From positions 67,895 through 131,894 of the forward strand of contig JBAYTR010000010.1 in NCBI GenBank assembly GCA_041675505.1: a stretch of 64,000 nt of DNA, written 5' to 3'. The DNA is from Bacteroidia bacterium (GTDB taxonomy: Bacteria > Bacteroidota > Bacteroidia > UKL13-3). The translations under genes and the position numbers were made by a program. Positions 1-64,000 of this stretch are shown here, piece by piece. The notes under the pieces were generated by a model. The model did not search any database. It was not told the DNA's origin and saw nothing but the letters and a program-made list of their open reading frames with translations. Within the stretch, counting starts at the first letter, position 1; every line of letters starts with the position of its first letter.

Positions 1-2306
1 TTGTTGGGGGTATTCAGTACGGGATGGTTGGGTAATTCAAAGTTTACTTTCGCTTCTTCATCTGTAATACGTTCGCGGGTAATTTTAAATTTATACGGAC
101 CGATATCACTGCTCAGCGGACCGGCCCAGCTGTTGGTGTTGTACTGCACAATGAGGTTGCCGCCATTGGCCACGTAGTCCATTAGTTTTTGTTTGAACGC
201 AGGTAGTTTTTCGTTGGTGTTGTAGGCGCGCACACCGGTAATAATAGCCTCAAACTGATTGAGGTTTTCTTTGGCCAGCATATCATCTGTAAGGGTGATT
301 ACCTCATAACCCAATTGTGTTAAACATGGTGCCACCTCATCACCTGCACCGGGGATGTAACCAATGCGCTTGAGTTTTTTCTTTACATCCAAACGAATGA
401 GTTTTATTTCTGCTTCAGGGAATAGTGTTTGAATAGGAATGTGGTCGTATTTAATTTCTTTGATGCCCTTGGAGTAGGACTTGCCCAGATAAGAGGCCGA
501 AGAAGTAATGGTAACTTCAGCCTGAGTGGCCGGTGGTGTTACCATAAATGTAAATGTTTTTTCATCACCCTTTTTCTTCAGCTCGTATGAAGCACTTACC
601 GGAATACATTTCCAGCCGTTAGGTGTGTTTAATTTTACCTCCCCCCGAAGGCTGTCCTTTCCTGCTTTTACACTAACCTTTACCTCTTTTGCTGCATTAA
701 TAGGGAAGGCCACAACATCGTTTACTACATTCACCATTATGGGTGGCGTAATCACAAGTGGTCTATACAGTTCTCCCTTTTCTGGGTCGACCCATTTGTA
801 TTGAAATAAGGATGTTTTTGGGCCCCAATAAGTGTCCTGTGTTTTGAAACCCACGGACCCCAACGGTATGGTTTTACTATGCTCATTTACTTCATTTATG
901 CCACGAGACAAAAGGGGAACATTGAACAAGTTGTTTTTTAATTTAGAATTTAACCAATAAGGATTTAATGGAGGGTTATCAATTGGAATAGCCATTTTGT
1001 GACTAAAAGAAACAATGCTATTCTCCTTAATTATACTGTCATCTGGGCTGAGAAAAAGACTTTGCTGCACACCGTGGCCCCACGAGAAACTAATTGGATC
1101 AATAATATAAACATTCGAAAGGATGATTGGTAAACGGGACCGATTCAAAATGCTTATTGTAAAAAGGCTTTCATCTGAAGACAAAGTATGACTTTTTGTT
1201 GTTGTCTCAACGTACACACCATGCAGATTGGCTATACAATCCCCCAAGGCCATTAGTGTTAGAGGTTCAACAAGAACTTTATTTTGAATTTTATCAAACT
1301 TGGCCAACCTTTTATAGTCTGCTTTTGTTATAAGAAGATTTTGAGCCGACAGAATTAAATCACTGGAGTTCGCTGGATTATTTGGGTCAAAAGAAGATAT
1401 TGCTCTTGTTAGTATTTCCGATATTTTCTCCCCCCCCTTCACCCTCTTCCACGTAAAATCAATTCCCTCAAAAATATCTTTCAATCCTGCCGTATCACCT
1501 TTAACGGGTTTGAAGTATTCAAAATATTCACCCCGTTGTTTGGCGCTTCCAAAGCCCTGGCTCTTGTGCATGCTGCGGCTTTCAGCGGCTATTTCTCCGT
1601 AACTTTTTCCCAGCAACGGATTGTAACCACCCACATCCAATTTGATAAACGCACTCATGTCGGCATTGGGGTCGCGAAAGCGGTTGGTGGCGTTGTAAAA
1701 CAACCTGCGGGGCTGCCACACTTCTACATGTTGCAGTTGTTCAGGAAAACGTTTGGGGTCTCCGGCTGCGTCAAAAGCCTCTTCAGCTAAAATGGCCGAG
1801 GCCGTGTGGTGTCCGTGTCCACCGCTGCCATCTGTAGCAAAGCGGGTAATGATAATATCAGGACGAAAGTTGCGAATCACCCACACCACGTCACTCAGCA
1901 CCGAGTCTTTGTTCCACTTTTTAAATGTTTCTTCAGGCGTTTTGCTGTAACCAAAATCATAGGCGCGGGTAAAAAACTGTTCGCCACCGTCAATTCTTCG
2001 GGCAGCTAAAAGTTCCTGTGTGCGTATCACACCTAACTCCACACCTTGCTCCGGGCCAATAAGGTTTTGTCCACCATCACCGCGGGTAAGGCTGAGGTAA
2101 CCGGTGCGCAAACATTTTTCGTTGGCGAGGTAAGCTATCAGGCGTGTATTTTCATCATCAGGGTGCGCAGCAATGTAGAGCACGCTGCCCACAGTGTTCA
2201 ACTTTTTAAGTTGCAATAAAATTTCAGAGGAAGTATACGAGCGCGGTGGTTGTGCGTGTAAAACACCCCACCACAAAAAGACAACTATAAAAGCAATACG
2301 TTTCAT
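1..2306 (-). CDS. PIG-L/LmbE-family deacetylase, large secreted Bacteroidota form (first ~768 aa; 3' end lies beyond the window edge)
   Basis: Absent from the ORF track because no stop lies inside the window. Hand translation from ATG 2306-2304 gives MKRIAFIVVFLWWGVLHAQ (signal peptide), then VLYIAAHPDDENTRLIAYL and GGHGHHTAS, which are PIG-L/LmbE-type motifs. I read the frame as open to position 1. Confidence 0.7.
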   Translation of the reverse strand, partial: MKRIAFIVVFLWWGVLHAQPPRSYTSSEILLQLKKLNTVGSVLYIAAHPDDENTRLIAYLANEKCLRTGYLSLTRGDGGQNLIGPEQGVELGVIRTQELLAARRIDGGEQFFTRAYDFGYSKTPEETFKKWNKDSVLSDVVWVIRNFRPDIIITRFATDGSGGHGHHTASAILAEEAFDAAGDPKRFPEQLQHVEVWQPRRLFYNATNRFRDPNADMSAFIKLDVGGYNPLLGKSYGEIAAESRSMHKSQGFGSAKQRGEYFEYFKPVKGDTAGLKDIFEGIDFTWKRVKGGEKISEILTRAISSFDPNNPANSSDLILSAQNLLITKADYKRLAKFDKIQNKVLVEPLTLMALGDCIANLHGVYVETTTKSHTLSSDESLFTISILNRSRLPIILSNVYIIDPISFSWGHGVQQSLFLSPDDSIIKENSIVSFSHKMAIPIDNPPLNPYWLNSKLKNNLFNVPLLSRGINEVNEHSKTIPLGSVGFKTQDTYWGPKTSLFQYKWVDPEKGELYRPLVITPPIMVNVVNDVVAFPINAAKEVKVSVKAGKDSLRGEVKLNTPNGWKCIPVSASYELKKKGDEKTFTFMVTPPATQAEVTITSSASYLGKSYSKGIKEIKYDHIPIQTLFPEAEIKLIRLDVKKKLKRIGYIPGAGDEVAPCLTQLGYEVITLTDDMLAKENLNQFEAIITGVRAYNTNEKLPAFKQKLMDYVANGGNLIVQYNTNSWAGPLSSDIGPYKFKITRERITDEEAKVNFELPNHPVLNTPN

Positions 2307-2351
2307 ACAATTGGAATACAAGGGTTGAACAGATAAATGCGGGAAAGGGTT

Positions 2352-5294
2352 TTAGTCTTCGCAGTGGTAGTTGCGAGGCGGGCGCGAGCGACCTTCGCGG
2401 GCGGGTTCTCCGGCTGCCTGTGCTTCGAGCATTTTTTTAAACAGCCAGTTGCGTAACTCTATGTTTTGTTGGTAGAGTTTCAGGTCTTCTTCTGCATCAA
2501 AATACCGTTTGCCGTCTATCCAGGTTTTTTCTACTTTAGCGTAAATACTCAGGGGGTCGTTGCTCCACAATACCACGTCAGCATCTTTACCTACTTTAAT
2601 ACTCCCTACGCGGTTATCTACGTGCAGCATTTTAGCCGGGTTGAGTGTAACCATTTTCCAGGCTTCTTCTCTGCTCATGTTGCAGTAGCGGATACTCTTG
2701 GCCGCCTCCTGATTAAGTCTGCGACCCATTTCGGCATCATCGCTGTTAATGGCTGTGGTTACTCCGGCTTTGGTAAGTAAGCACGCATTCTGCGGAATGG
2801 CATCAATTACTTCGTATTTGTAGGCCCACCAATCACTAAAGGTGCTGGCCGAGGCTCCGTGTTTTTTCATTTCATCGGCTACTTTGTAACCCTCCAGAAT
2901 GTGTGTGAACGTATTGACCTTAAACCCGAGTGAATCGGCCACGCGCATCAGCATGGAAATTTCAGATTGCACATACGAGTGGCAGGTGATGAATCTTTTT
3001 TTGTTGAGAATTTCATTCAGTGTTTCCATTTCCAAATCGGTACGGAAAGGTGTTTTGTTTTTAACAGCGGCTGATTTGTCGAGCGCATATTGTTTGGCGC
3101 GTGTAAAATCATTCACCATCACCTGCTCTACGCCCATGCGGGTTTGCGGGAACCTGAATGTAGGATCGTTCCAACCTCCGCGTTTTACATTTTCACCTAA
3201 TGCGAATTTGATAAAGCCATCAGCTCCTTCAAATTTCATTTGCTCGGGCAAGGCACCCCAACGCAGTTTAATGAGTTGAGATTGTCCGCCAATGGGGTTG
3301 CAGGAACCGTGCAGCAATTGCGCACCCGTTACCCCACCGGCCAGCTGACGGTAGATGTTGATGTCTTCATTGTCGACCACATCACCTATGCGCACTTCGG
3401 CTGTGTTGCTGTGGGTACATTCATTCACTCCGTTATCAATGGCAATGTGTGAATGTTCGTCAATTATACCGTTGGCCAAATGTTTATTGGTTCCGTCAAG
3501 AGTGGTGTAATTGCTCTTGCCGAAAATGCCGGCAGCATTCAGCTTTTTACCTACCGCAGCAATTTTTCCGTCTTTGATGGCCACATCGGTTTGTTCCAGA
3601 ATACCCTCCACTTCATTGGTCCACACGGTTGTGTTTTGTATGAGTACGTTGTCGTAATTCGGAAGGGTAGTTCTGCCGTAATCACCAAACGGGTAGCTCA
3701 CGCGGAATACGGAATCAACTTTATTTTCTTTGACTTTCTTTTTATCCTCGGGCGCAGCTTTTTTTGTTCCGTTCACTTGTTGCGCCAGGTAAACCAAAGC
3801 AATTTCTTTGGCTTCGGGCAAGGCGGCATCGGTAAGTTCTTTTATCCATCCGGTAACCGACAAGGCGTTTTTCGAACACTGGCAAATGGCAGCAAAACCT
3901 TTGCTTCCCTGCACATATTCCAAAGTGCCTTTGCAACTGTCGTTGCTCAGTTTCAGTTCTACGCTGTTGCCTTTAACCGTAAAAGTTCCGTTGTTACTAA
4001 GGGCAAAAGTTCCCTCCAGCATTTTTTTGTTTTTACCGGGAAGAACGTGCTGCTCACCTTTAATCCAGTGCTCGGTAATTTCAAAATCTTCTTCACCCAA
4101 AGGTGTGGTGGCGATAAAAAAGTTGGCCAGTTTTCCTGCGGCAATGCTGCCGGTTATATCTTCTATTTTGAGTAGGCGTGCCGGTTCAGTACACAAGGCT
4201 TTCACCAGGTCGGTTGCATTCAGGCCGCCTGATTGTACCTTGGCTAAGTTTTTCCAGAAAGTTTCTTTATCCAATCCTTCGGCAGTGAAGGCAAAGGGCA
4301 CGTTGTTTTGTTTGAGTATGGAGGCGTTTTTAGGTGCCATGTACCAATGCAGCAAATCAGCGGTGTTGATGAACTCGGCCATCTCAGCACTTTGTATGTT
4401 GTAGGTTTTCGGAAGTTGTAAAGGCACAATAAATGAGGCTCCGGTTTGTTTCAGTTCAGCGGCCCATTGGTACTCCGTACCGTTGCCTTTTACAATCCAG
4501 TTTTTGTTAAACTCTTTGGCAATTTTTAATGCACGCAAAGCTGATTGTTTGCTTTCCACTTCAAATATCACGGGTAAATTCTGCAGCTGATTAAAACGCT
4601 CCAGGGTGTAGTTGTACTCCAGTTTGTTTCCGCCCGCAGCATACCATTGCGCATCTAAATGTGTTTGACGCAACAAGGCGATTGAACCCATCAATGAAGA
4701 AGGATATTGATTGGGTGAGGTACCCTTATCAAAAGAATAATGCAAGGCCGATTGTTTGCGCAAAACAAGTTCGTTATCGGGTTTATTACCGGGTAACACC
4801 AACGTTGATGCACCGCGCACAATGCCGTCACGCACAAAGGAAGATACACAGCCGTAACCCATTTCGAGCAGTTGTTTCCATTGCTTATCATCGGGTTCAA
4901 AATGTTCAAAGGCATCTACATCGCTGCGGATAGCTTCGTTCCAACCCAGTGCGGCTTTTTTCGGAGCATTGTTTTTATCTGTTTTTTGGTTGATGCCGTA
5001 GGTGCTGAACGGGTCAATAAAAGAAGGATAAATCCACTGGCCTTTTACATCGGTTACTACGGCATCCGTTGGAATAACAACTCCTTTGCCCGCTGCCACA
5101 ATTTTACCGCCACGGATAACCAGTGTATAATCCAATCCTGTAGTTTGTTCATTGAGCTGTATGTTGGCATGGGTAAACGCAAAGCACGTAAGCTTAGGAT
5201 CTTTAACAGTTAACTGTGGAAAGGAGGGTTGAGCAAAAACGAAGACAGGGAAAAGTGCGGTAAACACTACCGCCAGCAGTTTATTTTTTATCAT
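2352..5294 (-). CDS. Large secreted metal-dependent amidohydrolase-family protein
   Basis: 992-aa ORF. The likely true start is MIKNKLLAVVFTALFPVFVFAQ (signal peptide) at 5294. Motifs: IIDEHSHIAIDNG (HxH metal site) and C-terminal VGKDADVVLW, typical of the amidohydrolase superfamily. Confidence 0.7.
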   Translation of the reverse strand: MIKNKLLAVVFTALFPVFVFAQPSFPQLTVKDPKLTCFAFTHANIQLNEQTTGLDYTLVIRGGKIVAAGKGVVIPTDAVVTDVKGQWIYPSFIDPFSTYGINQKTDKNNAPKKAALGWNEAIRSDVDAFEHFEPDDKQWKQLLEMGYGCVSSFVRDGIVRGASTLVLPGNKPDNELVLRKQSALHYSFDKGTSPNQYPSSLMGSIALLRQTHLDAQWYAAGGNKLEYNYTLERFNQLQNLPVIFEVESKQSALRALKIAKEFNKNWIVKGNGTEYQWAAELKQTGASFIVPLQLPKTYNIQSAEMAEFINTADLLHWYMAPKNASILKQNNVPFAFTAEGLDKETFWKNLAKVQSGGLNATDLVKALCTEPARLLKIEDITGSIAAGKLANFFIATTPLGEEDFEITEHWIKGEQHVLPGKNKKMLEGTFALSNNGTFTVKGNSVELKLSNDSCKGTLEYVQGSKGFAAICQCSKNALSVTGWIKELTDAALPEAKEIALVYLAQQVNGTKKAAPEDKKKVKENKVDSVFRVSYPFGDYGRTTLPNYDNVLIQNTTVWTNEVEGILEQTDVAIKDGKIAAVGKKLNAAGIFGKSNYTTLDGTNKHLANGIIDEHSHIAIDNGVNECTHSNTAEVRIGDVVDNEDINIYRQLAGGVTGAQLLHGSCNPIGGQSQLIKLRWGALPEQMKFEGADGFIKFALGENVKRGGWNDPTFRFPQTRMGVEQVMVNDFTRAKQYALDKSAAVKNKTPFRTDLEMETLNEILNKKRFITCHSYVQSEISMLMRVADSLGFKVNTFTHILEGYKVADEMKKHGASASTFSDWWAYKYEVIDAIPQNACLLTKAGVTTAINSDDAEMGRRLNQEAAKSIRYCNMSREEAWKMVTLNPAKMLHVDNRVGSIKVGKDADVVLWSNDPLSIYAKVEKTWIDGKRYFDAEEDLKLYQQNIELRNWLFKKMLEAQAAGEPAREGRSRPPRNYHCED

Positions 5295-6651
5295 GTTGTT
5301 CTCTCCACAATTCATTGAATGATTTGGCACTTAGTTCAGGAAACACCCTGCGCTCTCCCCAGCTGCTTTTAAACAACGATTTAATGAGGAAACCTTTAAT
5401 GCTAGGGGCGCGGTTCATTTTTTTGCGATCGAGCATGGCTTTTTTCCAGGCTATCCACATCAGCTTTTCGCTGGTTTTACCATGACCCTCATCTACAAAA
5501 TCTTTTCTGTTGGCCAGCAGTGTTTGGTGTATGGGAATGTTTACCGGGCACACATCGGTACAGGCCCCGCAAAGGGTGGAGGCGTGGCTCAGGTGCTTGA
5601 ATTCTTTGGCACCAAATTGCAACGGACTCACTACTGAGCCGATGGGTCCGATGTTGGTGCTTTCATATCCATGTCCGCCAATGGTTTTAAAAATGGGGCA
5701 CACATTGGAGCAGGCACCGCAACGAATGCATTTTAGCGCTGCCCGTTGTTCCTGTTTTTCGAGTACGTTGGTGCGGCCGTTGTCCAGCAGTATCACATAC
5801 ATTTCAGCAGGTCCGTCTCCTTCGTCCTGAAAACGCGGACCCATAAAAAGAGAGTTGTAAGTCGTGAGGTTTTGTCCGGTACCGTAAGTGGCCAGCATGG
5901 GCAGCAACACTTCCAGATCACCCATTCCCGGAATTATTTTTTCAATACCCGCCAGTACAATGTGTACCGCAGGAGCCGAAGTTCCTACACGCACATTGCC
6001 CTCGTTTTCGGTAATTACCACCGCACCGGTTTCGGCCACCAGAAAGTTGGCCCCTGTAATGCTTACCTGGGCATTGCGTAAATGTGTTTTTATATTGCCG
6101 CAGCCTTTTGCGGTAAGTTGCTCGGCTGTGGTCTCGTGGCTGTTGGGCAGATTAAATAAAGCACCTACCTCTTCCAATGATTTGTGCATGGCCGGTGTTA
6201 CCGGATGAAAAGGAGCTTCGTTGGCCAGTTGAACAATGTATTCGCCCAAATCAGTTTCGTGAACGGCTACCTGTTTTTGTGTAAAGTGTTTTTGCAAACC
6301 AATTTCTTGTGCCGTGGTTGATTTGCTTATGACAATTTCACTGGCTGCATGTTGGGTAACAATGTTTTCAATTTCGCTGAGTGCGGCAACCGCATCGGGA
6401 GCCCAAAGAACCTTCCCGCCCCTTTTGGTAAAGGCGTTTTCAAACTCCAGCAAAAACTTATCTAGGCTTTCAATGGCTCTCCACCGGGAAAAAGAGGCGC
6501 GCTCTTTGGCCAGTTCCAGCTGTTCAAACTGTGTGATTCCCTTGTGGTGTTGTACCCGATAATTGGCCAAAGCAGCATCTATCTTCTGGCGCCTTTCCGC
6601 ATCAAAAGCTGTTTTTTCAGCTAACCGAAGAAAACTTTCCAGATCTGCCAT
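5281..6651 (-). CDS. LutB/LldF-like LUD-domain iron-sulfur protein
   Basis: 456 aa. Two ferredoxin-type cluster motifs (CIRCGACSNVCP and CGACTDVCP) follow a LUD/DUF162-like N-terminal half. No lutA or lutC gene is adjacent. Confidence 0.65.
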   Translation of the reverse strand: MADLESFLRLAEKTAFDAERRQKIDAALANYRVQHHKGITQFEQLELAKERASFSRWRAIESLDKFLLEFENAFTKRGGKVLWAPDAVAALSEIENIVTQHAASEIVISKSTTAQEIGLQKHFTQKQVAVHETDLGEYIVQLANEAPFHPVTPAMHKSLEEVGALFNLPNSHETTAEQLTAKGCGNIKTHLRNAQVSITGANFLVAETGAVVITENEGNVRVGTSAPAVHIVLAGIEKIIPGMGDLEVLLPMLATYGTGQNLTTYNSLFMGPRFQDEGDGPAEMYVILLDNGRTNVLEKQEQRAALKCIRCGACSNVCPIFKTIGGHGYESTNIGPIGSVVSPLQFGAKEFKHLSHASTLCGACTDVCPVNIPIHQTLLANRKDFVDEGHGKTSEKLMWIAWKKAMLDRKKMNRAPSIKGFLIKSLFKSSWGERRVFPELSAKSFNELWREQHDKK

Positions 6652-6654
6652 TCG

Positions 6655-7497
6655 CTATTTTATCACCAGGTTATCAATCAACCGAACACCGCCCAGGTGC
6701 ACGGCAACGCAAGCTACAATTTTTTGTGCATCTGCCCAAGCGAGTACGGGCAACAACTCTTCCCCTTCAGCTATCTCTACATAATCAAGGGTAAAATCAG
6801 GGTCTTGTTTAAGTAGGCTGATAATTTCTTCCCTCACTTCAGCCGGAGTGTGGCCGCTTATTTTTTGACTTCCGCCAAGCAATGCTTCATGAATACGCGT
6901 GGCTTTTTGGCGAAAGTGTGCTGATAGCAAGGTGTTGCGGGAACTCATGGCCAGTCCGTCTGTTTCGCGAATGAGCGGGCACACACGTACGTCAATATTT
7001 AAGTCAAAGTGTTTAACCAGTTTTTTCACCACCAGACACTGTTGCAGGTCCTTCTGACCAAAGTAGGCCCTATGAGGTGTCACAATATCAAACAGTCGTT
7101 TTAAAACGTTGATAACTCCGCTAAAGTGACCCGGACGGTGAGCAGCTTCCATCACCCGGTTCAGGTTGCCCAGCTCAAAGGAATAGTCGGTTGAATCCGT
7201 ATAAACATCAGCCGTTTCGGGGGCATACACCATATCGCAGCCGGTTTGTGCCAGCAGGTGCAGGTCGAGGTCAAGTGTACGCGGGTAGCTCGACAAATCC
7301 TTGGCGTTGTTGAATTGGCTGGGGTTTACAAACACACTGCACACCGTAAAATCGTTCTCGCGCTGTGAGTTTTCAATGAGCGAAAGGTGCCCCTGGTGCA
7401 GGGCTCCCATGGTAGGAACAAAGCCAATCTGTTTTCCACGCTGTTTAAGGCGGGCAATATGGGCATGTAAATCGGCTCTTAACTTAAAGACTATCAA
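6655..7497 (-). CDS. panC: Pantoate--beta-alanine ligase
   Basis: 280 aa with VPTMGALHQGHLSLI (HxGH nucleotidyltransferase motif) and full-length PanC layout. Confidence 0.9.
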   Translation of the reverse strand: MIVFKLRADLHAHIARLKQRGKQIGFVPTMGALHQGHLSLIENSQRENDFTVCSVFVNPSQFNNAKDLSSYPRTLDLDLHLLAQTGCDMVYAPETADVYTDSTDYSFELGNLNRVMEAAHRPGHFSGVINVLKRLFDIVTPHRAYFGQKDLQQCLVVKKLVKHFDLNIDVRVCPLIRETDGLAMSSRNTLLSAHFRQKATRIHEALLGGSQKISGHTPAEVREEIISLLKQDPDFTLDYVEIAEGEELLPVLAWADAQKIVACVAVHLGGVRLIDNLVIK

Positions 7498-7574
7498 TGA
7501 TTAAGGTGGTGTTAAACGGTCGCTCCCCAAAGAAAAACTGACAAATTTATACGCAAAGTCTGCAGATTTTTATA

Positions 7575-7582
7575 TATTTTTG
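7575..7582 (+). promoter_or_regulatory. Bacteroidota -7 box (TATTTTTG = TAnnTTTG)
   Basis: Exact TAnnTTTG match 30 nt upstream of the ATG at 7612, in the panC/glgA-like divergent intergenic region. Confidence 0.4.
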
Positions 7583-7611
7583 CACACTAATTTCATTTAA
7601 CTACACATCTT

Positions 7612-8451
7612 ATGGTAAAAAGTTCTAATCGTAAACGAGTTCTCTTCGTTTCTTCAGAGATGAGTCCCTTTCTAAAAGTTTCCAGTGTAGCCGAGTTAGC
7701 CCGCAGTCTCCCGCAAGCCATTCAGGAAAAAGACAACGAGATTCGTGTGCTAATGCCACGTTTCGGTTGTATCAATGAACGCAGAAACCGTTTGCACGAA
7801 GTTGTAAGGCTCTCCGGTATCAACATTACCATTGACGACAACGACAACCCGCTTACTATTAAAGTAGCTTCATTACCTGAAGCCAAAATGCAGGTTTATT
7901 TTCTTGATAACGAGGATTATTTCCACCGCAAGTTTGTTTACGCCAACGAAAAAGAAGAGTTTTATGCCGACAATGATGAGCGTACTATTTTCTTTTGCAA
8001 AGGCGCCCTCGAAACAGTTAAAAAATTAGGCTGGGCCCCTGATATTATTCATTGCCAGGGTTGGATGACCAGTCTTATTCCGCTTTACATTAAAACCATT
8101 TACAAAGACGAACCCGTTTTCCGTAATGCTAAAATTGTGTTCTCGGTATTTGAAAACGAATTTGAAGCCAATCTGGGCAAAGACTTCGGACGCAAAGCCA
8201 GCTTGAACAACATAGACGCTAAACAAATGGGTACCTTCAAAGACGGAGATTGCCAGAGTTTATACATGGGCGCTATTGAGCATGCTGATGCCATTGTAAA
8301 ATGCAGCGATAATATAGATCCTAAGGTGGTGAAACAGCTTACTGCACAAACCAAAAAAGGTACGGTAGTATTGGAGCACGCTGAGAATGGTGATGGTTTT
8401 GCAGATAGATACACCGACTTGTATGATGCCCTTCTTGTCAGACAGAACTAA
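7612..8451 (+). CDS. Short glycogen/starch synthase-like protein (GlgA N-terminal catalytic domain type)
   Basis: 279 aa. The N-terminus KRVLFVSSEMSPFLKVSSVAELARSLP resembles the GlgA N-terminus. Length matches the short Bacteroidota form as I recall it. Confidence 0.6.
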   Translation: MVKSSNRKRVLFVSSEMSPFLKVSSVAELARSLPQAIQEKDNEIRVLMPRFGCINERRNRLHEVVRLSGINITIDDNDNPLTIKVASLPEAKMQVYFLDNEDYFHRKFVYANEKEEFYADNDERTIFFCKGALETVKKLGWAPDIIHCQGWMTSLIPLYIKTIYKDEPVFRNAKIVFSVFENEFEANLGKDFGRKASLNNIDAKQMGTFKDGDCQSLYMGAIEHADAIVKCSDNIDPKVVKQLTAQTKKGTVVLEHAENGDGFADRYTDLYDALLVRQN

Positions 8452-9763
8452 ACTCCACCGACTTTTTCTTTTTGCACTTCTTCTTTTTTCCTTCGCCTGT
8501 AAAAAAACAGACGAAGGATTTATAGGGGGAGACATTTTGCCCGCAAGTGACAACCTTAACTTTGTGGCAACCGATACATTTTCATTGTTGATGTATACGG
8601 TAAAAGATGATTCAGTACGAACAGACGAACGCTCTGTTAACCCGCTCGGTTTTATACACGACCCCTACTTTGGCCGTACCCAAAGCTCCATTTACACTCA
8701 GATTCGTTTGCCGGAGAACAACCTTAATTTTTCTGCGGTAAAGCTCGACTCCATTGTGCTTACGCTTAAGTACCAGAACAAAACAGCCTCCTACGGAAAC
8801 ACCGCCACTACTCAAACCATCAAGGTGTATGAGTTAAGCAACTCGTTGTACATTGACAGTGTTTATTACTCCAATGCCCGCCCCGCTTATTACCCGCAGG
8901 AAATTGGCAGCTGGACCGGCAAGTTTAACCTTAACGACAGCATTACACTCCAACACGGTAGCAAAACCAGAAAATTACCTCCGCATTTACGCATCAGAAT
9001 AACCAACAATGCCTTTATTGACAAAATAAAAAACGGAGGTACCAGCTTTTCAACCAACGAGGCGTTTATCAACTACATGAAAGGCCTGGCCATTGTGCCG
9101 CACGACTTTGCCATTAACCCCGGTGAAGGAGCCGTAGTGAACATGGATTTGGTGTCAACGGTTTCTAACCTTACCATTTATTACAACGACTCCCTGTACA
9201 AAGACCTGCTCATTAATGAGAACTCCCCGCGCTTAAGCAGTTATGAGCATAACTATTTCGGTACTGCACTTTCTTTGCAACTGGGTTTGAAACAACACCG
9301 CGATACCTGCTACGCACAATCCATGGGTAGTGTAAAAACATTTTTTAAAGTACCCCACATTCTTGACCTGATTAAGAAAAACGGGAACAAAGCCGTAACC
9401 GTTGCTGCAGCTGAACTTACCGTGCCGGTTCTTCCCGGAGCAGGTACAGCGCAATACGGTTTACCGTTGGAGGTTTTCTTTGTTACGGCTGATTCAACGG
9501 GCAAAAACTTCACGTTACCCGGAGGAATTTTAATCGGCTATTCAGGAAAATACAACGCTACTAAAACAGCCATTACAGTTAACCTGAGTTCTTATTTTCA
9601 AAGCATATTGAACGCGTACAAAAAATCAGGCATTGAAAAGGATTACGGCTTGTACATAGTGCCTTCCTATAATTATTCAGGCATGGAGCGAATTGTGTTT
9701 AATACCAATAAATTTGCACCCCTTCCACCGAAACTTAAATTGACCTATAGCGTTATTCAATAG
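8423..9763 (+). CDS. DUF4270-like lipoprotein
   Basis: ORF 8387..9763. The plausible start is ATG 8423/8426, giving MPFLSDRTKLHRLFLFALLLFSFAC (lipobox). CKKTDEGFIGGDILPASDNL...DTF matches my recollection of the DUF4270 N-terminus. Confidence 0.55.
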   Translation: MMPFLSDRTKLHRLFLFALLLFSFACKKTDEGFIGGDILPASDNLNFVATDTFSLLMYTVKDDSVRTDERSVNPLGFIHDPYFGRTQSSIYTQIRLPENNLNFSAVKLDSIVLTLKYQNKTASYGNTATTQTIKVYELSNSLYIDSVYYSNARPAYYPQEIGSWTGKFNLNDSITLQHGSKTRKLPPHLRIRITNNAFIDKIKNGGTSFSTNEAFINYMKGLAIVPHDFAINPGEGAVVNMDLVSTVSNLTIYYNDSLYKDLLINENSPRLSSYEHNYFGTALSLQLGLKQHRDTCYAQSMGSVKTFFKVPHILDLIKKNGNKAVTVAAAELTVPVLPGAGTAQYGLPLEVFFVTADSTGKNFTLPGGILIGYSGKYNATKTAITVNLSSYFQSILNAYKKSGIEKDYGLYIVPSYNYSGMERIVFNTNKFAPLPPKLKLTYSVIQ

Positions 9764-10821
9764 TGGTTATAGTACTTGATAAAAACATTACACGAGAAGA
9801 TGCGGCAGCTATACTGTTGCGCTTAGAGGGTTACGGACTAAAGAATCATGCGGTTCACCTCAACGGGCAATCGGTTATTACCGTTTCCAACTTTCCGGCT
9901 GATTTTGATATCCGCAAAATTCAATTAATTGACGGAGTAAAAGAGGTGGTTGAAGTAAGCGAGCCATATAAACTGGCCAGCAAAAGCTGGAAAAAAGAAC
10001 GCACCTCCTTTAACGTAAACGGAACTCCCGTAGGTACCGATACCATTAACGTAATGGCCGGCCCTTGCGCAGTAGAGTCGGAAAAACAGATTTTTGAGAT
10101 TGCTGAATTTCTTCATCAACAGAACATAAAATTTATTCGCGGTGGAGCTTACAAGCCCCGCACCTCTCCTTACTCTTTTCAGGGTTTAGGATTGGAAGGA
10201 CTCAAAATGTTGAGGGCCGCAGCAGATAAGTACCAACTCAATGTAATTACCGAAGTAATTGATTTGAGCGTACTGGACGAGGTATACAAGTATGCTGATG
10301 TGTTGCAGATAGGCACACGCAATATGCAAAACTATTACTTGCTGGCTGAACTGGGTAAACAAGACAAACCCGTTCTTTTGAAACGAGGCATGCAGGCCAA
10401 AATACCGGAATGGTTGATGGCTGCAGAATACATACTTTCAGGAGGAAATGAGCGCGTTATTTTGTGCGAGCGCGGCATACGTACTTTTGATAACAGCACC
10501 CGCAATACTCTCGACATCGGAGCAATTCCGTTGGTGAAAGAACTGAGTCACCTGCCTGTTTTTGCCGACCCCAGCCACGGCACCGGTATTCGTACCCGTG
10601 TTGAACCACTGGCACTGGCTGCTGTTGCTGCCGGAGCAGATGGTTTACTTATTGAAGTACACAATCACCCCGACCAGGCTCTGTCTGACGGACCTCAATC
10701 CATCTATCCCGATCAGCTGGTGCAGCTCATGAACAAACTCTCACCGTTGGCACAAGTTATCGGCAGAAAGTTAGATTATGAATCGCAAAACAATTATTTT
10801 AGTGCCGAATCTGCGCAGTAG
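9763..10821 (+). CDS. aroF: 3-deoxy-7-phosphoheptulonate (DAHP) synthase, type I-beta, with N-terminal ferredoxin-like regulatory domain
   Basis: 352 aa with [17 protein letters not shown] and [10 protein letters not shown] motifs. The GTG start overlaps the upstream stop (TAGTG). Confidence 0.85.
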
Positions 10822-10865
10822 CACAGACTAAACCAACCCTACTTAACTTTAATTACTGACTAACT

Positions 10866-12704
10866 ATGTGTGGAATTGTAGCTTACATAGGTAAGCAGGA
10901 AGCTTACCCTATTCTTATTAAAGGACTTAAACGCCTGGAGTACCGCGGTTATGATAGTGCCGGAGTAGCACTGCTTAATGACGGGATAACGGTATATAAA
11001 AAAGCAGGGAAGGTTTCTGACCTGGAGCAGTCCGTAGGTGGTCAGGACACTACCTCTCACGTGGGCATAGGCCACACACGCTGGGCCACACACGGAGAGC
11101 CTAACGACCGCAACGCACATCCGCACCTTTCTCAGGATGGTGACTTGGCCATTATTCACAACGGTATAATCGAGAATTATGCGCCCTTAAAAGAAGAACT
11201 CATTAAGCGTGGCCACACGTTTAAAAGTGATACCGATACGGAAGTACTGGTGCACCTGATAGAAGACGTAAAGAAAAAAATGGAGGTTTCTTTACAAGAA
11301 GCCGTTCGTATTGCGCTCTCTGAAGTAGTGGGTGCATACGCCATTGTGGTGTTGTCTAAAAACGACAACAACATGCTCATCGGGGCACGCAAAGGCAGCC
11401 CCATGGTGGTGGGTATTGGCAAAGACGGGGAATACTTTATCGCCTCCGATGCTTCACCCATTATTGAGTACACTAAAAACGTTTATTACTTAGACGACAA
11501 CGAAATCGTTTACATCGAAAACGGGGAAATGACCGTAAAAACGATTGACAACGTGGTGCGCACACCATACATCCAGGAACTGGAAATGAACTTGGAGGCT
11601 TTGGAAAAAGGCGGATACGAGCACTTTATGCTCAAAGAAATTTACGAACAACCCCGTTCCATCATTGACAACTTTCGCGGACGCATTCGTTTAAACAACG
11701 CACAAATTGTGATGGCCGGAGTTGACCAGTTTGAACACAAGTTTAAAAACCTGCCCCGCATTCTTATTGTGGGTTGCGGCACCTCATGGCATGCCGGCCT
11801 GGTGGGTGAATACCTTTTTGAAGAGTTTGCCCGCATACCTGTGGAAGTGGAATACGCCTCAGAGTTTCGTTACCGCAATCCGGTGGTAAATGAAAATGAT
11901 TTTGTAATTGCTATTTCACAATCAGGCGAAACCGCAGATACGTTAGCGGCCATTCAAATGGCCAAAGAAAAAGGAGCTACTATTTTCGGGGTATGTAATG
12001 TGGTGGGCTCATCTATTCCAAGGGCTACACATGCGGGAGCGTACACACATGCCGGTCCGGAGATTGGTGTGGCTTCTACCAAAGCCTTTACGGCTCAGGT
12101 AACCGTTTTAACACTGATGGCTTTAAGCATAGCACAAAAACGCGGTACCATTACCCAAAGCCGAATGCGCGATGTACTTACTGAGTTGGAATCCATTCCA
12201 TCTAAGATTGAAAAAGTTCTGCAACTGAATGACTACATCAAAACCATAGCTGAGCAATACAAGGATGCGCGCAACTTCCTTTACCTCGGTCGCGGATACA
12301 ATTTCCCGGTGGCTTTGGAAGGTGCGTTAAAACTGAAAGAAATCTCTTACATACATGCTGAGGGTTATCCTGCTGCTGAAATGAAGCACGGCCCTATTGC
12401 GCTGATAGATGAAGAAATGCCGGTGGTTGTAGTAGCTACCAAAGACAGCATTTATGAAAAAGTAATCAGCAATATACAGGAAGTAAAAGCGCGCAAAGGA
12501 AAAGTAATTGCCGTGGTAACAGAGGGTGATGATAAGGTAAAAGGCATGGCCGATTACGTAATTGAAATACCTGAAGTGGAAGAATCGCTGGCCCCGCTGG
12601 TTACTACCATTCCGTTGCAACTGCTTTCATACCACATTGCCGTAATGCGTGGCTGTAATGTTGATCAACCCCGTAACCTGGCCAAGTCGGTAACGGTGGA
12701 ATAA
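10866..12704 (+). CDS. glmS: Glutamine--fructose-6-phosphate aminotransferase
   Basis: 612 aa. MCGIVAYIG (N-terminal nucleophile Cys), two SIS domains, C-terminal KSVTVE. Confidence 0.95.
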   Translation: MCGIVAYIGKQEAYPILIKGLKRLEYRGYDSAGVALLNDGITVYKKAGKVSDLEQSVGGQDTTSHVGIGHTRWATHGEPNDRNAHPHLSQDGDLAIIHNGIIENYAPLKEELIKRGHTFKSDTDTEVLVHLIEDVKKKMEVSLQEAVRIALSEVVGAYAIVVLSKNDNNMLIGARKGSPMVVGIGKDGEYFIASDASPIIEYTKNVYYLDDNEIVYIENGEMTVKTIDNVVRTPYIQELEMNLEALEKGGYEHFMLKEIYEQPRSIIDNFRGRIRLNNAQIVMAGVDQFEHKFKNLPRILIVGCGTSWHAGLVGEYLFEEFARIPVEVEYASEFRYRNPVVNENDFVIAISQSGETADTLAAIQMAKEKGATIFGVCNVVGSSIPRATHAGAYTHAGPEIGVASTKAFTAQVTVLTLMALSIAQKRGTITQSRMRDVLTELESIPSKIEKVLQLNDYIKTIAEQYKDARNFLYLGRGYNFPVALEGALKLKEISYIHAEGYPAAEMKHGPIALIDEEMPVVVVATKDSIYEKVISNIQEVKARKGKVIAVVTEGDDKVKGMADYVIEIPEVEESLAPLVTTIPLQLLSYHIAVMRGCNVDQPRNLAKSVTVE

Positions 12705-12739
12705 GGTTGGTACCGTTGTGTTTTAAACGGACTACGAAA

Positions 12740-12764
12740 CAGCAGCTACAGTTGTTTAACCAAC
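12740..12764. repeat. Direct repeat, left copy (CAGCAGCTACAGTTGTTTAACCAAC)
   Basis: 23/25 identical to 13199..13223. On the minus strand it reads ..LVKQL*, a duplicate of the yjbR 3' end. Confidence 0.8.
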
Positions 12765-12766
12765 TT

Positions 12767-12906
12767 TTATGTGAATACTCTGTAAACGTCTTTCCTGTGA
12801 GTAATCACAATCAGCCTTATGGTATTGGATGAAATTTTTCAAATATAGTCTTGTCCTTAACATTATTTAAAGACCTTTCAAATGATTTATCAAATTCGAC
12901 AATCAT
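12767..12906 (-). pseudogene. RelE/ParE-family toxin remnant (internal deletion plus frameshift)
   Basis: ATG 12906 overlaps the upstream stop (TAATG). Frame 1 reads MIVEFDKSFERSLNNVKDKTIFEKFHPIP*. A shifted frame then reads IRLIVITHRKDVYRVFT*. These look like the N- and C-terminal ends of a ~90-aa RelE/ParE toxin with the middle missing. Total span is only 140 nt. Confidence 0.55.
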
Positions 12907-13100
12907 TAAGATTTTAATTTTTTGAGGATGGTGGATTTAGGAACAGTTTTTCCGGTCTTAACTTTATCCATTAAGGTTCCCATCATCAAATCCTCAAATT
13001 GCTCATCCTTTACACTCAGAACATCCGCCCCAAGTTTTTTGGCAAGTTCAGACAGGATTTTATTGCTCTGTTTGTCGGCCCTTATAAGAATTGCACTCAT
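12906..13100 (-). CDS. Small putative antitoxin (64 aa)
   Basis: Intact 64-aa ORF (MSAILIRADKQSNKILSELAKKLGADVLSV...) directly upstream of the toxin remnant and translationally coupled to it. The function is inferred from position only. Confidence 0.45.
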   Translation of the reverse strand: MSAILIRADKQSNKILSELAKKLGADVLSVKDEQFEDLMMGTLMDKVKTGKTVPKSTILKKLKS

Positions 13101-13198
13101 GATGTAAAGATATTAAAAATGATTATCAGCGAAAGACTTCAAACATTGTTAGCTAACGGTAGAGGAGAAAAACTCATCCATACTTTTTATTTCCGCTC

Positions 13199-13223
13199 CA
13201 GCAGCTAAGGTTGTTTAACCAAC
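13199..13223. repeat. Direct repeat, right copy (CAGCAGCTAAGGTTGTTTAACCAAC)
   Basis: Overlaps the last codons and the stop (13205-13207) of the MmcQ/YjbR gene. 23/25 identical to 12740..12764. Confidence 0.8.
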
Positions 13224-13546
13224 GCAGCCAGTTGAGCAGGTGCCACTTCGCAATAAGCTGAGGTGAGTGCAGCTGTAAACAGACGCTTGCTTACCTTACT
13301 TAGTTCCACCATGGTCCACCCTTGTTTGCCCCACTTATTGTTTACAGGATACACGATGCTTTTGTCAGCCAGTGAAAACAGGTCCTGATTTATTTCAGAT
13401 AATTTAAGGCAGGCCCTGTTGTTTTTTTCGTCACAGGTGGCAAATATTTTTCCCTTTACCCGAAAGGAAATTTTTTCAAAGTGGGCCGCTTCTGTAGCCT
13501 CAGGAAAAGAAAGTGCAATAGTTCGGAAGGCTGCTAAACTCACCAC
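13205..13546 (-). CDS. MmcQ/YjbR-family DNA-binding protein
   Basis: 113 aa. LSFPEATEAAHFEKISFRVKGKIFA...WTMVEL matches the YjbR/CyaY-like fold family as I recall it. Confidence 0.65.
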   Translation of the reverse strand: MVSLAAFRTIALSFPEATEAAHFEKISFRVKGKIFATCDEKNNRACLKLSEINQDLFSLADKSIVYPVNNKWGKQGWTMVELSKVSKRLFTAALTSAYCEVAPAQLAALVKQP

Positions 13547-13568
13547 GTGAGCAATGGTTCAGTGTGCA

Positions 13569-14180
13569 TTAAAAATTACCGTACGAGAGGAAGAACGAAC
13601 CGTTGGTAACTGTTTTCGACTGGGTACCTGTTTCGTTGTACAACTTACATGTGAAGGTGCCTTTTACATCCACATAGGTATCGCCAAAGATGCTGAACTG
13701 CTGTGTGCTGGTAATGTTAAACGTTGCCCCGCTTTGTGTACCGTTAATGCTGCTCCACACCTGTCCGGTGGCATCTACATGCAAAATTTCTACACCATCG
13801 GTAGTAGGGGTGGAATACATGTAATTTCCGGGAGCAAAATAGGCTACAAAATCAGCATCATCAGGGTAGGCACCCTGAAAGCTCATTTCACCCTTGTATA
13901 TGCTCACACCTCCTACGGTATTGTCAGAAAAAATATTGGAATAATAGTAAGCGGTAGAAAACTCAGGCAACGGGCGGGTTTCTTTACTGGAGCCGGCTGC
14001 TTGTTCAAAACCGTTTTTTCCGTCAGTGTAGGTGAGGGAACTGCCATCTACGGTAAGGGCAACATTATATCGGTTGGGAGTAGGAGTTGGGGTGGGTGTA
14101 ACGTTGTTATCATCATCGTCTTTTTTACAACCGGTAAACGCCAAAGCCAAAAGAGCTGCAGCAAAGAATAAATTTTTCAT
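13569..14180 (-). CDS. Hypothetical lipoprotein
   Basis: 203 aa with MKNLFFAAALLALAFTGC lipobox. No family recognised. Confidence 0.5.
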   Translation of the reverse strand: MKNLFFAAALLALAFTGCKKDDDDNNVTPTPTPTPNRYNVALTVDGSSLTYTDGKNGFEQAAGSSKETRPLPEFSTAYYYSNIFSDNTVGGVSIYKGEMSFQGAYPDDADFVAYFAPGNYMYSTPTTDGVEILHVDATGQVWSSINGTQSGATFNITSTQQFSIFGDTYVDVKGTFTCKLYNETGTQSKTVTNGSFFLSYGNF

Positions 14181-14357
14181 ACGTATTAAAATTTAGGTAA
14201 GACAAAAATATACTTTTTGGGATAAAAACCACAGGGAAGTGCAAGTTTTTTGAGGGAGCTGTTGTGTTGCCTTTCTGTTTGATAATTTGAAAGAGACCTT
14301 GTGGTTGCTGTTTGCTGAGCGTTTATTTAGGTAGGGTATTATTTTAGCTATAAGCTA

Positions 14358-14390
14358 CATAAAAGAAAAGCGTAGGCGCAACCTACGCTT
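14358..14390 (-). terminator. Rho-independent terminator closing the island operon
   Basis: Perfect 9-bp stem AAGCGTAGG/CCTACGCTT (14368-14376 / 14382-14390), followed on the minus strand by TTCTTTTAT. It lies 70 nt downstream of the permease stop at 14460. Confidence 0.65.
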
Positions 14391-14459
14391 AGGTTGACCT
14401 CCCATAATTCATACATGTGGCATAATGCTTTATTCAAATCATTATTTGCAAGCTGCTTT

Positions 14460-15242
14460 TTATTTCCATTTCAGAAGTGTCTTTTCAAAAAGATAAATGA
14501 TTCTCGAAAACAAAAGAGCCAAAAGAATTATGCAGATTACAGCAGCCAAAACCAACGAAACATCATAAGTTCCACCAGCTTTAAAAACCCTATGTCCCAA
14601 ACCTTCGTGGGCTGAAATAAATTCGGCAATGAAGGCACCAAGTAAAGCAAAACTAATGTTCAGTTTAAGCGAATTAAAAAGCCAAACCAATGAAGAAGGC
14701 ACGATTAGTTTTGAAAATATCTGCGTCCGTGATGCTCCAAAGGAGTGAAACAGTTTTATTTGTTGAACATCAACTTGTCTTGCACCTTCATAGGATTGAG
14801 TGATTGCAATTACTACTGTTGAAAGTGCAGCCATTATAACCTTTGCATACATACCAGTTCCAAACCACATTATCATCATAGGTGCAATGGAAAAAATTGG
14901 AATTGCTCCAATTGCAATGATGTAAGGTCTTGTCAAGTCAGCAACTCGTTTTGAATACCAAAGGGAAAGTCCGATTGCTGCACCGCAAATGTTGCCAATT
15001 AGAAAACCATAAATCGCTTCCTGTCCTGTAATAAAAATGTCCCTTGGTAAAATACCATTGGAGATGTTTTCAATCAGCGAATGAAAAACTTTGGATGGAG
15101 AAGAAAACAAAAAGAGTTTCTTTTCAGTAGTTGAAATTACAAACTGCCATAACAGCAAGAAAACTGTTAATGGCAACAAACCCAAAATGATACTTATGAT
15201 TTTTCTTTTCATTGTTCGTCTTGCTTTGGAAGTGATTGCCAC
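14460..15242 (-). CDS. ABC transporter permease, NitT/TauT (SsuC/TauC-like) family
   Basis: 260 aa, multi-TM, with an EAA-loop-like FGASRTQIFSKLIVPSSL. Overlaps the upstream ATPase gene by 34 nt. Confidence 0.8.
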   Translation of the reverse strand: MAITSKARRTMKRKIISIILGLLPLTVFLLLWQFVISTTEKKLFLFSSPSKVFHSLIENISNGILPRDIFITGQEAIYGFLIGNICGAAIGLSLWYSKRVADLTRPYIIAIGAIPIFSIAPMMIMWFGTGMYAKVIMAALSTVVIAITQSYEGARQVDVQQIKLFHSFGASRTQIFSKLIVPSSLVWLFNSLKLNISFALLGAFIAEFISAHEGLGHRVFKAGGTYDVSLVLAAVICIILLALLFSRIIYLFEKTLLKWK

Positions 15243-15970
15243 ATTTCAGTAAAGTATTTAGAAAACTTTTGGTCTTGCTTAACTGAAATTGGACTTCTCT
15301 TTTCTACATCAAAAGTTATCTGTAATTCCTTGAATGTTTCGTTTGGCTTGTGATTAAAAATTATTGTCCTATCGCTTACTGTTATTGCTTCATCAATGTC
15401 GTGAGTAATCAGTAAAACAGTTTTGTGATTCTCTTTTGACAAAGCATGTATTTGTGCTTGTAGTTCAAGCCTCGTGTTGTAATCAATTGCTGAAAATGGT
15501 TCGTCCAAAAGCATTATTTCAGAATCTAACATCAGTGTTCTGATAAGAGCAACTTTTTGTCTTTCACCGCCTGAAAGTTGTGAGGGATAACTATGAACCA
15601 AATTTGAGATGCCAAAGCGTTTCAAATACTGCATTACATTTTCTTTTGTTGAGGAATTTATTTTGCCTTGAATTTCAATACCGACAATTATGTTTTGATA
15701 AACTGTTTTCCAAGGGAGCAATAAATCCTTTTGCATCATGTATGCTATTGCAGTTCTCCTGTCTGCAATGTGGTCAAGTTTTACTTCTCCGCTATATTCA
15801 TTGTCAAGTCCGATTATCAAGTTGAAAAGAGTTGTTTTCCCACAACCATTTGGCCCCAAAATGGAAACAAACTCCCCTGAACGAATAGTGAGATTGAGGT
15901 TTTTAAAAACCTCAACGTTACCCGTTGGAGTGCTAAATGACTTGGTTATGTTTTTTAACTCAATGTTCAT
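15209..15970 (-). CDS. ABC transporter ATP-binding protein (SsuB/TauB-like)
   Basis: Walker A GPNGCGKTT, signature LSGGERQ, Walker B MLLDEPFSAID. Confidence 0.85.
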   Translation of the reverse strand: MNIELKNITKSFSTPTGNVEVFKNLNLTIRSGEFVSILGPNGCGKTTLFNLIIGLDNEYSGEVKLDHIADRRTAIAYMMQKDLLLPWKTVYQNIIVGIEIQGKINSSTKENVMQYLKRFGISNLVHSYPSQLSGGERQKVALIRTLMLDSEIMLLDEPFSAIDYNTRLELQAQIHALSKENHKTVLLITHDIDEAITVSDRTIIFNHKPNETFKELQITFDVEKRSPISVKQDQKFSKYFTEMWQSLPKQDEQ

Positions 15971-17514
15971 TAGTGCTTGACAATTTCCTTTTGTGCATTT
16001 GTAACTCTTGATTTTGCAAATGTCGCTTTAGAATAAATTTGATTAAATATTTTATAGCAATATGTTTCTTCTTTATCTCTCAAGGAAAATTGAGAATTGT
16101 TTTTTTGAATGTTTTGATATTCTTCTTCACTCAAATTGTTGTTTGCAAATTCATGTAGCAAACCCTTTCCTCTTTCAACGCCTCCAATTCCAGCCCCTTC
16201 CATCAAAGTCATTTTCTCTCTCGAATAAATGTAGTCAGGCAATAAATCTTTAAATGCTTCTCTCAAAACAAACTTTGTTGTTGTATCTCCTGTTTTTGTC
16301 TTTGCCACTTTTAAAGACGGATGAATGCTCAAAGCATATTCAACTAAAGTTCTGTCAAGAAAGGGTTCACGAACTTCAACGGCATATTTCATTCCTGTTT
16401 TGTCAACTCTCAAAAGTTGTGTCCTGTATAAATCGTTTAGAAGATTTTTAATTTCATTTTGAAATTCTGTTTCATCAGGAAGGGAAAGAAAATCACCATA
16501 GCCGCCAAATATTTCATCGCTGCCCTCGCCACACAAAACAATTTTGAAACCTTTGTCGTGTGCTAACTCTGCCAATTTCATTGAAAGTAAAGAGCCACGA
16601 ATAGGATTTGGTTCAAATGTCTCAATGGAATAAATCACATCAGGAACATTTTGAAGCAAATTTTCTTTGCTTGTTTTAATATGATGAAACTTCAAATTCA
16701 AATCATTGCAAAGTCGCTTTGCATAAATCACGTCTTCGCCTGAATCTTCACCGACAATTAAAGCTGTAACATCATTGTGATAACTGCAACACAATAAATG
16801 AACTATTGAACTGTCAATGCCACCACTTAAAAAAGTAGCAATAGGCAAATCTGTTTCAACTCTTTTCTTTACAGCCAATTCAACAAGTTCACGAACATTA
16901 TTTGTAATTGTGCTTACTGAATCAGTATTCCATTTTGTGCTTGGCGTTTTATAATACTGGAAAACTCCTTCATTGGTTATGTAGTGTGCTGGTTTAAGTT
17001 CTTCAAATGTTTCTACTTCCAAATCAGTAAAGGATTTCATTTCAGAAGAAATATAAACTACATTCTCACTCTTGCAGTAGAAGAATGGTTTCACTCCAAA
17101 AAAATCTCTTGCTCCGAAAAACTTATTTTGAACGGAATCATAAATTAGAAATGCAAACATTCCTTCTAACTGCTGCAAGAAATTTATTCCGTGTTCTTCA
17201 TAAAGATGAACCAAAACTTCTGTGTCGCAATCTGAAATAAACTTGTGTCCTTTCATTTGCAATTCTGATTTCAAATTTTTGTAGTTGTAAATCTCACCGT
17301 TAAAAACAACTCCTATTGTTTTGTTCTCATTGAAAAAAGGTTGTGTGCCATTTGGTCTGTCAACTATTTTAAGGCGAACACTTCCTAAGATTGAATTTCC
17401 TATTTGAACTTGTTTAGGTGCAGTATCTCCCCGATGCTCAATTTTTTTGAGCATAAACTCCATTTCTGTTTTGCCTTTTGGAGTAGGATTAATAATTGCT
17501 GCGATACCACACAT
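15970..17514 (-). CDS. Asparagine synthase (glutamine-hydrolysing)-family enzyme, AsnB-like
   Basis: 514 aa. MCGIAAII (class II amidotransferase Cys2) plus PP-loop FLSGGIDSS. Its stop and start overlap the ATPase gene by 1 nt. Confidence 0.8.
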   Translation of the reverse strand: MCGIAAIINPTPKGKTEMEFMLKKIEHRGDTAPKQVQIGNSILGSVRLKIVDRPNGTQPFFNENKTIGVVFNGEIYNYKNLKSELQMKGHKFISDCDTEVLVHLYEEHGINFLQQLEGMFAFLIYDSVQNKFFGARDFFGVKPFFYCKSENVVYISSEMKSFTDLEVETFEELKPAHYITNEGVFQYYKTPSTKWNTDSVSTITNNVRELVELAVKKRVETDLPIATFLSGGIDSSIVHLLCCSYHNDVTALIVGEDSGEDVIYAKRLCNDLNLKFHHIKTSKENLLQNVPDVIYSIETFEPNPIRGSLLSMKLAELAHDKGFKIVLCGEGSDEIFGGYGDFLSLPDETEFQNEIKNLLNDLYRTQLLRVDKTGMKYAVEVREPFLDRTLVEYALSIHPSLKVAKTKTGDTTTKFVLREAFKDLLPDYIYSREKMTLMEGAGIGGVERGKGLLHEFANNNLSEEEYQNIQKNNSQFSLRDKEETYCYKIFNQIYSKATFAKSRVTNAQKEIVKH

Positions 17515-17518
17515 TTTA

Positions 17519-18322
17519 TTATTTTTGTTCTTCTTTATTAAAATTTGAAAACCAAGGTCTGCTTCTTATTCCTTTACGAAAAGAGTAAATCTGTAAACTC
17601 GGAAGGTCGGGGGCAATCAATTCTTTTTCTTCATCCGATGTGTATGTGAGAAAAACATTTTGAAAAAAATTCTTTTCTACATACTGCTTTTCAATTTGAT
17701 TCATTGTAATGTAAGCATATGCCGATTCATCAGTTGAATTAAAACGCAAGTCGCCAAAAATTTGATTGTTTGAATATCTGTAAGAATGTTTACCTGCTGA
17801 TTTTTTTAAAAGTTCAAATGATTCTCTACCTTTTAAAAACTCTGGTATGTTATGACTTCCATTCTCATTTATAATTGCATTGATTAATGCATTCATGTCT
17901 TTTAAGTGATGTGATTTTGCAAAAGGCATTAGCACTTCGGACATGAGAACATGTGTGTAATTGAATTCATTTACAACGTTTCTTATCCCTTTGAAATAGC
18001 TTTTGTAATCTTCGGGCTTATAGCCATTAAGCATTGCATGTGTGTCAGTAAAAATTAATGTTAGCTGAGCATCCAATTTGTAATGCTTTTCAATAACTCG
18101 CAGAAAACCGAAAAGATTTAGCAACGCATCAAAGTCGTATTTGTCGGGGTACTTTTTATCGGATGCGCCCCAATATGAAATGAAACGAATATATTTCTTG
18201 TTATGCTTTACTCTTTCATTAACATACTTATCTAACTCCGCAATTTGTTTCTTGCGAACCTCAATCTTTTTTGCTGCTAAAAAAGAGCCGATTGTTTTTC
18301 CGTTTCGCAAATTGCTATTCAT
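17519..18322 (-). CDS. Hypothetical 267-aa protein; possible remote DIT1/PvcA (isonitrile synthase)-like fold
   Basis: The coding call rests on its tight operon position. The function is tentative. YIRFISYWGASDKKYPDKYDFDALLNLFGFLRVIEKHYKLDAQLTLIFTDTHAMLNGY parallels the remembered DIT1_PvcA pattern (PAFPxKS..PDxAE..L..L....I...Y.PGA...I.SDG.VF.DL). LQIYSF...RPWF parallels RLSIH...TPWH. Confidence 0.4.
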   Translation of the reverse strand: MNSNLRNGKTIGSFLAAKKIEVRKKQIAELDKYVNERVKHNKKYIRFISYWGASDKKYPDKYDFDALLNLFGFLRVIEKHYKLDAQLTLIFTDTHAMLNGYKPEDYKSYFKGIRNVVNEFNYTHVLMSEVLMPFAKSHHLKDMNALINAIINENGSHNIPEFLKGRESFELLKKSAGKHSYRYSNNQIFGDLRFNSTDESAYAYITMNQIEKQYVEKNFFQNVFLTYTSDEEKELIAPDLPSLQIYSFRKGIRSRPWFSNFNKEEQK

Positions 18323-20189
18323 TGCGATAAAAATATTTGCTTTCGTGTTTTAGTTTAAACAATTCCCGTGAAGACAAAAAAACAATAACTAAACAAATTA
18401 AGAAACAATAAAAAATATAATTGCCATATTTAATTGTATGTAAAACTTCTTTGTATTCTATAGGGTCGCTATTCGGAACAACTTCTTGCCTTGCAAATTC
18501 ATGTTTCAATTCATCTAATTTTGGAGTTTTAGGATGTAAAATGTGAAACATACTTGATGTAATCTCAAGTAAAATAAATAACGAGCCTATAAAGTAAAGT
18601 AACGTGGGTTTTCTTACATGCTTCCATAATGAACTTTCTATAAACAGTCGAAAGTTTTCAACTTTATTAGTGAACAGTTTTAAGAGATATAAAAAGGGCA
18701 ACAATGGTGTTAAAAATATTCGCCAACCTGCCCACTTTTTTGTGTGTAACGTTTTTCTTTCAAGTTCAAAATAATGCTTTTCATTTTGACGATATTCAGC
18801 TAACAAATCATCAGCTACGAACAAACTGTAATCAATAGTTTGAGGAACAGGTATGCCCTCAGCCCTATATCGCAAAAGCGTTAATTCTTTCAAATCATCT
18901 TTAATCGGATTAGTTTTTGAGTAATACAAATTGCCAATATCTCTCCACTCTCTTAATCTATCTACATAGTATTTAAGAATTTCTTCAAGTGAAAATTTCT
19001 CTTTTTTATTATTGATAAGAAACTGGATATAACTTTTAATAGTTTCATCTGCGATTAAGAGGTTAAGCAATTCGTCTTGGGTATCATCATCATATTTGAG
19101 TTTTGTTTTCAGAAAGTGAATTAAGCCCGTTGTATCGCTTTTCTTTAGATACGAATGAATTCTGTGTAAATTTTTATCAATGCCGTAGAGCAACCCTTTA
19201 AGTTTTTCTGAATTTTCAGGTGCATTATTACCTAAGATGCCCGTAAACATGAAACTTTGATCGTTGTCATACGCTAAGTTTTCTAATTCAATAATTTTTT
19301 TGTTTGCTTCTCCATTATGCTTATCAAGTAAGAAATCAATACTTATAAAATCACATGAGAATGAGACAGAATTATTGCAATAGTCATCGTTATCTACTTC
19401 TTCGTCAATGGTTCCATTATTTTTATATGTTTTTTTACTTACTTTACGAAGTTCATATCCAAAATCTTTTCTTTCTTCTACCAATGTAGATGTAGATGTT
19501 TTGTATTGCTCATAATAGATATGACCAATACAAAATCCTGTTGAAGGAGTATCATAACAGATGATTGATTGAGTAATATTTTCTTTTCCGTATTGAGACG
19601 GAAAATTTTGTGGATTCTTATATAATCTACCTAAGTCATTAGACGAACTAGTTAAATCTCCACTTCCTACAGCCAGAAAAGCAATTTTTGAAACTAATCC
19701 ACCAATAACCTTTGTATTGGTTTTTAATATTTTCTCTTTAAAGAGGTTTACCCCATTCTCTTTAAAGACTAAATTGTTACTATTGTCAACATCTAAACAT
19801 TGTGAAAGATTGAGATTAAACTCTTTATTACAAATATCTTTCTTTGTTTTAATGTCAAGCAAGTCCTGAAACTTTTTAAGTTCTGCTTGTAGCTTGGTGG
19901 CATCGCAATGGTTCAAATAGATAAGATGAGATGGGTCGCAAATGGCTGCGTCTGCTAAACCAAGCAAAACGGAAAAGGTTGCAAATCCATCACCCTTTAA
20001 TTTCTTGCTCTGGTCAAACCTGAAATCATTTTTTGTTCCAATTATAACTACTTCTAATTCCGAAAATGGTGTGTCATGGAAATCATTGCCATAGTATGCA
20101 ACATAAAATGGAAGGTATAATACCGTGTCAGTTGATACGGCAATTTCAAGTTTGTCTTTTGTTCGTATGGAAGAAAATCCTGAATCCAT
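18315..20189 (-). CDS. 624-aa membrane-anchored protein: N-terminal type-2 binding-protein-like domain with no signal peptide, plus three C-terminal TM helices
   Basis: N-terminal VLYLPFYVAYYGNDF and FSVLLGLADAAICDPSHL align with YLIYLPFYIAQEKGFF and ATVLKGEAQFGIGDPVF of the adjacent binding-protein gene. Hydrophobic helices fall at about aa 487-506, 529-551 and 590-607 (nt ~18369-18731). Confidence 0.5.
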   Translation of the reverse strand: MDSGFSSIRTKDKLEIAVSTDTVLYLPFYVAYYGNDFHDTPFSELEVVIIGTKNDFRFDQSKKLKGDGFATFSVLLGLADAAICDPSHLIYLNHCDATKLQAELKKFQDLLDIKTKKDICNKEFNLNLSQCLDVDNSNNLVFKENGVNLFKEKILKTNTKVIGGLVSKIAFLAVGSGDLTSSSNDLGRLYKNPQNFPSQYGKENITQSIICYDTPSTGFCIGHIYYEQYKTSTSTLVEERKDFGYELRKVSKKTYKNNGTIDEEVDNDDYCNNSVSFSCDFISIDFLLDKHNGEANKKIIELENLAYDNDQSFMFTGILGNNAPENSEKLKGLLYGIDKNLHRIHSYLKKSDTTGLIHFLKTKLKYDDDTQDELLNLLIADETIKSYIQFLINNKKEKFSLEEILKYYVDRLREWRDIGNLYYSKTNPIKDDLKELTLLRYRAEGIPVPQTIDYSLFVADDLLAEYRQNEKHYFELERKTLHTKKWAGWRIFLTPLLPFLYLLKLFTNKVENFRLFIESSLWKHVRKPTLLYFIGSLFILLEITSSMFHILHPKTPKLDELKHEFARQEVVPNSDPIEYKEVLHTIKYGNYIFYCFLICLVIVFLSSRELFKLKHESKYFYRNE

Positions 20190-20191
20190 AT

Positions 20192-21205
20192 TTAATTTGT
20201 CTTGGTATCTGAAATAGATTTTTCGGCAAAGGAATTATCTACTGCATCTGATGTTGGTTTCATTTCCTTCATGTCGCCTATATCAACTCTTACTTGTATC
20301 GCTTTCTGCCAAGCTTCATCACTCATTACAGCATGGTCTGGAATTGTTTTATCTGCTACCATTCTTTTTACAGCATTTGCAACAACTGCTTTGTCAAGGT
20401 TGGGGAAAAGTTTTGCTGCAATTTCTGCCGTTCCTGCTTCATCTGTGTGGCAATACTGTAATGCCTTTTCAATTGCGTTTACAAATTTTTGAACAGTTTC
20501 CTTATTGGCGTTTATGTATTCCTCTGTCGTTGTTAAGCCAGTGAAAGCAAATCTTCCATAAAACTGCGGTGAGGAGTAAACAACTTTGTAACCTTTACTT
20601 TCAGCTATTGATGTTCCTGGTTCTAAGTCCATCGCAATATCGGCACTTCCATTTTCAAGTAAAGCCAACTGTGAACCAATTGGGGCTTGAACAATGATTG
20701 TGTTTTTTAATAAATCTCCTCCTTTCATGAGTGTCTTTTTCATCAAAGCGTAATTTGTTGACGGGTCGGGGAATGTTCCAACTTTCAAACCAGCCAAATC
20801 ACCAGGCTGTTCTATGGTTTTGATGTTATCCTTGTTTGTTACACCCCAAATTGTTACTCCGTCAACGATGGAACCAATTACTTTTCCTTTTGCTCCTTTC
20901 TCTCGTGATATGGCAGTGAATACAGGGTCGCCAATTCCAAATTGTGCTTCGCCTTTCAAAACGGTTGCAAAAACCTGGTCGTCATTACCTGAAAACTTTA
21001 CAGTAATTTCAAGTCCTTCGTCTTTGAAAAAACCCTTCTCCTGTGCAATGTAGAAAGGTAGGTAAATTAGATACTTCTCTTGTCCCCACTGCGCTACTAT
21101 TACTTTGGTGACTTCGGTGGTTTTTGGCTTTTCAGTGTTGCATGAATTGCATCCTCCCAAAATGATTGTGAGAACCAGTAATGCTGCTAAAACTATTTTA
21201 TTCAT
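20192..21205 (-). CDS. ABC substrate-binding lipoprotein, NMT1/THI5/SsuA-like
   Basis: 337 aa with MNKIVLAALLVLTIILGGC lipobox and LPFYIAQEKGFFKDEGLEITV, typical of NMT1/SsuA-type binding proteins. Confidence 0.75.
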   Translation of the reverse strand: MNKIVLAALLVLTIILGGCNSCNTEKPKTTEVTKVIVAQWGQEKYLIYLPFYIAQEKGFFKDEGLEITVKFSGNDDQVFATVLKGEAQFGIGDPVFTAISREKGAKGKVIGSIVDGVTIWGVTNKDNIKTIEQPGDLAGLKVGTFPDPSTNYALMKKTLMKGGDLLKNTIIVQAPIGSQLALLENGSADIAMDLEPGTSIAESKGYKVVYSSPQFYGRFAFTGLTTTEEYINANKETVQKFVNAIEKALQYCHTDEAGTAEIAAKLFPNLDKAVVANAVKRMVADKTIPDHAVMSDEAWQKAIQVRVDIGDMKEMKPTSDAVDNSFAEKSISDTKTN

Positions 21206-21261
21206 TTTGACGGTTTTAATTGCTATTTTATATTGTAAAGATAGTTATTCACTCGATAAAT

Positions 21262-22788
21262 TCAACAATTGCTTCCCTTCTCAAAAAGTGTTTTCCAAAG
21301 GAATGTATCAAACAATTGTGCTAAGTTGTAAGTCAAAAACAAAAATAAAGTTCCTCCCAATAGTATTGCCAAAAACCATTTCCAAAGGTTGCTGTAAATT
21401 TTGAGTTTGCCATCAATGAATGCTACATCAGCATTGAATTCTTTATCATTATTAAGGATTCTCTGAATGTCTTCTTTTTCTAAAAGGTCAGTGTAGCGTT
21501 CTTTCAAATTTGTGTAGCTGTCAACGAATCTTTTGCGTTGCTCTTTCACTTCCCACTTTGCTACTAAGTAATAAAGGAATGAGCCGAACAAAAAAACAAT
21601 TGAAAGAACTGCTGTGTCAAGTGTAAACACATTTACAAAATCTCCATTGCCCAAAACTTTTATTGCGATTGCAGAAAAGTAAAAAGTGATTAGCGCCAAA
21701 GAACTTTTTTGAAAACCACTTGCAAATGTTTCAATGACTTTGTTTGCTCTGTTGTTGAAGTCAAGCAACTGGTCAGAAATTTTATTTCTGATTTCAATGT
21801 ATTGCTTGATGTTCTGCTTCTCGTAAACTTTGTAACTTGATTGAATAGATTGAAATGGATGCCCTTTCAATTCTAATTCACCACTATTTTCAAAGTGAAG
21901 TGAAATAATGTTTCTGGCTAAACCAATTTTATCATTGAGGTTTCCGCCACAATAAACCCAATTGTATATATTGAAATATTCTTTCGTTCCATCTATCGGC
22001 AATGCTTTTACATCAACTTTTCCTTTGATTGATTTATAACCGTTGATTTTAAATTCAAGTTCGTTGGCTTTTAGCGAAGTAATGTCAAACAAATAAACAA
22101 CGGAAAGCACAACAGCATAATGATTGAAAAGCAAACACAGCTTGCTGTGTTTTGCATTTTCAATTTGCAACTGAAAATCATCAGGCGTTAAGTTGTGTTC
22201 TTCAATGTTGGTGTAATTACTTGCTGAAAGAATGCTATCAAGGCGTTTATGCCTGTCAGCAAATGTTTGAGTAGGTGTGGTAGCACCTATTTGTGTAAAG
22301 AAAATATTTGCTGTATTGAATGGCTTGTCAAGATTCAACACTTTGAAGTTTACAAAAGGTGTGTTTGATAAAACACGATTGAAAACCGCATACGCTTCTG
22401 CTACTGACAAACTTTCAAGTGTTGCTGTGAAGATTTCTAAATCATATATAGAAATATTGTTTGAAATATTTCCTTTAGTGATTTTGAAGGTTGCTGTGAT
22501 TGGTTCGCCTTCCTGATGCAAATATTCCTTATCAAGTTCAGTTTTGAAATCGGTAAAATTTGAACTGGTTGAATAAAATGATTTTGGGTCGGCTTCTCCA
22601 AATTTGATTGTGAATGTTAATTGGTCGTTAGGCTCTAAAAAGTTGTAGGCGGTTTGAATGCTTGCAACCTCTGTCGATGAAAAGTTTGTTGCTGACAATT
22701 CACAAATAAATTCTTTGTCATTCTCTGAAACAGTTGTTTGAGAATAAGTAGAGAAAAAAGAGTGAATGAATTTATCAGCAAATTGCAT
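21262..22788 (-). CDS. Hypothetical 508-aa protein: ~360-aa unrecognised soluble domain plus a C-terminal 2TM-linker-1TM anchor
   Basis: No signal peptide. Hydrophobic helices fall at about aa 362-380, 390-411 and 467-490 (nt ~21319-21705). The start ATG overlaps the upstream stop (TAATG at 22786-22790). Confidence 0.5.
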   Translation of the reverse strand: MQFADKFIHSFFSTYSQTTVSENDKEFICELSATNFSSTEVASIQTAYNFLEPNDQLTFTIKFGEADPKSFYSTSSNFTDFKTELDKEYLHQEGEPITATFKITKGNISNNISIYDLEIFTATLESLSVAEAYAVFNRVLSNTPFVNFKVLNLDKPFNTANIFFTQIGATTPTQTFADRHKRLDSILSASNYTNIEEHNLTPDDFQLQIENAKHSKLCLLFNHYAVVLSVVYLFDITSLKANELEFKINGYKSIKGKVDVKALPIDGTKEYFNIYNWVYCGGNLNDKIGLARNIISLHFENSGELELKGHPFQSIQSSYKVYEKQNIKQYIEIRNKISDQLLDFNNRANKVIETFASGFQKSSLALITFYFSAIAIKVLGNGDFVNVFTLDTAVLSIVFLFGSFLYYLVAKWEVKEQRKRFVDSYTNLKERYTDLLEKEDIQRILNNDKEFNADVAFIDGKLKIYSNLWKWFLAILLGGTLFLFLTYNLAQLFDTFLWKTLFEKGSNC

Positions 22789-23825
22789 TAGCTATTGCCG
22801 TTTTGTCTGTTGCTGAAATATTGATAGCCTTGTTCCGATTTGATTTTCACATATCTTGTTCCGTCTGCATCTTTTTCCGCTGTGATTATTGTTTCAAGGT
22901 TCGGAATATCTTCTTTCAAGTGCAAATCAATTTGGCTTGTCAAGGGGATAGTGTTTAGAAATTTTGCCCTAATCTTTGCCTTTACAATCGTGAACTGTTC
23001 GTCAAAAGGTGTTCTTGGTTTTGATGGCAATTGTCGGATTTGAGTTTTGATTTCTGCAACATCAAGGTTGGAATCGAAGGGAGTGTAGTTTCCAATTGCT
23101 GTGTCCAAATACTCTTGCATGTCAAAATTGTCGTTGGCTCTGAAATAGCGAACGGTGCTATTACGCAAATGCAAATAATCTTGTGGGTGTTTCTTTTTCA
23201 GTTTTGTAAATATGCCTTTGTCAATTGCTTCAAAAGCATTTTCTGTATTGTCCTCGTCTGAATAAACTTTGGTGAGTTCTAAAAAATCTTTCCACCAATA
23301 ATGAGAAAGGTTTGGATTGGTGTCATACACCAAAACATTAGTTACAGTTTGGTCGCTGTTTAGCGAACAAACAAATGCTTTGAAAACCTTTTTCTTTAAT
23401 GGAAGTCCTCTTGAAATAGTAAAATTTATTTCGTTTAAGAAATCGCTGTGGTCTGCTTTACAGATTACAAGTTTGTTGACGCTGTTTTCTGTTACCAATG
23501 CTTGAACAACAATTCCCTTTTGAATCTCAACTCCAAGTTTCAACATTTTTGCTTGTGCCTCTTGCTCTTTCTTCAAAAGTCGTGTTACTATTGTTGATGC
23601 AATTGCAGGAAATTCTTCACCTGCAATAATTTTCGTAATCTGTCCTCTTACTTCTGTTGTGTCGCTGTCAAACTTGAAGTTTCTACCACTGCTGCCTGTC
23701 GTAATGAGATTTACCAGTCCTTGCAAGTATGTGTTGAAGTCAGCACCATAAATTGATTGCTCAATTGATTCAACCGCTTGTTCATGAATGTCAACCTTAA
23801 ATATTTGTATGGCTGTTATGTCCAT
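22788..23825 (-). CDS. NdpA/YejK (Pfam NA37)-like nucleoid-associated protein
   Basis: The ORF track starts at GTG 23891, but ATG 23825 (MDITAIQIFKVDIH...) is the likelier start. The layout (EEFPAIASTIVTRLLKKEQ, IQKGIVVQALV, VICKADHSDFL, LVYDTNPNLSHYWWKDFLEL) matches my recollection of the NA37 family. No HMM search was run. Confidence 0.5.
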   Translation of the reverse strand: MDITAIQIFKVDIHEQAVESIEQSIYGADFNTYLQGLVNLITTGSSGRNFKFDSDTTEVRGQITKIIAGEEFPAIASTIVTRLLKKEQEAQAKMLKLGVEIQKGIVVQALVTENSVNKLVICKADHSDFLNEINFTISRGLPLKKKVFKAFVCSLNSDQTVTNVLVYDTNPNLSHYWWKDFLELTKVYSDEDNTENAFEAIDKGIFTKLKKKHPQDYLHLRNSTVRYFRANDNFDMQEYLDTAIGNYTPFDSNLDVAEIKTQIRQLPSKPRTPFDEQFTIVKAKIRAKFLNTIPLTSQIDLHLKEDIPNLETIITAEKDADGTRYVKIKSEQGYQYFSNRQNGNS

Positions 23826-24303
23826 GTTGTATATTTTAAAATGTGAAAAATTGTTGGTTAACGGGTGCTGATAAAGCGTTGGCGATTGCACACTTTTGAT
23901 TTCGCCTTTGGGTTGGCTTGTACGTGAGCTGCAAATGCAAATGTGTACTGGTGTTTTTTGTTTTCCAGCTGAAGCGTTTACAATTCAAGGAGGTGTCGTT
24001 GGTGTCAAGTTTTGTCAAAAAGTTCATTTTTCATCTGTCAGTTTAATGTTAACACTGTTGCCATAGGGTTTCCGGCAGCTTTTTTATATGCGAAGGTTTG
24101 CCTGGTTTTGTAAATATATCAATTTGCTCATAACTCTTCAAAAAGGGGGTTGTTTTTTGAATACTTTGTGATGTAAATCGCTTTGAAAATCTTGGCCAAT
24201 TAGGCCACGGGAATTTGCAAGACAGGTGAACAGGTTAGGTTGCATAGCATATTGGTTTTCAACGGCAAATTAGAAGGTTTTTTATTACTGTGCAAATTTA
24301 TTA

Positions 24304-24410
24304 TTGTGCTCGCATTGGGAGACTGCTTCTCCCGATAGCCATCGGGTCTCGGTGGCATTGCTTTTTGGGGTGCCGCGCTAGGCTCAATAAGACGTTTCTT
24401 TTTTGAAGAG
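24304..24410. repeat. Intergenic repeat unit, copy 1 (starts TTGTGCTCGCATTGGGAGACTGC, ends GACGTTTCTTTTTTGA)
   Basis: Both ends are shared with the unit at 24514..24612. The interior contains nested hairpins (GAGAC...GTCTC and CCCGAT/ATCGGG). Confidence 0.5.
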
Positions 24411-24513
24411 AGATAGACTTTAAGCACATCGTCTTTGCGATGAACTTCTGGGTAGTGTGTTGGGTAGTCAAGAAGCAAACTTTAGTTCAGGGAAGCAACC
24501 TCCTATTACAACT

Positions 24514-24612
24514 TTGTGCTCACATTGGGGGACTGCCACGGGCTCTCATCACACAGGCTAAGCTTCGCCCTCGCAGTGACGTTGGTTTTGACAGTGACGT
24601 TCTTTTTTGAGT
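24514..24612. repeat. Intergenic repeat unit, copy 2 (starts TTGTGCTCACATTGGGGGACTGC, ends GACGTTCTTTTTTGA)
   Basis: 21/23 identity with copy 1 at the 5' end and a conserved 3' end. AGTGACGTT occurs twice internally. Confidence 0.5.
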
Positions 24613-24627
24613 GCCTTTGAAGTAATG

Positions 24628-25035
24628 TTACTTCATCTCCTGGCACAACTCAATCAGTACTCCGTTGGTGGCTTTGGGGTGCAGGAAACAAATGAGTTTA
24701 TTATCAGCACCGCGCTTGGGTGTTTCATGGATAAATTGAAATCCGGCTGCTTCTAAACGGGTTATTTCTGCTTCAATGTCTTCTACATCAAATGCAATGT
24801 GGTGTATGCCCTCGCCTTTTTTCTCAATAAATTTTGCAATGGCACTGTCGGCTGAGGTGGCTTGCAGCAACTCTACTTTGCTTTCTCCGGTTTTAAAAAA
24901 AGCGGTGATTACGTGTTCGCTTTCCACGCCCTCTTCTTTGTAGCAGGGTGTTCCCAAAAGTGCGGCAAACAGGCTTTTGGATGCTTCTATATCTTTAACG
25001 GCTATGCCCAGGTGTTCAATCTTGCGTAAATTCAT
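24628..25035 (-). CDS. Methylmalonyl-CoA epimerase / VOC (glyoxalase)-family protein
   Basis: Likely start MNLRKIEHLGIAVKD at 25035. HLGIAV...GEGIHHIAFDV...LHPKATNGVLIELCQ is the typical epimerase pattern. Confidence 0.75.
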   Translation of the reverse strand: MNLRKIEHLGIAVKDIEASKSLFAALLGTPCYKEEGVESEHVITAFFKTGESKVELLQATSADSAIAKFIEKKGEGIHHIAFDVEDIEAEITRLEAAGFQFIHETPKRGADNKLICFLHPKATNGVLIELCQEMK

Positions 25036-25195
25036 GCAGCAAAGTAACCTCAAAAAATAAAAACCCGCCAAGGTTTACTTTCCCCGGCAGGGAAGAAGCC
25101 CGTAAACGCTCAGTAGTTAAGAGGTAAAATAACCGTTCCGTCTACAGGATTTAACCTGAAAACAGGGCAGGAGTGGATATTATTTAGAATTGTTC

Positions 25196-25203
25196 TAACT
25201 TTG
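25196..25203 (+). promoter_or_regulatory. Bacteroidota -7 box (TAACTTTG)
   Basis: Exact TAnnTTTG match 26 nt upstream of the ATG at 25229. Confidence 0.4.
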
Positions 25204-25228
25204 CATACATTTTGAATAGCACGAACGC

Positions 25229-25555
25229 ATGATTACAGTATCAGATAAAGCAAAACACCGGTTGGTTGACCTTAAAAAAGAGTCCAACTACGATGACAGT
25301 TATTTTTTGCGTGTTTCCGTGAAGAGTGGCGGTTGCTCAGGCCTTTCCTACGATTTAGGTTTTGACAACGAAGCCAAGCCGGGCGATCAGGAGTTTAATG
25401 ACGAGGGGGTAAAAGTGGTGGTTGACACCCGCAGCATGCTGTACCTGTTTGGTACGGAGCTCGATTTTTCTGACGGACTCAACGGCAAAGGATTTAACTT
25501 TATTAACCCCAACGCCAGCCGTACCTGCAGTTGCGGGGAAAGTTTTTCGGTATAA
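25229..25555 (+). CDS. Iron-sulfur cluster insertion/assembly protein, IscA/ErpA/HesB family
   Basis: 108 aa with GGCSGLSY and C-terminal CSCGESF motifs. Confidence 0.85.
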   Translation: MITVSDKAKHRLVDLKKESNYDDSYFLRVSVKSGGCSGLSYDLGFDNEAKPGDQEFNDEGVKVVVDTRSMLYLFGTELDFSDGLNGKGFNFINPNASRTCSCGESFSV

Positions 25556-25578
25556 CAGAAAGAAATTACGGCATTAAG

Positions 25579-25617
25579 ATGTCCTGTGTGGTTTACTGCG
25601 CAGGACATTTTTTATTT
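25579..25617 (+). terminator. Rho-independent terminator
   Basis: ATGTCCTG (25579-25586) pairs with CAGGACAT (25601-25608), followed by TTTTTTATTT. Confidence 0.65.
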
Positions 25618-25671
25618 ACAATAATTTAAATTCGAAAATCAACGGGCAACAATTAAATTGCCGCAGATTTT

Positions 25672-28533
25672 ATGCGCCAACATTTACCTTTTATTTTCTT
25701 ATTGCTGTTTACACTGAGCCGTAGTTTTGTGGCGGCACAAACGGCCAAAACGGGCACCATCAGTGGTAAGGTGGCCGATAAAAAAGATAAGTCGGAGTTG
25801 GTGGGCGTAAACGTAGTCATTAAAGGCACCAAGCTGGTGGCTCAAACCGATATTAACGGAAAGTTTGAATTCAAGAACGTAAAAACCGGGGAATACACGC
25901 TGGAGTTTACCTACATAGGCTACGAAAAAATTGTATACACGGGAGTAAAAGTAAAAGAAAACCAAACCACCACCATTGATATTCAAATGGGCAGCAGTGC
26001 CGCCACCATTGACCAGGATGTGGTGGTAATAGGTCGCAGGCCGCTGGTTGACATTGAGCGTCCGCAAAGTAACAACACGGTAAGTCAGGAGCAGATTGAA
26101 TCAGCACCCGTGAGGCAATTGCAGCAAATCATCAACACACAACCCGGTGTGGTTACCACGCCCTCGGGGGTGCACATTCGTGGTGGCCGCACGTATGAAA
26201 CAGGGTATTTTGTAGATGGTGTTTCGGTTCAGGATCCCTTGTCGGGCACAGGTTTCGGGTTAGACTTGGGCAGCAATTCGCTCTCTTCCATTGATGTATT
26301 AACGGGTGGTATAGGAGCTGAGTTTGGTAATGCTACCTCAGGCGTGGTAAATGCCAAAACAAAATCAGGCGGAGATAAACATGACTTTGCGGTGTTGTAC
26401 AAGCGCGATAACCTGGGTTTTAACCAACAGTGGAAATCGGTATTTAATACACAGGTGTTGGAATTGGGCGGAGGTGGCCCGGCTATGAAAAAACTGCTCA
26501 ACAACAAGCTGAAGTTTTACGCCTCACTTCGCACGTATTTCACTGATGACTATTTTAAAAACCCTGCGAAGCAACTGCACTCTTCTTTGTTTGAGAACGA
26601 AACCTTTTTTGCGCCTTATCAGGACAACCGCTGGTCGGCCTCACTCAAAATGAACTACGATGTTTCCAATAAACAGAAGTTAGCGTTTACGTATTTGCGT
26701 TCGTTCTCCATTAACCAGGACATGAACAACCTGCGCATTACCGGCAACGATGTACCGTATTTACCCGGTTATCCGTTTTTGTTTTCACAACAAATGGACA
26801 ATGCCAATACGTATACCAACAGTTCTAACCTGATGGTGCTTAGCTGGACCGAATTTTTATCCAAACGTTTCTCCTACAAAGCCACCGTTTCGCGTTTGTT
26901 TATCAAACAACGTACGGATGCCAACGGCCGCGACTGGAGACCCAAAACTGTTGACGGAGAATTTGACCCCAATTCCATTGTAACGTATCCGGTTATTCCG
27001 TTTAACCCCGCAGATAGTGTGGTGTTTGTAAATGCACCATCGGGCTTTTACAACAACGGAGGCATAGCCACCCTGTGGCACGATCACTATGTAGAAGAAT
27101 ACACCGTAAATGCAAATGCAACGCTTTATTCAAAAAATACCTTTAACAAACTCACCTTTGGTGTGGAGCAGGTGTTACAGGATATGCAGTGGGTGGATAT
27201 TCGCAGGCCCTGGGTAGGTGCGCCTATTCCTTTGCCTGACGGCACTTACTCCCAGTCTTTCCGTTTAGGAGATTACAGCGATTTGTGGAAAGTAAAACCC
27301 CGCAAAGGCGCCCTGTTCATCAACGACCAGATAAAATACAAAGGTTTAATTGCCAACGTGGGCGCACGTTTTGAGTACTGGGCTCCGGGAAAATTTGTAG
27401 ACGATGCGGTAAAAGATTCCCGCTCACCCATACGCGATGAAATACGCAGTGAGTACAACAGCAGTACCGTTAACTTTTTAGGTCTGCGTCACAAGTTCCG
27501 TTTTTTGCCCCGGGTGTCGGCCAGTTTTCCCATCAAAGAAAACCAGATGTTGTTTTTTAACTACGGGCACACCACCAAAATGCCGCACCCTTCCTTTTTG
27601 TATGCCGGTTTAAATCCGTTGTATACCGACAGGTCAACCGCCAGTGTGTTGGGAAATCCTAACCTTAATCCGGAGGTGGCCATTTCGTATGAACTGGGTT
27701 ACCGTTCGCAAATTACCTCCAACGATGCCATTACCATCTCTGCCTTTTGGGTAGATAATTACGATTTCATCTTGCGTGTACCCATTTTGGTAAAAGATGT
27801 AACCGGCAGAGAAGTACAACGCACCATGGCCATTAACTCCGATTACTCGCGTAAGCGTGGCATTGAAGTAGGTTACATCAGACGCATAGGCAACTGGTTT
27901 ATGGGGCAGGTGAGCGGAAACTTTATGGTGGCCACGGGACAGAGTGCTTCGGCCTCTGAAGCCTTGAAAGAAATTTTAAACACCGGAGCTGCGGAAGACA
28001 CCCGTGAGTTTTTTATGCCCTGGGATACCCGCTTTGACGTGAAAGCCAATGCCTTGTTTAAGGTTGACCGCAAAGGCGGATTGTTCGGAGCCGGATTTTT
28101 AAACAAGTGTTCCTTCTATTTGGAGAATGTGTGGCGCGCAGGTCGCAGGTATACGCCCTATGTACTGGAAGGTTACGAGCCCATTACCGGCAGGCCCATT
28201 TGGGTGCAGGACAACCGTCCGGAAGCCCGCTGGAGTAAGATTGGGCAGAACTGGTTCTGGATAGATTTTAATTTCCGCAAGTGGTACGACTACAAAAAAG
28301 TAAAAGTAGCGTGGACCATTGAGGTAACCAATGTGTTGAACAATAAAAACTCAGCCATTATCAACCCGGTAACCGGCAGGGCCTACACCTCGGGCGATGA
28401 TGTTCCTACGGAATGGCGCGACCCCCGATACAATGACCCCCGCGACCCGCGCTCATCAGGCACCCCACCCAACGACCCTTCGAGGTACTTGCAGCAGCGC
28501 AACTATCTTATAGGCCTGGCCGTTCAGTTCTGA
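25672..28533 (+). CDS. TonB-dependent outer-membrane receptor with N-terminal CarboxypepD_reg domain
   Basis: 953 aa: signal peptide, GTISGKV...GVNVVIKGT..TDINGKFEF, a plug region, a long beta-barrel, and a terminal aromatic residue (..GLAVQF). Confidence 0.85.
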   Translation: MRQHLPFIFLLLFTLSRSFVAAQTAKTGTISGKVADKKDKSELVGVNVVIKGTKLVAQTDINGKFEFKNVKTGEYTLEFTYIGYEKIVYTGVKVKENQTTTIDIQMGSSAATIDQDVVVIGRRPLVDIERPQSNNTVSQEQIESAPVRQLQQIINTQPGVVTTPSGVHIRGGRTYETGYFVDGVSVQDPLSGTGFGLDLGSNSLSSIDVLTGGIGAEFGNATSGVVNAKTKSGGDKHDFAVLYKRDNLGFNQQWKSVFNTQVLELGGGGPAMKKLLNNKLKFYASLRTYFTDDYFKNPAKQLHSSLFENETFFAPYQDNRWSASLKMNYDVSNKQKLAFTYLRSFSINQDMNNLRITGNDVPYLPGYPFLFSQQMDNANTYTNSSNLMVLSWTEFLSKRFSYKATVSRLFIKQRTDANGRDWRPKTVDGEFDPNSIVTYPVIPFNPADSVVFVNAPSGFYNNGGIATLWHDHYVEEYTVNANATLYSKNTFNKLTFGVEQVLQDMQWVDIRRPWVGAPIPLPDGTYSQSFRLGDYSDLWKVKPRKGALFINDQIKYKGLIANVGARFEYWAPGKFVDDAVKDSRSPIRDEIRSEYNSSTVNFLGLRHKFRFLPRVSASFPIKENQMLFFNYGHTTKMPHPSFLYAGLNPLYTDRSTASVLGNPNLNPEVAISYELGYRSQITSNDAITISAFWVDNYDFILRVPILVKDVTGREVQRTMAINSDYSRKRGIEVGYIRRIGNWFMGQVSGNFMVATGQSASASEALKEILNTGAAEDTREFFMPWDTRFDVKANALFKVDRKGGLFGAGFLNKCSFYLENVWRAGRRYTPYVLEGYEPITGRPIWVQDNRPEARWSKIGQNWFWIDFNFRKWYDYKKVKVAWTIEVTNVLNNKNSAIINPVTGRAYTSGDDVPTEWRDPRYNDPRDPRSSGTPPNDPSRYLQQRNYLIGLAVQF

Positions 28534-28628
28534 TAAAAAGAGTCGCATTAAACCGCGTATTTTCCACACGTTTACAATTTTTTAACAAGGGATAGCTAAT
28601 ATTGCAGTTCAATTAATTCTTTAAAAAG

Positions 28629-31600
28629 ATGAAATCAACATTACGATTATTTGTCGCAGGCGCAATGCTCTTTGCTTTAAGCACAGAGACCAGAGCGCAG
28701 GGCCCGTCTAACAACCCGGCCACACCGGGAGCGGCCACCATTTCAGCCAAAAACACTCCTTACTTTCAAAACTTTGATGGTTTGGACATTACAGGAACCA
28801 ACCAGATTAACTTACCTGTTGGCTGGCAAACCAGTGAAAGCGGAAGCGGAGGCAGGTACAACGGTGGTTATGCAGCAGATAACGGTGCAGGCACATCAGG
28901 CGACCTTATCAGTTACGGTGCAACCAGCACAACCGACAGAGCCTTGGGTACCTTGTTGAGTTCCAGCATTGCTCCGCGTTTCGGGGTGTTTGTTAAAAAC
29001 ACTACCGGTTCAGTGGTGGATTCTGTAAGAATAGAATTTACACTCGAACAATGGCGTTGTGGTACAATCAACAGAACCGATTCTTTTATAGTAGAATACA
29101 ACATTAACCGTGGAGGAATAGATACCAACGCTGTGAACAACAGCGGCTGGAGCAGATTCCCCAATCTGTTGTTGAACGGTAAAACATACACGGCAACCGG
29201 TGCGTTGGATGGCAACATTGCCGCCAACCAAACCCGTTTTACAGCTATGCTCACCGGCATTACACTAAACAACAACGACACCCTGGTGATTCGTTTTGTG
29301 GATTACAACGCCACAGGTTCTGATGACGGAATGGCCATTGATTCTTTCTCCATGATTTTTGATCCGTTGATTTTAACACCACAACCCGTAACAGGAATCA
29401 ACGTTACACCTACTTTAACAACAGCAGGAGTTAACTACACTGCACCCGGCAATTTCAGTTCAGCTACCCAACAGTTTGTAGCGTTTTTGAAACAAGGTAC
29501 AGCCATTACAGCAGGTACTCCAACCATGAACCCCGCAGGTTACACCGCCAACAGCGATTTCTCAGCCAACGGTACAGCTTACCAAAACGATGCAGCAGCA
29601 AAATGTGTGTACAAAGGAACAGGAACCAACTTCAACGTAACCGGCCTTCAAGCCAACACAGCGTATCACTTAATGATTTTAACTGTATCCACAGCCGATT
29701 CAGTGTATTCATCAGGCGCAACAGCACAGTTTAGCTCAGGCCGCACCACCATAAACTTCACAGCTAAATCAGGTTCGCAAATTGAAGGAGCAGTGAGCAA
29801 TATCATCAGCGTATCCATTGCCAATCCTTCTACTACGGTAACCGATACTACCTTTGTAGAACTCCAACTTACCGGAGGTGATGCCACCAACGGAGTGGAT
29901 TTAGCTACCACCTTCAACACCACTGTTCTGAAATTCCCGGGTAACTCCACATCGGCACAAACCGTTTCTTTCGGAATTACCAACGATAACACAGACGAGT
30001 GGAACGAGACATTGCAGTTTACCTTACGCAACGTAAGCGGAGGAGCCGCAGCAACTATCGGAGCCGACTCATTGTTTACGTATACCATTGTAGATAATGA
30101 TGGCATTGCTAATCCGGCTTCAGGAGACATTGCGTTTACACAGGTGCAGGCTACCAGCAGCACAGGTGTTTTTGATAACTCGGAATTTATTACACTTAAG
30201 CGTCTTGATTTACGCAACATGGGTGTTACCGACAGAGGAGTATTGACAGACGGAGCGCTTTCTACTACAGAATCAGTATATAACCTGCCTACTACCTCAG
30301 CACTGGCTGATGTTCCTGCGGGAACAGTGGTACGTTTTGTTGCTACTACCGGAACAGACGACACCAATTGGGCAGACGGCATCATGACTTTTTATACTAC
30401 GGCCATGAACCTTTCAACCGGTGGCGACCAGATTATTGCCTTCACCGGATTTAATAACTATGTAGCAGGTATCAACTTTGCCAACAGCGGCTGGACAAGC
30501 GGTTCAACCAATACCAATACCTCAAAAGCACCAGGTACTTTAGCTGATTTGCATGCAGGCACTAAACCCAACGTGCGTTTTAAAGGAATGGTTTCAGGTG
30601 CAGCATCGTTGCTTCGCGACAGCTTAATCAACGTTTCCAGCTGGGATACTTCAGCTACCCGTTTTGCCACTGACTTCGCTACATTCACCTCACAGTTTAA
30701 CGAGCCTGCTTCACAAGCAACCAACCTTACGGTAGCCGGCACCTCATTAAGCAACATTACCCTGAGCTGGAAAGCCTCTGCTGCTGCTCAGCGTTATGCC
30801 GTGGTGATGAATACCTCTTCCACCATCAGCAACCCTGCAGATAGTTTTACCTACAACAACACCAACAATTATAATCAGGCAGATACCGTAATTCTTTCCG
30901 CTTCAGCAATGACCAAAGGAAACGGAAGAGTTGTTTACAGCGGACACGATACCATGGTTGTGGTAAACGGACTGGCCAACGGCACCCGCTACTACTACAA
31001 AGTGTTTGCCTTGAACGGAAACGGTAGTAATGCGAATTACAATGCCAACTCACCACTTTCAGGTGATACTACCACACAAAATCCTGTTGTTCCTGTAGTG
31101 AAATTCGGAACACTTTCTACTACTACTTCTGAAGATTCTACGTCTATAAAAATTCCGGTTAGCTTAACCAACTCCACCAACACAGCGGTGAGCGTTAGTG
31201 TGGCCATTAAAGGCGGAACAGCTACATCAACCAGCGATTACCAGTTGGGTGCTGCTTCAATCAACTTCTCAGGTAACGCAGATACCACCACACACGTTAC
31301 AGTAACCATTGTAAACGACAACCTGGTAGAGGGTGCGGAGAACGTAGTACTTGTTCTGCAAAACATTTCTTCACCGGCTATACTGGATGCCGACTCTGTG
31401 CATACCTTAACCATCAACGACAACGACTTTACTAAAATTGGTTTTGAAGTAAACAGACAAACCATTGCTGAAACCATTGACACCGCCCGCATACGTGTAG
31501 TGATGAAAGATTTGGGTCCGAATGCACCTTACACCGTTAATGTATCAGCTACTCCGTTAACAGCTACAGCAACTCAGGATTATGCTTTAATCACCACTTC

Positions 31601-32990
31601 ACTTACTTTTAGCGGTGCTGCCGATTCTGTAAAAACTGTTTTGGTAAAAGTGTTTAACACCCTGCCACTTGAAGCAAACGAAAGTTTTGTACTTCAACTG
31701 AGCAGCCCCAGCACAGGAGCTGCATTGGATGTAAACGCTACCGACACCATTACCATTAACAACTTCAGCTACCCGTACTATCCTATCGGACAAATTAACA
31801 AAACGGATGCTAACGGAGTATTGGACTCAGCCGGCAGAAGATATGAAGTGCGCGGTATAGTTTACGGAGTAAATATTCGTACAACAGGCCTTCAGTTCAC
31901 CATCCATGACGGCACAGGTGGCTTAGGTACATTTAATACTCCGGCCACCTTTGGCTATACCGTTAAAGAAGGAGATAGTATTATCCTTTTTGGCCGCCTG
32001 AATCAGTTCAACGGTTTAGCTCAGATAGAAGCCATTGATACAATTATTGTAGCAGGTACCAACAAAGCCACGAAAGCACCGGTAACTGTGAGTGCTCTGA
32101 GTGAAGCAACAGAATCAGAATATGTAATGTTCCCATCGCTTACACTTGCTCCTTCAGCTAACTGGCCGGTGACTCCGTTTACCGGAACAGGTCGCAACAT
32201 GTATGCTTACGTTAACGGCAACCCTGCCGATAGTATACAAATCAGAATTGTAGTGACCAGCCCGTTGAACGGCTCACCTCGCCCAACAGAGAAATTTGCT
32301 ATGATTGGTATAGGCGGACAGTTTGATAACAGCAACCCTTTCACCAGCGGTCACCAGTTGTTCCCTATGTTCCTTAACCACATCATTAACGGAGATACAG
32401 TTGGTTTCACCACAGCTTCTGCCACAGTAAATGAAGCAGCAGGTACAGTTAACATCAGTGTGAGCCTTAAAAATCCAACTGCATTACCTACCACGGTTCA
32501 GGTAGCTGTTAATGGCGGATCAGCGGCCGGAAGCAGCGATTATACTTACACCACACAAACCGTTACGTTCCCGGCCAACAGCAATGCAGCGCAAACCGTT
32601 ACGTTAAGCATAACTGACGACAACCTGTTCGAAAGCAACGAGACCATTGCCTTCACCTTGCAAAATGCTACCAACAACGCTACCATTGACCCTGCTGCCG
32701 GTGCTTACATCATCACCATTACCGACAATGATCCTAATGGAGTGAAAGAGTTGAACGCAGTACAATTTAATGTATATCCTAACCCTGCCCGCGAAGTGTT
32801 GAACATTGCAGCAGACAAGGAAATGAACAGCGTAGTAGTAACCGACATTATCGGTAACGTGGTGTTGAACGTTAACGATGTGAATGCGAAGAAAGCTACA
32901 TTAAACACCGCCTCATTGAACGCAGGGGTTTACTTTGTACGGGTATACTCAGCAGAAGGAAGCAGTGTGAAGAAGGTTATAATTAAGTAA
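28629..32990 (+). CDS. 1453-aa T9SS-secreted surface protein with four Calx-beta-like repeats, FN3-like modules and an OB-fold-like segment
   Basis: Signal peptide, Calx-beta signatures (e.g. TVTLSITDDNLFESNETIAFTL), and a C-terminal Por secretion tail (VYPNPAREVLNI...GVYFVRVYSAEGSSVKKVIIK). Confidence 0.75.
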   Translation: MKSTLRLFVAGAMLFALSTETRAQGPSNNPATPGAATISAKNTPYFQNFDGLDITGTNQINLPVGWQTSESGSGGRYNGGYAADNGAGTSGDLISYGATSTTDRALGTLLSSSIAPRFGVFVKNTTGSVVDSVRIEFTLEQWRCGTINRTDSFIVEYNINRGGIDTNAVNNSGWSRFPNLLLNGKTYTATGALDGNIAANQTRFTAMLTGITLNNNDTLVIRFVDYNATGSDDGMAIDSFSMIFDPLILTPQPVTGINVTPTLTTAGVNYTAPGNFSSATQQFVAFLKQGTAITAGTPTMNPAGYTANSDFSANGTAYQNDAAAKCVYKGTGTNFNVTGLQANTAYHLMILTVSTADSVYSSGATAQFSSGRTTINFTAKSGSQIEGAVSNIISVSIANPSTTVTDTTFVELQLTGGDATNGVDLATTFNTTVLKFPGNSTSAQTVSFGITNDNTDEWNETLQFTLRNVSGGAAATIGADSLFTYTIVDNDGIANPASGDIAFTQVQATSSTGVFDNSEFITLKRLDLRNMGVTDRGVLTDGALSTTESVYNLPTTSALADVPAGTVVRFVATTGTDDTNWADGIMTFYTTAMNLSTGGDQIIAFTGFNNYVAGINFANSGWTSGSTNTNTSKAPGTLADLHAGTKPNVRFKGMVSGAASLLRDSLINVSSWDTSATRFATDFATFTSQFNEPASQATNLTVAGTSLSNITLSWKASAAAQRYAVVMNTSSTISNPADSFTYNNTNNYNQADTVILSASAMTKGNGRVVYSGHDTMVVVNGLANGTRYYYKVFALNGNGSNANYNANSPLSGDTTTQNPVVPVVKFGTLSTTTSEDSTSIKIPVSLTNSTNTAVSVSVAIKGGTATSTSDYQLGAASINFSGNADTTTHVTVTIVNDNLVEGAENVVLVLQNISSPAILDADSVHTLTINDNDFTKIGFEVNRQTIAETIDTARIRVVMKDLGPNAPYTVNVSATPLTATATQDYALITTSLTFSGAADSVKTVLVKVFNTLPLEANESFVLQLSSPSTGAALDVNATDTITINNFSYPYYPIGQINKTDANGVLDSAGRRYEVRGIVYGVNIRTTGLQFTIHDGTGGLGTFNTPATFGYTVKEGDSIILFGRLNQFNGLAQIEAIDTIIVAGTNKATKAPVTVSALSEATESEYVMFPSLTLAPSANWPVTPFTGTGRNMYAYVNGNPADSIQIRIVVTSPLNGSPRPTEKFAMIGIGGQFDNSNPFTSGHQLFPMFLNHIINGDTVGFTTASATVNEAAGTVNISVSLKNPTALPTTVQVAVNGGSAAGSSDYTYTTQTVTFPANSNAAQTVTLSITDDNLFESNETIAFTLQNATNNATIDPAAGAYIITITDNDPNGVKELNAVQFNVYPNPAREVLNIAADKEMNSVVVTDIIGNVVLNVNDVNAKKATLNTASLNAGVYFVRVYSAEGSSVKKVIIK
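29745..30101 (+). repeat. Calx-beta-like repeat 1 (in-frame domain repeat)
   Basis: TTINFTAKSGSQIEG...VSFGITNDNTDEWNETLQFTLRNV...YTIVDND. Confidence 0.6.
31095..31427 (+). repeat. Calx-beta-like repeat 2
   Basis: VVKFGTLSTTTSED...VTVTIVNDNLVEGAENVVLVLQNI...LTINDND. Confidence 0.6.
31428..31763 (+). repeat. Calx-beta-like repeat 3 (more divergent)
   Basis: FTKIGFEVNRQTIAE...VLVKVFNTLPLEANESFVLQLSS...ITINN. Confidence 0.5.
32394..32732 (+). repeat. Calx-beta-like repeat 4
   Basis: DTVGFTTASATVNEAAGT...VTLSITDDNLFESNETIAFTLQNA...ITITDND. Confidence 0.6.
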
Positions 32991-33006
32991 CCTGACTAAT
33001 ACAGTA

Positions 33007-33045
33007 TAAAAAAGGTCTCCTGATTAATTCAGGAGACCTTTTTTA
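33007..33045. terminator. Bidirectional rho-independent terminator between convergent genes
   Basis: A-run, then a 10-bp stem GGTCTCCTGA/TCAGGAGACC (33014-33023 / 33029-33038), then a T-run. Confidence 0.75.
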
Positions 33046-33068
33046 TTTAGTGCTGAACTAGTGTTAAC

Positions 33069-33521
33069 TTATGTGAGTAGTTTTTCAAAGCACACACTAC
33101 TTTCCACATCGGCATATTGGCCATAGTTTTTGATAGTAGTGTAATTGTTCTTTTGGTATAAGCGAATGGCTTCCGGTTGTTTTTTACCGGTTTCCAAAAT
33201 GCATTTTTGGTAGCCCAACTCTTTTGCCCAATTTTCCAGTTCACCTAAAACTATTGATGCAATTCCTTTACCTCGTTTTTCTAACGGAACAAACATTCTT
33301 TTTACTTCCATTACATTCTCCTCATACTCTTTTATTGCGCCACAGCCCACAGCAGCTCCCTCTTCATAAGCCACTACTACGTGTTTAATAGCCGCAATTT
33401 TGTTGAACTGAGCAAAAAATGCATGGTCCTCTCCATCCCGTATGGCAAGGTCTTTATCCAGCGCAGTTACTAATTTTTGAAAATCTGAATTGTCAGAATC
33501 GGTTCTTTTAATTTTGTACAT
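33069..33521 (-). CDS. GNAT-family N-acetyltransferase
   Basis: 150 aa with RGKGIASIVLGELENWAKELGY (acetyl-CoA binding motif A type). Confidence 0.8.
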   Translation of the reverse strand: MYKIKRTDSDNSDFQKLVTALDKDLAIRDGEDHAFFAQFNKIAAIKHVVVAYEEGAAVGCGAIKEYEENVMEVKRMFVPLEKRGKGIASIVLGELENWAKELGYQKCILETGKKQPEAIRLYQKNNYTTIKNYGQYADVESSVCFEKLLT

Positions 33522-33535
33522 GTTTAATTTATTTT

Positions 33536-34126
33536 TTATTCCAGTCGTTTTTGTTGTTCGCTCGTAGTAATCGCTTTATCCAATCGTGAAAGTCTGGTCT
33601 TTTCTTGTTTGGCATTCATTATCCAATGGATGATTGTTTTTTGGTAAGAAGGTGTTTGAGTTTTAAAGAAACCCCAGGCCTGTTTGTTCTTTTTAAACAG
33701 CTTTTCGTATGCGGGGTCAAGAATATCAGGCTCTTTTTCGTGCGAATAAACAGCTGTTTTTTCGTCTGTTCTTAAATCAAATGCCTTTTGTCCTTCAGCG
33801 GTCATGAGCCCGGCCTTGGTGAGCTCTTCCACCTTTTTAATGTTGATGGTGCTCCAGATACTGTTAGGTCTTCGCGGGGTAAAACGGATGCAGTAACTTT
33901 CATTATCTATGGATCTTCTTACACCGTCAATCCAACCAAAACAAAGTGCTTGATCAACCGACTGCGACCAAGTGATGGAAGGTTTACCGCTACCCACTTT
34001 GTAGAAACCAACAATCAGTTCTGTTTCTTTTTTGTGGTGTTTTTTAAACCACTGCCTGAATGCAGCCGGTGTTGCAAAAAAGGTTACGGTTGTTTTATTG
34101 GTTGGCGCCATGAAAATGTTTGACAA
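33536..34126 (-). CDS. YdeI/OmpD-associated (DUF1801-related) family protein
   Basis: 196 aa. FRQWFKKHHKKETELIVGFYK...GWIDGVRRSIDNESYCIRFTPRRPNSIWS is the typical pattern. Confidence 0.65.
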   Translation of the reverse strand: MSNIFMAPTNKTTVTFFATPAAFRQWFKKHHKKETELIVGFYKVGSGKPSITWSQSVDQALCFGWIDGVRRSIDNESYCIRFTPRRPNSIWSTINIKKVEELTKAGLMTAEGQKAFDLRTDEKTAVYSHEKEPDILDPAYEKLFKKNKQAWGFFKTQTPSYQKTIIHWIMNAKQEKTRLSRLDKAITTSEQQKRLE

Positions 34127-34152
34127 TATTCACTCAAGTTCAGTTCACAGAT

Positions 34153-34863
34153 TTAAATCGTTCGGCCTTCTTTAACTTTTATTTCAGAGCCCTCAGCCAG
34201 AAATACTGACACAGGTTTTTCGTTTGTGAGGAAACTGAAATCTTGTCCATATACATCACCGAAGTCTACATCAATCAGGTAATCCTTTGTTTCATAAACC
34301 TCCCATTTTGGATGCTCAACACCATACTCAGAAGTTCTCTCATTTGAAATTTTGGTATAACCCCAGTAGTGCTCTGTTATAAATTCCTCCTCGCTGCCGT
34401 CCTTAATGGGAGTTGGTTTTAGATCAGTTATTACTTTTAATGAATTCCATTGCCCTTTTCTCCAGTTGTATTCTATTATTAAACTATCGTTTGAATTTGT
34501 CCAGGAATGACTCATGGGCATAGTCTCGTATTTCTCTTTGTAAACGGTATTGGCCACAAAGGTTAACGCTGGTTTTGGAACAATCTCTTTTATGAAAACA
34601 ACTCCCCGTTTCCATTTTCCGTTGTCTTTGTATCGGACATAAAACCTAAGGTTTACTTCTTCAAAGTTGGTGTGAAACGGTATTTTAAGTCCTTTTACTT
34701 TTGTGTCTTTAAACAGGAACCCAACTAAGCTGACATAACAGGTGTTGTTCCATAAATCAATCTCTGTTTTAGGGGGTAGATACTTATCCAGTATTTTACT
34801 ATCAACTGAATAGTTAGCCATCGCTAACTTTCTCCATTCAGCTTCTAAAAATGTTTTAGACAT
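34153..34863 (-). CDS. DUF2071 (YqjF-like) domain protein
   Basis: Likely start MSKTFLEAEWRKLAMANY at 34863. The LVGF.F...V.G...P....F.E.N.R.YV pattern is present. Confidence 0.6.
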   Translation of the reverse strand: MSKTFLEAEWRKLAMANYSVDSKILDKYLPPKTEIDLWNNTCYVSLVGFLFKDTKVKGLKIPFHTNFEEVNLRFYVRYKDNGKWKRGVVFIKEIVPKPALTFVANTVYKEKYETMPMSHSWTNSNDSLIIEYNWRKGQWNSLKVITDLKPTPIKDGSEEEFITEHYWGYTKISNERTSEYGVEHPKWEVYETKDYLIDVDFGDVYGQDFSFLTNEKPVSVFLAEGSEIKVKEGRTI

Positions 34864-34952
34864 TATATTTTCATTTAACGCGATGGATACGTAAAGGAAT
34901 AACCGCCTCGTCTTATCAGTCAGTAAAGATATAATCCACACCCATTAAAAAA

Positions 34953-34990
34953 TAAAAAAACCCCGAATTTCTCCGGGGTTTTTTTATTTT
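34953..34990 (-). terminator. Rho-independent terminator (hairpin flanked by A and T runs)
   Basis: CCCCG...CGGGG stem (34961-34978) flanked by AAAAAAA and TTTTTTTATTTT, downstream of the gene ending at 35027. Confidence 0.55.
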
Positions 34991-35026
34991 ATAGCAAGAA
35001 GGCTCGAGAAGCATTAGAGAAGGGCG

Positions 35027-35611
35027 TTAGTTGAACTTGATGTCAAATCGGCATTGGGTTACATTTATTTTTTTCTGCCCGGTTTCATTTTTCATAGAGA
35101 AGTCTTCAAAATAACCCGCAATAATATTTTGAGCAGTGTCTAGGTGGCTGATGTGCAGGATAACAGAGTCATTAAGGTTGGGGGCATCGGTTGAGCGGTA
35201 CATATCGCCACGCCAGTTGATAAAAAGTCCCCGTACTTCGTGTTCAGAATCGTCAAAATAAAATACATACCTTCCTGGTTTTCTGATGTTGTCAAGTCTG
35301 AAATAAAAATGCTCGTCAATTCCCCAACTGATACTGGTTCTGTCGGCCATCATGTAAAGCAGCAATGACCCAGAATTTTCGTAGTAATATTTCGAAAAAA
35401 ATTTTTCAGACATTTCTTCATCGGGGAGCAGATTGCCGTTAATCAAACAGCCGAAAGTATTGTACCCGCCATGTGTTTTCGAAGGCAATAAATGTGCTTC
35501 ATTTTTTGGAGTATCTTTTGGAGTGGTGGTTTCATCCGGACGGCAACTCACACCAGCGAGTAGAAGCAAAACAAAAACTCCTTTAAGCAATTTAGCGACT
35601 TTGGCAGCCAT
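35027..35611 (-). CDS. Hypothetical lipoprotein
   Basis: Likely start MAAKVAKLLKGVFVLLLLAGVSC (lipobox) at 35611. No family recognised. Confidence 0.5.
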   Translation of the reverse strand: MAAKVAKLLKGVFVLLLLAGVSCRPDETTTPKDTPKNEAHLLPSKTHGGYNTFGCLINGNLLPDEEMSEKFFSKYYYENSGSLLLYMMADRTSISWGIDEHFYFRLDNIRKPGRYVFYFDDSEHEVRGLFINWRGDMYRSTDAPNLNDSVILHISHLDTAQNIIAGYFEDFSMKNETGQKKINVTQCRFDIKFN

Positions 35612-35729
35612 AAAAATATGGTTTAATATAGGCAAGATAAGGAATTGTCGTAACAAAAAGCAATAAGAATAAAGCAAACAAGCCCACTGTTTTTGCAGCG
35701 GGCTTGTTTAGCAGCGGATGCTGAAACGA

Positions 35730-37895
35730 TCAGCGAATAATTTTCAACTCGTTGATGAGGTTGTTGGCGTTGCCGTATTTCTCCATCACAAAAAGCACGT
35801 AGCGAATGTCTACGTTAATGGTACGTTTGTAGTTAGGGTCGAAAGCAATGTCACCGCTCATGGCTTCCCAGTTGCCGTCAAAAGCCAACCCAATCAGGTG
35901 GCCTTCTCCATTGATTACCGGGCTGCCGGAGTTACCACCGGTAATATCATTGGTGGTAATAAAGGCTACGGGAACATCTCCGTTTTCAGCATAGCTGCCA
36001 AAGTCTTTTTTCTCATACAACTCTTTCAGTTTAGCGGGCACGGCAAACTCATGGCTGTTGGGATTTTCTTTCTCCATAATGCCGCTGAGGTGCGTAGAGA
36101 TATCAAACTGCACTGCGTCTTTTGATTTATAACTTTTAACATTACCATAAGTTAAACGCAGGGTTGAGTTAGCATCTGGGTACATGGTTTTGCCTGCATT
36201 TTTTTCACGCAAGGCCTTCATGTAAGTTTTACCTTCAGCAGCAATTACGGTGTTGTATTCTTTAGCATATTTTGCGTAGTTGGTGTTGTAGTTGTCGATG
36301 AAAGCCTTTATGTAAATATACGCAGGGTCTTTCTGCAGTTTTTTCAAATCAGGTTTTTTCAACCAGGCTTTCACCTTATTGCTATCAGCAAACATGGACT
36401 TGGCAAAAATCATTTTAGCATAATCTTTCGCCTGCTCTTTGCCTTTATCCTTGTCGTCACTCTTTATAATTTTAGCCAACAAAGCCGGGTGTTGGTTTTT
36501 AGGAATGTCTTTGTAAAAATACCAAAGCATGGCAGCAAGTATTTTGCGGTCTGAAACATGATTGAGTGTTTTGTATTGTGCATCAAAACCTTTGGCAATC
36601 ATCTCCAGATTTTTGCGCGCTGTGCTGGTATCGGTACCCAAACGTTTCATGGCGGTATCGGTTAAGGCGTTTTCATATCCGCTGAACATGGAAGCAATGT
36701 TGAGCAGTGTTGAACCCATAATGCCTTCACGCAGGTATACCCCGTGTTTGTTGTAGGGTTGGTAAGCATCTGTAGCGGTTTTCATTTTATTCAGTACGCT
36801 GTTGTATTCTGCCTTGTTGGAGGCCCATTTCAGGTACTCTGTCTCTTCGGCTTGTTTTTGTTCGTACACTTTCAGGCGCTTCAACTGTTCGGTTTGGCCA
36901 ATGAAGTATTTCCAGTAGTTAGCAATTTGTGCATAGCGTGAAGCCAATTGAATACGTACAGCCACATCTTTGTCCATTTCTTCTTTCATCAACTCCAAAC
37001 GTTTGTCGCGAAGTTTAACAATAGACGGGTTGGTTTCATCAATAGCCAATTTAACTCCGAAAGAAGTTTCATAGCGGTTGGTACGACCGGGGAAACCGTA
37101 TACCATAGCAAAGTCACCGTCTTTAATGCCTTTGATGTTTACAGGCAAGTAGTGCTTGGGTTTGTAAGGAACGTTCTCCGGTGAGTAGCCCGCAGGCTTG
37201 TTATCTTTATTGGCATAAATGCGGAAGATGGAGAAGTCACCCGTGTGGCGGGGCCACATCCAGTTGTCGGTATCACCACCAAATTTACCAATCGCTTCAG
37301 GCGGTGTGGCTACCAAACGAATATCGGTGAACTTTTCAAACACATACAGGTAGTATTCGTTTCCGCGAAACATATCACGAACAAAAGCTTCGTAGTGTGT
37401 TCCTTCAGTGGCTTTTTTGCTCAATGCTTTGGTTACCTCAGCAACTTTAGCTGCTTGTTTATCGGCAGGAACACCGGCAATGGCCGCGTTAACCTGATCG
37501 GTAACGTCTTCCATGCGCACCAGAATGGAAACCCACATACCGGGGTTAGCCAGTTCTTCTTTGTTGTTTTTGGCCCAAAAGCCATCCTTCAAAATGTTGT
37601 TGGATGTGCTGCTGTGTGAGGCAATGGCACCGTATCCGCAATGGTGATTGGTAAGTAACAAACCCTGTTCAGAGATAATCTCTGAAGTGCAACCGCCATT
37701 GAACCAGGCTATGGCATCTTTGAGGCTGGAGTTGTTTACATCATACAATTGCTCGGGGGTAAGTTTAAGCCCCTTGGCTTTCATTTCTTCATAGTTGTAC
37801 TTCTTTAACAGAAGCGGGAGCCACATGCCCTCATCAGCTCTTAATGAACTGATAAATACGAGGCAAATAGCAAAAGAGAGTAATATTCTTTTCAT
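35730..37895 (-). CDS. S46-family dipeptidyl-peptidase (DPP7/DPP11-like)
   Basis: Start MKRILLSFAICLVFISSLRADEGMWLP at 37895; ADEGMW is the hallmark S46 N-terminus. TNHHCG (catalytic His) and GGNSGSPV (catalytic Ser) are present. Confidence 0.85.
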   Translation of the reverse strand: MKRILLSFAICLVFISSLRADEGMWLPLLLKKYNYEEMKAKGLKLTPEQLYDVNNSSLKDAIAWFNGGCTSEIISEQGLLLTNHHCGYGAIASHSSTSNNILKDGFWAKNNKEELANPGMWVSILVRMEDVTDQVNAAIAGVPADKQAAKVAEVTKALSKKATEGTHYEAFVRDMFRGNEYYLYVFEKFTDIRLVATPPEAIGKFGGDTDNWMWPRHTGDFSIFRIYANKDNKPAGYSPENVPYKPKHYLPVNIKGIKDGDFAMVYGFPGRTNRYETSFGVKLAIDETNPSIVKLRDKRLELMKEEMDKDVAVRIQLASRYAQIANYWKYFIGQTEQLKRLKVYEQKQAEETEYLKWASNKAEYNSVLNKMKTATDAYQPYNKHGVYLREGIMGSTLLNIASMFSGYENALTDTAMKRLGTDTSTARKNLEMIAKGFDAQYKTLNHVSDRKILAAMLWYFYKDIPKNQHPALLAKIIKSDDKDKGKEQAKDYAKMIFAKSMFADSNKVKAWLKKPDLKKLQKDPAYIYIKAFIDNYNTNYAKYAKEYNTVIAAEGKTYMKALREKNAGKTMYPDANSTLRLTYGNVKSYKSKDAVQFDISTHLSGIMEKENPNSHEFAVPAKLKELYEKKDFGSYAENGDVPVAFITTNDITGGNSGSPVINGEGHLIGLAFDGNWEAMSGDIAFDPNYKRTINVDIRYVLFVMEKYGNANNLINELKIIR

Positions 37896-38039
37896 GGGCG
37901 ATTTAATTTTTTGCAGCGCAAGTTTACGCCTTTTTAGAGAATGGAAGTGAGACGAAAGAGTCCTTTGAGGAAAAAATCGATTAAAGTATTGTTTTTCTGT
38001 TTGAAACACATAATTTCACGTATCAAAAAACAACACTAA

Positions 38040-38189
38040 ATGAAACCAAAACGCCTGACTTTCTATGTTTTTACAGGCAATTGTCGCATAAGTATAAATA
38101 TGGCCACCTGCTCACCCGGCCTGTACCTGGTACAACTAGTAAATAACGGCAGTATTTTAAAAACACAAAAACTACTAAAACAACGCTGA
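38040..38189 (+). pseudogene. Orphan fragment of a T9SS C-terminal sorting domain (49 codons)
   Basis: Hand translation gives MKPKRLTFYVFTGNCRISINMATCSPGLYLVQLVNNGSILKTQKLLKQR*. It parallels the tail of the next gene (CVKVYNMMGTEIY...TGIYLIKLFCNGTQIATKKVIKN). An in-frame stop lies immediately upstream of its ATG. Confidence 0.4.
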
Positions 38190-39709
38190 TGAGCACACAC
38201 AGCTATAAAAAGTTGGTTGCGGTAGTATCGTTGCTTACCTCGCTTACCACACAGGCGCAGTTTAGGCACTTTAACAAAATGTACAACCACAAGGGTTGGT
38301 GGGACAATGCAGTGGGTGTAGTTGATTTAGGCAACCACTACCTTGTTGCAGGCACCACTGCCGATTTGCTTTCTCCTGATTCCAGCTACTACCGTTCGCT
38401 TTGGCTTTATTATCTTGATAGCGCGGGTAACAAAGGTAATGAGCGACTAATACATTTCCCTTACCAGTTTGCAGGTGTAGGGCCTGTTGGTTCTGGACGG
38501 AATTTCTTAACAAAAGCTTCTGAAGGAAAGTATCTATTTACCGGTACGCTTTCAGATACAAATCAAAATGCGCGAATATTGTTGATGGAACTTGACTCAT
38601 CTTTGCAGCCGTTATGGATAACAATAGATAGCACAAAAGGCTATATGCTTCCCTACGATGCTACTAAACTTTTGGATGGAGGCTATATGGTTTGCGGCTA
38701 TTCCGGTGAAAACTATGCAAGTAAATTGGAGGGCTTTTTAGCTCGATATGATCAGTGGGGGAATCGTATATGGGTTAAGCAATACTCTGGCATTGGAAAC
38801 ACAGGTTTTAGTAGCATTATTCTATTTGATTCATCTTCACTATTAACCACCAGAACGTATTCTCAATCGGGAAGTAAGACCTCCATTTTAAAGATTGACA
38901 CCTCAGGTGTTATGATATGGAGTAAAGAGACTAGCCTTAGTAGCGTTTCTTTTAATATTAAGAAAAGTACTGATAGCACTTATATTATTTATGGAGTAGC
39001 AGGAAAGACGAATAATATTTATGGGTTAGTTGGCAAGTTTAAACTTAATAATGAAGTAAGTCTAATGTGGGCAGACTCCTTTCGCTTAGCACGCTTTAGT
39101 CATTTTATTGATGTTTTTGAATTACCCGGTGGCAATATTATAGCTGTGGGTGAAACTGACAATGTCAACGCGTTTAATGGTACCACCATTGCTTGGTGTG
39201 TTAAGGTTTCTTCAAACGGCCAATATTTGAGAGAAAAGTTATACTTTTATGAAGACGGTCGCCCCAGCCACATGTGGGGCGCATCTTCTACCAGCGATGG
39301 GGGTATTATATGCGTAGGAACCGCACAAAACGATTATGAGCCTTCACCTTATGGGCAAGATGCCTGGGTTATGAAAATTGACACCAACCTGTGTGATACC
39401 CCTGGTTGTTCAGGAGTTATTATTGGTACTACAGCAGATGAAGAATTTAAAACAAATGATGTTAAGGTTTATCCCAATCCATTCAACAATGATGTAAATC
39501 TTATTTATTCTTTAAGACAGGGCGCATCAGAAATGTGTGTAAAGGTATACAACATGATGGGAACAGAGATTTATAGGCAGGAAAATTTACCCAATAGCTG
39601 GATTAATAGCATAGCCTTAAATTTAAGCCAACACCAAACAGGTATTTACCTGATAAAACTGTTTTGTAACGGCACACAAATAGCAACAAAAAAGGTGATT
39701 AAAAATTAA
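38189..39709 (+). CDS. T9SS C-terminal-target-domain secreted protein with repeat-rich, beta-propeller-like body
   Basis: 506 aa: signal peptide, then a Por secretion tail (VKVYPNPFNNDVNLIYSL...GIYLIKLF). Confidence 0.6.
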   Translation: MSTHSYKKLVAVVSLLTSLTTQAQFRHFNKMYNHKGWWDNAVGVVDLGNHYLVAGTTADLLSPDSSYYRSLWLYYLDSAGNKGNERLIHFPYQFAGVGPVGSGRNFLTKASEGKYLFTGTLSDTNQNARILLMELDSSLQPLWITIDSTKGYMLPYDATKLLDGGYMVCGYSGENYASKLEGFLARYDQWGNRIWVKQYSGIGNTGFSSIILFDSSSLLTTRTYSQSGSKTSILKIDTSGVMIWSKETSLSSVSFNIKKSTDSTYIIYGVAGKTNNIYGLVGKFKLNNEVSLMWADSFRLARFSHFIDVFELPGGNIIAVGETDNVNAFNGTTIAWCVKVSSNGQYLREKLYFYEDGRPSHMWGASSTSDGGIICVGTAQNDYEPSPYGQDAWVMKIDTNLCDTPGCSGVIIGTTADEEFKTNDVKVYPNPFNNDVNLIYSLRQGASEMCVKVYNMMGTEIYRQENLPNSWINSIALNLSQHQTGIYLIKLFCNGTQIATKKVIKN

Positions 39710-39716
39710 AACTACG

Positions 39717-40607
39717 CTACTCCTGCGATAGCCAACCCAGCGTACCTCCGGTATGTAACAACAGCAGCTTTTCTCCGGTTTTTATGTCTCCGCGTTCTAC
39801 CAGTTGATGGGCGGCCAGCAACATTTTTCCCGTGTATACCTGATCAAACAAAATACCCGTTTGAGCAGCGGTGTTTTTAATGAGGGTGATTAATCGGTCG
39901 GTAGTTTTAGCATATCCTCCTTCATGAAACTCCGTATGCAGGGTAAGGTTGTTGAGCGCGGGAGCAAGAGTATGAATGTCCTTGCGTAAAAAATCAGCAC
40001 CTTTTAAAACAGCTATGCTGTGCACGTGTGCGTTCGGTTGGTGGCGGGCAAACCCTTTGGCTACACCGGCTGTAGTGCCTCCGGTACCGGAAGCCAGCAA
40101 CACGTGGTTGAACGACTGATTTACTTCTGCGGCTATTTCTTCACAGCCTTTTACTGCCAGCAGGTTGGTACCTCCTTCAGGCAATACGTACGACTGTGCT
40201 TGTGCATATTGTTGTGCCAATACTTCTTTGTCGCGGTATGCCTCGCGCGACACAAAAATGATTTCCATACCAAACGTTTGGCAAATGTGCAGCATGTAAT
40301 TGTGTGTACCCGCATCGCCCCGCACCAAACCCGTTGATTGGAATCCGCACAAAGCCCCTGCGCAGGCTACCGCCACTAAATGGTTGCTGTAAGCGCCACC
40401 AAAGGTAAGCAGGTGTGATTTGCCTTGTTGTTCAGCCTCCATTAAGTTGTATTTGAGTTTGCGCCACTTGTTGCCGCTTACAAACGGATGAATTAAATCA
40501 TCGCGCTTTAGCCACACCTCAACACCGGCCTTTTCAAAAGCAGGCAGCACAAAACGTTGCAAAGGAGCATGAACGGGAGCACTGAAAATAGCTGTAGCAC
40601 GAAGCAT
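39717..40607 (-). CDS. PLP-dependent ACC deaminase / D-cysteine desulfhydrase-family enzyme
   Basis: 296 aa with SGNKWRKLKYNL (PLP-lysine motif of this family) and a GTGGT loop. Confidence 0.7.
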   Translation of the reverse strand: MLRATAIFSAPVHAPLQRFVLPAFEKAGVEVWLKRDDLIHPFVSGNKWRKLKYNLMEAEQQGKSHLLTFGGAYSNHLVAVACAGALCGFQSTGLVRGDAGTHNYMLHICQTFGMEIIFVSREAYRDKEVLAQQYAQAQSYVLPEGGTNLLAVKGCEEIAAEVNQSFNHVLLASGTGGTTAGVAKGFARHQPNAHVHSIAVLKGADFLRKDIHTLAPALNNLTLHTEFHEGGYAKTTDRLITLIKNTAAQTGILFDQVYTGKMLLAAHQLVERGDIKTGEKLLLLHTGGTLGWLSQE

Positions 40608-40647
40608 GGCACGAAAGTAATATCAAATTCTGTATCTTTGATTTACG

Positions 40648-42144
40648 ATGAGTGACAGTAAGCAGAAACCTCTGCATTTGTTTACCGTGTTTATATTGGC
40701 ACAGGCGGTGTTGTTTTGGATAACTCGGCACGACCCGTTTTTTGGAGATGCTGTTTCAGGCGTATCGCGCGCAGCGGTACACATTTTTGAGCAACAACTA
40801 AGCACTGTTTTTTTTCTTCCGCAACATGACCCCGGTCATCCTACCTTGTTCCCGGTATTGATATCGGCCAGCTGGATGGTGCTGGGTAAAAAACTGTGGG
40901 TGGCACATTTGCTCGTTAACCTTTTTGCAACAGGCACACTTTACCTCACGTGGCGATTGGCCAATAAGTGTTTAACCGGTTGGTGGCCCTATTTGCCTGT
41001 ATTGTTTTTAACGCTTTCAGCTACGTACCTCGCGCAAAGTGCGATGCTCACCAACCACATGCCGCTTACGTTTTTTTACCTGCTCGCCTTTACTGCACTG
41101 TTGGAGAAACGTTCCTTTATTTTTATAATCGCTTCTTGTGCTATGGTGCTCTTGCATTTGCAAGCTGTTTTTATGTTGGCAGCTATGGCTCTGGCGGAGA
41201 TGTATATTCACACCGGTGTAAATCGGCAAAGTGTAGTTCAGTTTTTTAAACAAAAACTCTGGTGGTTTATTCCTTCGGCTGCAGTGTTTTTTTGTTGGGG
41301 TTATTTGCATGCGCAACAAACGGGCTGGGCTTTCAGTTCTCCTGTTTTTGCGGAACACCGGCAAGCAGTTGGCTTTGCAGGATTTATAAAACACGTACTC
41401 ATTTCCTTTTGGCGATTGGCCGATTATGGATACTTTATTTTTTATGTGCCGTTGCTGATACTTTTTTTTCGTGAGCGGAAAAAACTTGCTCAACTTTTAA
41501 CGCAGCATACACTAACCGTTTCGTGGATAATTCATTTAAGTGTTACAGCCCTGCTTATTTGCGCTACGTTAAACTATTCTCCAGGTCACCGGTACTTTTT
41601 TCCGTTCAGTGCCTTGTTGAGCATAGTGGCTGTGGTGGCGTTGAAAGAAGCATTTCGGCAAAAACCTGCGCGGTGGATGTTGGGCGTTTCTATAGCCGTG
41701 GTATTGGTGTTGGGCAACTACTGGTATTATCCGGGTAAATGTTTGGGTGACGCCACGCTGGCCTACAGAAATTATTTCGCTTTGGAAAAACAGATTCAGC
41801 AGGAGCTGCCCGATAGTGTAATAATCTATACTTATGCACCACTGGCGTCTGAGACGAAGTACACCACACTTAAAGAAACAGGTAATCTTCAGGTAAAAGA
41901 ACTGTACGGTAAAAATATTCAAGAAACACCTGTGGTGTTGCAAAGCAACTGCAACTGTGAATTTTCTACGGAAGAGTTAAATGCATTGCAACAGTGGAAA
42001 GGTAAAAGCTATGAGCAACATGCCGTGTATGTGAATGTATTGTTTAATCCGCAGTATTTTCAGACACCGCCACTGAATGAAACTTTGCGCGAAAAAAGTG
42101 CTGTGGAGTTGTGGATGGAGAAGAGCAAACAAGCGGCTCAATAA
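40648..42144 (+). CDS. Polytopic membrane protein, possibly an ArnT/PMT-like (GT39/83) glycosyltransferase
   Basis: 498 aa with about 10 hydrophobic helices followed by a soluble C-terminal domain. The family call is weak. Confidence 0.4.
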   Translation: MSDSKQKPLHLFTVFILAQAVLFWITRHDPFFGDAVSGVSRAAVHIFEQQLSTVFFLPQHDPGHPTLFPVLISASWMVLGKKLWVAHLLVNLFATGTLYLTWRLANKCLTGWWPYLPVLFLTLSATYLAQSAMLTNHMPLTFFYLLAFTALLEKRSFIFIIASCAMVLLHLQAVFMLAAMALAEMYIHTGVNRQSVVQFFKQKLWWFIPSAAVFFCWGYLHAQQTGWAFSSPVFAEHRQAVGFAGFIKHVLISFWRLADYGYFIFYVPLLILFFRERKKLAQLLTQHTLTVSWIIHLSVTALLICATLNYSPGHRYFFPFSALLSIVAVVALKEAFRQKPARWMLGVSIAVVLVLGNYWYYPGKCLGDATLAYRNYFALEKQIQQELPDSVIIYTYAPLASETKYTTLKETGNLQVKELYGKNIQETPVVLQSNCNCEFSTEELNALQQWKGKSYEQHAVYVNVLFNPQYFQTPPLNETLREKSAVELWMEKSKQAAQ

Positions 42145-42240
42145 AAAAAGACTCTCACAACCAGTTGGCTGAAGAGAGATTTATTTCTTGATACAACGCC
42201 TGCTTGCCCGCTGTTGTCTTGTTGGCACAAAACCGTTTTT

Positions 42241-42804
42241 ATGAGAAAAGTAAAACTCTTTATTGCGTGCAGTGCTGATGGCTACATTGCCACACCGGAT
42301 GGGGGCCTTGATTTTTTGTCAACCGTAGAACAGCCGGGTGAAGATTATGGCTACGCAACTCATTATGCCACCATTGATACCGTAGTGTTGGGTCGGAAAA
42401 CCTACGAGAAGGTACTTTCTTTCGGTATGCCGTTTCCGCACAGTTGCACCACCTACATTATTACATCTAAACCTCAACCCCCGCAAGGCAATATTCATTT
42501 TTATCATCAAGGTCCGGTCGCGCTTATTCGCGAGTTACTGCAGCAACCCGGTAAGGATATTTTTGTAGACGGTGGTGCAGAGGTTATTCATGCGTTGATG
42601 CAGGAACAGTTGATTCATGAAATGACCATCTCGGTTATTCCCGTTTTGTTGGGTAGCGGTATTCGACTATTTAAAGAAGGGTTTAGTCAACAGGTGCTTA
42701 CACTTATGGAGAGCAAATCGTTCCCCAGCGGATTGGTACAGATGACATATTCCGTTAACTCACCCAAAGCAGCAGTTCACACGCCCAAACAGCCGGTTCA
42801 GTAA
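42241..42804 (+). CDS. Dihydrofolate reductase-family protein (RibD C-terminal domain type)
   Basis: Likely start MRKVKLFIACSADGYIATPDGGLDFL at 42241; VVLGRKTYE and FVDGGAEV motifs. Confidence 0.7.
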   Translation: MRKVKLFIACSADGYIATPDGGLDFLSTVEQPGEDYGYATHYATIDTVVLGRKTYEKVLSFGMPFPHSCTTYIITSKPQPPQGNIHFYHQGPVALIRELLQQPGKDIFVDGGAEVIHALMQEQLIHEMTISVIPVLLGSGIRLFKEGFSQQVLTLMESKSFPSGLVQMTYSVNSPKAAVHTPKQPVQ

Positions 42805-42855
42805 AAGGCATCAAATTGTTTTTTACCACCCCTCTACTTTTGTTCCGTCAATCAG

Positions 42856-43617
42856 ATGTATATGAAACACGCAGTTGCAGCCGCATTTTTATTTCTCACT
42901 ATTCCGGTATTTGCTCAGGATTATTGGGCCAAGGTGCCGGCTTTCAGTAACCAATGTTACAGCCTAAACGATAAGCTGACGGAACAGGTTCAGGTTTACC
43001 ACGATGAGGTAAGCGGACGTATAGCTCAGCTGCAGGAAAAGCAGGAGAAAAAAATTCAAAACATGACGGAGGCTGAGCGCACACAAATGGCCATGAAAGC
43101 ATCTACCCAATACCAGAACATGACGCCCGATGCCATTCGTAAAATGCAGGAAGAGCAGCTATTGCAAATGACACTGATGCAGGAAACCGAAGCAAAACAT
43201 ACAGCCATTATTGATAAGATAACAGCGGCACAAAGTGCTTACAGGGCTGAGTGTGTTACTCAACTGGAACCCATTATGGCAGAGTACCGCAAATTGCCTG
43301 ATGGCGAAGGAACACCCGATTGGGCCATAACCAAAGGAAGGGCACTTATGCAACAATACAACAAAGCCTACGAGACCATCTGTTCTAAATACATTACCGG
43401 TGCAAATGCGGTATTTAAACCATTGCTGGAAGAGTACAGGTTGTTTCAAATCAATACCGCCATTCCCAACGGGAAAAAGAGGATGGAATTTCAAATGAAA
43501 CAATTCGGCTTAACCCCGGAAAATTATGATGGTATTGTGCTGGAAGGCGTTAAGGCTTACCTCGAAAAAATGAAAGAGGTGTATGACCTGCGTCAACTGC
43601 AAAAACAGGGAGAATAA
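42856..43617 (+). CDS. Hypothetical secreted, helix-rich protein
   Basis: 253 aa with signal peptide MYMKHAVAAAFLFLTIPVFAQ. No family recognised. Confidence 0.5.
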   Translation: MYMKHAVAAAFLFLTIPVFAQDYWAKVPAFSNQCYSLNDKLTEQVQVYHDEVSGRIAQLQEKQEKKIQNMTEAERTQMAMKASTQYQNMTPDAIRKMQEEQLLQMTLMQETEAKHTAIIDKITAAQSAYRAECVTQLEPIMAEYRKLPDGEGTPDWAITKGRALMQQYNKAYETICSKYITGANAVFKPLLEEYRLFQINTAIPNGKKRMEFQMKQFGLTPENYDGIVLEGVKAYLEKMKEVYDLRQLQKQGE

Positions 43618-43669
43618 ACTCCTTACTGAAAGAGACTAGCTTTTTTATTAAGAAAGCCTGTACTGCCTG

Positions 43670-43700
43670 AAGCTTGTCGGTAAACGACAAGCTTTTTTGT
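43670..43700 (+). terminator. Rho-independent terminator
   Basis: AAGCTTGTCG/CGACAAGCTT 10-bp stem followed by TTTTTTG, between convergent genes. Confidence 0.7.
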
Positions 43701-43701
43701 T

Positions 43702-45357
43702 TTAAAGAATGCTTAAGTTTTTAAATGAAGTGAAAACGTCAACATCAGTATCTGGATTGGTTTTTACTTCGATGATGCGGGCGCGTGAAGGTGTAGTGTT
43801 TTGTAGTGCCTTCGTAAGTTCAGATTCATTGGCTGCTGAAGTGTAACTCAGCGTATACTGCTCAGCTACTTCTTTAACGCTTCTGTTAACAGGCGTGGCA
43901 AAAAGCAATTCGCGTTCCGGCTGTTGGCGAGGTCCGTCAATCAAGCGGAATATACCACCACCGTTGTTGTTGATGACCACCACCGTGAGGTTGGCAGGAA
44001 CAAAATCATTCCAGAAAGCATGTTCATCATAAAAGAAAGAAAGGTCTCCGGTGAGCAAAACTACCGGAGCATCAGTAGCCAGTGCAGCACCCACAGCCGT
44101 GGAGGTAGAGCCGTCAATACCACTGGTGCCGCGGTTGCTGTAGAAAGTATAATCTGGAGAATGGCTGAGGTAATTCATGTAACGAACGCTCATGCTGTTG
44201 GCCAACTGTAGCTGCGTATTTTTCGCCAGATTTTTCAGGAGTATAGCTACGGCCTTTAACTCACCAAAATCAACTGATTCCGTAAATTGTTCAAGTGCTT
44301 TTGCAGCGCGTTGATTGTGTTGTTCCCATAACGTGTGGTAATTGGAGTTGTTGAACTCCACGTTTTGCAAAAGAGCAACTAATCCGTGAATGTCTGTTCT
44401 TAAATGTTTGGGTTGTGTGGCAAAGGTATCGGGTGCCTTTTCCGACACGGTAAAATGAAAATGCTTTTTAGGGGAATATTTCTTTAAAAATAATTTGAGG
44501 TTTTTCGATACGTGATTATCGCCCACAGTAATCAAAACATCGGGTGCAAGTTGTTGACGAATGACATCATCAGCAGTACCCAATAACACATCATAATAAC
44601 TCATGTCACCCATTCCCCGCAGGTTAGCACACACATCATTGAGCCATACTATTTTTTTATTCTGCACTAAGGACTTCACTTTTTTACGCAGCTTTTCTTC
44701 AGCAGGTAAGGAGGCACAGGCTACAAGCACTGAATTGGCAAAGTTTAACGCCTCGAGCAGCTCTGTTGTGTCGGGTGCCGATAAAGAAAAGGTTACCTGC
44801 GATTGTTTGGTGCCGGGAAAAACAAACGCATCAGAAGTGTACAACGGTTCACGTAAAGGCACGTTCACATGCACCGGACCAGCATCAGGGAATACAGCAT
44901 TGAGCAAAGCCGCTTTTAGTGCGTGGATGTGGTCTTTTGTTTGGGCCGTATAGGTGTCAGGTAATTGATAGCTTGCCTTTACATGGCGGCCATAAATTTC
45001 CTGTTGGAAAATAGTTTGTCCGTCCTGGTTACCTACCAGTTCAGGGGGGCGGTCGGCTGTTAAAACGAGTAAGGGTATTTTTTGAAAATACGCTTCAGCA
45101 ATGGCAGGAGCATAGTTGAGCGAAGCAGTACCTGAGGTGCAGATGAGTACTACCGGTTTTCTTTTTTGCTGTGCTATACCCAAAGCTATAAATGCGGCAC
45201 TGCGTTCATCCACCACCACCCGCAGGTTAAATTTGTTGTATCGGTAAAAGGCCAATGTAAGCGGTGCTGAACGGGAGCCGGGAGAAACAATCACATCCTC
45301 TACTCCGTATTGTGCACAGATAACAGGAAGGTGGTTGATTTGCTGCTGTTGGTACAT
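43702..45357 (-). CDS. menD: 2-succinyl-5-enolpyruvyl-6-hydroxy-3-cyclohexene-1-carboxylate synthase
   Basis: 551 aa, ThDP enzyme: SPGSRSAPL, GTASLNYAPAIAEA, GDLSFFYD. Confidence 0.85.
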   Translation of the reverse strand: MYQQQQINHLPVICAQYGVEDVIVSPGSRSAPLTLAFYRYNKFNLRVVVDERSAAFIALGIAQQKRKPVVLICTSGTASLNYAPAIAEAYFQKIPLLVLTADRPPELVGNQDGQTIFQQEIYGRHVKASYQLPDTYTAQTKDHIHALKAALLNAVFPDAGPVHVNVPLREPLYTSDAFVFPGTKQSQVTFSLSAPDTTELLEALNFANSVLVACASLPAEEKLRKKVKSLVQNKKIVWLNDVCANLRGMGDMSYYDVLLGTADDVIRQQLAPDVLITVGDNHVSKNLKLFLKKYSPKKHFHFTVSEKAPDTFATQPKHLRTDIHGLVALLQNVEFNNSNYHTLWEQHNQRAAKALEQFTESVDFGELKAVAILLKNLAKNTQLQLANSMSVRYMNYLSHSPDYTFYSNRGTSGIDGSTSTAVGAALATDAPVVLLTGDLSFFYDEHAFWNDFVPANLTVVVINNNGGGIFRLIDGPRQQPERELLFATPVNRSVKEVAEQYTLSYTSAANESELTKALQNTTPSRARIIEVKTNPDTDVDVFTSFKNLSIL

Positions 45358-45418
45358 AATGGGAGTAACTAAAATACGTTTTTAAGGTTTTGAAAAATAA
45401 TGAAAGATTTACTGCGAC

Positions 45419-46675
45419 TTATAAAATGATTAATTTCTTAGTTATTGAATGATATTGAGATGAGATACGGACAAAATAGATGCCCTGCTGAAGCCCCATC
45501 TCAATGGGAACTTCTCCCTGAGCTGCTAAGTGTTTATGTGAACGTACAATCATTCCCTTGCAGTCAAATATCTGAACAGCAACTTCAGTTTTGAAATTAC
45601 CGTATTTTGCTTTTGCTCCCTTCACCGCTGGATTAGGAAAAACTTCTGCAAATGCCTTTATTGAGATATTAGTTGTTTCTTTTATGCGTGTTATTGTTCC
45701 AGTATCTGAATTAGCACCTGTCAATTTAAACAATCCCTTATTATTAGATGTAACCCAAAGTGTATTATTTTTATCAAATGCACCTTCTATAAACCAACCA
45801 CTTTGGGCTCTTGAGTTTCCAACATTGGTTGCCCACTCTGTGCCATTAAATTTAAAAACATCCCCTGATGCGGCAATAAACCAGACTTTACCTATTTTAT
45901 CTTCAATAATTTTATTTACTCCAAGTAAACCAGTTGCATTTACAGGGCTTTCGGATTTAATAGTGTTTTGATTTACGTCAAAATGTACAATTTTATTTGA
46001 AAAGCACCCTGCCCATATATGTGAGTTTTTATCAGCATGTATGCTAGTCATATCGCTTGGTAAATCCTGGCCGTTTGATAGTTTTAAATACGTAGTAAAA
46101 GATGCCTGATTGAATTTAATCAATGCCTTATATGAGATTAACCACACATTATTATTACGATCAATTGTTAGTCTGGTTACAAAGTTTGTAGGAATTTGAG
46201 AGTTAGAAGTATTGAAAAGTGTAAATGTACCATTGTTAAATTTTCCAATCCCATTTATATCAAACACACACCAAATGTTCCCATTCTTGTCTGCCTGTAT
46301 ATGGAGTATCTTTTGCCCTGGATGCCCTGAATTTGAAGAATTATATTTCTTCCAAACGCTATCTCCATCAAGTTCGAGTAACTCAGCCCCATTTCCAATC
46401 CAAATATGATCATTTGCGTCAACACAAAGTCCTGGGCCCAAGTTTTCATATGGAGAGTTACTGGAATTATAAATTTTTAGACCTCCTGATTTCGTTATTT
46501 TGAATAGTCCTTGCTCTCCTCGTACCCACAAATTATCTTTTGAATCAATTGCGATTTCAGAGAGAAAAGTGTCAACAGAGCTGTATGGGAATTGTTGTAA
46601 ATTTTCCCAAACATATGTTTGACTTTTTGCTGTTATCCAACCAACAGCACAGACTAGGAAAAGAAGCTTCTTCAT
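45419..46675 (-). CDS. T9SS-secreted protein with two-component-regulator-propeller-like repeats
   Basis: 418 aa: signal peptide, repeated ..N(I/L)W(V/I)....G(L/I).KF units, and a Por tail (EVFPNPAVKG...GIYFVRISS). Visibly AT-rich compared with its neighbours. Confidence 0.6.
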   Translation of the reverse strand: MKKLLFLVCAVGWITAKSQTYVWENLQQFPYSSVDTFLSEIAIDSKDNLWVRGEQGLFKITKSGGLKIYNSSNSPYENLGPGLCVDANDHIWIGNGAELLELDGDSVWKKYNSSNSGHPGQKILHIQADKNGNIWCVFDINGIGKFNNGTFTLFNTSNSQIPTNFVTRLTIDRNNNVWLISYKALIKFNQASFTTYLKLSNGQDLPSDMTSIHADKNSHIWAGCFSNKIVHFDVNQNTIKSESPVNATGLLGVNKIIEDKIGKVWFIAASGDVFKFNGTEWATNVGNSRAQSGWFIEGAFDKNNTLWVTSNNKGLFKLTGANSDTGTITRIKETTNISIKAFAEVFPNPAVKGAKAKYGNFKTEVAVQIFDCKGMIVRSHKHLAAQGEVPIEMGLQQGIYFVRISSQYHSITKKLIIL

Positions 46676-46787
46676 ATAATTTAAGTTTTAACAACACAAT
46701 AATAGAGAATGAGGTTTGAATTTTCTCAATTAAAACATATGAGTAAAGCCACAGTAATTAATGTCTGTCAGCTGTTGGTACATGATG

Positions 46788-49289
46788 CTACAACTTAAAC
46801 TGCAACGACAATTTCACGCCAAATTTACTTGCTTTGGGATGATTTAAATAAGACAGGCGATGAACAAAATCAACACGTAAAAGCCGGAAAATATTTTCTA
46901 TGCCATAGCCTACTTCCCAATAAGGCTTCGATTCTAAAGTATAAAAAGCCACTTTCTTCGGGTCACTAAAGAGTGATGTTGGCAACAAATCAATGTTCTC
47001 TTGTCGCATGCCCCCCCATAAAATTTTGCTGTTGGCAAAGGTGCGCCACTTGAGTCTGCGAACAAGCGGAACACGGTTGGTAATTAATCCTTCGAAATAA
47101 TGTTCATAGGTGGCAGCTACATAATGGTCGCTTACAAACTCAAAAAAGCGCATGAGGTTAAACGTTTGGCTGTTGTACAACAACGATTGATTACCCCGGT
47201 GTATTTCCAAAGCAGGATAAGGCAATCGCGAAAAATAGTTGGCTGCATGTACGGTGTATTTCGCATTACCGAATACCCCTAAACCCAGCTTTTGCTCTAC
47301 ATCAACACTCAACCTGTTCATGTCAAAATCACCACCGGCAATACTGCGGTTACCGTAACTCCAGGAAAGGGTCACCTCAGGTCCGCGATCAACACCTAAG
47401 CTGATGCGTTCGTTGTCGTTTTGCAAAAAAGTTTCACCGTAGGCAAAACGAGTTTCCAGAGTGACGTAGTTAAGTGTATAGTTGGTGTGAATACTTGAAG
47501 TACCGGGTGTTTCGGGAGTTCTGTAATACGAGAAATTAAAATCACCTTCAGGGGCAAAGGAGGTGTTTTGCAGTATAATTTTCTGACTGAAGTTTTTATT
47601 CAGGGAGCGCTCCAGCCACACCCTGTTATCCTCTGTCCAGCCAAACCTGCGTATGCCCGTAATGGTGGAAACGGCATTGAATAAATTATCGCCACTGGCA
47701 TCAGGCTTATCTACTATACCCATGGGGTTTAAATCAACCTTTCGGTAGGCTACCAGTTTGGTCCACGGCTTGCGCGACATGATGTATTCGAACTGTCCTG
47801 AATATTTGAAGCGGTTGTCTTGCTCACCATAGGCTACATAACCTTTCATCACGTACTTTCTGCTAAAGTTGGCGTTGGTTTTTCCACCCGCCCTGAAACG
47901 AAAACCTTCCACCATGTTGTAGCCCAAAACATATATGTAAGGCCCTGCATCAACTTTATTAAAACTATAATATCCGTTTACGGCAATGTCAGCTAACTCG
48001 GCTATGGTTTTAAGTGCAGGTACTTTTTTAACAGAGTCCACCATGCTGTAAACATATTTCTCTTCCTGTGTCAGGGAGTCGTGTCGGGCGGTTGCCCAAT
48101 AACTATCCGTGAAGTTCTGTGCTTCTTCATCCACCTCTATTTTCTGGTCATAAAACCTGGGAGGTTTGGGTTGGTTAAGCACGTAGTTTTTGTGTGAGCT
48201 GTAAAAGCGGGCCAGCATACCTGCAGTAGTTTTACTTACCTGTGCTACATCTACCAGTATGCGTGCTTTGCTTTGTACCCAGGGCCCTTCAACGGTAGGC
48301 ATCAGCTCCTGTTGTATTTTTATTTTTTCAATAAAGTTGAGGTTGGCACCTTTGCCAATTTCCAGCACCACACGCTTTAAAGCAAACGAAGTATCGGCTA
48401 CCCAAATGGTACCGGTAAAGGCCAGGTCTTCTTTTCGTTTGGGGTTTACCTGAATCTCATAGCACCAGTGGTTGTCAATCCACATGGTATCACGTAGCGT
48501 ATAGATGTAATACATATTGCCGCTATTGGCAAGGGGTGATACAAAATCTTTATCCAGAATGCGGTTCCAGTTTTCATAAAAATTGTACTGCTGAAAAGTA
48601 GAACCCAGCAATTGTGACACCAGAGATCCGTCTTCTATTCCTACACCACTCAGGTGGGTGGCACGAATGTACTCTTTGATGCGTTTAGGGGAATTGGCAA
48701 AGTAAAAATCAGAAACTGTTTCAGAAACAAAAACGGGTAATAAAGGTTTTCCATCTTCACCGGAGAGTTTTATTACACTATCCATTAATTCTCTTATGGA
48801 ACGGAATATTTTTTTGTTCTTCATTTTCTCCGAGATGTTATCTACGGATATTTCAATGCGGTTAAACGTTTCGCAATTGTAGGCCAATAACTGATCGGGG
48901 TTGTTTTTACTTTTATGATCCAATACCTGCCGCATAATTTTTAATGCCGGATTTTCTCCCGGTTTAACAACCACTTCATTCAGCAGGTAACCGTCTTCTT
49001 CCATTTGAAAATGGATAATTTGTGTTACCCCTGCTTTCACTTTTTTTGTACGGGGTTTGTAGCCTATAAACGTTACGGTTATGCTATCGGCTTTTTGTGA
49101 GGTGCGTATGCGGTAGTTGCCGTCAAAATCAGTGTTTACACCAATGGTAGTGCCTTTAAAGAATACATTGGCAAAGGGAACAGCTTCGCCCGTGCGGGCA
49201 TCGGTTACCTTGCCCGTTACAATGGTTTCCTGTGCAAAGGCAACCAGGCAAAAAAGACTAAAAAAAAGTAGACCGGATAAACGTTTCAC
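46788..49289 (-). CDS. DUF5686-like protein with N-terminal CarboxypepD_reg domain
   Basis: 833 aa with VTGKVTDARTGEAVPFANVFFKGTTIGVNTDFDGNY and a long beta-rich body. Confidence 0.65.
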   Translation of the reverse strand: MKRLSGLLFFSLFCLVAFAQETIVTGKVTDARTGEAVPFANVFFKGTTIGVNTDFDGNYRIRTSQKADSITVTFIGYKPRTKKVKAGVTQIIHFQMEEDGYLLNEVVVKPGENPALKIMRQVLDHKSKNNPDQLLAYNCETFNRIEISVDNISEKMKNKKIFRSIRELMDSVIKLSGEDGKPLLPVFVSETVSDFYFANSPKRIKEYIRATHLSGVGIEDGSLVSQLLGSTFQQYNFYENWNRILDKDFVSPLANSGNMYYIYTLRDTMWIDNHWCYEIQVNPKRKEDLAFTGTIWVADTSFALKRVVLEIGKGANLNFIEKIKIQQELMPTVEGPWVQSKARILVDVAQVSKTTAGMLARFYSSHKNYVLNQPKPPRFYDQKIEVDEEAQNFTDSYWATARHDSLTQEEKYVYSMVDSVKKVPALKTIAELADIAVNGYYSFNKVDAGPYIYVLGYNMVEGFRFRAGGKTNANFSRKYVMKGYVAYGEQDNRFKYSGQFEYIMSRKPWTKLVAYRKVDLNPMGIVDKPDASGDNLFNAVSTITGIRRFGWTEDNRVWLERSLNKNFSQKIILQNTSFAPEGDFNFSYYRTPETPGTSSIHTNYTLNYVTLETRFAYGETFLQNDNERISLGVDRGPEVTLSWSYGNRSIAGGDFDMNRLSVDVEQKLGLGVFGNAKYTVHAANYFSRLPYPALEIHRGNQSLLYNSQTFNLMRFFEFVSDHYVAATYEHYFEGLITNRVPLVRRLKWRTFANSKILWGGMRQENIDLLPTSLFSDPKKVAFYTLESKPYWEVGYGIENIFRLLRVDFVHRLSYLNHPKASKFGVKLSLQFKL

Positions 49290-49295
49290 CTCAGC

Positions 49296-49958
49296 TTATT
49301 TCTTCACTACTTTCATCCACATTTTTAATGGAAACACGGGGCGGCCGTTGCTTTGGGTGCGCACAGCCATCAGCTTATCCAGTACGTCCAGTCCTTCTAC
49401 AATCTCACCAAAAACAGTGTATTGTTTATCGTAAGAAGGGAGCCCGCCAACGGTAGTATAGAGTTCTCGTTGCGCTTCACTGATGGTATCTTTTTTCTGG
49501 CGCTCAATAATGTTGAGTTCTGAAAGCGAAAACTTTCTGCCCTGTACTATAAAAAACTGTGAACCGTTGGATTCTCTGTTGGGGTTTGCTTTATCGCCTA
49601 CCCTTGAGGCTACCAGTGTGCCTTTTTTGAGGTATAGCCCTTCCACAATTTCTGATTCCAGCGTGTAGCCCGGGCCACCGCCACCCAACACGGCATCGTC
49701 ACTTGCTTCGTAGGAGTTGGGGTCTCCGCCCTCAATAATGGAGCCCGGTTTTACCAAATGAAACAACAGTTCATTGTAGTATTTTTGTTTAACCAGCGAA
49801 ATAAAATTGTCGCGGTGTAAAGGTGTTTCATTGTACAGTTTCACTTTCATGTCACCTGAGTCGGTCATGATAAGCACGTACTTGAATTTTTCCTTTTTTT
49901 GTGCCTGAGCAACCGTGCACAGCACCAGTAAGCCGAAGATGAAAAGCAGTTTTCTCAT
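49296..49958 (-). CDS. Cyclophilin-type peptidyl-prolyl cis-trans isomerase (secreted)
   Basis: 220 aa with signal peptide; GSQFFIVQG and HRDNFISLV motifs. Confidence 0.85.
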   Translation of the reverse strand: MRKLLFIFGLLVLCTVAQAQKKEKFKYVLIMTDSGDMKVKLYNETPLHRDNFISLVKQKYYNELLFHLVKPGSIIEGGDPNSYEASDDAVLGGGGPGYTLESEIVEGLYLKKGTLVASRVGDKANPNRESNGSQFFIVQGRKFSLSELNIIERQKKDTISEAQRELYTTVGGLPSYDKQYTVFGEIVEGLDVLDKLMAVRTQSNGRPVFPLKMWMKVVKK

Positions 49959-50353
49959 GGGTTTATCGGTATTTGTTCTTCTTCAAAATAACGCACTATG
50001 TGTTTTTTCAAAAATATTTCCTGACTAAACAAATCGTAAGCCGGCAAAGGTTTCTGTAACTCCCACTGCGGCCAACCGTCCTGATCTAAGGCCGTTAACT
50101 GGTAGTAGCCGGAGTAGCTCAGAATTTTGCAGGTAGCAATGTGCATCAGGTCCATCTTTTCTTCTTTGGTGAACTCGCGCAAAGCACCCAACTCCCGCAT
50201 CCCGATTAAAAACAGTACTGCGTTTAAATCAGGTTTTTTGCGAAACTGCTTCTTCAGTGAAAAAGTAATTTGTATATATTTTTCTTTGGTCTCCTCGTCA
50301 ATGGTTTCAAAGACGCGGTCAAAGTAGTGTTCGTTGCTCATGCTAATCGCCAA
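49955..50353 (-). CDS. Conserved hypothetical protein
   Basis: 132-aa ORF (TTG start); ATG at 50341 (MSNEHYF) is the likelier start. A 4-nt overlap with the downstream PPIase gene suggests coupling. Confidence 0.5.
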   Translation of the reverse strand: MAISMSNEHYFDRVFETIDEETKEKYIQITFSLKKQFRKKPDLNAVLFLIGMRELGALREFTKEEKMDLMHIATCKILSYSGYYQLTALDQDGWPQWELQKPLPAYDLFSQEIFLKKHIVRYFEEEQIPINP

Positions 50354-50392
50354 AGATAGGGAAAATGCAGATTATGCCCTGTTTTTGTGCTC

Positions 50393-50414
50393 ATTTTAGG
50401 GCAAAACAGCGAAA
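50393..50414 (-). promoter_or_regulatory. Compact third copy of the TTTCGCTGTTT..TTGCCC..TAAAAT promoter-region motif
   Basis: The minus strand reads TTTCGCTGTTTTGCCCTAAAAT, about 40-50 nt upstream of the start of the 49955..50353 gene. Confidence 0.4.
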
Positions 50415-50460
50415 GGGACTGCTGAAACGCAGACCAAAACCAATGAAAGGAAGCAGGTGA

Positions 50461-50667
50461 CTACTCTTTTACCTTGCAGGTGCTTATACCGAAAATCTGG
50501 TACAGCGGGCAATAACTGAGCAGGCTGGTTAAGGTAAACACTGCAGCTAAAGCCAGCAGTACCTTGCCTAAAACTCCGTCAACCACACCGGTAAAGTGAA
50601 GCACTACAAAAACGATTGAAACCAGTATACGAATGATACGGTCGGCATTGCTCATGTTTTTTTTCAT
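50461..50667 (-). CDS. DUF2892 (YgaP-like) small membrane protein
   Basis: 68 aa with NADRIIRILVS... and two TM helices ending ..SYCPLYQIFGISTC. Confidence 0.7.
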   Translation of the reverse strand: MKKNMSNADRIIRILVSIVFVVLHFTGVVDGVLGKVLLALAAVFTLTSLLSYCPLYQIFGISTCKVKE

Positions 50668-50677
50668 ATCTGATAAA

Positions 50678-50755
50678 TTAAAAAAGTTGTGCTATACCCA
50701 CAGCTATGGCAATACAAACTATACAAGCCAATATAAAACGAATAACCTTGGGCAT
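50678..50755 (-). CDS. Possible 25-aa hydrophobic micropeptide
   Basis: Hand-found ORF MPKVIRFILACIVCIAIAVGIAQLF*, 10 nt upstream of the DUF2892 start. Below the ORF-track length cutoff. Confidence 0.25.
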   Translation of the reverse strand: MPKVIRFILACIVCIAIAVGIAQLF

Positions 50756-50833
50756 AACCTTTCTTTGTTCAAAGATGAGCATTTTAGGTAAACAGCAAAA
50801 ATGATTTTCATCAGCTAATGAGATGGGTTAGAG

Positions 50834-50891
50834 TGGGCAAAAGGTGTTTCGCTGTTTCGGAAACTTGGTGTATTTTGCCTTTCTAAAATTA
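50834..50891 (+). promoter_or_regulatory. 58-nt promoter-region element, copy A
   Basis: TGGGCAAAAGGTGTTTCGCTGTTTCGGAAACTTGGTGTATTTTGCCTTTCTAAAATTA; 48/58 identical to 51523..51580 by hand alignment. Confidence 0.55.
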
Positions 50892-50893
50892 CG

Positions 50894-50901
50894 TATGTTT
50901 G
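50894..50901 (+). promoter_or_regulatory. Bacteroidota -7 box (TATGTTTG)
   Basis: Exact TAnnTTTG match, 16 nt after the TTTG inside copy A and 37 nt upstream of ATG 50938. Confidence 0.4.
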
Positions 50902-50937
50902 TTATACAGTAATTCACATGATGAGTTTTATAGAATA

Positions 50938-51381
50938 ATGCCAATGGCTTTTAGAATCTGCCTTTCTGTACTGTCTCTTTTCTTCATATACGCATGTGAA
51001 ACAACCACAGACCCTGCTTCCAGAAATGATATTACCATTATTAACTCATTCAATCAGGAGGTAACAATTACCCTGTATGAATCAATGTTTACATTCAAGG
51101 TTAAGCCCGGTAAATCCTACACGTATTATCAGGGAGCAGGTGACGGCCCGCCACCTTTGGATTTTAATGGTTCTGACTCCATTGTTGTAACGTTTGCAGA
51201 TGGCAAGAAGAAAGCAGACTATAACTGTAATGATAGAGCAGTTACTTCTATTATTCAGAATTGTCGCGCAGACACTATCAGCTTATTCAACAGCTTTCGC
51301 TATATCTCGCAAGAGTTAAGTAAACACAACTTCATGAATTATTATACTATTACGCAGGAAGATTATAATGAAGCAAAATAA
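50938..51381 (+). CDS. Hypothetical lipoprotein
   Basis: Likely start MPMAFRICLSVLSLFFIYAC (lipobox) at 50938. No family recognised. Confidence 0.5.
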   Translation: MPMAFRICLSVLSLFFIYACETTTDPASRNDITIINSFNQEVTITLYESMFTFKVKPGKSYTYYQGAGDGPPPLDFNGSDSIVVTFADGKKKADYNCNDRAVTSIIQNCRADTISLFNSFRYISQELSKHNFMNYYTITQEDYNEAK

Positions 51382-51401
51382 TTAAGAGGTTCCAAACAGT
51401 C

Positions 51402-51423
51402 AGGGAGGATATTCATCCTCCCT
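51402..51423. promoter_or_regulatory. Perfect 9-bp palindrome AGGGAGGAT-ATTC-ATCCTCCCT
   Basis: Lies 21 nt after the stop at 51381 and has no U-tract. Shares the core AGGATATTYATCCT with 51461..51478. Confidence 0.4.
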
Positions 51424-51460
51424 TCTTCCAAGAAACACTCCACAAAGCAATACACCTCTC

Positions 51461-51478
51461 GCAGGATATTTATCCTGC
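51461..51478. promoter_or_regulatory. Palindrome GCAGGATA-TT-TATCCTGC
   Basis: Second copy of the AGGATATTYATCCT core, 45 nt upstream of element copy B. Confidence 0.35.
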
Positions 51479-51522
51479 AAGCACAATTCAATTAGAACCT
51501 AACAGCAGCCAGTAACAAGGCC

Positions 51523-51580
51523 TGGGCAAAACGCATTTCGCTGTTTCGCACATTTACCGTATTTTGCCCTTCTAAAATTA
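51523..51580 (+). promoter_or_regulatory. 58-nt promoter-region element, copy B
   Basis: TGGGCAAAACGCATTTCGCTGTTTCGCACATTTACCGTATTTTGCCCTTCTAAAATTA, ending 11 nt before ATG 51592. Confidence 0.55.
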
Positions 51581-51591
51581 TATTTTAACAC

Positions 51592-54030
51592 ATGAAGTTT
51601 TTTGTTTCCCTTTTCGCCATGCTGGCAGTTGTTCAACTGCAGGCACAAACGCTTACCACCCACAACTGTTATGTACGCGACCCCAATGCCAGTCCGCGGG
51701 AGCACAACATTGACATCGAGCGTCAAAAACTGGAGGTAGAGTTTGAACCCGCCAAGGGTTTGGTAAAGGGCAAAGTAACCCACAGCTTTACCGTTATTCA
51801 AAAGCAAGTGGATTCTATATTTTTTGATGGTCCCGGCATTCGTATCCAAGAGGCATCTATAGATGCTCAAACCCTTCGTTACAAAACCAATGCGGAGGGT
51901 GTGTGGGTATATCCGGCCAAAACACTGAACTGGGATGAGAAACATTTTATCACCTTTGTGTACGAGTGTAACCCGCGCAAAGGCATTTATTTCATCGGCT
52001 GGCACAACGATAACAGCAACAAGGGAGACGCCTTTAACCGCACCCGCAACCAGATATGGACACAGGGGCAGGGTATTGATAACCGCCACTGGATACCCAG
52101 CTACGATACACCCAACGACAAAATGCTTACCGAGGTGTTGGTTAAGTTTGATAAGGAGTATCAGGTATTAAGCAACGGAACGGCTTTAGGCATTAAAGAC
52201 AACAAAGACGGCACAAAAACCTGGCACTACAGCATGACCCGCCCGCATGCGAGTTACCTGCTCATGTTGGGCATTGGTAAATATGCGGTGAAATCAACTA
52301 AAAGCACGGCCAGCAAAACACCGGTGCATTTTTGGTACTACCCTGAGTTCAAAGAAAAAGTAGAACTCACCTCCGTTTACACCGAGCGTATGGTAGATTT
52401 TATGGAGAACGAAACCGGCATGAAATACCCTTGGGAAAGTTACTCGCAAATTATGGTGCAGGAGTTTTTATACGGTGCCATGGAAAACACCACGGCTACC
52501 ATTTTCGGAGACTTTATGGCCGTTGACCAACGCCAGTTCATTGATAAAAACTACATTGGTGTTAACTGCCATGAGTTTGTACACCAGTGGTTCGGAGATT
52601 TTATCACCGCCCGTACCTACAACGATACTTGGTTGCAGGAGAGTTATGCTACCTATTATCCCAAAAAGTTTTTCCGCCAGTTGTATGGTGATGAACACTA
52701 TGAATGGCAAAAGCGCGGAGAACAAAATTCCGCTTTAGATGCATCCAAAAAAGACCGTTTGGCCGTTGGTCATTCCAATGGCGGTACTGCACGTGTGTAT
52801 CCTAAAGGTTCATTTGTAATTGGCATGCTCAACTATGTGCTGGGCGAAGAACAATACAAAAGGGGATTAAACCATTACCTCAAAAACCACGCATACGGCA
52901 ATGTACAAACCAACGACCTGATGATGGCCTTTCACGATAAGCTGGGCATTACCCTCGATTGGTTTTTTGACCAGTGGATATACCGTGGTGCAGAGCCACA
53001 CTATGAGGTAAATTATCAGGATATAAAAGGCAGCAGCCGTTACACACAAATTCAGGTAAAACAAATTCAACAGGTAGATGAAGTGGTGGGCTACTTTAAA
53101 ATGCCGGTGGTTTTTGAAGTGAACTATACTGACGGTTCAAAGGAAAGTGTTAAAGAGTGGGTGCAGGGTAACGCTACCACCGTTCAAGTTCCCAACAAGA
53201 ACAACAAAGAAATTGCTTTTGTATTGTTCGATCCCGGGAATGAAATTTTGAGACAGCTCACCTTTAAAAAATCAACAGAGGAATTAAAGGCACAAGCCCT
53301 AAAAGCCGCACACATGATTGACCGCTACGATGCCTTGTTGGGTTTGCGCGAGGTAAGCATCGAGGAGAAGCGTCAAACATTGGTAGAGGTATTTAACAAA
53401 GAAACTTTCCATGCCACACGTAATGAAGTTATCAGCCAACTGGCGAAAGACAAGGATGGAAGGAGCTTGGAAATACTGCGCAAAGCATTTTCGGATAAAG
53501 ACGTGAATGTGCGTCAGGCGGCAGTTAATGCAGTGGATGCACAAGGTGAGTGGGTAGAGTATTTTAAGAAGTCGCTGACCGATTCTTCTTACAACATTAT
53601 CAGAACAGCCTTAACCAAACTAGGCGAACAACAACCCGCTGAAATAAATGCGTGGTTACAAACCACCGACAACCTTTACGGGCACAACCACGACCTGCGC
53701 ATCAAGTGGCTGGAGTTGGCCATTCGCAGCGGCAAGGACAACTACAAAGAGGAACTCATAGGCTACAGTAGCCGTCAGTTTGAGTTCAGAACACGTAATG
53801 CCTGCTTTACTGCACTTAAATCACTTAACCTGTTTAATGAGCAGGTGGCAAATAATTTACTAAATGCCGCCATGAGTCCAAACGGAAGATTAAAAGGCCC
53901 TGCCGTGGAAACCCTACAGTACTTTATGCAGCAATCGGGTGCTATGGGTACACTAAAACAACATTACAACAAAGCCGATTATTCAGCAGAACAAAAAGAC
54001 CTGATTAAGAAAGCCGGTATTAATCTCTGA
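51592..54030 (+). CDS. M1-family zinc aminopeptidase (aminopeptidase N-like) with HEAT-like C-terminal repeats
   Basis: 812 aa with signal peptide, GAMEN exopeptidase motif, and HEFVHQWFGD...WLQESYA (HExxH-x18-E). Confidence 0.85.
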   Translation: MKFFVSLFAMLAVVQLQAQTLTTHNCYVRDPNASPREHNIDIERQKLEVEFEPAKGLVKGKVTHSFTVIQKQVDSIFFDGPGIRIQEASIDAQTLRYKTNAEGVWVYPAKTLNWDEKHFITFVYECNPRKGIYFIGWHNDNSNKGDAFNRTRNQIWTQGQGIDNRHWIPSYDTPNDKMLTEVLVKFDKEYQVLSNGTALGIKDNKDGTKTWHYSMTRPHASYLLMLGIGKYAVKSTKSTASKTPVHFWYYPEFKEKVELTSVYTERMVDFMENETGMKYPWESYSQIMVQEFLYGAMENTTATIFGDFMAVDQRQFIDKNYIGVNCHEFVHQWFGDFITARTYNDTWLQESYATYYPKKFFRQLYGDEHYEWQKRGEQNSALDASKKDRLAVGHSNGGTARVYPKGSFVIGMLNYVLGEEQYKRGLNHYLKNHAYGNVQTNDLMMAFHDKLGITLDWFFDQWIYRGAEPHYEVNYQDIKGSSRYTQIQVKQIQQVDEVVGYFKMPVVFEVNYTDGSKESVKEWVQGNATTVQVPNKNNKEIAFVLFDPGNEILRQLTFKKSTEELKAQALKAAHMIDRYDALLGLREVSIEEKRQTLVEVFNKETFHATRNEVISQLAKDKDGRSLEILRKAFSDKDVNVRQAAVNAVDAQGEWVEYFKKSLTDSSYNIIRTALTKLGEQQPAEINAWLQTTDNLYGHNHDLRIKWLELAIRSGKDNYKEELIGYSSRQFEFRTRNACFTALKSLNLFNEQVANNLLNAAMSPNGRLKGPAVETLQYFMQQSGAMGTLKQHYNKADYSAEQKDLIKKAGINL

Positions 54031-54037
54031 TAACACC

Positions 54038-54727
54038 ATGAAAAAAAACTGTGCACTATTCATCATCAGCCTGCTTGCTGCTTTGCCGTTAAAGGCGCAG
54101 GTGAGCAAATACAGGTCTGAAGGCTGGGAGTTGATTCATTCGTTTTCCGAGTATAATGTTGCCGGTAAGCGGGTTGACAATCGTTTGCGATTCTCAGCAT
54201 TTTTTCACGTTAACCAACGCAGGCACTTTGATTTTGGCAAATCCTTCGGAGTGTTTACAGGTTTTGCGGTGCGCAACGTAGGCTTTATTGCCCGTGAAAG
54301 CGATAGCCTTACCGTTAAACGAAGGGTATATACCATGGGCGTTCCGCTGGCTTTTAAGGTGGGCAACATGAGTAAGATGATTTTCTTTTATGCCGGTGGA
54401 GAGGCTGAACTGGCGCTAAACTACAAAGAAAAACACTTTGTTGACGGCAGCAAAGAGAAGAAGTTCAATGAGTGGTTCAGTGAACGTACCCCGTTGTTTA
54501 TGCCCTCGGTTTTCGCAGGGTTTCAGAACAAGAAGGGGTTCAACCTGTGTTTTAAATACTATTTGAATAATTTCTTCAATACCGGCTACAGCCATAGCGG
54601 GGTAAAACCCTATACACTTTCGAAGGCCAATGTGTTTTACGTGTCGGCTTCGTACAGTCGTAAGAACCGCAAAAGCGCACGGACAAAGGACAAAACAACG
54701 GTTAATCCCGTTACATTGGCCCGCTGA
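54038..54727 (+). CDS. Hypothetical outer-membrane beta-barrel-like protein
   Basis: 229 aa with signal peptide MKKNCALFIISLLAALPLKAQ and an alternating beta-strand-like pattern. No family recognised. Confidence 0.45.
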   Translation: MKKNCALFIISLLAALPLKAQVSKYRSEGWELIHSFSEYNVAGKRVDNRLRFSAFFHVNQRRHFDFGKSFGVFTGFAVRNVGFIARESDSLTVKRRVYTMGVPLAFKVGNMSKMIFFYAGGEAELALNYKEKHFVDGSKEKKFNEWFSERTPLFMPSVFAGFQNKKGFNLCFKYYLNNFFNTGYSHSGVKPYTLSKANVFYVSASYSRKNRKSARTKDKTTVNPVTLAR

Positions 54728-54757
54728 AAACGCCTCTTGTTTTTTGCCTGAAAAGCG

Positions 54758-54765
54758 TATTTTTG
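54758..54765 (+). promoter_or_regulatory. Bacteroidota -7 box (TATTTTTG)
   Basis: Exact TAnnTTTG match 47 nt upstream of the metK ATG. Confidence 0.4.
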
Positions 54766-54811
54766 CTGCGCTTTAAAAAATGATTAACAATTAAATAGTT
54801 TTTACTACCAT

Positions 54812-56068
54812 ATGCCGTATTTATTTACATCCGAGTCCGTAAGTGAAGGACACCCAGACAAAGTAGCCGATCAGATATCGGATGCACTTATTGACCATTT
54901 TTTGGCTTTTGACCCAGATTCGAAAGTTGCCTGTGAAACACTGGTAACTACAGGACAGGTGGTTTTGGCCGGTGAAGTGAAATCAAAAGCTTACTTAGAC
55001 GTTCAAACCATTGCACGTGATGTAATCAAGAAAATTGGTTACACCAAAAGTGAATACATGTTTGAAGCCAATTCTTGCGGTGTGCTTTCAGCCATCCACG
55101 AACAAAGCGCTGATATCAACCAAGGTGTTGACCGTAAAAAGAAACAAGACCAAGGTGCAGGCGACCAGGGAATGATGTTTGGTTATGCTACCGCTGAAAC
55201 CGAAGACTATATGCCATTGGCACTTGACTTAGCGCACAAGGTATTGATTGAACTGGCTGCATTGCGCAGAGAGAACAAAGCCATCAAGTACCTTCGCCCC
55301 GATGCTAAATCACAGGTAACACTGGAATACAATGATAAGAATGAGCCGGTGCGCATTGACTCTATCGTGGTATCAACCCAACACGATGATTTTGACAGCG
55401 AAGCTAAAATGCTGGCTAAAATCAAAGAAGACATTGTAAAAATTCTTATCCCCCGCGTTAAAGCGAAATATAAGAAGTACGCCAAGTTGTTTAACAACGA
55501 TATCAAGTACCACATTAACCCAACCGGTAAATTCGTAATCGGTGGTCCGCATGGTGATACCGGCTTAACCGGCCGTAAGATTATTGTAGATACGTATGGT
55601 GGTAAAGGTGCACACGGTGGTGGTGCCTTCTCCGGAAAAGATCCTTCCAAAGTTGACCGTTCAGCAGCATATGCTACCCGTCACATTGCCAAAAATCTGG
55701 TAGCTGCCGGTGTGTGTACTGAAGTATTGGTTCAAGTTTCTTACGCCATTGGTGTAAAAGACCCTATGGGCATTTACGTGAATACCTACGGCACAGCAAA
55801 AGTTAAAATGACCGATGGTCAGATTGCCAAAGCAGTGGAGAAGGTATTTGACATGACCCCTTACGGTATTGAAAGCCGCCTTAAACTGCGTAACCCTATT
55901 TACAGCGAAACTGCTGCATACGGACACATGGGTCGCAAAAATGAGGTAGTAACCAAAACCTTTACCGGACCTGATGGTAAGAAGTTCACCAAAAAAGTGG
56001 AACTCTTTACCTGGGAGAAATTAGATTATGTAGAGAAGGTGAAAAAAGCCTTCGGAATCAAAAAATAA
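54812..56068 (+). CDS. metK: S-adenosylmethionine synthase
   Basis: 418 aa with [25 protein letters not shown] and [16 protein letters not shown] motifs. Confidence 0.95.
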
Positions 56069-56078
56069 AAGTGACTTA

Positions 56079-56114
56079 AAATAACGCTCCGAATTTTCGG
56101 AGCGTTATTTGTTT
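56079..56114 (+). terminator. Rho-independent terminator
   Basis: 15-nt arms AAATAACGCTCCGAA/TTCGGAGCGTTATTT (56079-56093 / 56096-56110), followed by GTTT. Confidence 0.75.
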
Positions 56115-56144
56115 AGTGACCATTTATAACATAATACATACCAC

Positions 56145-56522
56145 ATGAAAAAGTCTCTACTCCTAGTTTTGGCTCTTGCCTTGTTTTCTTTTTCTGCCTG
56201 CGATGAAGATGGTACAACCCCGGTAGACACCTCTGCTGAATATTTGGGAAAGCTGGAAGTAAAAGTTTTTGATAACAGCATTAACGTGGTAAGCAACACA
56301 CCGGTTTACCTGTACCGCAACCTGGATGATTTATACAACAACTTTTATTTAGAGGTAGATTACACAGCAGGTTCAGGTATTGCTGAGTTTGGTGAAACCA
56401 TTGAAGGGTTTTATTACCTGCGTACCGGCAGGTACATCTTTAACGAATGGTATGCTGATACCGGTGCCGTGCAAATTATTGGCGGGCAACTCACCAAGCG
56501 AGAAATGTATTTGCATAAGTAA
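56145..56522 (+). CDS. Hypothetical lipoprotein
   Basis: 125 aa with MKKSLLLVLALALFSFSAC lipobox. Confidence 0.5.
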   Translation: MKKSLLLVLALALFSFSACDEDGTTPVDTSAEYLGKLEVKVFDNSINVVSNTPVYLYRNLDDLYNNFYLEVDYTAGSGIAEFGETIEGFYYLRTGRYIFNEWYADTGAVQIIGGQLTKREMYLHK

Positions 56523-56661
56523 GCGGGGGATTGTGCTACTAAGGTTTGGCTATAATCAAGTGGCTGCTTTTGAAAACGTCTCTGTCCACAATGACCAAAC
56601 GTAATAGCATTATATTTACTCATCACCCGCCATTGGTTATAGCTTTTGTTCGCAGCGGGCT

Positions 56662-57123
56662 TTAGTCTGTAAAATGTCCATCATGTCCACTTGCTCTAAC
56701 TAAAGTATGTCCGTTTTTGAAAACGAGTTGGAGTCCGTGTTCTATCTCCCAGTCACACCCGCACGATACACATAAATAGAGGTCCCCATTTTCGTCCCAT
56801 TGAATTATTATCTCATTGGCGATAAGGTGGTTCCAAATCTCCGATGATGTCTTGATGTTTAGGGCTTTTGTGTAGCCAGACTTCAAAGTCTCGTTATAAT
56901 ATTTATAAACCAGTCCTGAGTCATTTATTCTGTCCTTAGAGTTCAACTTTAGAAAATTTTCTAAAACTTTGTCAGCGGATTCTAAATACGTTTGATGCCT
57001 TGCCTCTACAAATCCAATCGCTAATTTTTTGTTGTCAAAGTATGGAATTTCAAATGGTTCGCTCTCAAAATACTCTCCGTCTATTTCGTTTGCTTTTAAT
57101 TGTCCAACGATTTTTGATTCCAT
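56662..57123 (-). CDS. Hypothetical 153-aa cytoplasmic protein, possibly immunity-protein-like
   Basis: No signal peptide. The C-terminal CGCDWEIEHGLQLVFKNGHTLV resembles a C.W..EHG..i.f.ng signature I associate with DUF6985 / immunity-like families, from memory only. The stretch is AT-rich. Confidence 0.35.
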   Translation of the reverse strand: MESKIVGQLKANEIDGEYFESEPFEIPYFDNKKLAIGFVEARHQTYLESADKVLENFLKLNSKDRINDSGLVYKYYNETLKSGYTKALNIKTSSEIWNHLIANEIIIQWDENGDLYLCVSCGCDWEIEHGLQLVFKNGHTLVRASGHDGHFTD

Positions 57124-57165
57124 AGTCGTCTCTGTTTTTTGAAAGCTTGCTAACTCTAAAACAAC

Positions 57166-58002
57166 CTAAACTGCTCTCTTGCTCTTTTCTACGCGGTTGG
57201 CAATAACAATACTGAATTCATACAAACCATACAGCGGTATGGTCATCAAAATCTGACTGGTTACATCCGGTGGTGTAACAATAGCGGCTATTATTAATAT
57301 GATGAGGAAAGCGTGCCTGCGGTATTTTTTCATAAAGGCAGCACTCATTACCCCCAGTTTAGCTAAAAAGAAAACCACTATGGGCAATTCGAAAACAATA
57401 CCCGTTGCCAGTGTGAGGGTGGCCACAAAGTCAATGTACGACTCCAGGTTAATCTCGTTGATTACCTCTTCACTTACCCGGTAGCTACCCAAAAAACTTA
57501 ATGATACGGGAGTTAAGAAATAGTACCCGAATAAAATACCAATGAAGAAGAGGATGGAAGAATAAAAAACAATTCCCCTCACCTTGTTGCGCTCAGATTT
57601 TTTCAAAGCCGGGCGAATGAACTTCCACACCTCGAGCAGAATAAACGGAAAGGCTAAAATTACACCGGCTATAAACGCCACAAACATGTGCTGGGTAAAT
57701 TGCCCCGACATGGTGATGTTGCTCACCACAAATCCGATATCCGACAGGCACATGGTGTCATCGTGGTAAATTTTGTGCGACAACTCACACAGCATGCGGT
57801 AGGTCCAGAAATCAGTACGTTTTGGGCCGAAGATGAGGGTATCAAAAATGAAACTCTTTTGAACAAATGCGGCAATGGTACCCACCAGAATAGCTACCAC
57901 CGCCCGGAACAAGTGCTTGCGCAGGTCGTCCACATGGTCAAAGAAACTCATTTCTTTGGCATCCTGGTCGTGTAGTAGTTCGTCTTCCTGGTCGAGTGGC
58001 AT
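57166..58002 (-). CDS. tatC: Twin-arginine translocase subunit TatC
   Basis: 278 aa with MSFFDHVDDLRKHLF and six TM helices in the typical TatC layout. Confidence 0.85.
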   Translation of the reverse strand: MPLDQEDELLHDQDAKEMSFFDHVDDLRKHLFRAVVAILVGTIAAFVQKSFIFDTLIFGPKRTDFWTYRMLCELSHKIYHDDTMCLSDIGFVVSNITMSGQFTQHMFVAFIAGVILAFPFILLEVWKFIRPALKKSERNKVRGIVFYSSILFFIGILFGYYFLTPVSLSFLGSYRVSEEVINEINLESYIDFVATLTLATGIVFELPIVVFFLAKLGVMSAAFMKKYRRHAFLIILIIAAIVTPPDVTSQILMTIPLYGLYEFSIVIANRVEKSKRAV

Positions 58003-58070
58003 AAGGGCGCAAATATAATCAACTACCGTTTACTATTTGCTGTATCAACCCTTTCAAAAATGTTTCCGCT

Positions 58071-58832
58071 TTAATTACGTTTTTTATTCGCTCTGAAGTT
58101 GTAGTTTACCTGAAGCAAAAGGCTGTTTAACTTAGGAGAACTCCAGCCGTCTGATGAATATGTGTTTATGCGGTGGTTATAGTTGATTTTTGGGGTGTAA
58201 CCTTTAGCCACCTGATAATACAACCCAACATTGAATAAATGATTGGACACATCTTTCGATAGTCCAAGTACTAAGCAGTTATAACCACCGGATAAAGGAG
58301 AGGAGCTTCCATAATTTAATAATAGTGACCCGGGATTCTGACTTCTAAAATACACCGAAGAAGATTGATTTATACCGAGAATGTGTTTATAACCGTACCC
58401 AACATACAACCCGATGCTATCAAGTTTGCGGAGACAATAACTGATACCCGCCTCAGGAAGTACAATTATAAAAGTAGTTTTCTCAACGAATTTGCCACTG
58501 GTATTGCCATTGTCGGTGTTAAAATACTCTTTTAAAGTATAGCTTTCTTTTTGCGCTGCTAACGATAGATTTAATAAAAACTTATCGCTCAACTTAATTT
58601 TACAGGCATACCCGAATTTCCACCCTACAGCCATTGTATTGTAATCATAAAGATCGCTTCTGTAATGAGCAAAATCTTCTTCAACATTCCCAAATTGATT
58701 TGTAAAATTTACAACAGGTGCGATAAAGACAGAGGATGCTATTTTTCTCTGTGAGTAGGCGTTTTCAGTATAAAAGAAAGTACTAAAGAATAAAGTTAGT
58801 ATAACAAATCTCATTATAGGTTGTATTAGCAC
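58071..58832 (-). CDS. Hypothetical outer-membrane beta-barrel protein
   Basis: 253 aa with a signal-like N-terminus (the start may be MRFVILTLFF at 58814) and Y/G-rich alternating strands. AT-rich. Confidence 0.45.
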   Translation of the reverse strand: MLIQPIMRFVILTLFFSTFFYTENAYSQRKIASSVFIAPVVNFTNQFGNVEEDFAHYRSDLYDYNTMAVGWKFGYACKIKLSDKFLLNLSLAAQKESYTLKEYFNTDNGNTSGKFVEKTTFIIVLPEAGISYCLRKLDSIGLYVGYGYKHILGINQSSSVYFRSQNPGSLLLNYGSSSPLSGGYNCLVLGLSKDVSNHLFNVGLYYQVAKGYTPKINYNHRINTYSSDGWSSPKLNSLLLQVNYNFRANKKRN

Positions 58833-58948
58833 AAGGTACTGTACGGTTTAAAAATGTACCCCGATTTAGAAATAATTTTGAGTGATAACGGAGCAAACAT
58901 AATTTTTAGTTTCGCAGACCCTGATATTCCTTGGTTAGAACCAAATAC

Positions 58949-60301
58949 TTATTTTGATAGCTTAATATTTTCATCACCCGGCTGATAGGGTAAATACGTC
59001 ACAATCAACTGAAACATTTCATCGGTGGTGCGCATACTGCCTTCGCGGTCGCGCACTATGCGGGGCGGGCTGAACGGGTTGTTCGGGTTATCTTTTGTGT
59101 TATCAAATACTCCTTCTGCCACCAGTGTGCTGCCTGCCGGTATCTTAAGCATTTTGGGAAAAGTGTAAAAATACTGCCAGCGGAAATCCCATTTTTTTAA
59201 CCGCACCAGCCGGATGGTATCGCCTTGCGGGGTTAAGGCGTATGCCAGAAATGATTTGCCCAACAAATGCATGTGCGGGTTAACGGTAAGCACAGAAATG
59301 TCCTGCGGAACGGTATAGCGGGTCACATACGTTTTTATCACATCAGGCGGAATAACCAGTGGCGGTTCAATAGGAGATACCCCCAGCGTACCCATCTGAA
59401 ATTCCTGTAGCGGTCTTTGAGGCGGGCCTGGTGCAAAGAATACATTGAAGTACGATTGGTCGGAGTCGTGAATAGCCGAGGGGCCGTAATGCACATCGTT
59501 GAGGTACAGCGCACCTTTTTTGCTGATGCGCCAACCGCCAATACCATCAGGATATTGAGCGGGCTCTACACCGGGTAAATAATTGCTTACCGAAGGACTC
59601 ATAAGCGGATAGGTGCCGTCATCATTCAGTAAATCCAACATGCGGTGAATAACACGACTATCGTACGCTTCTGTGTTCACAGCCATTTCACCGGCATGTA
59701 TGTTTTGTTTTCCGTTGTCCGTGTAAGTGATGAGGTGACCGTTCATGTGATGCAGCAAACGTTTGTTACCGGGCACAAATTCAAACATTCGCACAAACGT
59801 ATCAAAGGGCAGCTCAAACGGCAGTTTCATTACCCTGAAATGGTCAGTATTGTTTCCTTCAATCTGAAATGTTTTTGGCATTTTAATCACCATATCCGGT
59901 TTTCCGAAAGAGGATCCTGAAGGATAAACAGGTGGTGGAGGGACCTTTGGCAAGTCACCCGGTTTTGCTCCGTTCTCCGCCCACTGCGCCAAAAGTTCAA
60001 TCTCTTCATTGCTCAATACTTTTTCGCCCACAAAATGAACGTACTCCGGGTCGGCCGGCCAGGGCGGCATAAAGCGCGTGGTGGTAACCTGCCGAATTAG
60101 TTTAGCCCGTTTCGATACGTCTTCAAATGTCATTAAAGGAAACGGTCCGGCCTCACCACTGCGGTGACAAGGTGTGCAGTTTTCATACACAATGGGCGCA
60201 ATGTGCTCGGCAAAGTTTACCTCTTCGGGCAACGGTTTTTTCTTACCGCAGGCAAAAAGAAAGAGTGATGCAAGAAGGGTGAATGCAAAAGAAAAGCGCA
60301 T
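58949..60301 (-). CDS. Lipoprotein fusing a c-type cytochrome domain to a PHM/DBH-like copper monooxygenase fold
   Basis: Likely start MRFSFAFTLLASLFLFAC at 60301. CTPCH heme-binding motif, then LLHHMNGH, NPHMHLLGKS and TDEMFQL, which resemble the HH..H / HxH..M copper ligand sets of the PHM family. Confidence 0.55.
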   Translation of the reverse strand: MRFSFAFTLLASLFLFACGKKKPLPEEVNFAEHIAPIVYENCTPCHRSGEAGPFPLMTFEDVSKRAKLIRQVTTTRFMPPWPADPEYVHFVGEKVLSNEEIELLAQWAENGAKPGDLPKVPPPPVYPSGSSFGKPDMVIKMPKTFQIEGNNTDHFRVMKLPFELPFDTFVRMFEFVPGNKRLLHHMNGHLITYTDNGKQNIHAGEMAVNTEAYDSRVIHRMLDLLNDDGTYPLMSPSVSNYLPGVEPAQYPDGIGGWRISKKGALYLNDVHYGPSAIHDSDQSYFNVFFAPGPPQRPLQEFQMGTLGVSPIEPPLVIPPDVIKTYVTRYTVPQDISVLTVNPHMHLLGKSFLAYALTPQGDTIRLVRLKKWDFRWQYFYTFPKMLKIPAGSTLVAEGVFDNTKDNPNNPFSPPRIVRDREGSMRTTDEMFQLIVTYLPYQPGDENIKLSK

Positions 60302-60362
60302 GGGCAAATATAGTGTTCTGTACTCTTTGTGAAAACCTTCAACCACAGCTTGGGTGAATACA

Positions 60363-60980
60363 CTACTCAATAAAACACCCGATAGCCTTGGTCTTTTTCA
60401 CTTTGATAGCTTTTCCGTTGCTGATGGCGGTGAGCACATCGAGTAATTCACGCTGGGTGATTACCCGCCTTTTTTTGCCCAGTTCATAGGCCCAGTTATC
60501 AATGCGTCCCCGATAAACGGTTGCTCCTTTTTCATTCACCACCACTACCTCAGGGGTAATGCTGGCTCCGGTGTATCGGGTTACTTTTTGTTCACTGTCG
60601 CGCAACAGGGGCATGGTAATTTTATACTGTTTAGCAAAAGCATTTACGTCTGTATCAGAAAAAGATTTATCGGGCACCAGGCCATAAAAATGAATGTTGT
60701 TGTTGGCAAACTTTTGCTGCAATTCATTCAGGGTAAGGGAATAACTCTGGCACAGCGGGCACTCAGGCGAAAGAAAAACCAAAACAGATGCCTTGTTCTT
60801 TTTGAGTTGCGAAAAAGCGAAATCCTTGTTAAAAGAATCTTTAAGTGTAAACGAAAAAATATCAGCAGTAACAAAAGCAAAACAGAACACAACGGTGGTA
60901 AGCAATGCTCCACACCGCAGTAGTTTTTTCTGTCGGCTGAAAAAACTATTCTCCTTTAAAAGCAGGTTTACGTTTTTCAT
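60363..60980 (-). CDS. Thioredoxin-fold redoxin (TlpA/AhpC-TSA-like), membrane-anchored
   Basis: 205 aa with an N-terminal hydrophobic anchor and active site SPECPLCQ. The start is uncertain because it overlaps the upstream gene by 35 nt. Confidence 0.65.
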   Translation of the reverse strand: MKNVNLLLKENSFFSRQKKLLRCGALLTTVVFCFAFVTADIFSFTLKDSFNKDFAFSQLKKNKASVLVFLSPECPLCQSYSLTLNELQQKFANNNIHFYGLVPDKSFSDTDVNAFAKQYKITMPLLRDSEQKVTRYTGASITPEVVVVNEKGATVYRGRIDNWAYELGKKRRVITQRELLDVLTAISNGKAIKVKKTKAIGCFIE

Positions 60981-61728
60981 TGAATGAGGCTACTCCTTCT
61001 TTGTAGTCGGTTGTGTTGCCTGCAATACCCTGGCAGTACATTTCGTATTCAAGCATGGTATCCAAATCGCTTTGGAAAGATTTGTTGAGCATTTTTTTCA
61101 TCAATGCAATGGCTTTGGTGGGAGCATTGGCGTAGTACTCGGTTACTTTCGCTACTTCTGCGTCCAGGTCTTCAGCTTTTACCACACGGTTCAACATACC
61201 CCATTCCAGGGCTTGCTGCGCGCTTACCTTGTTGCCCATGGTAGACATTTCAAATGCACGAGCCGAACCCACCAAACGCGGCAGGAAATAGGAAGAACCC
61301 GAATCAAGCACCAGCCCTACGTTAATGAATACTTCAATGAGTGAAGCATTTTCAGCAGCCACAATAAAATCAGAGGCCAGTGCCAATGAACAGCCGGCCC
61401 CGGCAGCTACTCCGTTTAAACGGCAAATGATGGGCTTGGGCATGTTGCGCATGGCGCGGATGATGGGGTTGTATCTTTTCAGTAACGAATCGGCCAGGGA
61501 ACGTTTTTCAGCACCGGCAATGGCTTTCAAATCCTGACCCGAGCAAAAGGCTTTGCCGGCTCCGGTGAGTACTACCACCCGCACATCTTTATCGCGCTCT
61601 GCTTTCTTTAAAGCATCCTGCAAATCATAACTCTGCTGGTCGTTGAAGGCATTGAATGAATCGGGGCGATTCAGGGTAATGGTGCAAACGCGGTTAGTAA
61701 CGTCAAATAATAAGGTTTCGTAACTCAT
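60946..61728 (-). CDS. Enoyl-CoA hydratase/isomerase-family protein (PaaG-like)
   Basis: 260 aa with ITLNRPDSFNAF, VVLTGAGKAFCSGQDL and NGVAAGAG crotonase motifs. Confidence 0.85.
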   Translation of the reverse strand: MSYETLLFDVTNRVCTITLNRPDSFNAFNDQQSYDLQDALKKAERDKDVRVVVLTGAGKAFCSGQDLKAIAGAEKRSLADSLLKRYNPIIRAMRNMPKPIICRLNGVAAGAGCSLALASDFIVAAENASLIEVFINVGLVLDSGSSYFLPRLVGSARAFEMSTMGNKVSAQQALEWGMLNRVVKAEDLDAEVAKVTEYYANAPTKAIALMKKMLNKSFQSDLDTMLEYEMYCQGIAGNTTDYKEGVASFNEKRKPAFKGE

Positions 61729-61819
61729 GGAATTAATTTTTACGGCTCAAAAATACAAAAAGGAAAGAGGTTCCTGCACAAATTATCTGTCTCTCATTTT
61801 TGTTCGTGTTGACTGTGCC

Positions 61820-61843
61820 ATGTTTCGTGTCATCACGAAACAT
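61820..61843 (+). terminator. Orphan hairpin ATGTTTCGTG-TCAT-CACGAAACAT followed by TTTCT
   Basis: Perfect 10-bp stem. It has terminator form on the + strand, but no + strand gene lies upstream. Confidence 0.3.
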
Positions 61844-61957
61844 TTTCTATGATTTGTGTGTGCAGTCTTGCGTTGCGGGCCGAGGGGCTATCACCCCTCG
61901 CATTAATTAGTGCGCCCTTTCAGGGCTGGTGGATGCAAAAGAGTGTTCACACTAAAA

Positions 61958-63220
61958 CTAGTGCGTGCGTTTCATGCGCACTTCGTTAATGCGGGTATGG
62001 TATACGGAGATGATGGTGAACTCGTATTTACCAATCTGAATTTTTTCGTCTTTGAGCGGCAGGCTTTCGTGGTGTTCAATAATAAATCCGCCCAGGGTAC
62101 TGTATTCGCCTTCGGGGATATTCAAATCGTATTCGCGGTTGATGTAATCAATTTCTAAACGGGCAGAAAAAACAAATTCAGTATCGCTTATTTTTTGCTC
62201 GGTAAGTTGCTCCACATCGTACTCGTCTTCTATCTCACCAAAAATCTCTTCCATAATGTCTTCGTTGGTCACAATGCCGGCTGTTCCGCCAAACTCATCT
62301 ACTACCAGTGCCAGACTTTTTTTGTTGTTGGAGAATAATTTGAGCAATTCATTTGCCTGCATGGTTTCAGTTGCTATGATGGGCGAAATCATGATGGACC
62401 TAATGTTTTTGGGCTTTTTAAATACCTCTACCTGGTGCACATATCCGATAATGTTGTCGATAGAATCATGGTAAATAAGAATTTTGGAGTGACCTGACTC
62501 CAGAAATTTCGCATACAAATTTTCAATGGTATCGGTTACCTCAATGGCCACCAATTCAGTACGTGGAACCATGCACTCGCGAACTTTTACGTTGGCAAAA
62601 TCGAGCGCATTTTTAAACATTTCTGTATCAATGTCAGCGTCTTCATCCAAATCAAGTTTTGCACTTTCATTGATGTAGTTGTCCAAATCTATTTTACTGA
62701 AAACGGGTGTGCTTTCTGAAAACTCCAGCCGGAATATTTTAACGAAAATAAACTTGGAGAGGTAAACGATAAAATGCACAATGGGCCACAACAGATAATA
62801 AAAAATCATGAAGGGCAGGGTAAGCATAAACAACACCACATCAGGATTGATGCGGAACAGCGCTTTAGGAATAAACTCAGCAAACAGGAGCACGATAGCC
62901 GTTGAAACTATTGTGGTGCAAAAGAGCACCAAAAATTCATTGTCCTGTTCATACGGCAAATATTCGCGCATAACGGGCGATACGGCACCGTCCATGTACA
63001 AACTGTAAATTACCAGTGCAATGTTATTGCCTATAAGCGTAGTGCTGATAAACTTGGAAGGTTCTTTTACAAACTGGGAGAGTATTTTAGCGGTGTAACT
63101 TCCCTGCTTACTTTTAAGTTCAATGCGCAACTTGCTGGCCGTAATAAATGCAATCTCAATCCCGGAGAAAAATGCCGATAAGAGCATGGCCACAAGAATG
63201 ATATATAAGGAGTGGTCCAT
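61958..63220 (-). CDS. CNNM/HlyC-CorC-family membrane protein (DUF21 + CBS pair + CorC_HlyC; GldE-like)
   Basis: 420 aa with four N-terminal TM helices, a CBS region and a C-terminal transporter-associated domain. Confidence 0.8.
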   Translation of the reverse strand: MDHSLYIILVAMLLSAFFSGIEIAFITASKLRIELKSKQGSYTAKILSQFVKEPSKFISTTLIGNNIALVIYSLYMDGAVSPVMREYLPYEQDNEFLVLFCTTIVSTAIVLLFAEFIPKALFRINPDVVLFMLTLPFMIFYYLLWPIVHFIVYLSKFIFVKIFRLEFSESTPVFSKIDLDNYINESAKLDLDEDADIDTEMFKNALDFANVKVRECMVPRTELVAIEVTDTIENLYAKFLESGHSKILIYHDSIDNIIGYVHQVEVFKKPKNIRSIMISPIIATETMQANELLKLFSNNKKSLALVVDEFGGTAGIVTNEDIMEEIFGEIEDEYDVEQLTEQKISDTEFVFSARLEIDYINREYDLNIPEGEYSTLGGFIIEHHESLPLKDEKIQIGKYEFTIISVYHTRINEVRMKRTH

Positions 63221-63221
63221 G

Positions 63222-63371
63222 TTAGCTGATTAAGTTTTTTTTGTATTTCCAAAGCAACACACACACGGCACTCAGCACAAAAAAGGTATATGCCTTTCCG
63301 TAAATAAATCCATCAGTAAGTGTAACCACAATACCGGTGAGTAAAGCAGCAATTGCCAGCATGAGCCACAT
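63222..63371 (-). CDS. Unannotated 49-aa two-helix membrane protein
   Basis: Hand translation gives MWLMLAIAALLTGIVVTLTDGFIYGKAYTFFVLSAVCVLLWKYKKNLIS*. Its ATG lies 1 nt after the lptC-like stop and its stop lies 1 nt before the CNNM ATG. Confidence 0.45.
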   Translation of the reverse strand: MWLMLAIAALLTGIVVTLTDGFIYGKAYTFFVLSAVCVLLWKYKKNLIS

Positions 63372-63372
63372 T

Positions 63373-63942
63373 TTATTTACCCACTGCCCCATTGCCGTCC
63401 TCCATTCTGATTGTTCCGCTCAACTTGAATATTTTGTACTTCGAAAAATCTTCGTTTGATTCAAAGCCGTACCCGTATAATATTTCATCTGCTGTATGTA
63501 TGGTTACGTACTTATCTGAATGAATTTTCTTTCGCTGTTCGTCCCAAATTATTTCTTCGGTGTTTAATCGTTCACCTTTGGTGTTCACCAACACCACACT
63601 GTCACGAGCAATCATCTTTTTTTCATGCTCATACCTGATGGCATATTTGGCTTTGAGAAAATTTTCCACCACCTGATCTTTGTTGTAAAAGTAGCAGGTA
63701 ATCCCTTTAGTCATTTCAGTATACGGTTTTTCATCCTGGTAACGCTCAATGAGTGGTGCGAACATTTTTGCTTTAATAATGCCGGAGTCGGTATAAAGCA
63801 TTTCTACGTTAACACCTTTTTCTACAGGAAACTTAGTGGGTTCAGCGAGCAGCTTCACTTTTTCAATATCGTTTTTACACCCTGCGTGTACTAAAGTGCC
63901 TACCAAAAGTGCCAACAAAAAAGAAGGATAAAACCTACCCAT
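63373..63942 (-). CDS. LptC-like LPS export periplasmic protein
   Basis: Likely start MGRFYPSFLLALLVGTLVHAGC at 63942; the ORF-track GTG start at 63999 sits next to the window edge. OstA/LptC-like beta-jellyroll pattern. Confidence 0.55.
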   Translation of the reverse strand: MGRFYPSFLLALLVGTLVHAGCKNDIEKVKLLAEPTKFPVEKGVNVEMLYTDSGIIKAKMFAPLIERYQDEKPYTEMTKGITCYFYNKDQVVENFLKAKYAIRYEHEKKMIARDSVVLVNTKGERLNTEEIIWDEQRKKIHSDKYVTIHTADEILYGYGFESNEDFSKYKIFKLSGTIRMEDGNGAVGK

Positions 63943-64000
63943 AATTTTACGAAAGGTACGAAAATCAATCAATTTTAATGCGGTTGAACCATTTTTCACC

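What the first reader, a model, noticed from the sequence alone, without database searches (positions are those of the whole stretch)
18315..20189. A substrate-binding-protein fold lacking a signal peptide and fused to three C-terminal TM helices
The N-terminus of the 624-aa protein aligns by eye with the secreted lipoprotein encoded immediately upstream. VLYLPFYVAYYGNDF matches YLIYLPFYIAQEKGFF. FSVLLGLADAAICDPSHL matches ATVLKGEAQFGIGDPVF. It starts MDSGFSSIRTKDK with no signal peptide or lipobox. It ends with three hydrophobic helices (about aa 487-506, 529-551 and 590-607). Between them lies a ~280-aa acidic, helix-rich region that I cannot place. This looks like a duplicated ligand-binding module kept in the cytoplasm and tethered to the membrane. 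That is a sensor- or effector-like architecture rather than a transport component. Its C-terminal anchor topology (two TM helices, a linker, one TM helix) echoes that of the 508-aa protein in the neighbouring module.
Basis: seen in the sequence. Interest (0 to 1): 0.6.

Follow-up and report, generated by a model that had tools for sequence, protein, structure and literature searches.

The report
Cytoplasmic membrane-tethered copy of a binding protein
A 624-residue protein is a signal-peptide-less duplicate of the neighbouring transporter's binding protein, held at the inner face of the membrane by a helical hairpin, in a rare mobile six-gene uptake-plus-enzyme cassette whose job is still unknown.

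Summary

Two corrections. Only two C-terminal TM helices are universal, and the charge distribution indicates N-in/C-in.

X is a rare, unannotated family (38 clusters in 1.84 billion). In every long-enough locus but one it lies in the cassette SBP-X-(PvcA/IsnA-like)-AsnB-like-ATPase-permease, often in mobile or defence islands. A Planctomycetes variant carries a radical-SAM domain N-terminal to the X-like domain. That fusion argues for a cytoplasmic location and for coupling to enzymes.

X is swapped between cassettes as a gene-sized allele (61% identity where flanking genes are 91-96%) yet is under purifying selection.

Best reading (inferred): X is a cytoplasmic receptor for the imported ligand that feeds the cassette enzymes and/or gates the importer, like the NrtC/CmpC regulatory domain but on a separate, membrane-anchored protein. 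The similarity to the neighbouring 508-aa protein is not supported.

The parts
18315..20189 (-). X: 624-aa membrane-tethered cytoplasmic paralogue of the cassette SBP (whole gene including stop)
   Evidence: ORF. The family is 15 proteins or 38 clusters at 50% identity. There is no Pfam, NCBIfam or PADLOC family for it.
18831..20156 (-). Type II periplasmic-binding-protein fold of the NMT1/SsuA/NrtA class, aa 12-453, with no signal peptide
19719..19898 (-). About 60-aa helical insertion (aa 98-157) within the fold; highly variable between alleles
   Evidence: Insertion relative to the SBP. Helices H97-158 in the model. Residues 120-147 have the second-lowest identity between close alleles (23%; the lowest is 17% at 499-514).
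18609..18830 (-).
   Evidence: Kyte-Doolittle below 1.5 in the window protein. pLDDT about 50. No counterpart segment is detected in most relatives.
18537..18608 (-). Conserved TM helix B (aa 528-551)
   Evidence: Kyte-Doolittle 1.8. Present in all 26 relatives, preceded by K/R. The E542/S545/H549 face is conserved only in the closer subfamily.
18429..18536 (-). Extracytoplasmic loop (aa 552-587), modelled as a beta-hairpin
   Evidence: Strands E563-570 and E579-586 in the model. The loop is net neutral or acidic across the family.
18360..18428 (-). Conserved TM helix C (aa 588-610)
   Evidence: Kyte-Doolittle 2.1. Present in all relatives.
18315..18359 (-). Basic cytoplasmic tail ending in the conserved K-Y-(V/F)-Y-R motif (aa 611-624) plus the stop codon
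   Evidence: Y619 is conserved in 21 of 26 and Y621 in 17 of 26 relatives. Y621 and R622 are invariant in the 15-member alignment.
20192..21205 (-). Cassette SBP: NMT1-family lipoprotein (337 aa). Its stop codon lies 2 nt before the X start.
   Evidence: Pfam NMT1 E 2.8e-30. Lipobox LGGC and a 2-nt gap. It is 56-91% identical across cassettes.
17519..18322 (-). Y: 267-aa PvcA/IsnA (isonitrile synthase)-fold enzyme. Its start overlaps the X stop by 8 nt.
   Evidence: AF2 pLDDT 91. Foldseek hits to PvcA 3e59 and PIsnA 9dhm at E about 1e-6, TM 0.5-0.6. The family profile reaches two proteins carrying PF05141.
15970..17514 (-). AsnB-like glutamine amidotransferase / asparagine synthetase (514 aa)
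   Evidence: TIGR01536 scores 354 bits against a cut-off of 267. E 3e-61 to E. coli AsnB 1ct9 over the full length.
15209..15970 (-). ABC ATPase (253 aa, core NBD only, no regulatory extension)
   Evidence: Pfam ABC_tran E 9e-33. Best NCBIfam hits are SaoA, TauB and SsuB types.
14460..15242 (-). ABC permease (260 aa) of the SsuC/TauC/SaoP type
   Evidence: BPD_transp_1 E 3e-28. NCBIfam results.

Best explanation
X is the inner-face counterpart of the cassette's lipoprotein binding protein. It arose by duplication of the SBP gene and lost the signal peptide and lipobox. It gained surface insertions and a C-terminal two-helix membrane hairpin with a basic K-Y-x-Y-R tail. It kept the motifs that, at canonical positions of this fold, line the inter-lobe cleft (placement inferred).

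Most likely it sits beside the SsuBC/TauBC-like importer and binds the imported small molecule, or a close derivative, as it emerges in the cytoplasm. It would then present that molecule to the cassette enzymes (the PvcA/IsnA-like Y and the AsnB-like amidotransferase), feed ligand occupancy back on the transporter, or both. The feedback role is what the SBP-like C-terminal regulatory domains of NrtC and CmpC do.

Shown here: homology to the SBP, the fold, absence of an export signal, N-in/C-in charge bias, strict synteny, purifying selection, and an enzyme-fused relative.

Inferred: ligand binding, identity of the ligand with that of the SBP, contact with the permease or enzymes, and the direction of any regulation.
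For: - Paralogy with the adjacent SBP. Fifteen of 43 conserved X columns carry the same conserved residue as the SBP family, including Y25/P27, D85, P215-S216-T217, G244 and G317. By analogy with this fold these map to the cleft; this was not checked on the model.
- Cytoplasmic location: no signal peptide, positive-inside pattern in most of the 26 relatives, and 10 Cys. L025 has a CxxxCxxC radical-SAM domain fused N-terminally to an X-like PBP followed by TM helices.
- Coupling to the importer and enzymes: the order SBP-X-(Y)-AsnB-NBD-TMD holds in every locus long enough to show it except the L025 variant. These include Bacteroidota and a Zixibacteria MAG. The genes have 2-nt gaps or overlaps.
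- The NBD has no regulatory domain of its own (253 aa).
- X is functional: dN/dS is 0.12, like its neighbours.
- Precedent: the NrtC-CRD is about 30% identical to NrtA, binds the substrate and controls transport (PMC10945777). The CmpC-CRD locks or releases the NBDs on nitrate binding (PMC13287603).
Against: - No ligand is known for either protein, and no binding or interaction was tested.
- X alleles are exchanged independently of the SBP, enzymes, NBD and TMD (61% against 91-96%). That is unexpected for a subunit that must dock tightly on conserved partners, unless docking uses the conserved parts.
- X evolves much faster overall than the SBP (mean pairwise identity 41% against 73%).
- Y is missing in two cassettes (L008, L017), so hand-off to Y cannot be the universal role.
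- Known regulatory SBP-like domains are fused to the NBD, not membrane-anchored.
- Frequent location in defence or mobile islands suggests a conflict role that this model does not explain.
Confidence: 0.45

Rival explanations
1. Conflict/defence sensor-effector. The cassette is an anti-phage or inter-bacterial conflict system, and X is its specificity or sensing component. Its binding-protein domain senses a small molecule or a foreign protein. Its TM hairpin then perturbs the membrane or controls the importer. The enzymes make or modify a protective small molecule.
For: - The cassette lies in a low-GC island.
- Its neighbours elsewhere include IS elements, SLFN_AlbA_2/HATPase_c_4 genes, toxin-antitoxin genes, a Vsr/Dcm/HATPase_c_3 module, a Bub E1/E2/Ubl operon, a SLFN helicase and an AAA_15 ATPase.
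- X is exchanged as a gene-sized allele with saturated synonymous divergence inside an otherwise 90%-identical cassette. This is typical of specificity determinants.
- In L025 the best match of the fused radical-SAM domain is the prokaryotic viperin model (E 1.3e-11).
- An optional TM+DUF5919-like gene moves position within cassettes.
Against: - X, SBP, Y and AsnB have no PADLOC match.
- X has no SLATT or other effector-domain signal.
- The viperin score (44 bits) is far below the cut-off of 180, and MoaA-type models also match.
- Island location is association only, from about ten contexts with no background statistic.
- No copies were found on phages, plasmids or viral contigs.
- An SBP-dependent importer is not a known defence component.
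Confidence: 0.22
2. Binding-protein-fold enzyme. X is itself a catalyst, as Thi5, MqnA/MqnD and DszB are. It acts at the membrane on the imported compound or on a lipid-linked substrate.
For: - Thi5, MqnD, MqnA and DszB appear among the structural neighbours.
- C279-D280 and D67/D80/D85 are nearly invariant.
- The window protein has a His at the position equivalent to Thi5's His66.
Against: - Transitive alignment through the SBP profile puts Cys or Gly at the position of Thi5's Lys62 (residue numbering from memory). The His is not conserved in the family, where H, F and Y all occur.
- The conserved columns are largely those also conserved in the non-catalytic SBP.
Confidence: 0.1
3. An ordinary extracytoplasmic tethered binding protein, exported by a cryptic route and anchored by its C-terminus. 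It would act as a second receptor for the importer.
For: In a subgroup (P0005, P0008, P0019) a third hydrophobic segment exists. If it spanned the membrane it would put the N- and C-termini on opposite sides.
Against: - No signal peptide is seen in any member examined.
- A 480-residue N-terminal domain cannot be exported without one (established knowledge of Sec/Tat export).
- Most relatives have exactly two TM helices with basic flanks.
- X has 10 cysteines.
- The L025 relative has a radical-SAM fusion.
Confidence: 0.04

Closest known systems
C-terminal regulatory domains (CRD) of the cyanobacterial ABC ATPases NrtC and CmpC
   Different: X is a separate polypeptide. It is anchored by its own TM hairpin rather than fused to the NBD by a hinge helix. 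It carries about 115 residues of insertions and occurs with two enzymes. It is allelically swapped between cassettes. No regulation has been shown.
NMT1/THI5-SsuA-TauA-NrtA class substrate-binding proteins (Pfam PF09084/PF13379)
   Same: Same fold and motif set, with demonstrable homology to a member encoded next door.
   Different: X has no signal peptide or lipobox and has a C-terminal membrane module. It is too divergent to reach the Pfam NMT1 threshold. It is predicted to be cytoplasmic.
Thi5 HMP-P synthase and other binding-protein-fold enzymes (MqnA/MqnD, DszB)
   Same: Cytoplasmic proteins with the same fold. Thi5 tops the Foldseek list.
   Different: The Thi5 catalytic Lys/His pair is not conserved in the X family. 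These enzymes are soluble and not membrane-anchored.
Radical-SAM-PBP-TM fusion protein of a Planctomycetes MAG (L025, 693 aa)
   Same: It has an X-like binding-protein domain (hhalign 96%, E 4e-9) followed by C-terminal TM helices. It sits next to an SBP 55% identical to the window's, plus an NBD and a TMD.
   Different: It has an N-terminal CxxxCxxC radical-SAM domain. Its partner enzyme is class II aaRS-like instead of IsnA-like plus AsnB-like. An SDF-family symporter is added. It is itself uncharacterised.

Membership tests
NMT1/SsuA/NrtA-class type II binding proteins | Two-lobed alpha/beta type II PBP fold with a C-terminal helical subdomain | tested here: met
NMT1/SsuA/NrtA-class type II binding proteins | Sequence homology to bona fide members | tested here: met
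   hhalign against the cassette SBP family gives 96.5-96.9% probability, E 7e-10 and 2.6e-10. BLASTP E 8e-4.
NMT1/SsuA/NrtA-class type II binding proteins | Passes the Pfam NMT1/NMT1_2 gathering threshold | tested here: not met
   None of 26 family members gives an NMT1 hit, even at E<=10.
NMT1/SsuA/NrtA-class type II binding proteins | Export signal and extracytoplasmic location as the receptor of an ABC importer | tested here: not met
   No signal peptide or lipobox; SBP residues 3-20 have no counterpart in X. The charge pattern indicates N-in topology.
NrtC/CmpC-type cytoplasmic regulatory SBP-like domain | Cytoplasmic paralogue of the cognate SBP | tested here: met
   The cytoplasmic location is predicted, not measured.
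NrtC/CmpC-type cytoplasmic regulatory SBP-like domain | Fused to the C-terminus of the nucleotide-binding subunit through a hinge helix | tested here: not met
   X is a separate gene product. The cassette NBD is 253 aa with no extension.
NrtC/CmpC-type cytoplasmic regulatory SBP-like domain | Binds a ligand and thereby inhibits or activates transport | not testable with these tools
   This needs ITC or DSF and transport assays.
Thi5-type HMP-P synthase | PLP-binding Lys62 and substrate His66 in the G-x-x-D-x-G-L-K-x-x-x-H segment (residue numbers from memory of the Thi5 literature) | tested here: not met
   The SBP-profile-to-Thi5 alignment, chained to the X-to-SBP alignment, places Cys84/Gly at the Lys position. 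The His position holds H, F or Y.
SLATT-type two-TM effector domains | Match to SLATT profile HMMs (Pfam/PADLOC) | tested here: not met
   X has no hit. It shows no similarity to the weakly SLATT-like C-terminus of the 508-aa neighbour.
Known anti-phage defence systems (PADLOC-DB v2) | Any cassette-specific protein matching a defence-system model | tested here: not met
   Only the generic ABC ATPase matches (mad3 and others). X, SBP, Y, AsnB and TMD have none.
PvcA/IsnA/DIT1 isonitrile-synthase family (for gene Y) | Fold and profile homology to PF05141 members | tested here: inconclusive
   The fold is matched (Foldseek E 1e-6, TM 0.5-0.62), and the family profile reaches two PF05141 proteins. 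However, Pfam scores are below the gathering threshold (17.9 against 26.4 bits). Catalytic residues were not checked.

The most novel reading that the evidence does not exclude
The cassette is a previously unrecognised, horizontally mobile conflict (chemical-defence) system. An SBP-dependent importer, a membrane-tethered cytoplasmic copy of its own binding protein, and small-molecule-modifying enzymes act together. The enzymes are IsnA-like plus AsnB-like, or in a variant a viperin-like radical-SAM domain fused to the receptor plus an aaRS-like ligase. X is the exchangeable specificity determinant, maintained as ancient allelic classes.
Probability: 0.2. Interest if true: 0.85.

Novelty: new variant of a known kind. 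Interest (0 to 1): 0.62.

Why it matters
Cytoplasmic copies of a transporter's binding protein were previously known only as domains fused to the ATPase of cyanobacterial nitrate and bicarbonate importers. This family shows the same idea realised differently. It is a free-standing, membrane-anchored receptor genetically locked to two enzymes, and in one lineage physically fused to a radical-SAM enzyme. That suggests imported molecules can be captured at the inner face of the membrane and passed straight to modifying enzymes.

The cassette is mobile and crosses phyla, and it often sits among defence genes. It also carries one gene that is swapped as divergent alleles. It may therefore be a new kind of accessory or conflict system. 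All of its parts are unannotated in current databases, apart from generic domain or family matches.

Tried and rejected
- **Family libraries.** Pfam, NCBIfam, PADLOC and PHROGs scans of X gave nothing meaningful. The only PHROG hit is a 24-residue hydrophobic match.
- **PDB sequence search.** The X profile gave no hit at E<=10.
- **Neighbouring module.** The idea that the 367+508-aa module belongs to the system was rejected. L004's 364+519-aa genes at the same position are unrelated, and no homologue of either protein was found in any of the other 22 loci then held. The pair matches phage families phrog_30064 and phrog_32650.
- **TM regions.** The TM regions of X and the 508-aa protein show no similarity.
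- **Positive selection.** This was rejected as the cause of X's divergence. Synonymous sites are saturated in swapped pairs (pS 0.72 against 0.30-0.44 for neighbours), and dN/dS is 0.12 in an unswapped pair. Allelic replacement by recombination explains the data.
- **Island boundaries.** No tRNA gene or convincing flanking direct repeat marks the island.
- **Mobile carriers.** There are no copies on sequenced plasmids, phages or IMG/VR contigs.
- **Literature.** Searches for a described cassette of this composition found nothing. The PIsnA structure paper is not in the library.
- **Tool limits.** The AFDB Foldseek library was unavailable. Model coordinates could not be inspected, so cleft geometry and the packing of the tail were not examined.
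Full report
**Locus.** The finding lies in a low-GC island of about 10 kb (GC 0.32-0.36 against 0.43-0.47 in the flanks). Six tightly packed genes sit on the minus strand:
- an NMT1-family lipoprotein SBP (20192-21205);
- the 624-aa ORF, called X here (18315-20189);
- a 267-aa ORF, Y (17519-18322);
- an AsnB-like amidotransferase (15970-17514);
- an ABC ATPase (15209-15970);
- an SsuC/TauC-type permease (14460-15242).

The X start codon lies 2 nt after the SBP stop codon. The X stop overlaps the Y start by 8 nt. X is the longest possible frame, so no hidden upstream signal peptide exists.

**Checking the observation.** BLASTP of X against the SBP aligns X 23-202 with SBP 46-218 (26% identity, E 8e-4). 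X has only 15 close relatives in 5.8 billion proteins and 38 clusters in an exhaustive HMMER scan of 1.84 billion representatives. All are unannotated.

A 26-sequence X profile against a 7-sequence profile of cassette SBPs gives 96.5% probability and E 7e-10 in local mode. In global mode it gives 96.9% and E 2.6e-10, aligning X 1-453 with SBP 1-337. The only SBP segment with no counterpart in X is residues 3-20, the signal peptide and lipobox. X instead carries insertions at 58-68, 98-157, 281-298 and smaller ones.

**Membrane module and topology.** Only two hydrophobic helices (about 528-551 and 588-610) are present in all 26 relatives. K/R-rich sequence precedes and follows them, and the loop is neutral or acidic. 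This pattern indicates N-in/C-in. The most conserved element of the module is the C-terminal K-Y-(V/F)-Y-R tail.

Two further observations favour a cytoplasmic location. X has ten cysteines, against one in the mature SBP. In a Planctomycetes MAG (L025), a 693-aa protein has an X-like domain (hhalign 96%, E 4e-9) that also resembles the SBP family (94%). It is followed by TM helices and preceded by a radical-SAM domain with a CSLDCIYC cluster motif. An Fe-S radical-SAM domain can only function in the cytoplasm.

**Context.** In every locus long enough to show it, X is flanked by the SBP upstream and by (Y), AsnB-like, ATPase and permease genes downstream. The one exception is the L025 variant described below. 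The loci come from Bacteroidota and a Zixibacteria MAG. Y is absent in two cassettes (L008, L017). A TM+DUF5919-like gene is inserted at different positions in two others.

Y is a PvcA/IsnA-fold protein (model pLDDT 91; Foldseek E about 1e-6), and its profile reaches two PF05141 proteins. The AsnB-like protein exceeds the TIGR01536 cut-off and aligns along its full length with E. coli AsnB.

The SBP clade is larger than the X family detected so far (at least 255 proteins). In L025 it is combined with the radical-SAM-PBP-TM protein, a class II aaRS-like ligase and an SDF symporter.

Neighbours of the cassette are frequently mobile or defence genes. Examples are IS elements, SLFN_AlbA_2/HATPase_c_4, toxin-antitoxin genes, Vsr/Dcm, a Bub E1/E2/Ubl operon, a SLFN helicase and AAA_15. 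The window's own neighbours, the 367- and 508-aa proteins, match two phage families. They are not conserved next to the cassette and show no similarity to the X C-terminus.

**Evolution of X.** X is the least conserved gene in 28 of 36 cassette pairs (mean identity 41%, against 73% for the SBP). In the closest pair (window against L024) the identities are SBP 91%, Y 96%, AsnB 92% and X 61%. DNA identity falls from about 0.9 to about 0.55 inside X and returns to 0.93 exactly at the X/Y junction. Synonymous divergence in X is saturated (pS 0.72), whereas its neighbours have pS 0.30-0.44. In an unswapped pair (L001 against L023), X has dN/dS 0.12, like its neighbours at 0.09-0.155. X is therefore a functional gene kept as old, divergent alleles that recombine into otherwise conserved cassettes. 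Lobe 1 (aa 1-90), aa 148-177, aa 260-379 and TM-B stay the most conserved. The insertions, lobe-2 surface, linker and TM-C vary.

**Interpretation.** Fifteen of 43 conserved X columns carry the same conserved residue as the SBP family. They include LYLPFY, the D of the (C/G)DP turn, P-S-T at a helix N-terminus, and FTG. These are positions that typically form the cleft in this fold, although I could not inspect model coordinates.

The simplest reading is that X binds the same or a closely related small molecule on the cytoplasmic side. The closest precedent is the SBP-like C-terminal regulatory domain of NrtC and CmpC. That domain is about 30% identical to NrtA, binds nitrate and governs the transporter (PMC10945777, PMC13287603). 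Here the cassette ATPase has no such domain (253 aa). The paralogue is a separate protein with its own membrane anchor, translationally coupled to enzymes, and in L025 fused to one. I therefore favour a receptor that captures the imported ligand at the membrane and feeds the enzymes, gates the importer, or both (confidence 0.45).

Three rivals remain:
- A conflict or defence role with X as the exchangeable specificity element (0.22). Island context, allele swapping and a weak viperin-like signal in L025 support it. No defence-model match does.
- A binding-protein-fold enzyme (0.10). The Thi5 Lys/His pair is not conserved.
- An ordinary exported tethered SBP (0.04). This is contradicted by all the topology evidence.

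**Novelty.** A cytoplasmic SBP paralogue attached to an ABC importer is a known principle. The architecture here has no described counterpart in the libraries or literature searched. That architecture is a free-standing binding-protein fold with a C-terminal TM hairpin and a conserved tail, obligate partnership with IsnA-like and AsnB-like enzymes, a radical-SAM-fused variant, and gene-sized allelic exchange. I rate it a new variant of a known kind, with interest 0.62. The biological role of the cassette and the ligand remain unknown.

Noticed in passing
window 18315-20189 compared with L024, L002 and L010: X is replaced as a gene-sized allele. In cassettes whose other genes are 91-96% identical, X is 61% identical with saturated synonymous divergence. 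The break is sharp at the X/Y junction.
   Followed up: yes
L025:5893-7974 (Planctomycetes MAG GCA_019456225.1): A 693-aa protein combines a radical-SAM domain (CSLDCIYC; best NCBIfam match is prokaryotic viperin at E 1.3e-11, well below the cut-off), an X-like binding-protein domain and C-terminal TM helices. It is followed by a class II aaRS-like gene, an SBP 55% identical to the window's, an NBD, a TMD and an SDF symporter, in an island with a SLFN helicase and an AAA_15 ATPase.
   Followed up: partly
window 17519-18322 (-): The 267-aa gene Y is a confident PvcA/IsnA (isonitrile synthase)-fold protein with an invariant T-D-T-H motif and an R-P-W-F C-terminus. It is unannotated and is found almost only in this cassette (29 proteins).
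   Followed up: partly
window 21262-23891 (-): The 508-aa and 367-aa genes form a separate two-gene module. They match phage families phrog_32650 (E 4e-45) and phrog_30064 (E 1e-34). The 508-aa protein has a weak SLATT-like hit and the 367-aa protein a weak NA37-like hit. This may be a prophage-derived defence pair.
   Followed up: partly
L007:9112-9996 and L012:5244-6020: An optional extra gene (TM segment plus a weak DUF5919-like domain; the two copies are homologous at E 2e-18) sits at different positions inside two cassettes.
   Followed up: partly
L023:7097-9542: One cassette lies directly beside a Bub-type operon (BubE, ThiF E1, Prok-E2_E, Multi_ubiq) and an M78 peptidase gene. This is another defence-island context.
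   Followed up: no
window 14000-24000: A low-GC island (0.32-0.36 against 0.43-0.47) lies between glmS (10866-12704) and a glyoxalase-family gene (24628-25071). No tRNA gene or clear flanking repeats were found.
   Followed up: partly
cassette SBPs (A3) across L001-L026: The SBP is unusually conserved (56-91% identity, 66% between Bacteroidota and Zixibacteria) compared with every other cassette gene. This implies a strongly constrained ligand and recent cross-phylum transfer.
   Followed up: partly

Follow-up and report, generated by a model that had tools for sequence, protein, structure and literature searches.

Isonitriles are made enzymatically by just two known routes; one of these, the IsnA/PvcA route, has been regarded as the work of a narrow family that uses Tyr or Trp together with ribulose-5-phosphate (PMC12946266). 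In the isocyanide synthase reaction, the amine of the amino acid and ribulose-5-phosphate are converted into the isonitrile (PMC12946266, PMC7345447). The same scaffold offers a precedent for a non-isonitrile product, as Dit1 forms N-formyl-tyrosine (PMC7345447). Yeast Dit1 acts on tyrosine and is a true member of Pfam family PF05141 (DIT1_PvcA), unlike the family described here.

The 267-aa protein studied here (the target) is encoded in a 64,000-nucleotide stretch of a Bacteroidia bacterium contig (JBAYTR010000010.1; the window), and an earlier note on this DNA had suggested for it a weak relationship to DIT1/PvcA enzymes. Profile searches, hhalign comparisons and structure matches all bear this suggestion out. 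The target ORF is a genuine gene; it is kept in 24 close homologues with 31-100% identity, and no homologue was found in the plasmid collection. Segment prediction gives no hydrophobic or transmembrane segment, consistent with a cytoplasmic protein. Two stretches had been singled out previously, a 66-residue string corresponding to residues 44-109 and LQIYSFRKGIRSRPWF, corresponding to residues 243-258; the features discussed below are listed in Table 1.

Table 1. Positions in the window of the cassette genes and of the conserved motifs of the target
Feature	Position	Strand	Basis
ABC transporter permease (BPD_transp_1, SsuC/TauC-like)	14460..15242	-	Pfam/NCBIfam, cassette loci
ABC transporter ATPase	15209..15970	-	ABC_tran E 9e-33; kept in cassette loci
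514-aa glutamine-dependent AsnB-type amidotransferase	15970..17514	-	Pfam GATase_7 + Asn_synthase
267-aa isocyanide-synthase-like protein (target)	17519..18322	-	ORF
RPWF, residues 255-258	17549..17560	-	hhalign, conservation
Strand 4, VFLTYTS, residues 223-229	17636..17656	-	model, hhalign, conservation
YITMNQIE, Y204 to E211, long helix before strand 4	17690..17713	-	model, conservation
Y109	17996..17998	-	alignment with conserved Tyr of isocyanide synthase D.....Y motif
FTDTHAMLNGY, residues 91-101, after strand 2	18020..18052	-	HMMER to 9dhm_A, hhalign, conservation
YWGASDK, residues 50-56, loop after strand 1	18155..18175	-	conservation, alignment
624-aa protein, C-terminal TM helices 529-551, 585-613	18315..20189	-	ORF, TM prediction
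337-aa lipoprotein substrate-binding protein, NMT1/SsuA type (NitT/TauT-type ABC importer)	20192..21205	-	NMT1

Relation to the isocyanide synthases

Taken as a single sequence, the target matches PF05141 with 17.9 bits (E=0.0024), over residues 57-138 only and below the gathering threshold of 26.4 bits. The match is likewise weak in 14 of the 24 close homologues (best E=3.7e-5), none of which carries a precomputed PF05141 assignment. An NCBIfam scan of the target, including NF045653 (L-tyrosine isonitrile synthase PvcA), gave no match, and one distant family member reached 21 bits with NF045653, whose cutoff is 600. By those databases' own thresholds, the target lies outside the PF05141 and NCBIfam families. 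PDB sequence searches with the target alone or with the 24-member close family returned noise only, and hhalign with the close family alone reached no better than P 0.006 against the isocyanide synthases; in the PDB sequence searches, the homology signal emerged only after the family had been widened.

With a 79-sequence family profile, PIsnA (9dhm_A) becomes the top PDB match (E=7.7e-5), HMMER aligning FTDTHA..LNGY...Y of the target with CSDGHVFGDL...Y of 9dhm_A, while TyrRS matches of the same profile stay at E 0.4-0.5. When 164 family domains were compared with 14 isocyanide synthases by hhalign, the global alignment gave Prob 98.1% (P=5e-13, 251 columns) and the local alignment Prob 96.6% (P=6e-10), against P=0.17-0.82 for controls with a reversed template or shuffled columns. 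The full-length isocyanide synthases used for comparison were drawn from plasmid records; the final homologue search for them gave near-identical Streptomyces sequences only. Common ancestry of the target family and the isocyanide synthases is therefore detectable by profile-profile comparison, at about 14-16% identity between the target and these enzymes.

The AF2 model of the target (pLDDT 91, pTM 0.89) points the same way. PvcA and PIsnA are its top structural matches, full-length and well above every other HUP-fold protein, and the model adopts the PvcA/IsnA fold over the whole domain. Neither of the outcomes that the earlier note had set against its own suggestion, a profile probability below about 50% and an unrelated fold, was observed. 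The resemblance exceeds chance, and the target is indeed distantly related in structure to the isonitrile-forming enzymes. It is also shorter, as had been noted: 267 aa against about 310 aa for the isocyanide synthases (3E59, 9DH4, 9DHM; NF045653), a difference of about 45 aa. Their C-terminal GRPSHF segment has no counterpart in the target.

Conserved residues of the family

The DIT1_PvcA motif order that the earlier note gave is the one found in the retrieved real isocyanide synthases, which read ...VVFTLPGFPCKSPNPAKVLGHLPDQGERLSLRFL...IYPPGARIVICSDGHVFGDL...HIDAY...VRLSIHPQ...KFGIRLL...WTTPWH. We compared this order with conservation across 164 domains of the target family, taken from clusters at no more than 50% identity. 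After strand 1, YWGASDK lies opposite the PxFPxKSPN loop of the isocyanide synthases, the residues of which are not kept. PxFPxKSPNxxK becomes Y-W-G-x-x-x-[KR], with W51 and G52 near-invariant and K/R56 present in 159 domains, and K69, N72 and K75 of the isocyanide synthases have no conserved counterpart. The proposed replacement of PAFP by SYWG holds insofar as the two loops face each other, but this placement is approximate because the alignment is gapped there.

The change from SDG to TDT is confirmed by both the family profile and hhalign, which set FTDTHAMLNGY against CSDGHVFGDL. The Asp of this strand-2 loop is kept (D93, in 153 of the 164 domains) and the Gly becomes Thr. The following residue is an invariant His in the target family and H, R, Q or Y in the isocyanide synthases; the Asp of their FxDL is lost, with an invariant Asn (N99) close by. 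H95 and N99 are found in all 164 domains, and Y109 in 163. Further on, Y204 is found in all 164 domains and position 211 (E211 in the target) is Glu or Asp in 163 of them; both are invariants specific to the family, without a conserved counterpart in the isocyanide synthases.

Towards the C-terminus, the parallel drawn previously with RLSIH...TPWH stands in its second half, where RPWF lies opposite TPWH, whereas RLSIHP had been mapped one strand off. According to HHalign and the predicted strands, VFLTYTS and not LQIYSF is opposite RLSIHP; LQIY is the next strand, opposite KFGIRL. Relative to VRLSIHP, the Arg is replaced by F224 and the His by T228 (Thr/Asn), while Ser/Thr at position 226 is kept (S/T in 152 of 164 domains). 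In RPWF, P256 and W257 are common to both groups, the His gives way to Phe258, and the residue before the Pro is K/R255 in 127 of 164 domains.

The core common to the target and the isocyanide synthases thus comprises D63 (acidic), the xDxH loop, Y109, the strand-4 Ser/Thr and the Pro-Trp pair, whereas RFLxED, RLSIHP, PxFPxKSPN and the His of TPWH are replaced or absent. The near-invariant set of the target family consists of W51, G52, K/R56, H95, N99, K/R178, Y204, E211 and K/R255. In the AF2 model, these residues are placed at the C-terminal strand ends, the region in which the isocyanide-synthase fold binds substrates. The motif residues are conserved within the family, as the earlier note had proposed to check, but the invariants are the family's own, and the identity of H95, N99 and Y204 in every one of the 164 domains argues for catalysis rather than binding alone. 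Since most of the polar residues invariant in isocyanide synthases are lost, the suggestion of a divergent member with possibly different chemistry is strengthened. We infer from conservation only which isocyanide synthase residues are catalytic and which are substrate-specific. The location of K/R56 and K/R255 near the loops that carry the Lys and His motifs in isocyanide synthases makes a phosphorylated or carboxylated co-substrate, or else isocyanide-synthase-like chemistry, possible.

The cassette, the family and its fusion partners

The target belongs to a cassette of six genes that encode a lipoprotein binding protein, a membrane-anchored 624-aa protein, the target, an AsnB-type amidotransferase, an ABC ATPase and a permease. 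The cassette is present in nine other loci, where the identity of the target falls as low as 32%. Across cassettes, identities range over 32-84% for the target, 51-79% for AsnB and 65-85% for the transporter. The stop codon of the 624-aa gene overlaps the target start by 8 nt and the AsnB-type gene begins 4 nt past the target stop codon; both junctions indicate co-translation. The retrieved isocyanide synthases adjoin TauD/TfdA or P450 genes, and the target cassette has neither; no Fe/2-oxoglutarate oxygenase of the IsnB/PvcB type and no other isonitrile-tailoring gene was found in it.

The pairing with AsnB, which the earlier note did not recognise, is the most informative feature of the target. 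The AsnB-type gene adjoins the target gene in every cassette locus, nine of them besides this one, and gene fusions of the two occur elsewhere. Its product scores 354 bits with TIGR01536 (cutoff 267) but falls below the AsnB equivalog cutoff (406 vs 499 bits), and among PDB entries it is closest to E. coli AsnB (1ct9, E 3e-61). The two-domain architecture, the N-terminal catalytic Cys, SGGIDS (PP-loop), GEGSDE and the Arg325 equivalent of the E. coli enzyme are all kept, whereas T322-T323 is changed to N-P. From AsnB and its natural-product relatives, the cassette enzyme differs in being encoded, together with an ABC importer, on a low-GC cassette gained by horizontal transfer and in being fused elsewhere to an isocyanide-synthase-like domain. 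AsnB makes its own nucleophile, ammonia, which leaves the need for the target as a partner unexplained.

The import side of the cassette is represented by a 337-aa binding protein (Pfam NMT1, E 2.8e-30) that carries a signal peptide with a Cys lipobox and is 65-85% identical among cassettes. The 624-aa protein, also present in the nine other loci, has no signal peptide and no Pfam or NCBIfam family. Its residues 22-89 align by hhalign with the cassette binding protein (P 1.9e-4) and its residues 295-346 with fused NMT1 domains (P 4.5e-4), weakly suggesting that the N-terminal ~350 aa may form a very divergent NMT1/binding-protein fold. In the GC profile, the cassette and the low-GC island both end with the permease gene, and no tRNA or meaningful repeats were found at the island boundaries. 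PADLOC gave no match on the cassette, and a defence-system role was dropped for this reason. A likeness to the 'Sao' transporter was far below cutoff and was likewise set aside, the name belonging to a selenoprotein-associated system.

Beyond the cassette, an exhaustive search recovered at least 424 cluster representatives at E<=1e-3, 236 of them at E<=1e-10, each representing a cluster at 50% identity. They come from Bacteroidota, Zixibacteria, Verrucomicrobia, Patescibacteria and many Alphaproteobacteria, including Methylobacterium and Bradyrhizobium. Among the 149 best representatives, 102 are stand-alone proteins, the genomic contexts of which were looked at for part of them. The remainder includes 24 fusions with ANL-adenylase domains, 12 with AsnB (10 AsnB-domain and 2 AsnB-NMT1-domain), 7 with NMT1 domains and 2 of the domain with PxpB, the ANL and PxpB fusions belonging to more distant members. 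The fused NMT1 domains lack a signal peptide and show strong homology to the cassette binding protein (P 1e-35); alphaproteobacterial members also occur with PxpB/PxpC and EamA exporter genes. Hence the target is tied to an AsnB-type amidotransferase and an NMT1/THI5-type ligand-binding domain by gene order in ten loci and by fusions elsewhere. A literature search for an isocyanide-synthase-like sister family found no report. Set apart from the isocyanide synthases by sub-threshold models and differing invariants, the target family is, as judged from its sequences, a large and nameless sister family with its own putative set of active-site residues. Proteins that are now 'hypothetical' everywhere thereby gain a name and a context.

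Candidate functions

We interpret the target as a cytoplasmic enzyme with the isocyanide-synthase fold (class-I aminoacyl-tRNA-synthetase-like Rossmann), from a family that is sister to the isocyanide synthases proper; this is the reading we favour, with reasonable though far from full confidence. The different active-site set, together with repeated linkage or fusion to ATP-dependent carboxyl-activating enzymes, makes it likely that the family performs chemistry so far undescribed.

Simple resemblance by chance, or a generic Rossmann-fold likeness to enzymes to which the target is unrelated, might be read from the sub-threshold single-sequence Pfam match, the modest hhalign P of the close family and the empty PDB searches with one sequence or the close family; it is effectively refuted, and extremely improbable, given the significant wide-family profile and hhalign results with clean negative controls, full-length PvcA/PIsnA matches well above other HUP-fold proteins, and collinear shared motifs. 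The shared fold also brings to mind a ligation of an amino acid to some acceptor, in the manner of TyrRS/TrpRS, cyclodipeptide synthases, MshC/BshC or PanC, proceeding via ATP, an aminoacyl-adenylate or aminoacyl-tRNA. We hold this to be very unlikely: the target has neither the HIGH and KMSKS motifs of TyrRS/TrpRS catalytic domains nor the Ser with a Y..E pair of cyclodipeptide synthases (the catalytic Ser position is unconserved, S54 being Gly in 88 of 164 domains), the profiles find isocyanide synthases alone above noise, and PvcA scores far above these relatives in structure.

A genuine isonitrile synthase, or a Dit1-like N-formyl synthase, that condenses an amine with a keto-sugar phosphate but has strongly diverged substrate-binding residues and a different amine as substrate, would account for the isocyanide synthases being the best structural and profile matches, for the xDxH loop, Tyr, acidic residue and Pro-Trp in common, and for basic residues at 56 and 255 near loops bearing Lys/His in those enzymes; Dit1 moreover shows that the superfamily already has more than one product (PMC7345447). 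We nevertheless consider it quite unlikely, as the invariant K69, N72, K75, R199, E203/D204, R220, R246, H250 and H275 are replaced or unaligned, the GRPSHF segment is missing, the target stays below the Pfam and NCBIfam thresholds, the cassette has no Fe/2-oxoglutarate oxygenase or P450, and its partners are enzymes that activate carboxyl groups with ATP, an activity without a role in isocyanide synthase chemistry. Alternatively, the protein could be a subunit without catalysis of its own, a domain for ligand binding, regulation or scaffolding that delivers a substrate to AsnB, ANL or PxpBC enzymes or controls them. It always accompanies, or is fused to, an enzyme that is catalytically self-sufficient in other contexts, AsnB requires no outside nucleophile, and the target evolves faster than AsnB or the transporter, so we give this some weight and still regard it as unlikely: H95, N99 and Y204 are invariant in 164 very divergent domains, W51, G52, D93, Y109, E211, P256 and W257 are nearly so, the conserved residues all lie at strand ends, the active site of the fold, and about two-thirds of the best representatives stand alone.

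For the favoured reading, a catalytic member of a sister family, we envision, with low certainty, that the target would bind an amino-acid-like or amine-bearing small molecule and catalyse either C-N bond formation or a condensation, in a step that is coupled to its partner's ATP-dependent carboxyl activation. The substrate might be imported by the co-encoded binding-protein-dependent ABC importer, possibly passed to the membrane-anchored 624-aa protein, and then processed by the target and AsnB, which would amidate it with Gln and ATP; the target product would probably be no isonitrile. A more specific version can be offered only tentatively, and we are rather doubtful of it: an undescribed family that is the obligate partner of AsnB, ANL adenylases or PxpBC and installs a nitrogen-containing group by chemistry new to the fold, serving here an import-coupled pathway on a mobile cassette. 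The group might, for example, be an amide, an amidine, a nitrile or some different C-N linkage, with an amino-acid-like molecule as the substrate.

A sister family that keeps the scaffold with different invariants points to unexplored chemistry on a fold noted for unusual C-N bond formation, and its recurrent fusions with AsnB, ANL adenylases, NMT1/THI5-like domains and PxpB name concrete, testable partner enzymes. The presence of members within NRPS clusters hints at tailoring steps in natural-product biosynthesis that are yet to be discovered: one ANL fusion lies inside an NRPS cluster, and another adjoins a carbamoyltransferase gene.

Kinship with the isocyanide synthases

The 267-aa protein is a real, conserved gene product, since an identical protein, labelled 'hypothetical protein', occurs in a Bacteroidia metagenome-assembled genome and 23 further homologues exist (31-87% identity), none of them named and none with a Pfam assignment. 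The earlier note had seen in it a weak DIT1/PvcA-like motif order, and both strings that it quoted were located, at residues 44-109 and 243-258. The corresponding Pfam profile, PF05141, does match the protein alone at residues 57-138 (E 0.0024), at 17.9 bits and so below the 26.4 cutoff; this weak match recurs independently in 14 of the 24 homologues (best E 3.7e-5), among which no other family recurs to a comparable extent. The protein has no match in NCBIfam, and PDB sequence searches with it and with its close family found none.

Those 24 proteins are a small part of a much larger family, for which an exhaustive HMMER profile search returned 424 cluster representatives at E<=1e-3 and 236 at E<=1e-10. 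With a profile built from 79 diverse members, the search placed the isocyanide synthase PIsnA (9dhm_A, 9dh4_A) at the top of the PDB (E 7.7e-5), aligning FTDTHA..LNGY......Y opposite CSDGHVFGDL......Y. When an alignment of 164 family domains was compared by hhalign with full-length isocyanide synthases, taken from plasmid records and found by homology searching, the probability was 98.1% in global mode (P 5e-13, 251 columns) and 96.6% in local mode (P 6e-10), against P 0.17-0.82 for one reversed template and three column-shuffled queries. The close family alone reaches just P 0.006, which is why the signal had looked weak at first reading. An AlphaFold2 model built from the 24-sequence alignment (pLDDT 91, pTM 0.89) has PIsnA or PvcA chains as its best eight Foldseek matches in the PDB (E 1.5e-6 to 2.5e-5, TM 0.59-0.63, ~275 columns), rather than an unrelated fold, with tyrosyl-tRNA synthetases ranking next. 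Because the profile, hhalign and structural results agree, the relation is specific to isocyanide synthases and not a generic Rossmann-fold likeness: the protein has their fold and shares their ancestry, a relationship that the earlier note had tentatively suggested. One detail of that suggestion is corrected, in that the segment facing RLSIHP is VFLTYTS and not LQIYSF.

IsnA, PvcA and PIsnA are the closest known proteins and share the scaffold, but the protein falls outside their family thresholds, lacks three of the four signature motifs for which it was checked, and has other genomic partners. Columns invariant in isocyanide synthases were mapped through the HH alignment and residues counted in the 164 domains. 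Retained are the acid of PD.AER (D/E63, 164/164), the Asp of SDG (D93, 153/164), the Tyr ~15 residues after it (Y109, 163/164), the Ser of RLSIHP (S/T226, 152/164) and the Pro-Trp of TPWH (P256, 162/164; W257, 163/164). In contrast, K69, N72 and K75 of PxFPxKSPN..K face a [YF]-W-G-x3-[KR] loop; R199, E203 and D204 (RFLxED), R220 and W233 are without conserved equivalent; R246 and H250 of RLSIHP become F224 and T/N228; H275 of TPWH is F258 in the protein; and the C-terminal GRPSHF segment is missing from the protein and its family. The family instead has invariants of its own, W51, G52, H95, N99, Y204, E211, P238 and P241 (H95, N99 and Y204 each in 164 of 164 domains), together with conserved basic positions at R23, K/R56, K/R178 and K/R255. 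Judged from the secondary structure of the model, its conserved residues would lie at the C-terminal ends of strands 1-5 and in the helix before strand 4, the region in which the fold binds substrates. The protein belongs to a separate family that has no name and differs in its set of invariant residues; within the isocyanide synthase superfamily we rate it a functionally distinct branch. Neither this family nor its pairing with AsnB is described in Pfam (2025 copy), NCBIfam (June 2026), the PDB or the searchable literature.

Partner enzymes in cassettes and fusions

The gene is located in a segment of low GC content, from ~14.4 to 24 kb of the window (31-38% GC vs 42-49% around), in which all genes are closely spaced on the minus strand. 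Its start overlaps the upstream 624-aa ORF by 8 nt, and 4 nt separate its stop from the start of the AsnB gene.

Features of the window and of comparison loci
Feature	Location	Strand	Remarks
Two genes, 367 aa and 508 aa	21262-23891	-	mutual 1-nt overlap
NMT1/SsuA-type binding protein	20192-21205	-	lipoprotein
624-aa protein	18315-20189	-	no signal peptide; C-terminal TM helices
267-aa protein	17519-18322	-	267 residues
Glutamine-dependent AsnB-type amidotransferase	15970-17514	-	catalytic Cys, PP-loop, GEGSDE retained
ABC ATPase and permease		-	last two cassette genes
Two ~200-aa ORFs	13554-14180	opposite	almost fully overlapping
Transposase genes	L001:4952-6505; L001:14426-15645		either side of a Bacteroidota cassette
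Seventh cassette gene	L003:5244-6020; L016:7544-8428		also in L004, L005
AsnB-NMT1-domain fusion P0107	L089:4676-7768; L090:2677-5769		1030 aa

The six cassette genes, from the binding protein to the permease, recur in identical order at nine other loci (Bacteroidia, Cellulophaga, Zixibacteria and unbinned contigs), with the 267-aa protein down to 32% identity; the flanking genes vary, and transposases stand on both sides at one locus. The closest PDB relative of the cassette AsnB is E. coli AsnB (1ct9, E 3e-61). Identity across cassettes is highest for the binding protein and transporter (65-85%) and lowest for the 267-aa protein (32-84%) and the 624-aa protein (27-55%). The last has no Pfam or NCBIfam assignment; in two collinear segments it weakly resembles the NMT1 binding-protein fold (hhalign, P 1.9e-4 and P 4.5e-4), to which it may be related. 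The cassette matches none of the PADLOC defence models.

Among the best 149 family representatives, 102 stand alone, 24 are ANL adenylase-domain, 10 AsnB-domain, 7 NMT1-domain, 2 AsnB-NMT1-domain and 2 domain-PxpB fusions, and 2 carry an extension without assignment. A complete AsnB-domain fusion (751 aa) occurs in Patescibacteria. Signal peptides are absent from the fused NMT1 domains, whose homology to the cassette binding protein is strong (P 1e-35). One ANL fusion sits in an NRPS cluster that also encodes a CmlA-type hydroxylase and a free carrier protein, and another adjoins a carbamoyltransferase. In Alphaproteobacteria (Methylobacterium, Bradyrhizobium, Methylocella, Blastochloris and many MAGs), carboxyltransferase-domain proteins of the PxpB/PxpC type and an EamA exporter come after the domain. 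The protein is functionally linked to AsnB and to domains of the NMT1 type; its link to ANL and PxpB enzymes is more distant.

Candidate chemistry

These partners have in common that they use ATP to activate a carboxyl or amide carbonyl. Several polar residues are absolutely invariant, which suggests that the 267-aa protein is an enzyme and does more than bind passively. Judging from isocyanide synthases and aaRS-like relatives, its substrate would probably be an amine or resemble an amino acid, and its reaction is probably coupled to the activated intermediate that the partner forms; in the window cassette, the ABC system may import the substrate. That it makes an isonitrile by canonical chemistry is unlikely, because most polar residues invariant in isocyanide synthases and their usual oxygenase partners are missing, although basic residues remain near loops matching theirs. 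With its clear partner enzymes, the protein is a concrete lead for enzyme discovery.

Further observations on the loci

The 65-85% identity of the binding protein across the window cassette, L001-L006 and L014-L016, well above that of the 267-aa or 624-aa protein, suggests that its ligand site is strongly constrained while the cytoplasmic components drift. At L001 a DDE transposase and an IS3-type HTH/rve pair bracket the cassette, which fits the low-GC, horizontally moved look of the window cassette. Some cassettes carry a seventh gene (~260-290 aa, membrane-anchored, weak DUF5919 match), whose position varies: in one lineage it separates the 267-aa homologue from AsnB, in another the binding-protein gene from the 624-aa gene. 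Both versions are homologous, with 27% identity (E 2e-18).

In the window, the two genes upstream of the cassette, inside the same low-GC island, look like a separate two-gene module because they are missing from every other cassette locus. The 367-aa product has a weak, sub-cutoff NA37 nucleoid-associated-protein match (E 1.7e-4); the 508-aa product has several TM segments at its C-terminus and matches a SLATT-like PADLOC model faintly (E 0.005). At 13554-14180 the real gene is probably the minus-strand ORF, a lipoprotein with a sub-cutoff Riean_0653-family match (E 2.5e-8).

Across L017, L048, L065, L078 and ~50 further alphaproteobacterial loci, the domain, often fused to PxpB, is accompanied by PxpC and an EamA transporter, and a conserved 880-aa dCache-PAS-GGDEF-EAL protein adjoins this form in 55 loci. 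The recurrent neighbours included no PxpA (LamB/YcsF) gene, so PxpB/C here is probably not a 5-oxoprolinase. For the fusion P0107, the standard bacterial code does not yield the database protein, Trp stands at AsnB's conserved Gly (MCWIA for MCGIA) and an adjacent ORF has in-frame stops; the locus is consistent with a UGA-recoding lineage, e.g. Gracilibacteria or Absconditabacteria.

Follow-up and report, generated by a model that had tools for sequence, protein, structure and literature searches.

Two genes, A and B, overlap on the minus strand of the window, by which we mean the whole 64,000-nt stretch of DNA analyzed, from a contig of a Bacteroidia bacterium (Table 1). Both open reading frames are present where a preliminary description had placed them, and the TAATG that joins them can be read directly in the sequence. 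The low-GC setting was likewise borne out: GC content is 31–38% across ~14–24 kb of the window, against 42–49% in the flanks, and climbs to 43% beyond 24 kb. Because the homologues of A are 338–345 aa long and align from MDITAIQ in the family alignment, the 5' extension of A from GTG 23891 is probably not translated.

Table 1. Features of the A/B locus (window coordinates)
Feature	Position	Strand	Remarks
Gene A	22788..23825	-	345 aa from ATG 23825; divergent YejK/NA37-fold protein, putative DNA-binding sensor
Candidate 5' extension of gene A, GTG 23891	23826..23891	-	367-aa GTG form in the ORF list; translation doubtful
A/B stop/start overlap, TAATG	22786..22790	-	TAA of A and ATG of B; sequence inspection
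Gene B	21262..22788	-	ORF, 508 aa; membrane-anchored partner, putative effector
B residues 1–310, cytoplasmic alpha/beta domain	21859..22788	-	acidic; most variable part
B residues 362–412, TM hairpin	21553..21705	-	TM1 362–380, TM2 390–412; hydropathy, model helices
B residues 413–466, conserved helix after TM2	21391..21552	-	invariant columns, 66 homologues
B residues 467–490, third TM helix	21319..21390	-	hydropathy, model helix 446–493
Upstream intergenic DNA, ~800 nt	23826..24627	-	presumed promoter region; edge of low-GC stretch; no convincing ORF

What surrounds the pair in the window? Two 21-nt direct repeats lie upstream of gene A (24305–24325 and 24515–24535), where a sigma-70 promoter scan gave scores no better than shuffled sequence. 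An Rfam scan of positions 21000–24700 returned no matches, and a tRNA scan around the pair was uninformative. The neighbors are housekeeping genes and an ABC-transport and amidotransferase operon. This operon, downstream of B on the same strand and within the same low-GC stretch, encodes a solute-binding protein, a 624-aa membrane protein, a DIT1-like protein, AsnB, an ABC ATPase, and a permease; the first start codon lies 56 nt beyond the stop codon of B, and no terminator was found.

Conservation of the Pair

How general is the association of A with B? In ~68 loci spanning six or more phyla, the gene immediately upstream of B is a member of the A family. This holds for all the B loci in which upstream DNA was present, without a single exception, and the pairing is therefore not due to chance. 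The junction is tight: in 29 of 54 homologous loci the genes share 1 or 4 nt, and almost every junction falls within 25 nt. Pairwise distances in A and B are correlated (r = 0.89, Mantel P = 0.001). The coupling proposed from the single locus thus holds across phyla, with the two genes syntenic in every homologous locus that has upstream DNA. Decayed copies exist as well. In Prevotellaceae and Akkermansia copies, B is followed by an additional, canonical NA37 gene. Within the locus set, the closest relative (86% identity in A and 76% in B) has neighbors that differ from those in the window.

Protein A and Its Relation to YejK

The preliminary description assigned A to the NA37 family of nucleoid-associated proteins (NAPs), and all four peptide segments that it quoted occur in the translation of A and map to conserved NA37 blocks in the hhalign comparison with YejK. 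At the level of a single Pfam score the assignment falls short: A scores 21.8 bits against NA37 (PF04245; E = 1.4e-4), under the gathering cutoff of 24.6 bits. Only 8 of 64 A-family members match this model at E < 0.01 (best E = 8e-7), and none of ten distant A partners matches it. At the level of profiles and fold the assignment stands. The A family aligns with an NA37 profile built from four sequences (YejK, two canonical NA37 proteins, and DS-1A) with 96% probability and E = 4.6e-9 over 257 columns, covering residues 46–329 of A, and A has the two-domain fold of YejK. A is a distant relative of this DNA-clamping nucleoid protein, with 13% identity to Escherichia coli YejK (structure 9be2).

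Which of the DNA-binding features of YejK are kept in A? In YejK, loss of the N-domain basic triad R173/R176/K177 abolishes DNA binding. These residues align by hhalign with N172/H175/Y176 of A, with a family-consensus lysine at 175, an alignment that is uncertain at 13–17% identity; so aligned, A does not keep the basic triad. Of the C-domain DNA-binding triad, R276 and R280 correspond to K282 and R286 of A, while K284 faces a gap next to K288, in an alignment equally uncertain at 13–17% identity. A is acidic overall (pI 5.95). The two proteins also differ in setting: YejK is encoded by an abundant chromosomal gene that stands alone, whereas A lies on accessory DNA and is coupled to B in every case.

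Protein B, a Membrane-Anchored Protein of a Large Family

B is one member of a large family that lacks annotation (1,076 clusters at 50% identity). As first described, its N-terminal ~360 aa could not be placed, and this is still so: B has no usable match in Pfam, NCBIfam, or PDB sequences, and its AlphaFold2 model (pLDDT 85.2) has no structural relative in the PDB (Foldseek, no matches at E ≤ 0.001), nor was a fold match found for the ~310-aa N-terminal domain. A tblastn search of phage and plasmid collections gave no match, and a cluster look-up for distant B representatives returned almost no names. B does match phrog_32650 (E = 4e-45), and both A and B fall in PHROG families. A relationship of B to A or to NA37 was rejected.

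The proposed membrane anchor, two transmembrane (TM) helices followed by a linker and a third, was recovered by two approaches. Hydropathy peaks at aa 362–380, 383–412, and 467–493 coincide with long helices in the model (311–379, 390–433, and 446–493). The third TM helix is missing in Vibrio and Arcobacter homologues. The helix after TM2 is conserved: the invariant columns among 66 homologues are W412, E413, Q417, R420, F421, Y425, K429, R431, Y432, D434, D440, and D448, and in 95 distant representatives Y425 is invariant and R420, K429, R431, D434, D440, and D448 are nearly so. At the other end, variability within the A/B pair is greatest in the first 200 residues of B, and the N-domain has a pI of 5.13 (family median 4.93). 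Many cytoplasmic domains have an acidic pI, so this acidity lends little weight to reading the domain as a DNA mimic.

Genomic Context and Mobility

Where do homologous pairs reside? Their neighborhoods differ even between close relatives. An Acinetobacter baumannii copy is flanked by a prophage lysis cassette and an integrase, a Providencia copy sits within a P4-like element, a Pantoea copy is carried by an integrative element with GmrSD_N, HEPN, and SduA_C, and six IMG/VR viral contigs bear the pair. In E. coli the pair occurs in 30 of 5,426 complete genomes, on an island with a recombinase, an integrase, and IS3. At the same time, many copies have no recognizable mobile-element genes within 10 kb, and one Flavobacterium copy lies among housekeeping genes.

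Known defense systems—Hachiman, Gabija, Shedu, AbiE, and restriction-modification—are often found near A/B loci. We surveyed the 287 nearest neighbors at ~49 loci, a survey that counts families rather than loci and has no matched control. Among these neighbors PADLOC gave strong matches to HamA, HamB, GajA, GajB, SduA, and AbiEii; to type I, II, and IIG restriction-modification, DrmMII, and mad2; and to the candidate systems PDC-S23, S27, S28, M30, and M41. Individual loci give the same picture, with SRA-HNH, NERD, and Shedu genes close to the Niabella pair and GmrSD close to the Myroides pair. The pair is mobile and is often found among defense genes. The defense role first proposed from gene architecture and island context thus gains backing from homologous loci; in the window itself, Pfam and PADLOC identified no known defense gene adjoining the pair.

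A further indication comes from E. coli NCTC86, whose orthologous pair is WP_032082908.1 and WP_170228383.1. DefensePredictor lists the A orthologue, WP_032082908.1, as a "Predicted novel defense gene" with a mean log-odds of 7.97 (PMC13092281). A literature search on the accessions of this E. coli pair yielded the PANGU preprint as the only related find, and not via the accessions.

Comparison with Known Defense Systems

Does any described system have this composition? The preliminary description knew of none, a statement since superseded by PANGU type II and DS-1, both validated in 2026. PANGU type II (Pag2A and Pag2B) defends E. coli; it occurs across phyla, only sporadically in Bacteroidota, and is often linked to other defense genes (bioRxiv 10.64898/2026.04.06.716658). 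Both genes are needed, protection is by abortive infection, and once a phage nuclease has acted the NAP departs from the nucleoid, relocating upon EndoII-dependent genome damage; in PANGU, phage escape mutants map to a nuclease that attacks host DNA, and no construct is toxic, single-gene constructs included (bioRxiv 10.64898/2026.04.06.716658). Pag2B consists of an acidic N-domain and a C-terminal TM domain (bioRxiv 10.64898/2026.04.06.716658).

Like PANGU type II as it has been described, A/B is an operon of a YejK-like NAP and a TM-bearing partner with an acidic N-domain. The PANGU survey took NAPs matching the NdpA HMM at E < 1e-10 and of at least 300 aa, in two-gene operons with a gap of <40 nt and a non-NAP partner. 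A/B, with its one-base TAATG overlap and non-NAP partner, has the operon structure of type II, and B has the corresponding effector layout of an acidic N-domain and three C-terminal TM helices, although acidity alone does not amount to DNA mimicry. At 345 aa the window A is long enough; with Pfam NA37 as a proxy for the survey model, its E value is 1.4e-4 and that of the best family member 8e-7. Because A matches NA37 weakly or not at all, the A/B family may lie outside the published PANGU clusters.

DS-1 of DefensePredictor (WP_000355468.1 and WP_000150292.1) is an experimentally validated E. coli defense pair (Science 2026, PMC13092281). DS-1A has an NA37 domain, matched strongly (HHpred E = 2e-35), and carries an N-terminal zinc ribbon that A lacks; direct comparison of A with DS-1A was not significant, and DS-1A is itself one of the four sequences in the NA37 profile that matches the A family. 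DS-1B (404 aa) has the layout of B, with an acidic N-domain (pI 5.2), a hydrophobic hairpin at aa 269–307, and, as read from its sequence, a long run of helix after the hairpin and then a hydrophobic segment at the C terminus. B is ~100 residues longer, and the likeness does not extend to detectable homology: hhalign of B with DS-1B (WP_000150292.1) gave a probability of 0.3%, and the E values from hmmsearch, run with family profiles against two sequences, were ≥ 0.027.

Two other resemblances proved looser. Kiwa (KwaA and KwaB) also combines a membrane protein with a soluble partner, and KwaB binds DNA, but gene order and folds differ. Membership in Kiwa was rejected, with no match of A or B to the PADLOC Kiwa models or, at E ≤ 1, to Pfam DUF4868, so that the analogy drawn in the preliminary description is retained only in this general sense. 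SLATT effector domains, suggested there for a profile check, likewise place a helix after a TM hairpin. The window B matches RTasSLATT weakly (E = 0.005, aa 361–446) and TIGR04402 more weakly over the same region (E = 0.04); Pfam SLATT matched neither the window B nor the family representatives. SLATT was rejected as a family-level assignment, only 2–3 of 95 representatives matching at E < 0.05.

A Proposed Mechanism and Its Alternatives

How might such a pair act? That A and B form a candidate defense module, a variant of the kind described in 2026, is well supported. We give roughly even chances to a more specific reading, by analogy with those systems, in which the pair would be an anti-phage module of two genes, self-contained and horizontally mobile, that acts by abortive infection, with a nucleoid protein as sensor and a membrane protein as effector. 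In the healthy cell A, a clamp of the YejK fold, would sit on the chromosome, and B would be held in the inner membrane by its three C-terminal helices, its acidic ~310-residue N-domain facing the cytoplasm. Degradation of host DNA by a phage nuclease would release A, which could then bind the acidic, DNA-like domain of B and switch on the module of TM hairpin, conserved helix, and third TM helix; activated B would damage the membrane and stop the infected cell before phage release. DNA binding by A, its binding to B, the trigger by host-DNA degradation, membrane damage by B, and the anti-phage phenotype itself are each modeled on PANGU type II and DS-1.

A defense module could also work by another logic, with A recognizing phage DNA or protein directly and B sensing membrane events or executing the response, which would be closer to Kiwa. 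The variability of the first 200 residues of B is what an arms-race surface would be expected to show, the N-domain triad with which YejK binds DNA has no conserved counterpart in A in the uncertain alignment, and the extra canonical NA37 gene in Prevotellaceae and Akkermansia is a hint that the roles of A and of a true NAP may differ. We nevertheless consider direct recognition unlikely: neither KwaA nor KwaB/DUF4868 was matched in PADLOC or Pfam, and the only experimentally studied systems of the same architecture use NAP relocation after EndoII-dependent damage.

Alternatively, the pair may serve the elements that carry it, through toxin-antitoxin-like addiction or superinfection or entry exclusion. 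Such a role fits the presence of the pair in a prophage, a P4-like element, islands with integrase and relaxase genes, and viral contigs, the PHROG membership of both proteins, and the decayed copies. Yet many copies lack recognizable mobile-element genes within 10 kb, defense systems are known to collect in the accessory slots of prophages and satellites, and the nontoxicity of all PANGU constructs, single-gene ones included, argues against a classical toxin-antitoxin for this architecture; we regard service to the element as improbable.

The YejK fold of A, the cytoplasmic domain of a membrane-anchored B, and the tight coupling of the genes would also suit a tether between nucleoid and membrane, with A on DNA and B as anchor, that organizes the chromosome or an element. 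A patchy, strain-specific distribution (as in the E. coli genomes), neighborhoods that vary between close relatives, low-GC island DNA, and frequently adjoining defense genes make such a housekeeping or accessory role very improbable. That the pair heads the downstream ABC operon in the window genome and acts in transport or biosynthesis, as the shared strand, short gap, common low-GC stretch, and lack of a detected terminator might suggest, is scarcely credible, that operon being found in none of the ~68 other loci, the closest relative included.

Implications

Returning to the nucleoid-sensor module, we propose, tentatively and with slightly less than even confidence, that A/B forms a separate lineage of nucleoid-protein-guarded membrane effectors, with a sensor too divergent for NA37 surveys and an effector unrelated to DS-1B and possibly to Pag2B. 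Such a lineage would contribute a divergent branch of sensors, which surveys based on NA37 may overlook, together with a very large family of membrane effectors, borne by prophages and satellites, in Bacteroidota, Proteobacteria, Firmicutes, Verrucomicrobia, and Desulfobacterota. If the lineage is indeed separate, something other than EndoII-type genome degradation may trigger it, and the three-gene form would suggest that B-type effectors can be linked to more than one NAP paralogue. A directly testable orthologue is the E. coli NCTC86 pair, and a natural comparison among these systems would be which features are essential—the fold, the acidic docking domain, or the TM module.

Genes of the Pair and Their Setting

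What does the pair consist of in the window? Gene A, upstream, encodes a YejK/NA37-like putative sensor, and gene B, downstream, its membrane-anchored partner, a putative effector; both ORFs and their overlap are as first described. The low-GC setting noted at that stage is also borne out, with 31–38% GC at ~14–24 kb of the window vs. 42–49% outside. A longer form of gene A, from GTG 23891, is unsupported, because homologues have 338–345 aa and their alignment begins at MDITAIQ. The 800-nt intergenic DNA upstream of gene A holds two copies, 210 nt apart, of a 21-nt motif, CAGTCYCCCAATGYGAGCACA; the window has no further copy, none is expected by chance, and an Rfam search of this intergenic region gave no family match. 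Downstream of the pair, the remainder of the low-GC stretch is an operon unrelated to it, with an NMT1-type ABC transporter, AsnB, and a DIT1-like gene; it may form a separate small island for transport and biosynthesis. On the upstream side are a gene of the glyoxalase family and one for Fe-S assembly.

Features of the window around the A-B pair
Feature	Position	Strand	Description
Gene A	22788..23825	minus	345 aa, ATG at 23825 (ORF call)
Gene B	21262..22788	minus	508 aa (ORF call)
TAATG	22786-22790	minus	A stop and B start in common, read from sequence
CAGTCYCCCAATGYGAGCACA, two copies	24305-24325; 24515-24535	minus	21-nt motif
Six-gene operon	14460-21205	minus	NMT1/THI5-type lipoprotein binding protein; 624-aa membrane protein, family unknown; weak DIT1/PvcA-like protein; AsnB-type amidotransferase; ABC ATPase; permease

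A and B as a Conserved Unit

How general is the pairing? We scanned for B loci in one genome per species and tested for pairing with our own ORF calls and family HMMs. The 56 loci were mostly from Bacteroidota, with others from Verrucomicrobia, Firmicutes, Desulfobacterota, Gamma- and Betaproteobacteria, Arcobacter, a Tenericutes bin, and a Lokiarchaeota bin. An A-family gene lay directly upstream of B on the same strand in all loci with upstream DNA and was absent only where the contig starts within B. The same arrangement was found in Escherichia coli, Acinetobacter baumannii, Providencia, Pantoea, and six viral contigs, so that the pair, initially proposed from a single junction, holds at ~68 loci without exception. 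The genes overlap by 1 or 4 nt at 29 of 54 intact junctions, nearly all junctions are within 25 nt, and the pairwise divergences of A and B are correlated (r = 0.89; Mantel P = 0.001).

Several loci (L-numbers, with coordinates within each locus) are of note. A Prevotellaceae bin and an Akkermansia bin have a third gene, a canonical NA37 (Pfam E = 4e-35 and 2e-31), overlapping the 3' end of B (L036, 10030-11070; L037, 11281-12318). Decayed copies occur at L012, L027, L028, and L061: in Dyadobacter luteus, A is interrupted by a ~1.1-kb insert, and a Myroides genome, a Flavobacteriales bin, and Allopusillimonas carry frameshifts in A and/or B. An intact pair on a 4.4-kb contig binned as Promethearchaeota (Lokiarchaeota; L026) was either transferred into archaea or wrongly binned.

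The E. coli orthologues (A, WP_032082908.1; B, WP_170228383.1) are present in 30 of 5426 complete genomes and are named "nucleoid-associated protein" and "hypothetical protein" by PGAP. In NCTC86 they are part of an island flanked by ybaA and by ffs, the SRP RNA gene (L067, 7995-17863); the island also carries a recombinase, an integrase fragment, IS3, and four hypothetical genes. Window B shares 35% identity with the 572-aa E. coli B over 315 residues (E = 2e-57). Table S10 of DefensePredictor (PMC13092281) gives WP_032082908.1 as a predicted novel defense gene (mean log-odds 7.97); we did not find it among the units tested there.

Protein A Is a Divergent YejK-Fold Protein by Profile Comparison

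The NA37 affiliation proposed for A stood on profile homology and fell short on Pfam score. Pfam NA37 aligned to residues 46–286 (E = 1.4e-4) at 21.8 bits, under the 24.6-bit family cut-off; it matched only 8 of 64 A homologues (best, 8e-7) and none of 10 distant A partners from other phyla. An hhalign comparison of the A-family profile with a small YejK/NA37 profile (E. coli YejK, two canonical NA37 proteins, and DS-1A) gave 96% probability (E = 4.6e-9, 257 columns). The next-best matches were to CENP-N, whose weak resemblance to YejK is also given in the YejK structure paper. On the hhalign alignment, R276/R280 of the YejK C-domain triad stand opposite K282/R286 of A, with K284 beside K288; the N-domain triad R173/R176/K177 stands opposite N/H/Y. 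From the profile match and the triad alignment, we read A as a divergent YejK-fold protein. YejK forms a dimeric clamp whose pore is basic, and DNA binding by A is plausible.

Protein B Has an Acidic Domain and a Conserved Membrane Module

B had no match in Pfam, NCBIfam, or PDB sequences, and a Pfam scan of 95 distant relatives gave no consistent match. A weak RTasSLATT match in the window protein (E = 0.005) was not repeated across the family, and we rejected a SLATT assignment for the family as a whole. The family comprises 1076 clusters (50% identity) at E ≤ 1e-3, or 701 if the threshold is E ≤ 1e-30; among the best 150 clusters listed, the majority are of ~480–570 aa, with a few fragments. 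In the AlphaFold2 model (pLDDT 85.2), an alpha/beta domain extends to about residue 300, followed by a long helix into TM1, a short loop, TM2, a ~55-residue helical stretch, and a third TM helix. Hydropathy maxima (residues 362–380, 383–412, and 467–493) coincide with its long helices, bearing out the C-terminal anchor that the preliminary description had placed there. The N-domain is acidic (pI 5.13; family median, 4.93; pI <6 in 99% of 95 representatives). Conservation is lowest in the first 200 residues and highest in residues 261–466, from the end of the soluble domain through the long helix and TM hairpin to the helix that follows TM2; this last helix has many invariant charged and aromatic residues. 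Vibrio and Arcobacter homologues (L054, 9677-11086; L059, 9626-11077) stop short of the third TM helix; thus, the helix may not be essential, or the copies may be truncated.

Genomic Neighborhoods

Where is the pair found? Its surroundings vary between genomes; thus, it moves as a cassette. SRA-HNH, NERD, and Shedu genes lie nearby in Niabella and GmrSD in Myroides; Pantoea has GmrSD_N, HEPN, and SduA_C nearby, along with integrase and relaxase genes. The A. baumannii pair sits between a prophage lysis cassette and an integrase. In Providencia (L070, 2813-12811), it lies between the primase and Psu-like genes of a P4-like element (integrase, derepression protein, Toprim primase, Psu-like, Ogr/Delta), at a site that is not obviously the psu-int hotspot of E. 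coli P4-like satellites. Two loci have mostly hypothetical genes around the pair, and one Flavobacterium copy has housekeeping neighbors. In the window, Pfam and PADLOC found no known defense genes among the adjoining genes. Across ~49 loci, we compared the three closest genes to either side (287 proteins, no matched control set) with PADLOC; strong matches included Hachiman, Gabija, Shedu, AbiEii, DrmMII, mad2, restriction-modification types I, II, and IIG, and several PADLOC candidate (PDC) systems. A rough external yardstick is the 4.2% of stand-alone nucleoid-associated protein (NAP) genes with known defense systems within 10 kb in the PANGU survey (bioRxiv 10.64898/2026.04.06.716658).

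Known Systems and Proposed Function

The preliminary description knew of no system of this composition; two systems of 2026 now share the design. PANGU (April 2026 preprint, bioRxiv 10.64898/2026.04.06.716658) pairs YejK-like NAPs with effectors. In type II, the N-terminal domain of the partner is acidic and termed a "DNA mimic," and its C-terminal domain is a TM domain; defense requires both genes, and the phenotype is abortive infection. T4 infection takes the NAP off the nucleoid, and T4 escapes via EndoII (denA) mutations. The A-B pair has the same design, PANGU type II being compared by description rather than sequence. The survey's threshold was an NA37-type HMM match at E < 1e-10, which the A family would probably fail. 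DS-1, validated by DefensePredictor (Science 2026, PMC13092281), combines a zinc-ribbon-plus-NA37 protein (DS-1A) with a 404-aa partner (DS-1B), whose acidic N-domain is followed by a hydrophobic hairpin and, as we read its sequence, by an additional hydrophobic C-terminal segment. Direct comparisons of A with DS-1A and of B with DS-1B gave no significant similarity.

What could a unit of this observed anatomy, coupling, mobility, and context do? The suspected defense role is supported by mobility, by defense-gene neighbors at other loci, and by the DefensePredictor listing of E. coli A. A PANGU-type switch is the best-supported reading, and we infer its every functional step by analogy: A would be clamped on chromosomal DNA and freed by phage-induced DNA loss; the acidic domain of B would be the docking site for free A; and the conserved TM module of B would then harm the membrane, aborting infection. 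Next in weight, the pair could be a defense module with another trigger, then one working for the mobile elements that carry it, and then a nucleoid-to-membrane tether. Membership in the downstream ABC operon comes last and is contradicted, because that operon is not conserved beside the pair elsewhere. We rate the A-B pair as a known design, but one in which the putative sensor is a divergent branch and the putative effector belongs to a family without detectable homology to DS-1B.
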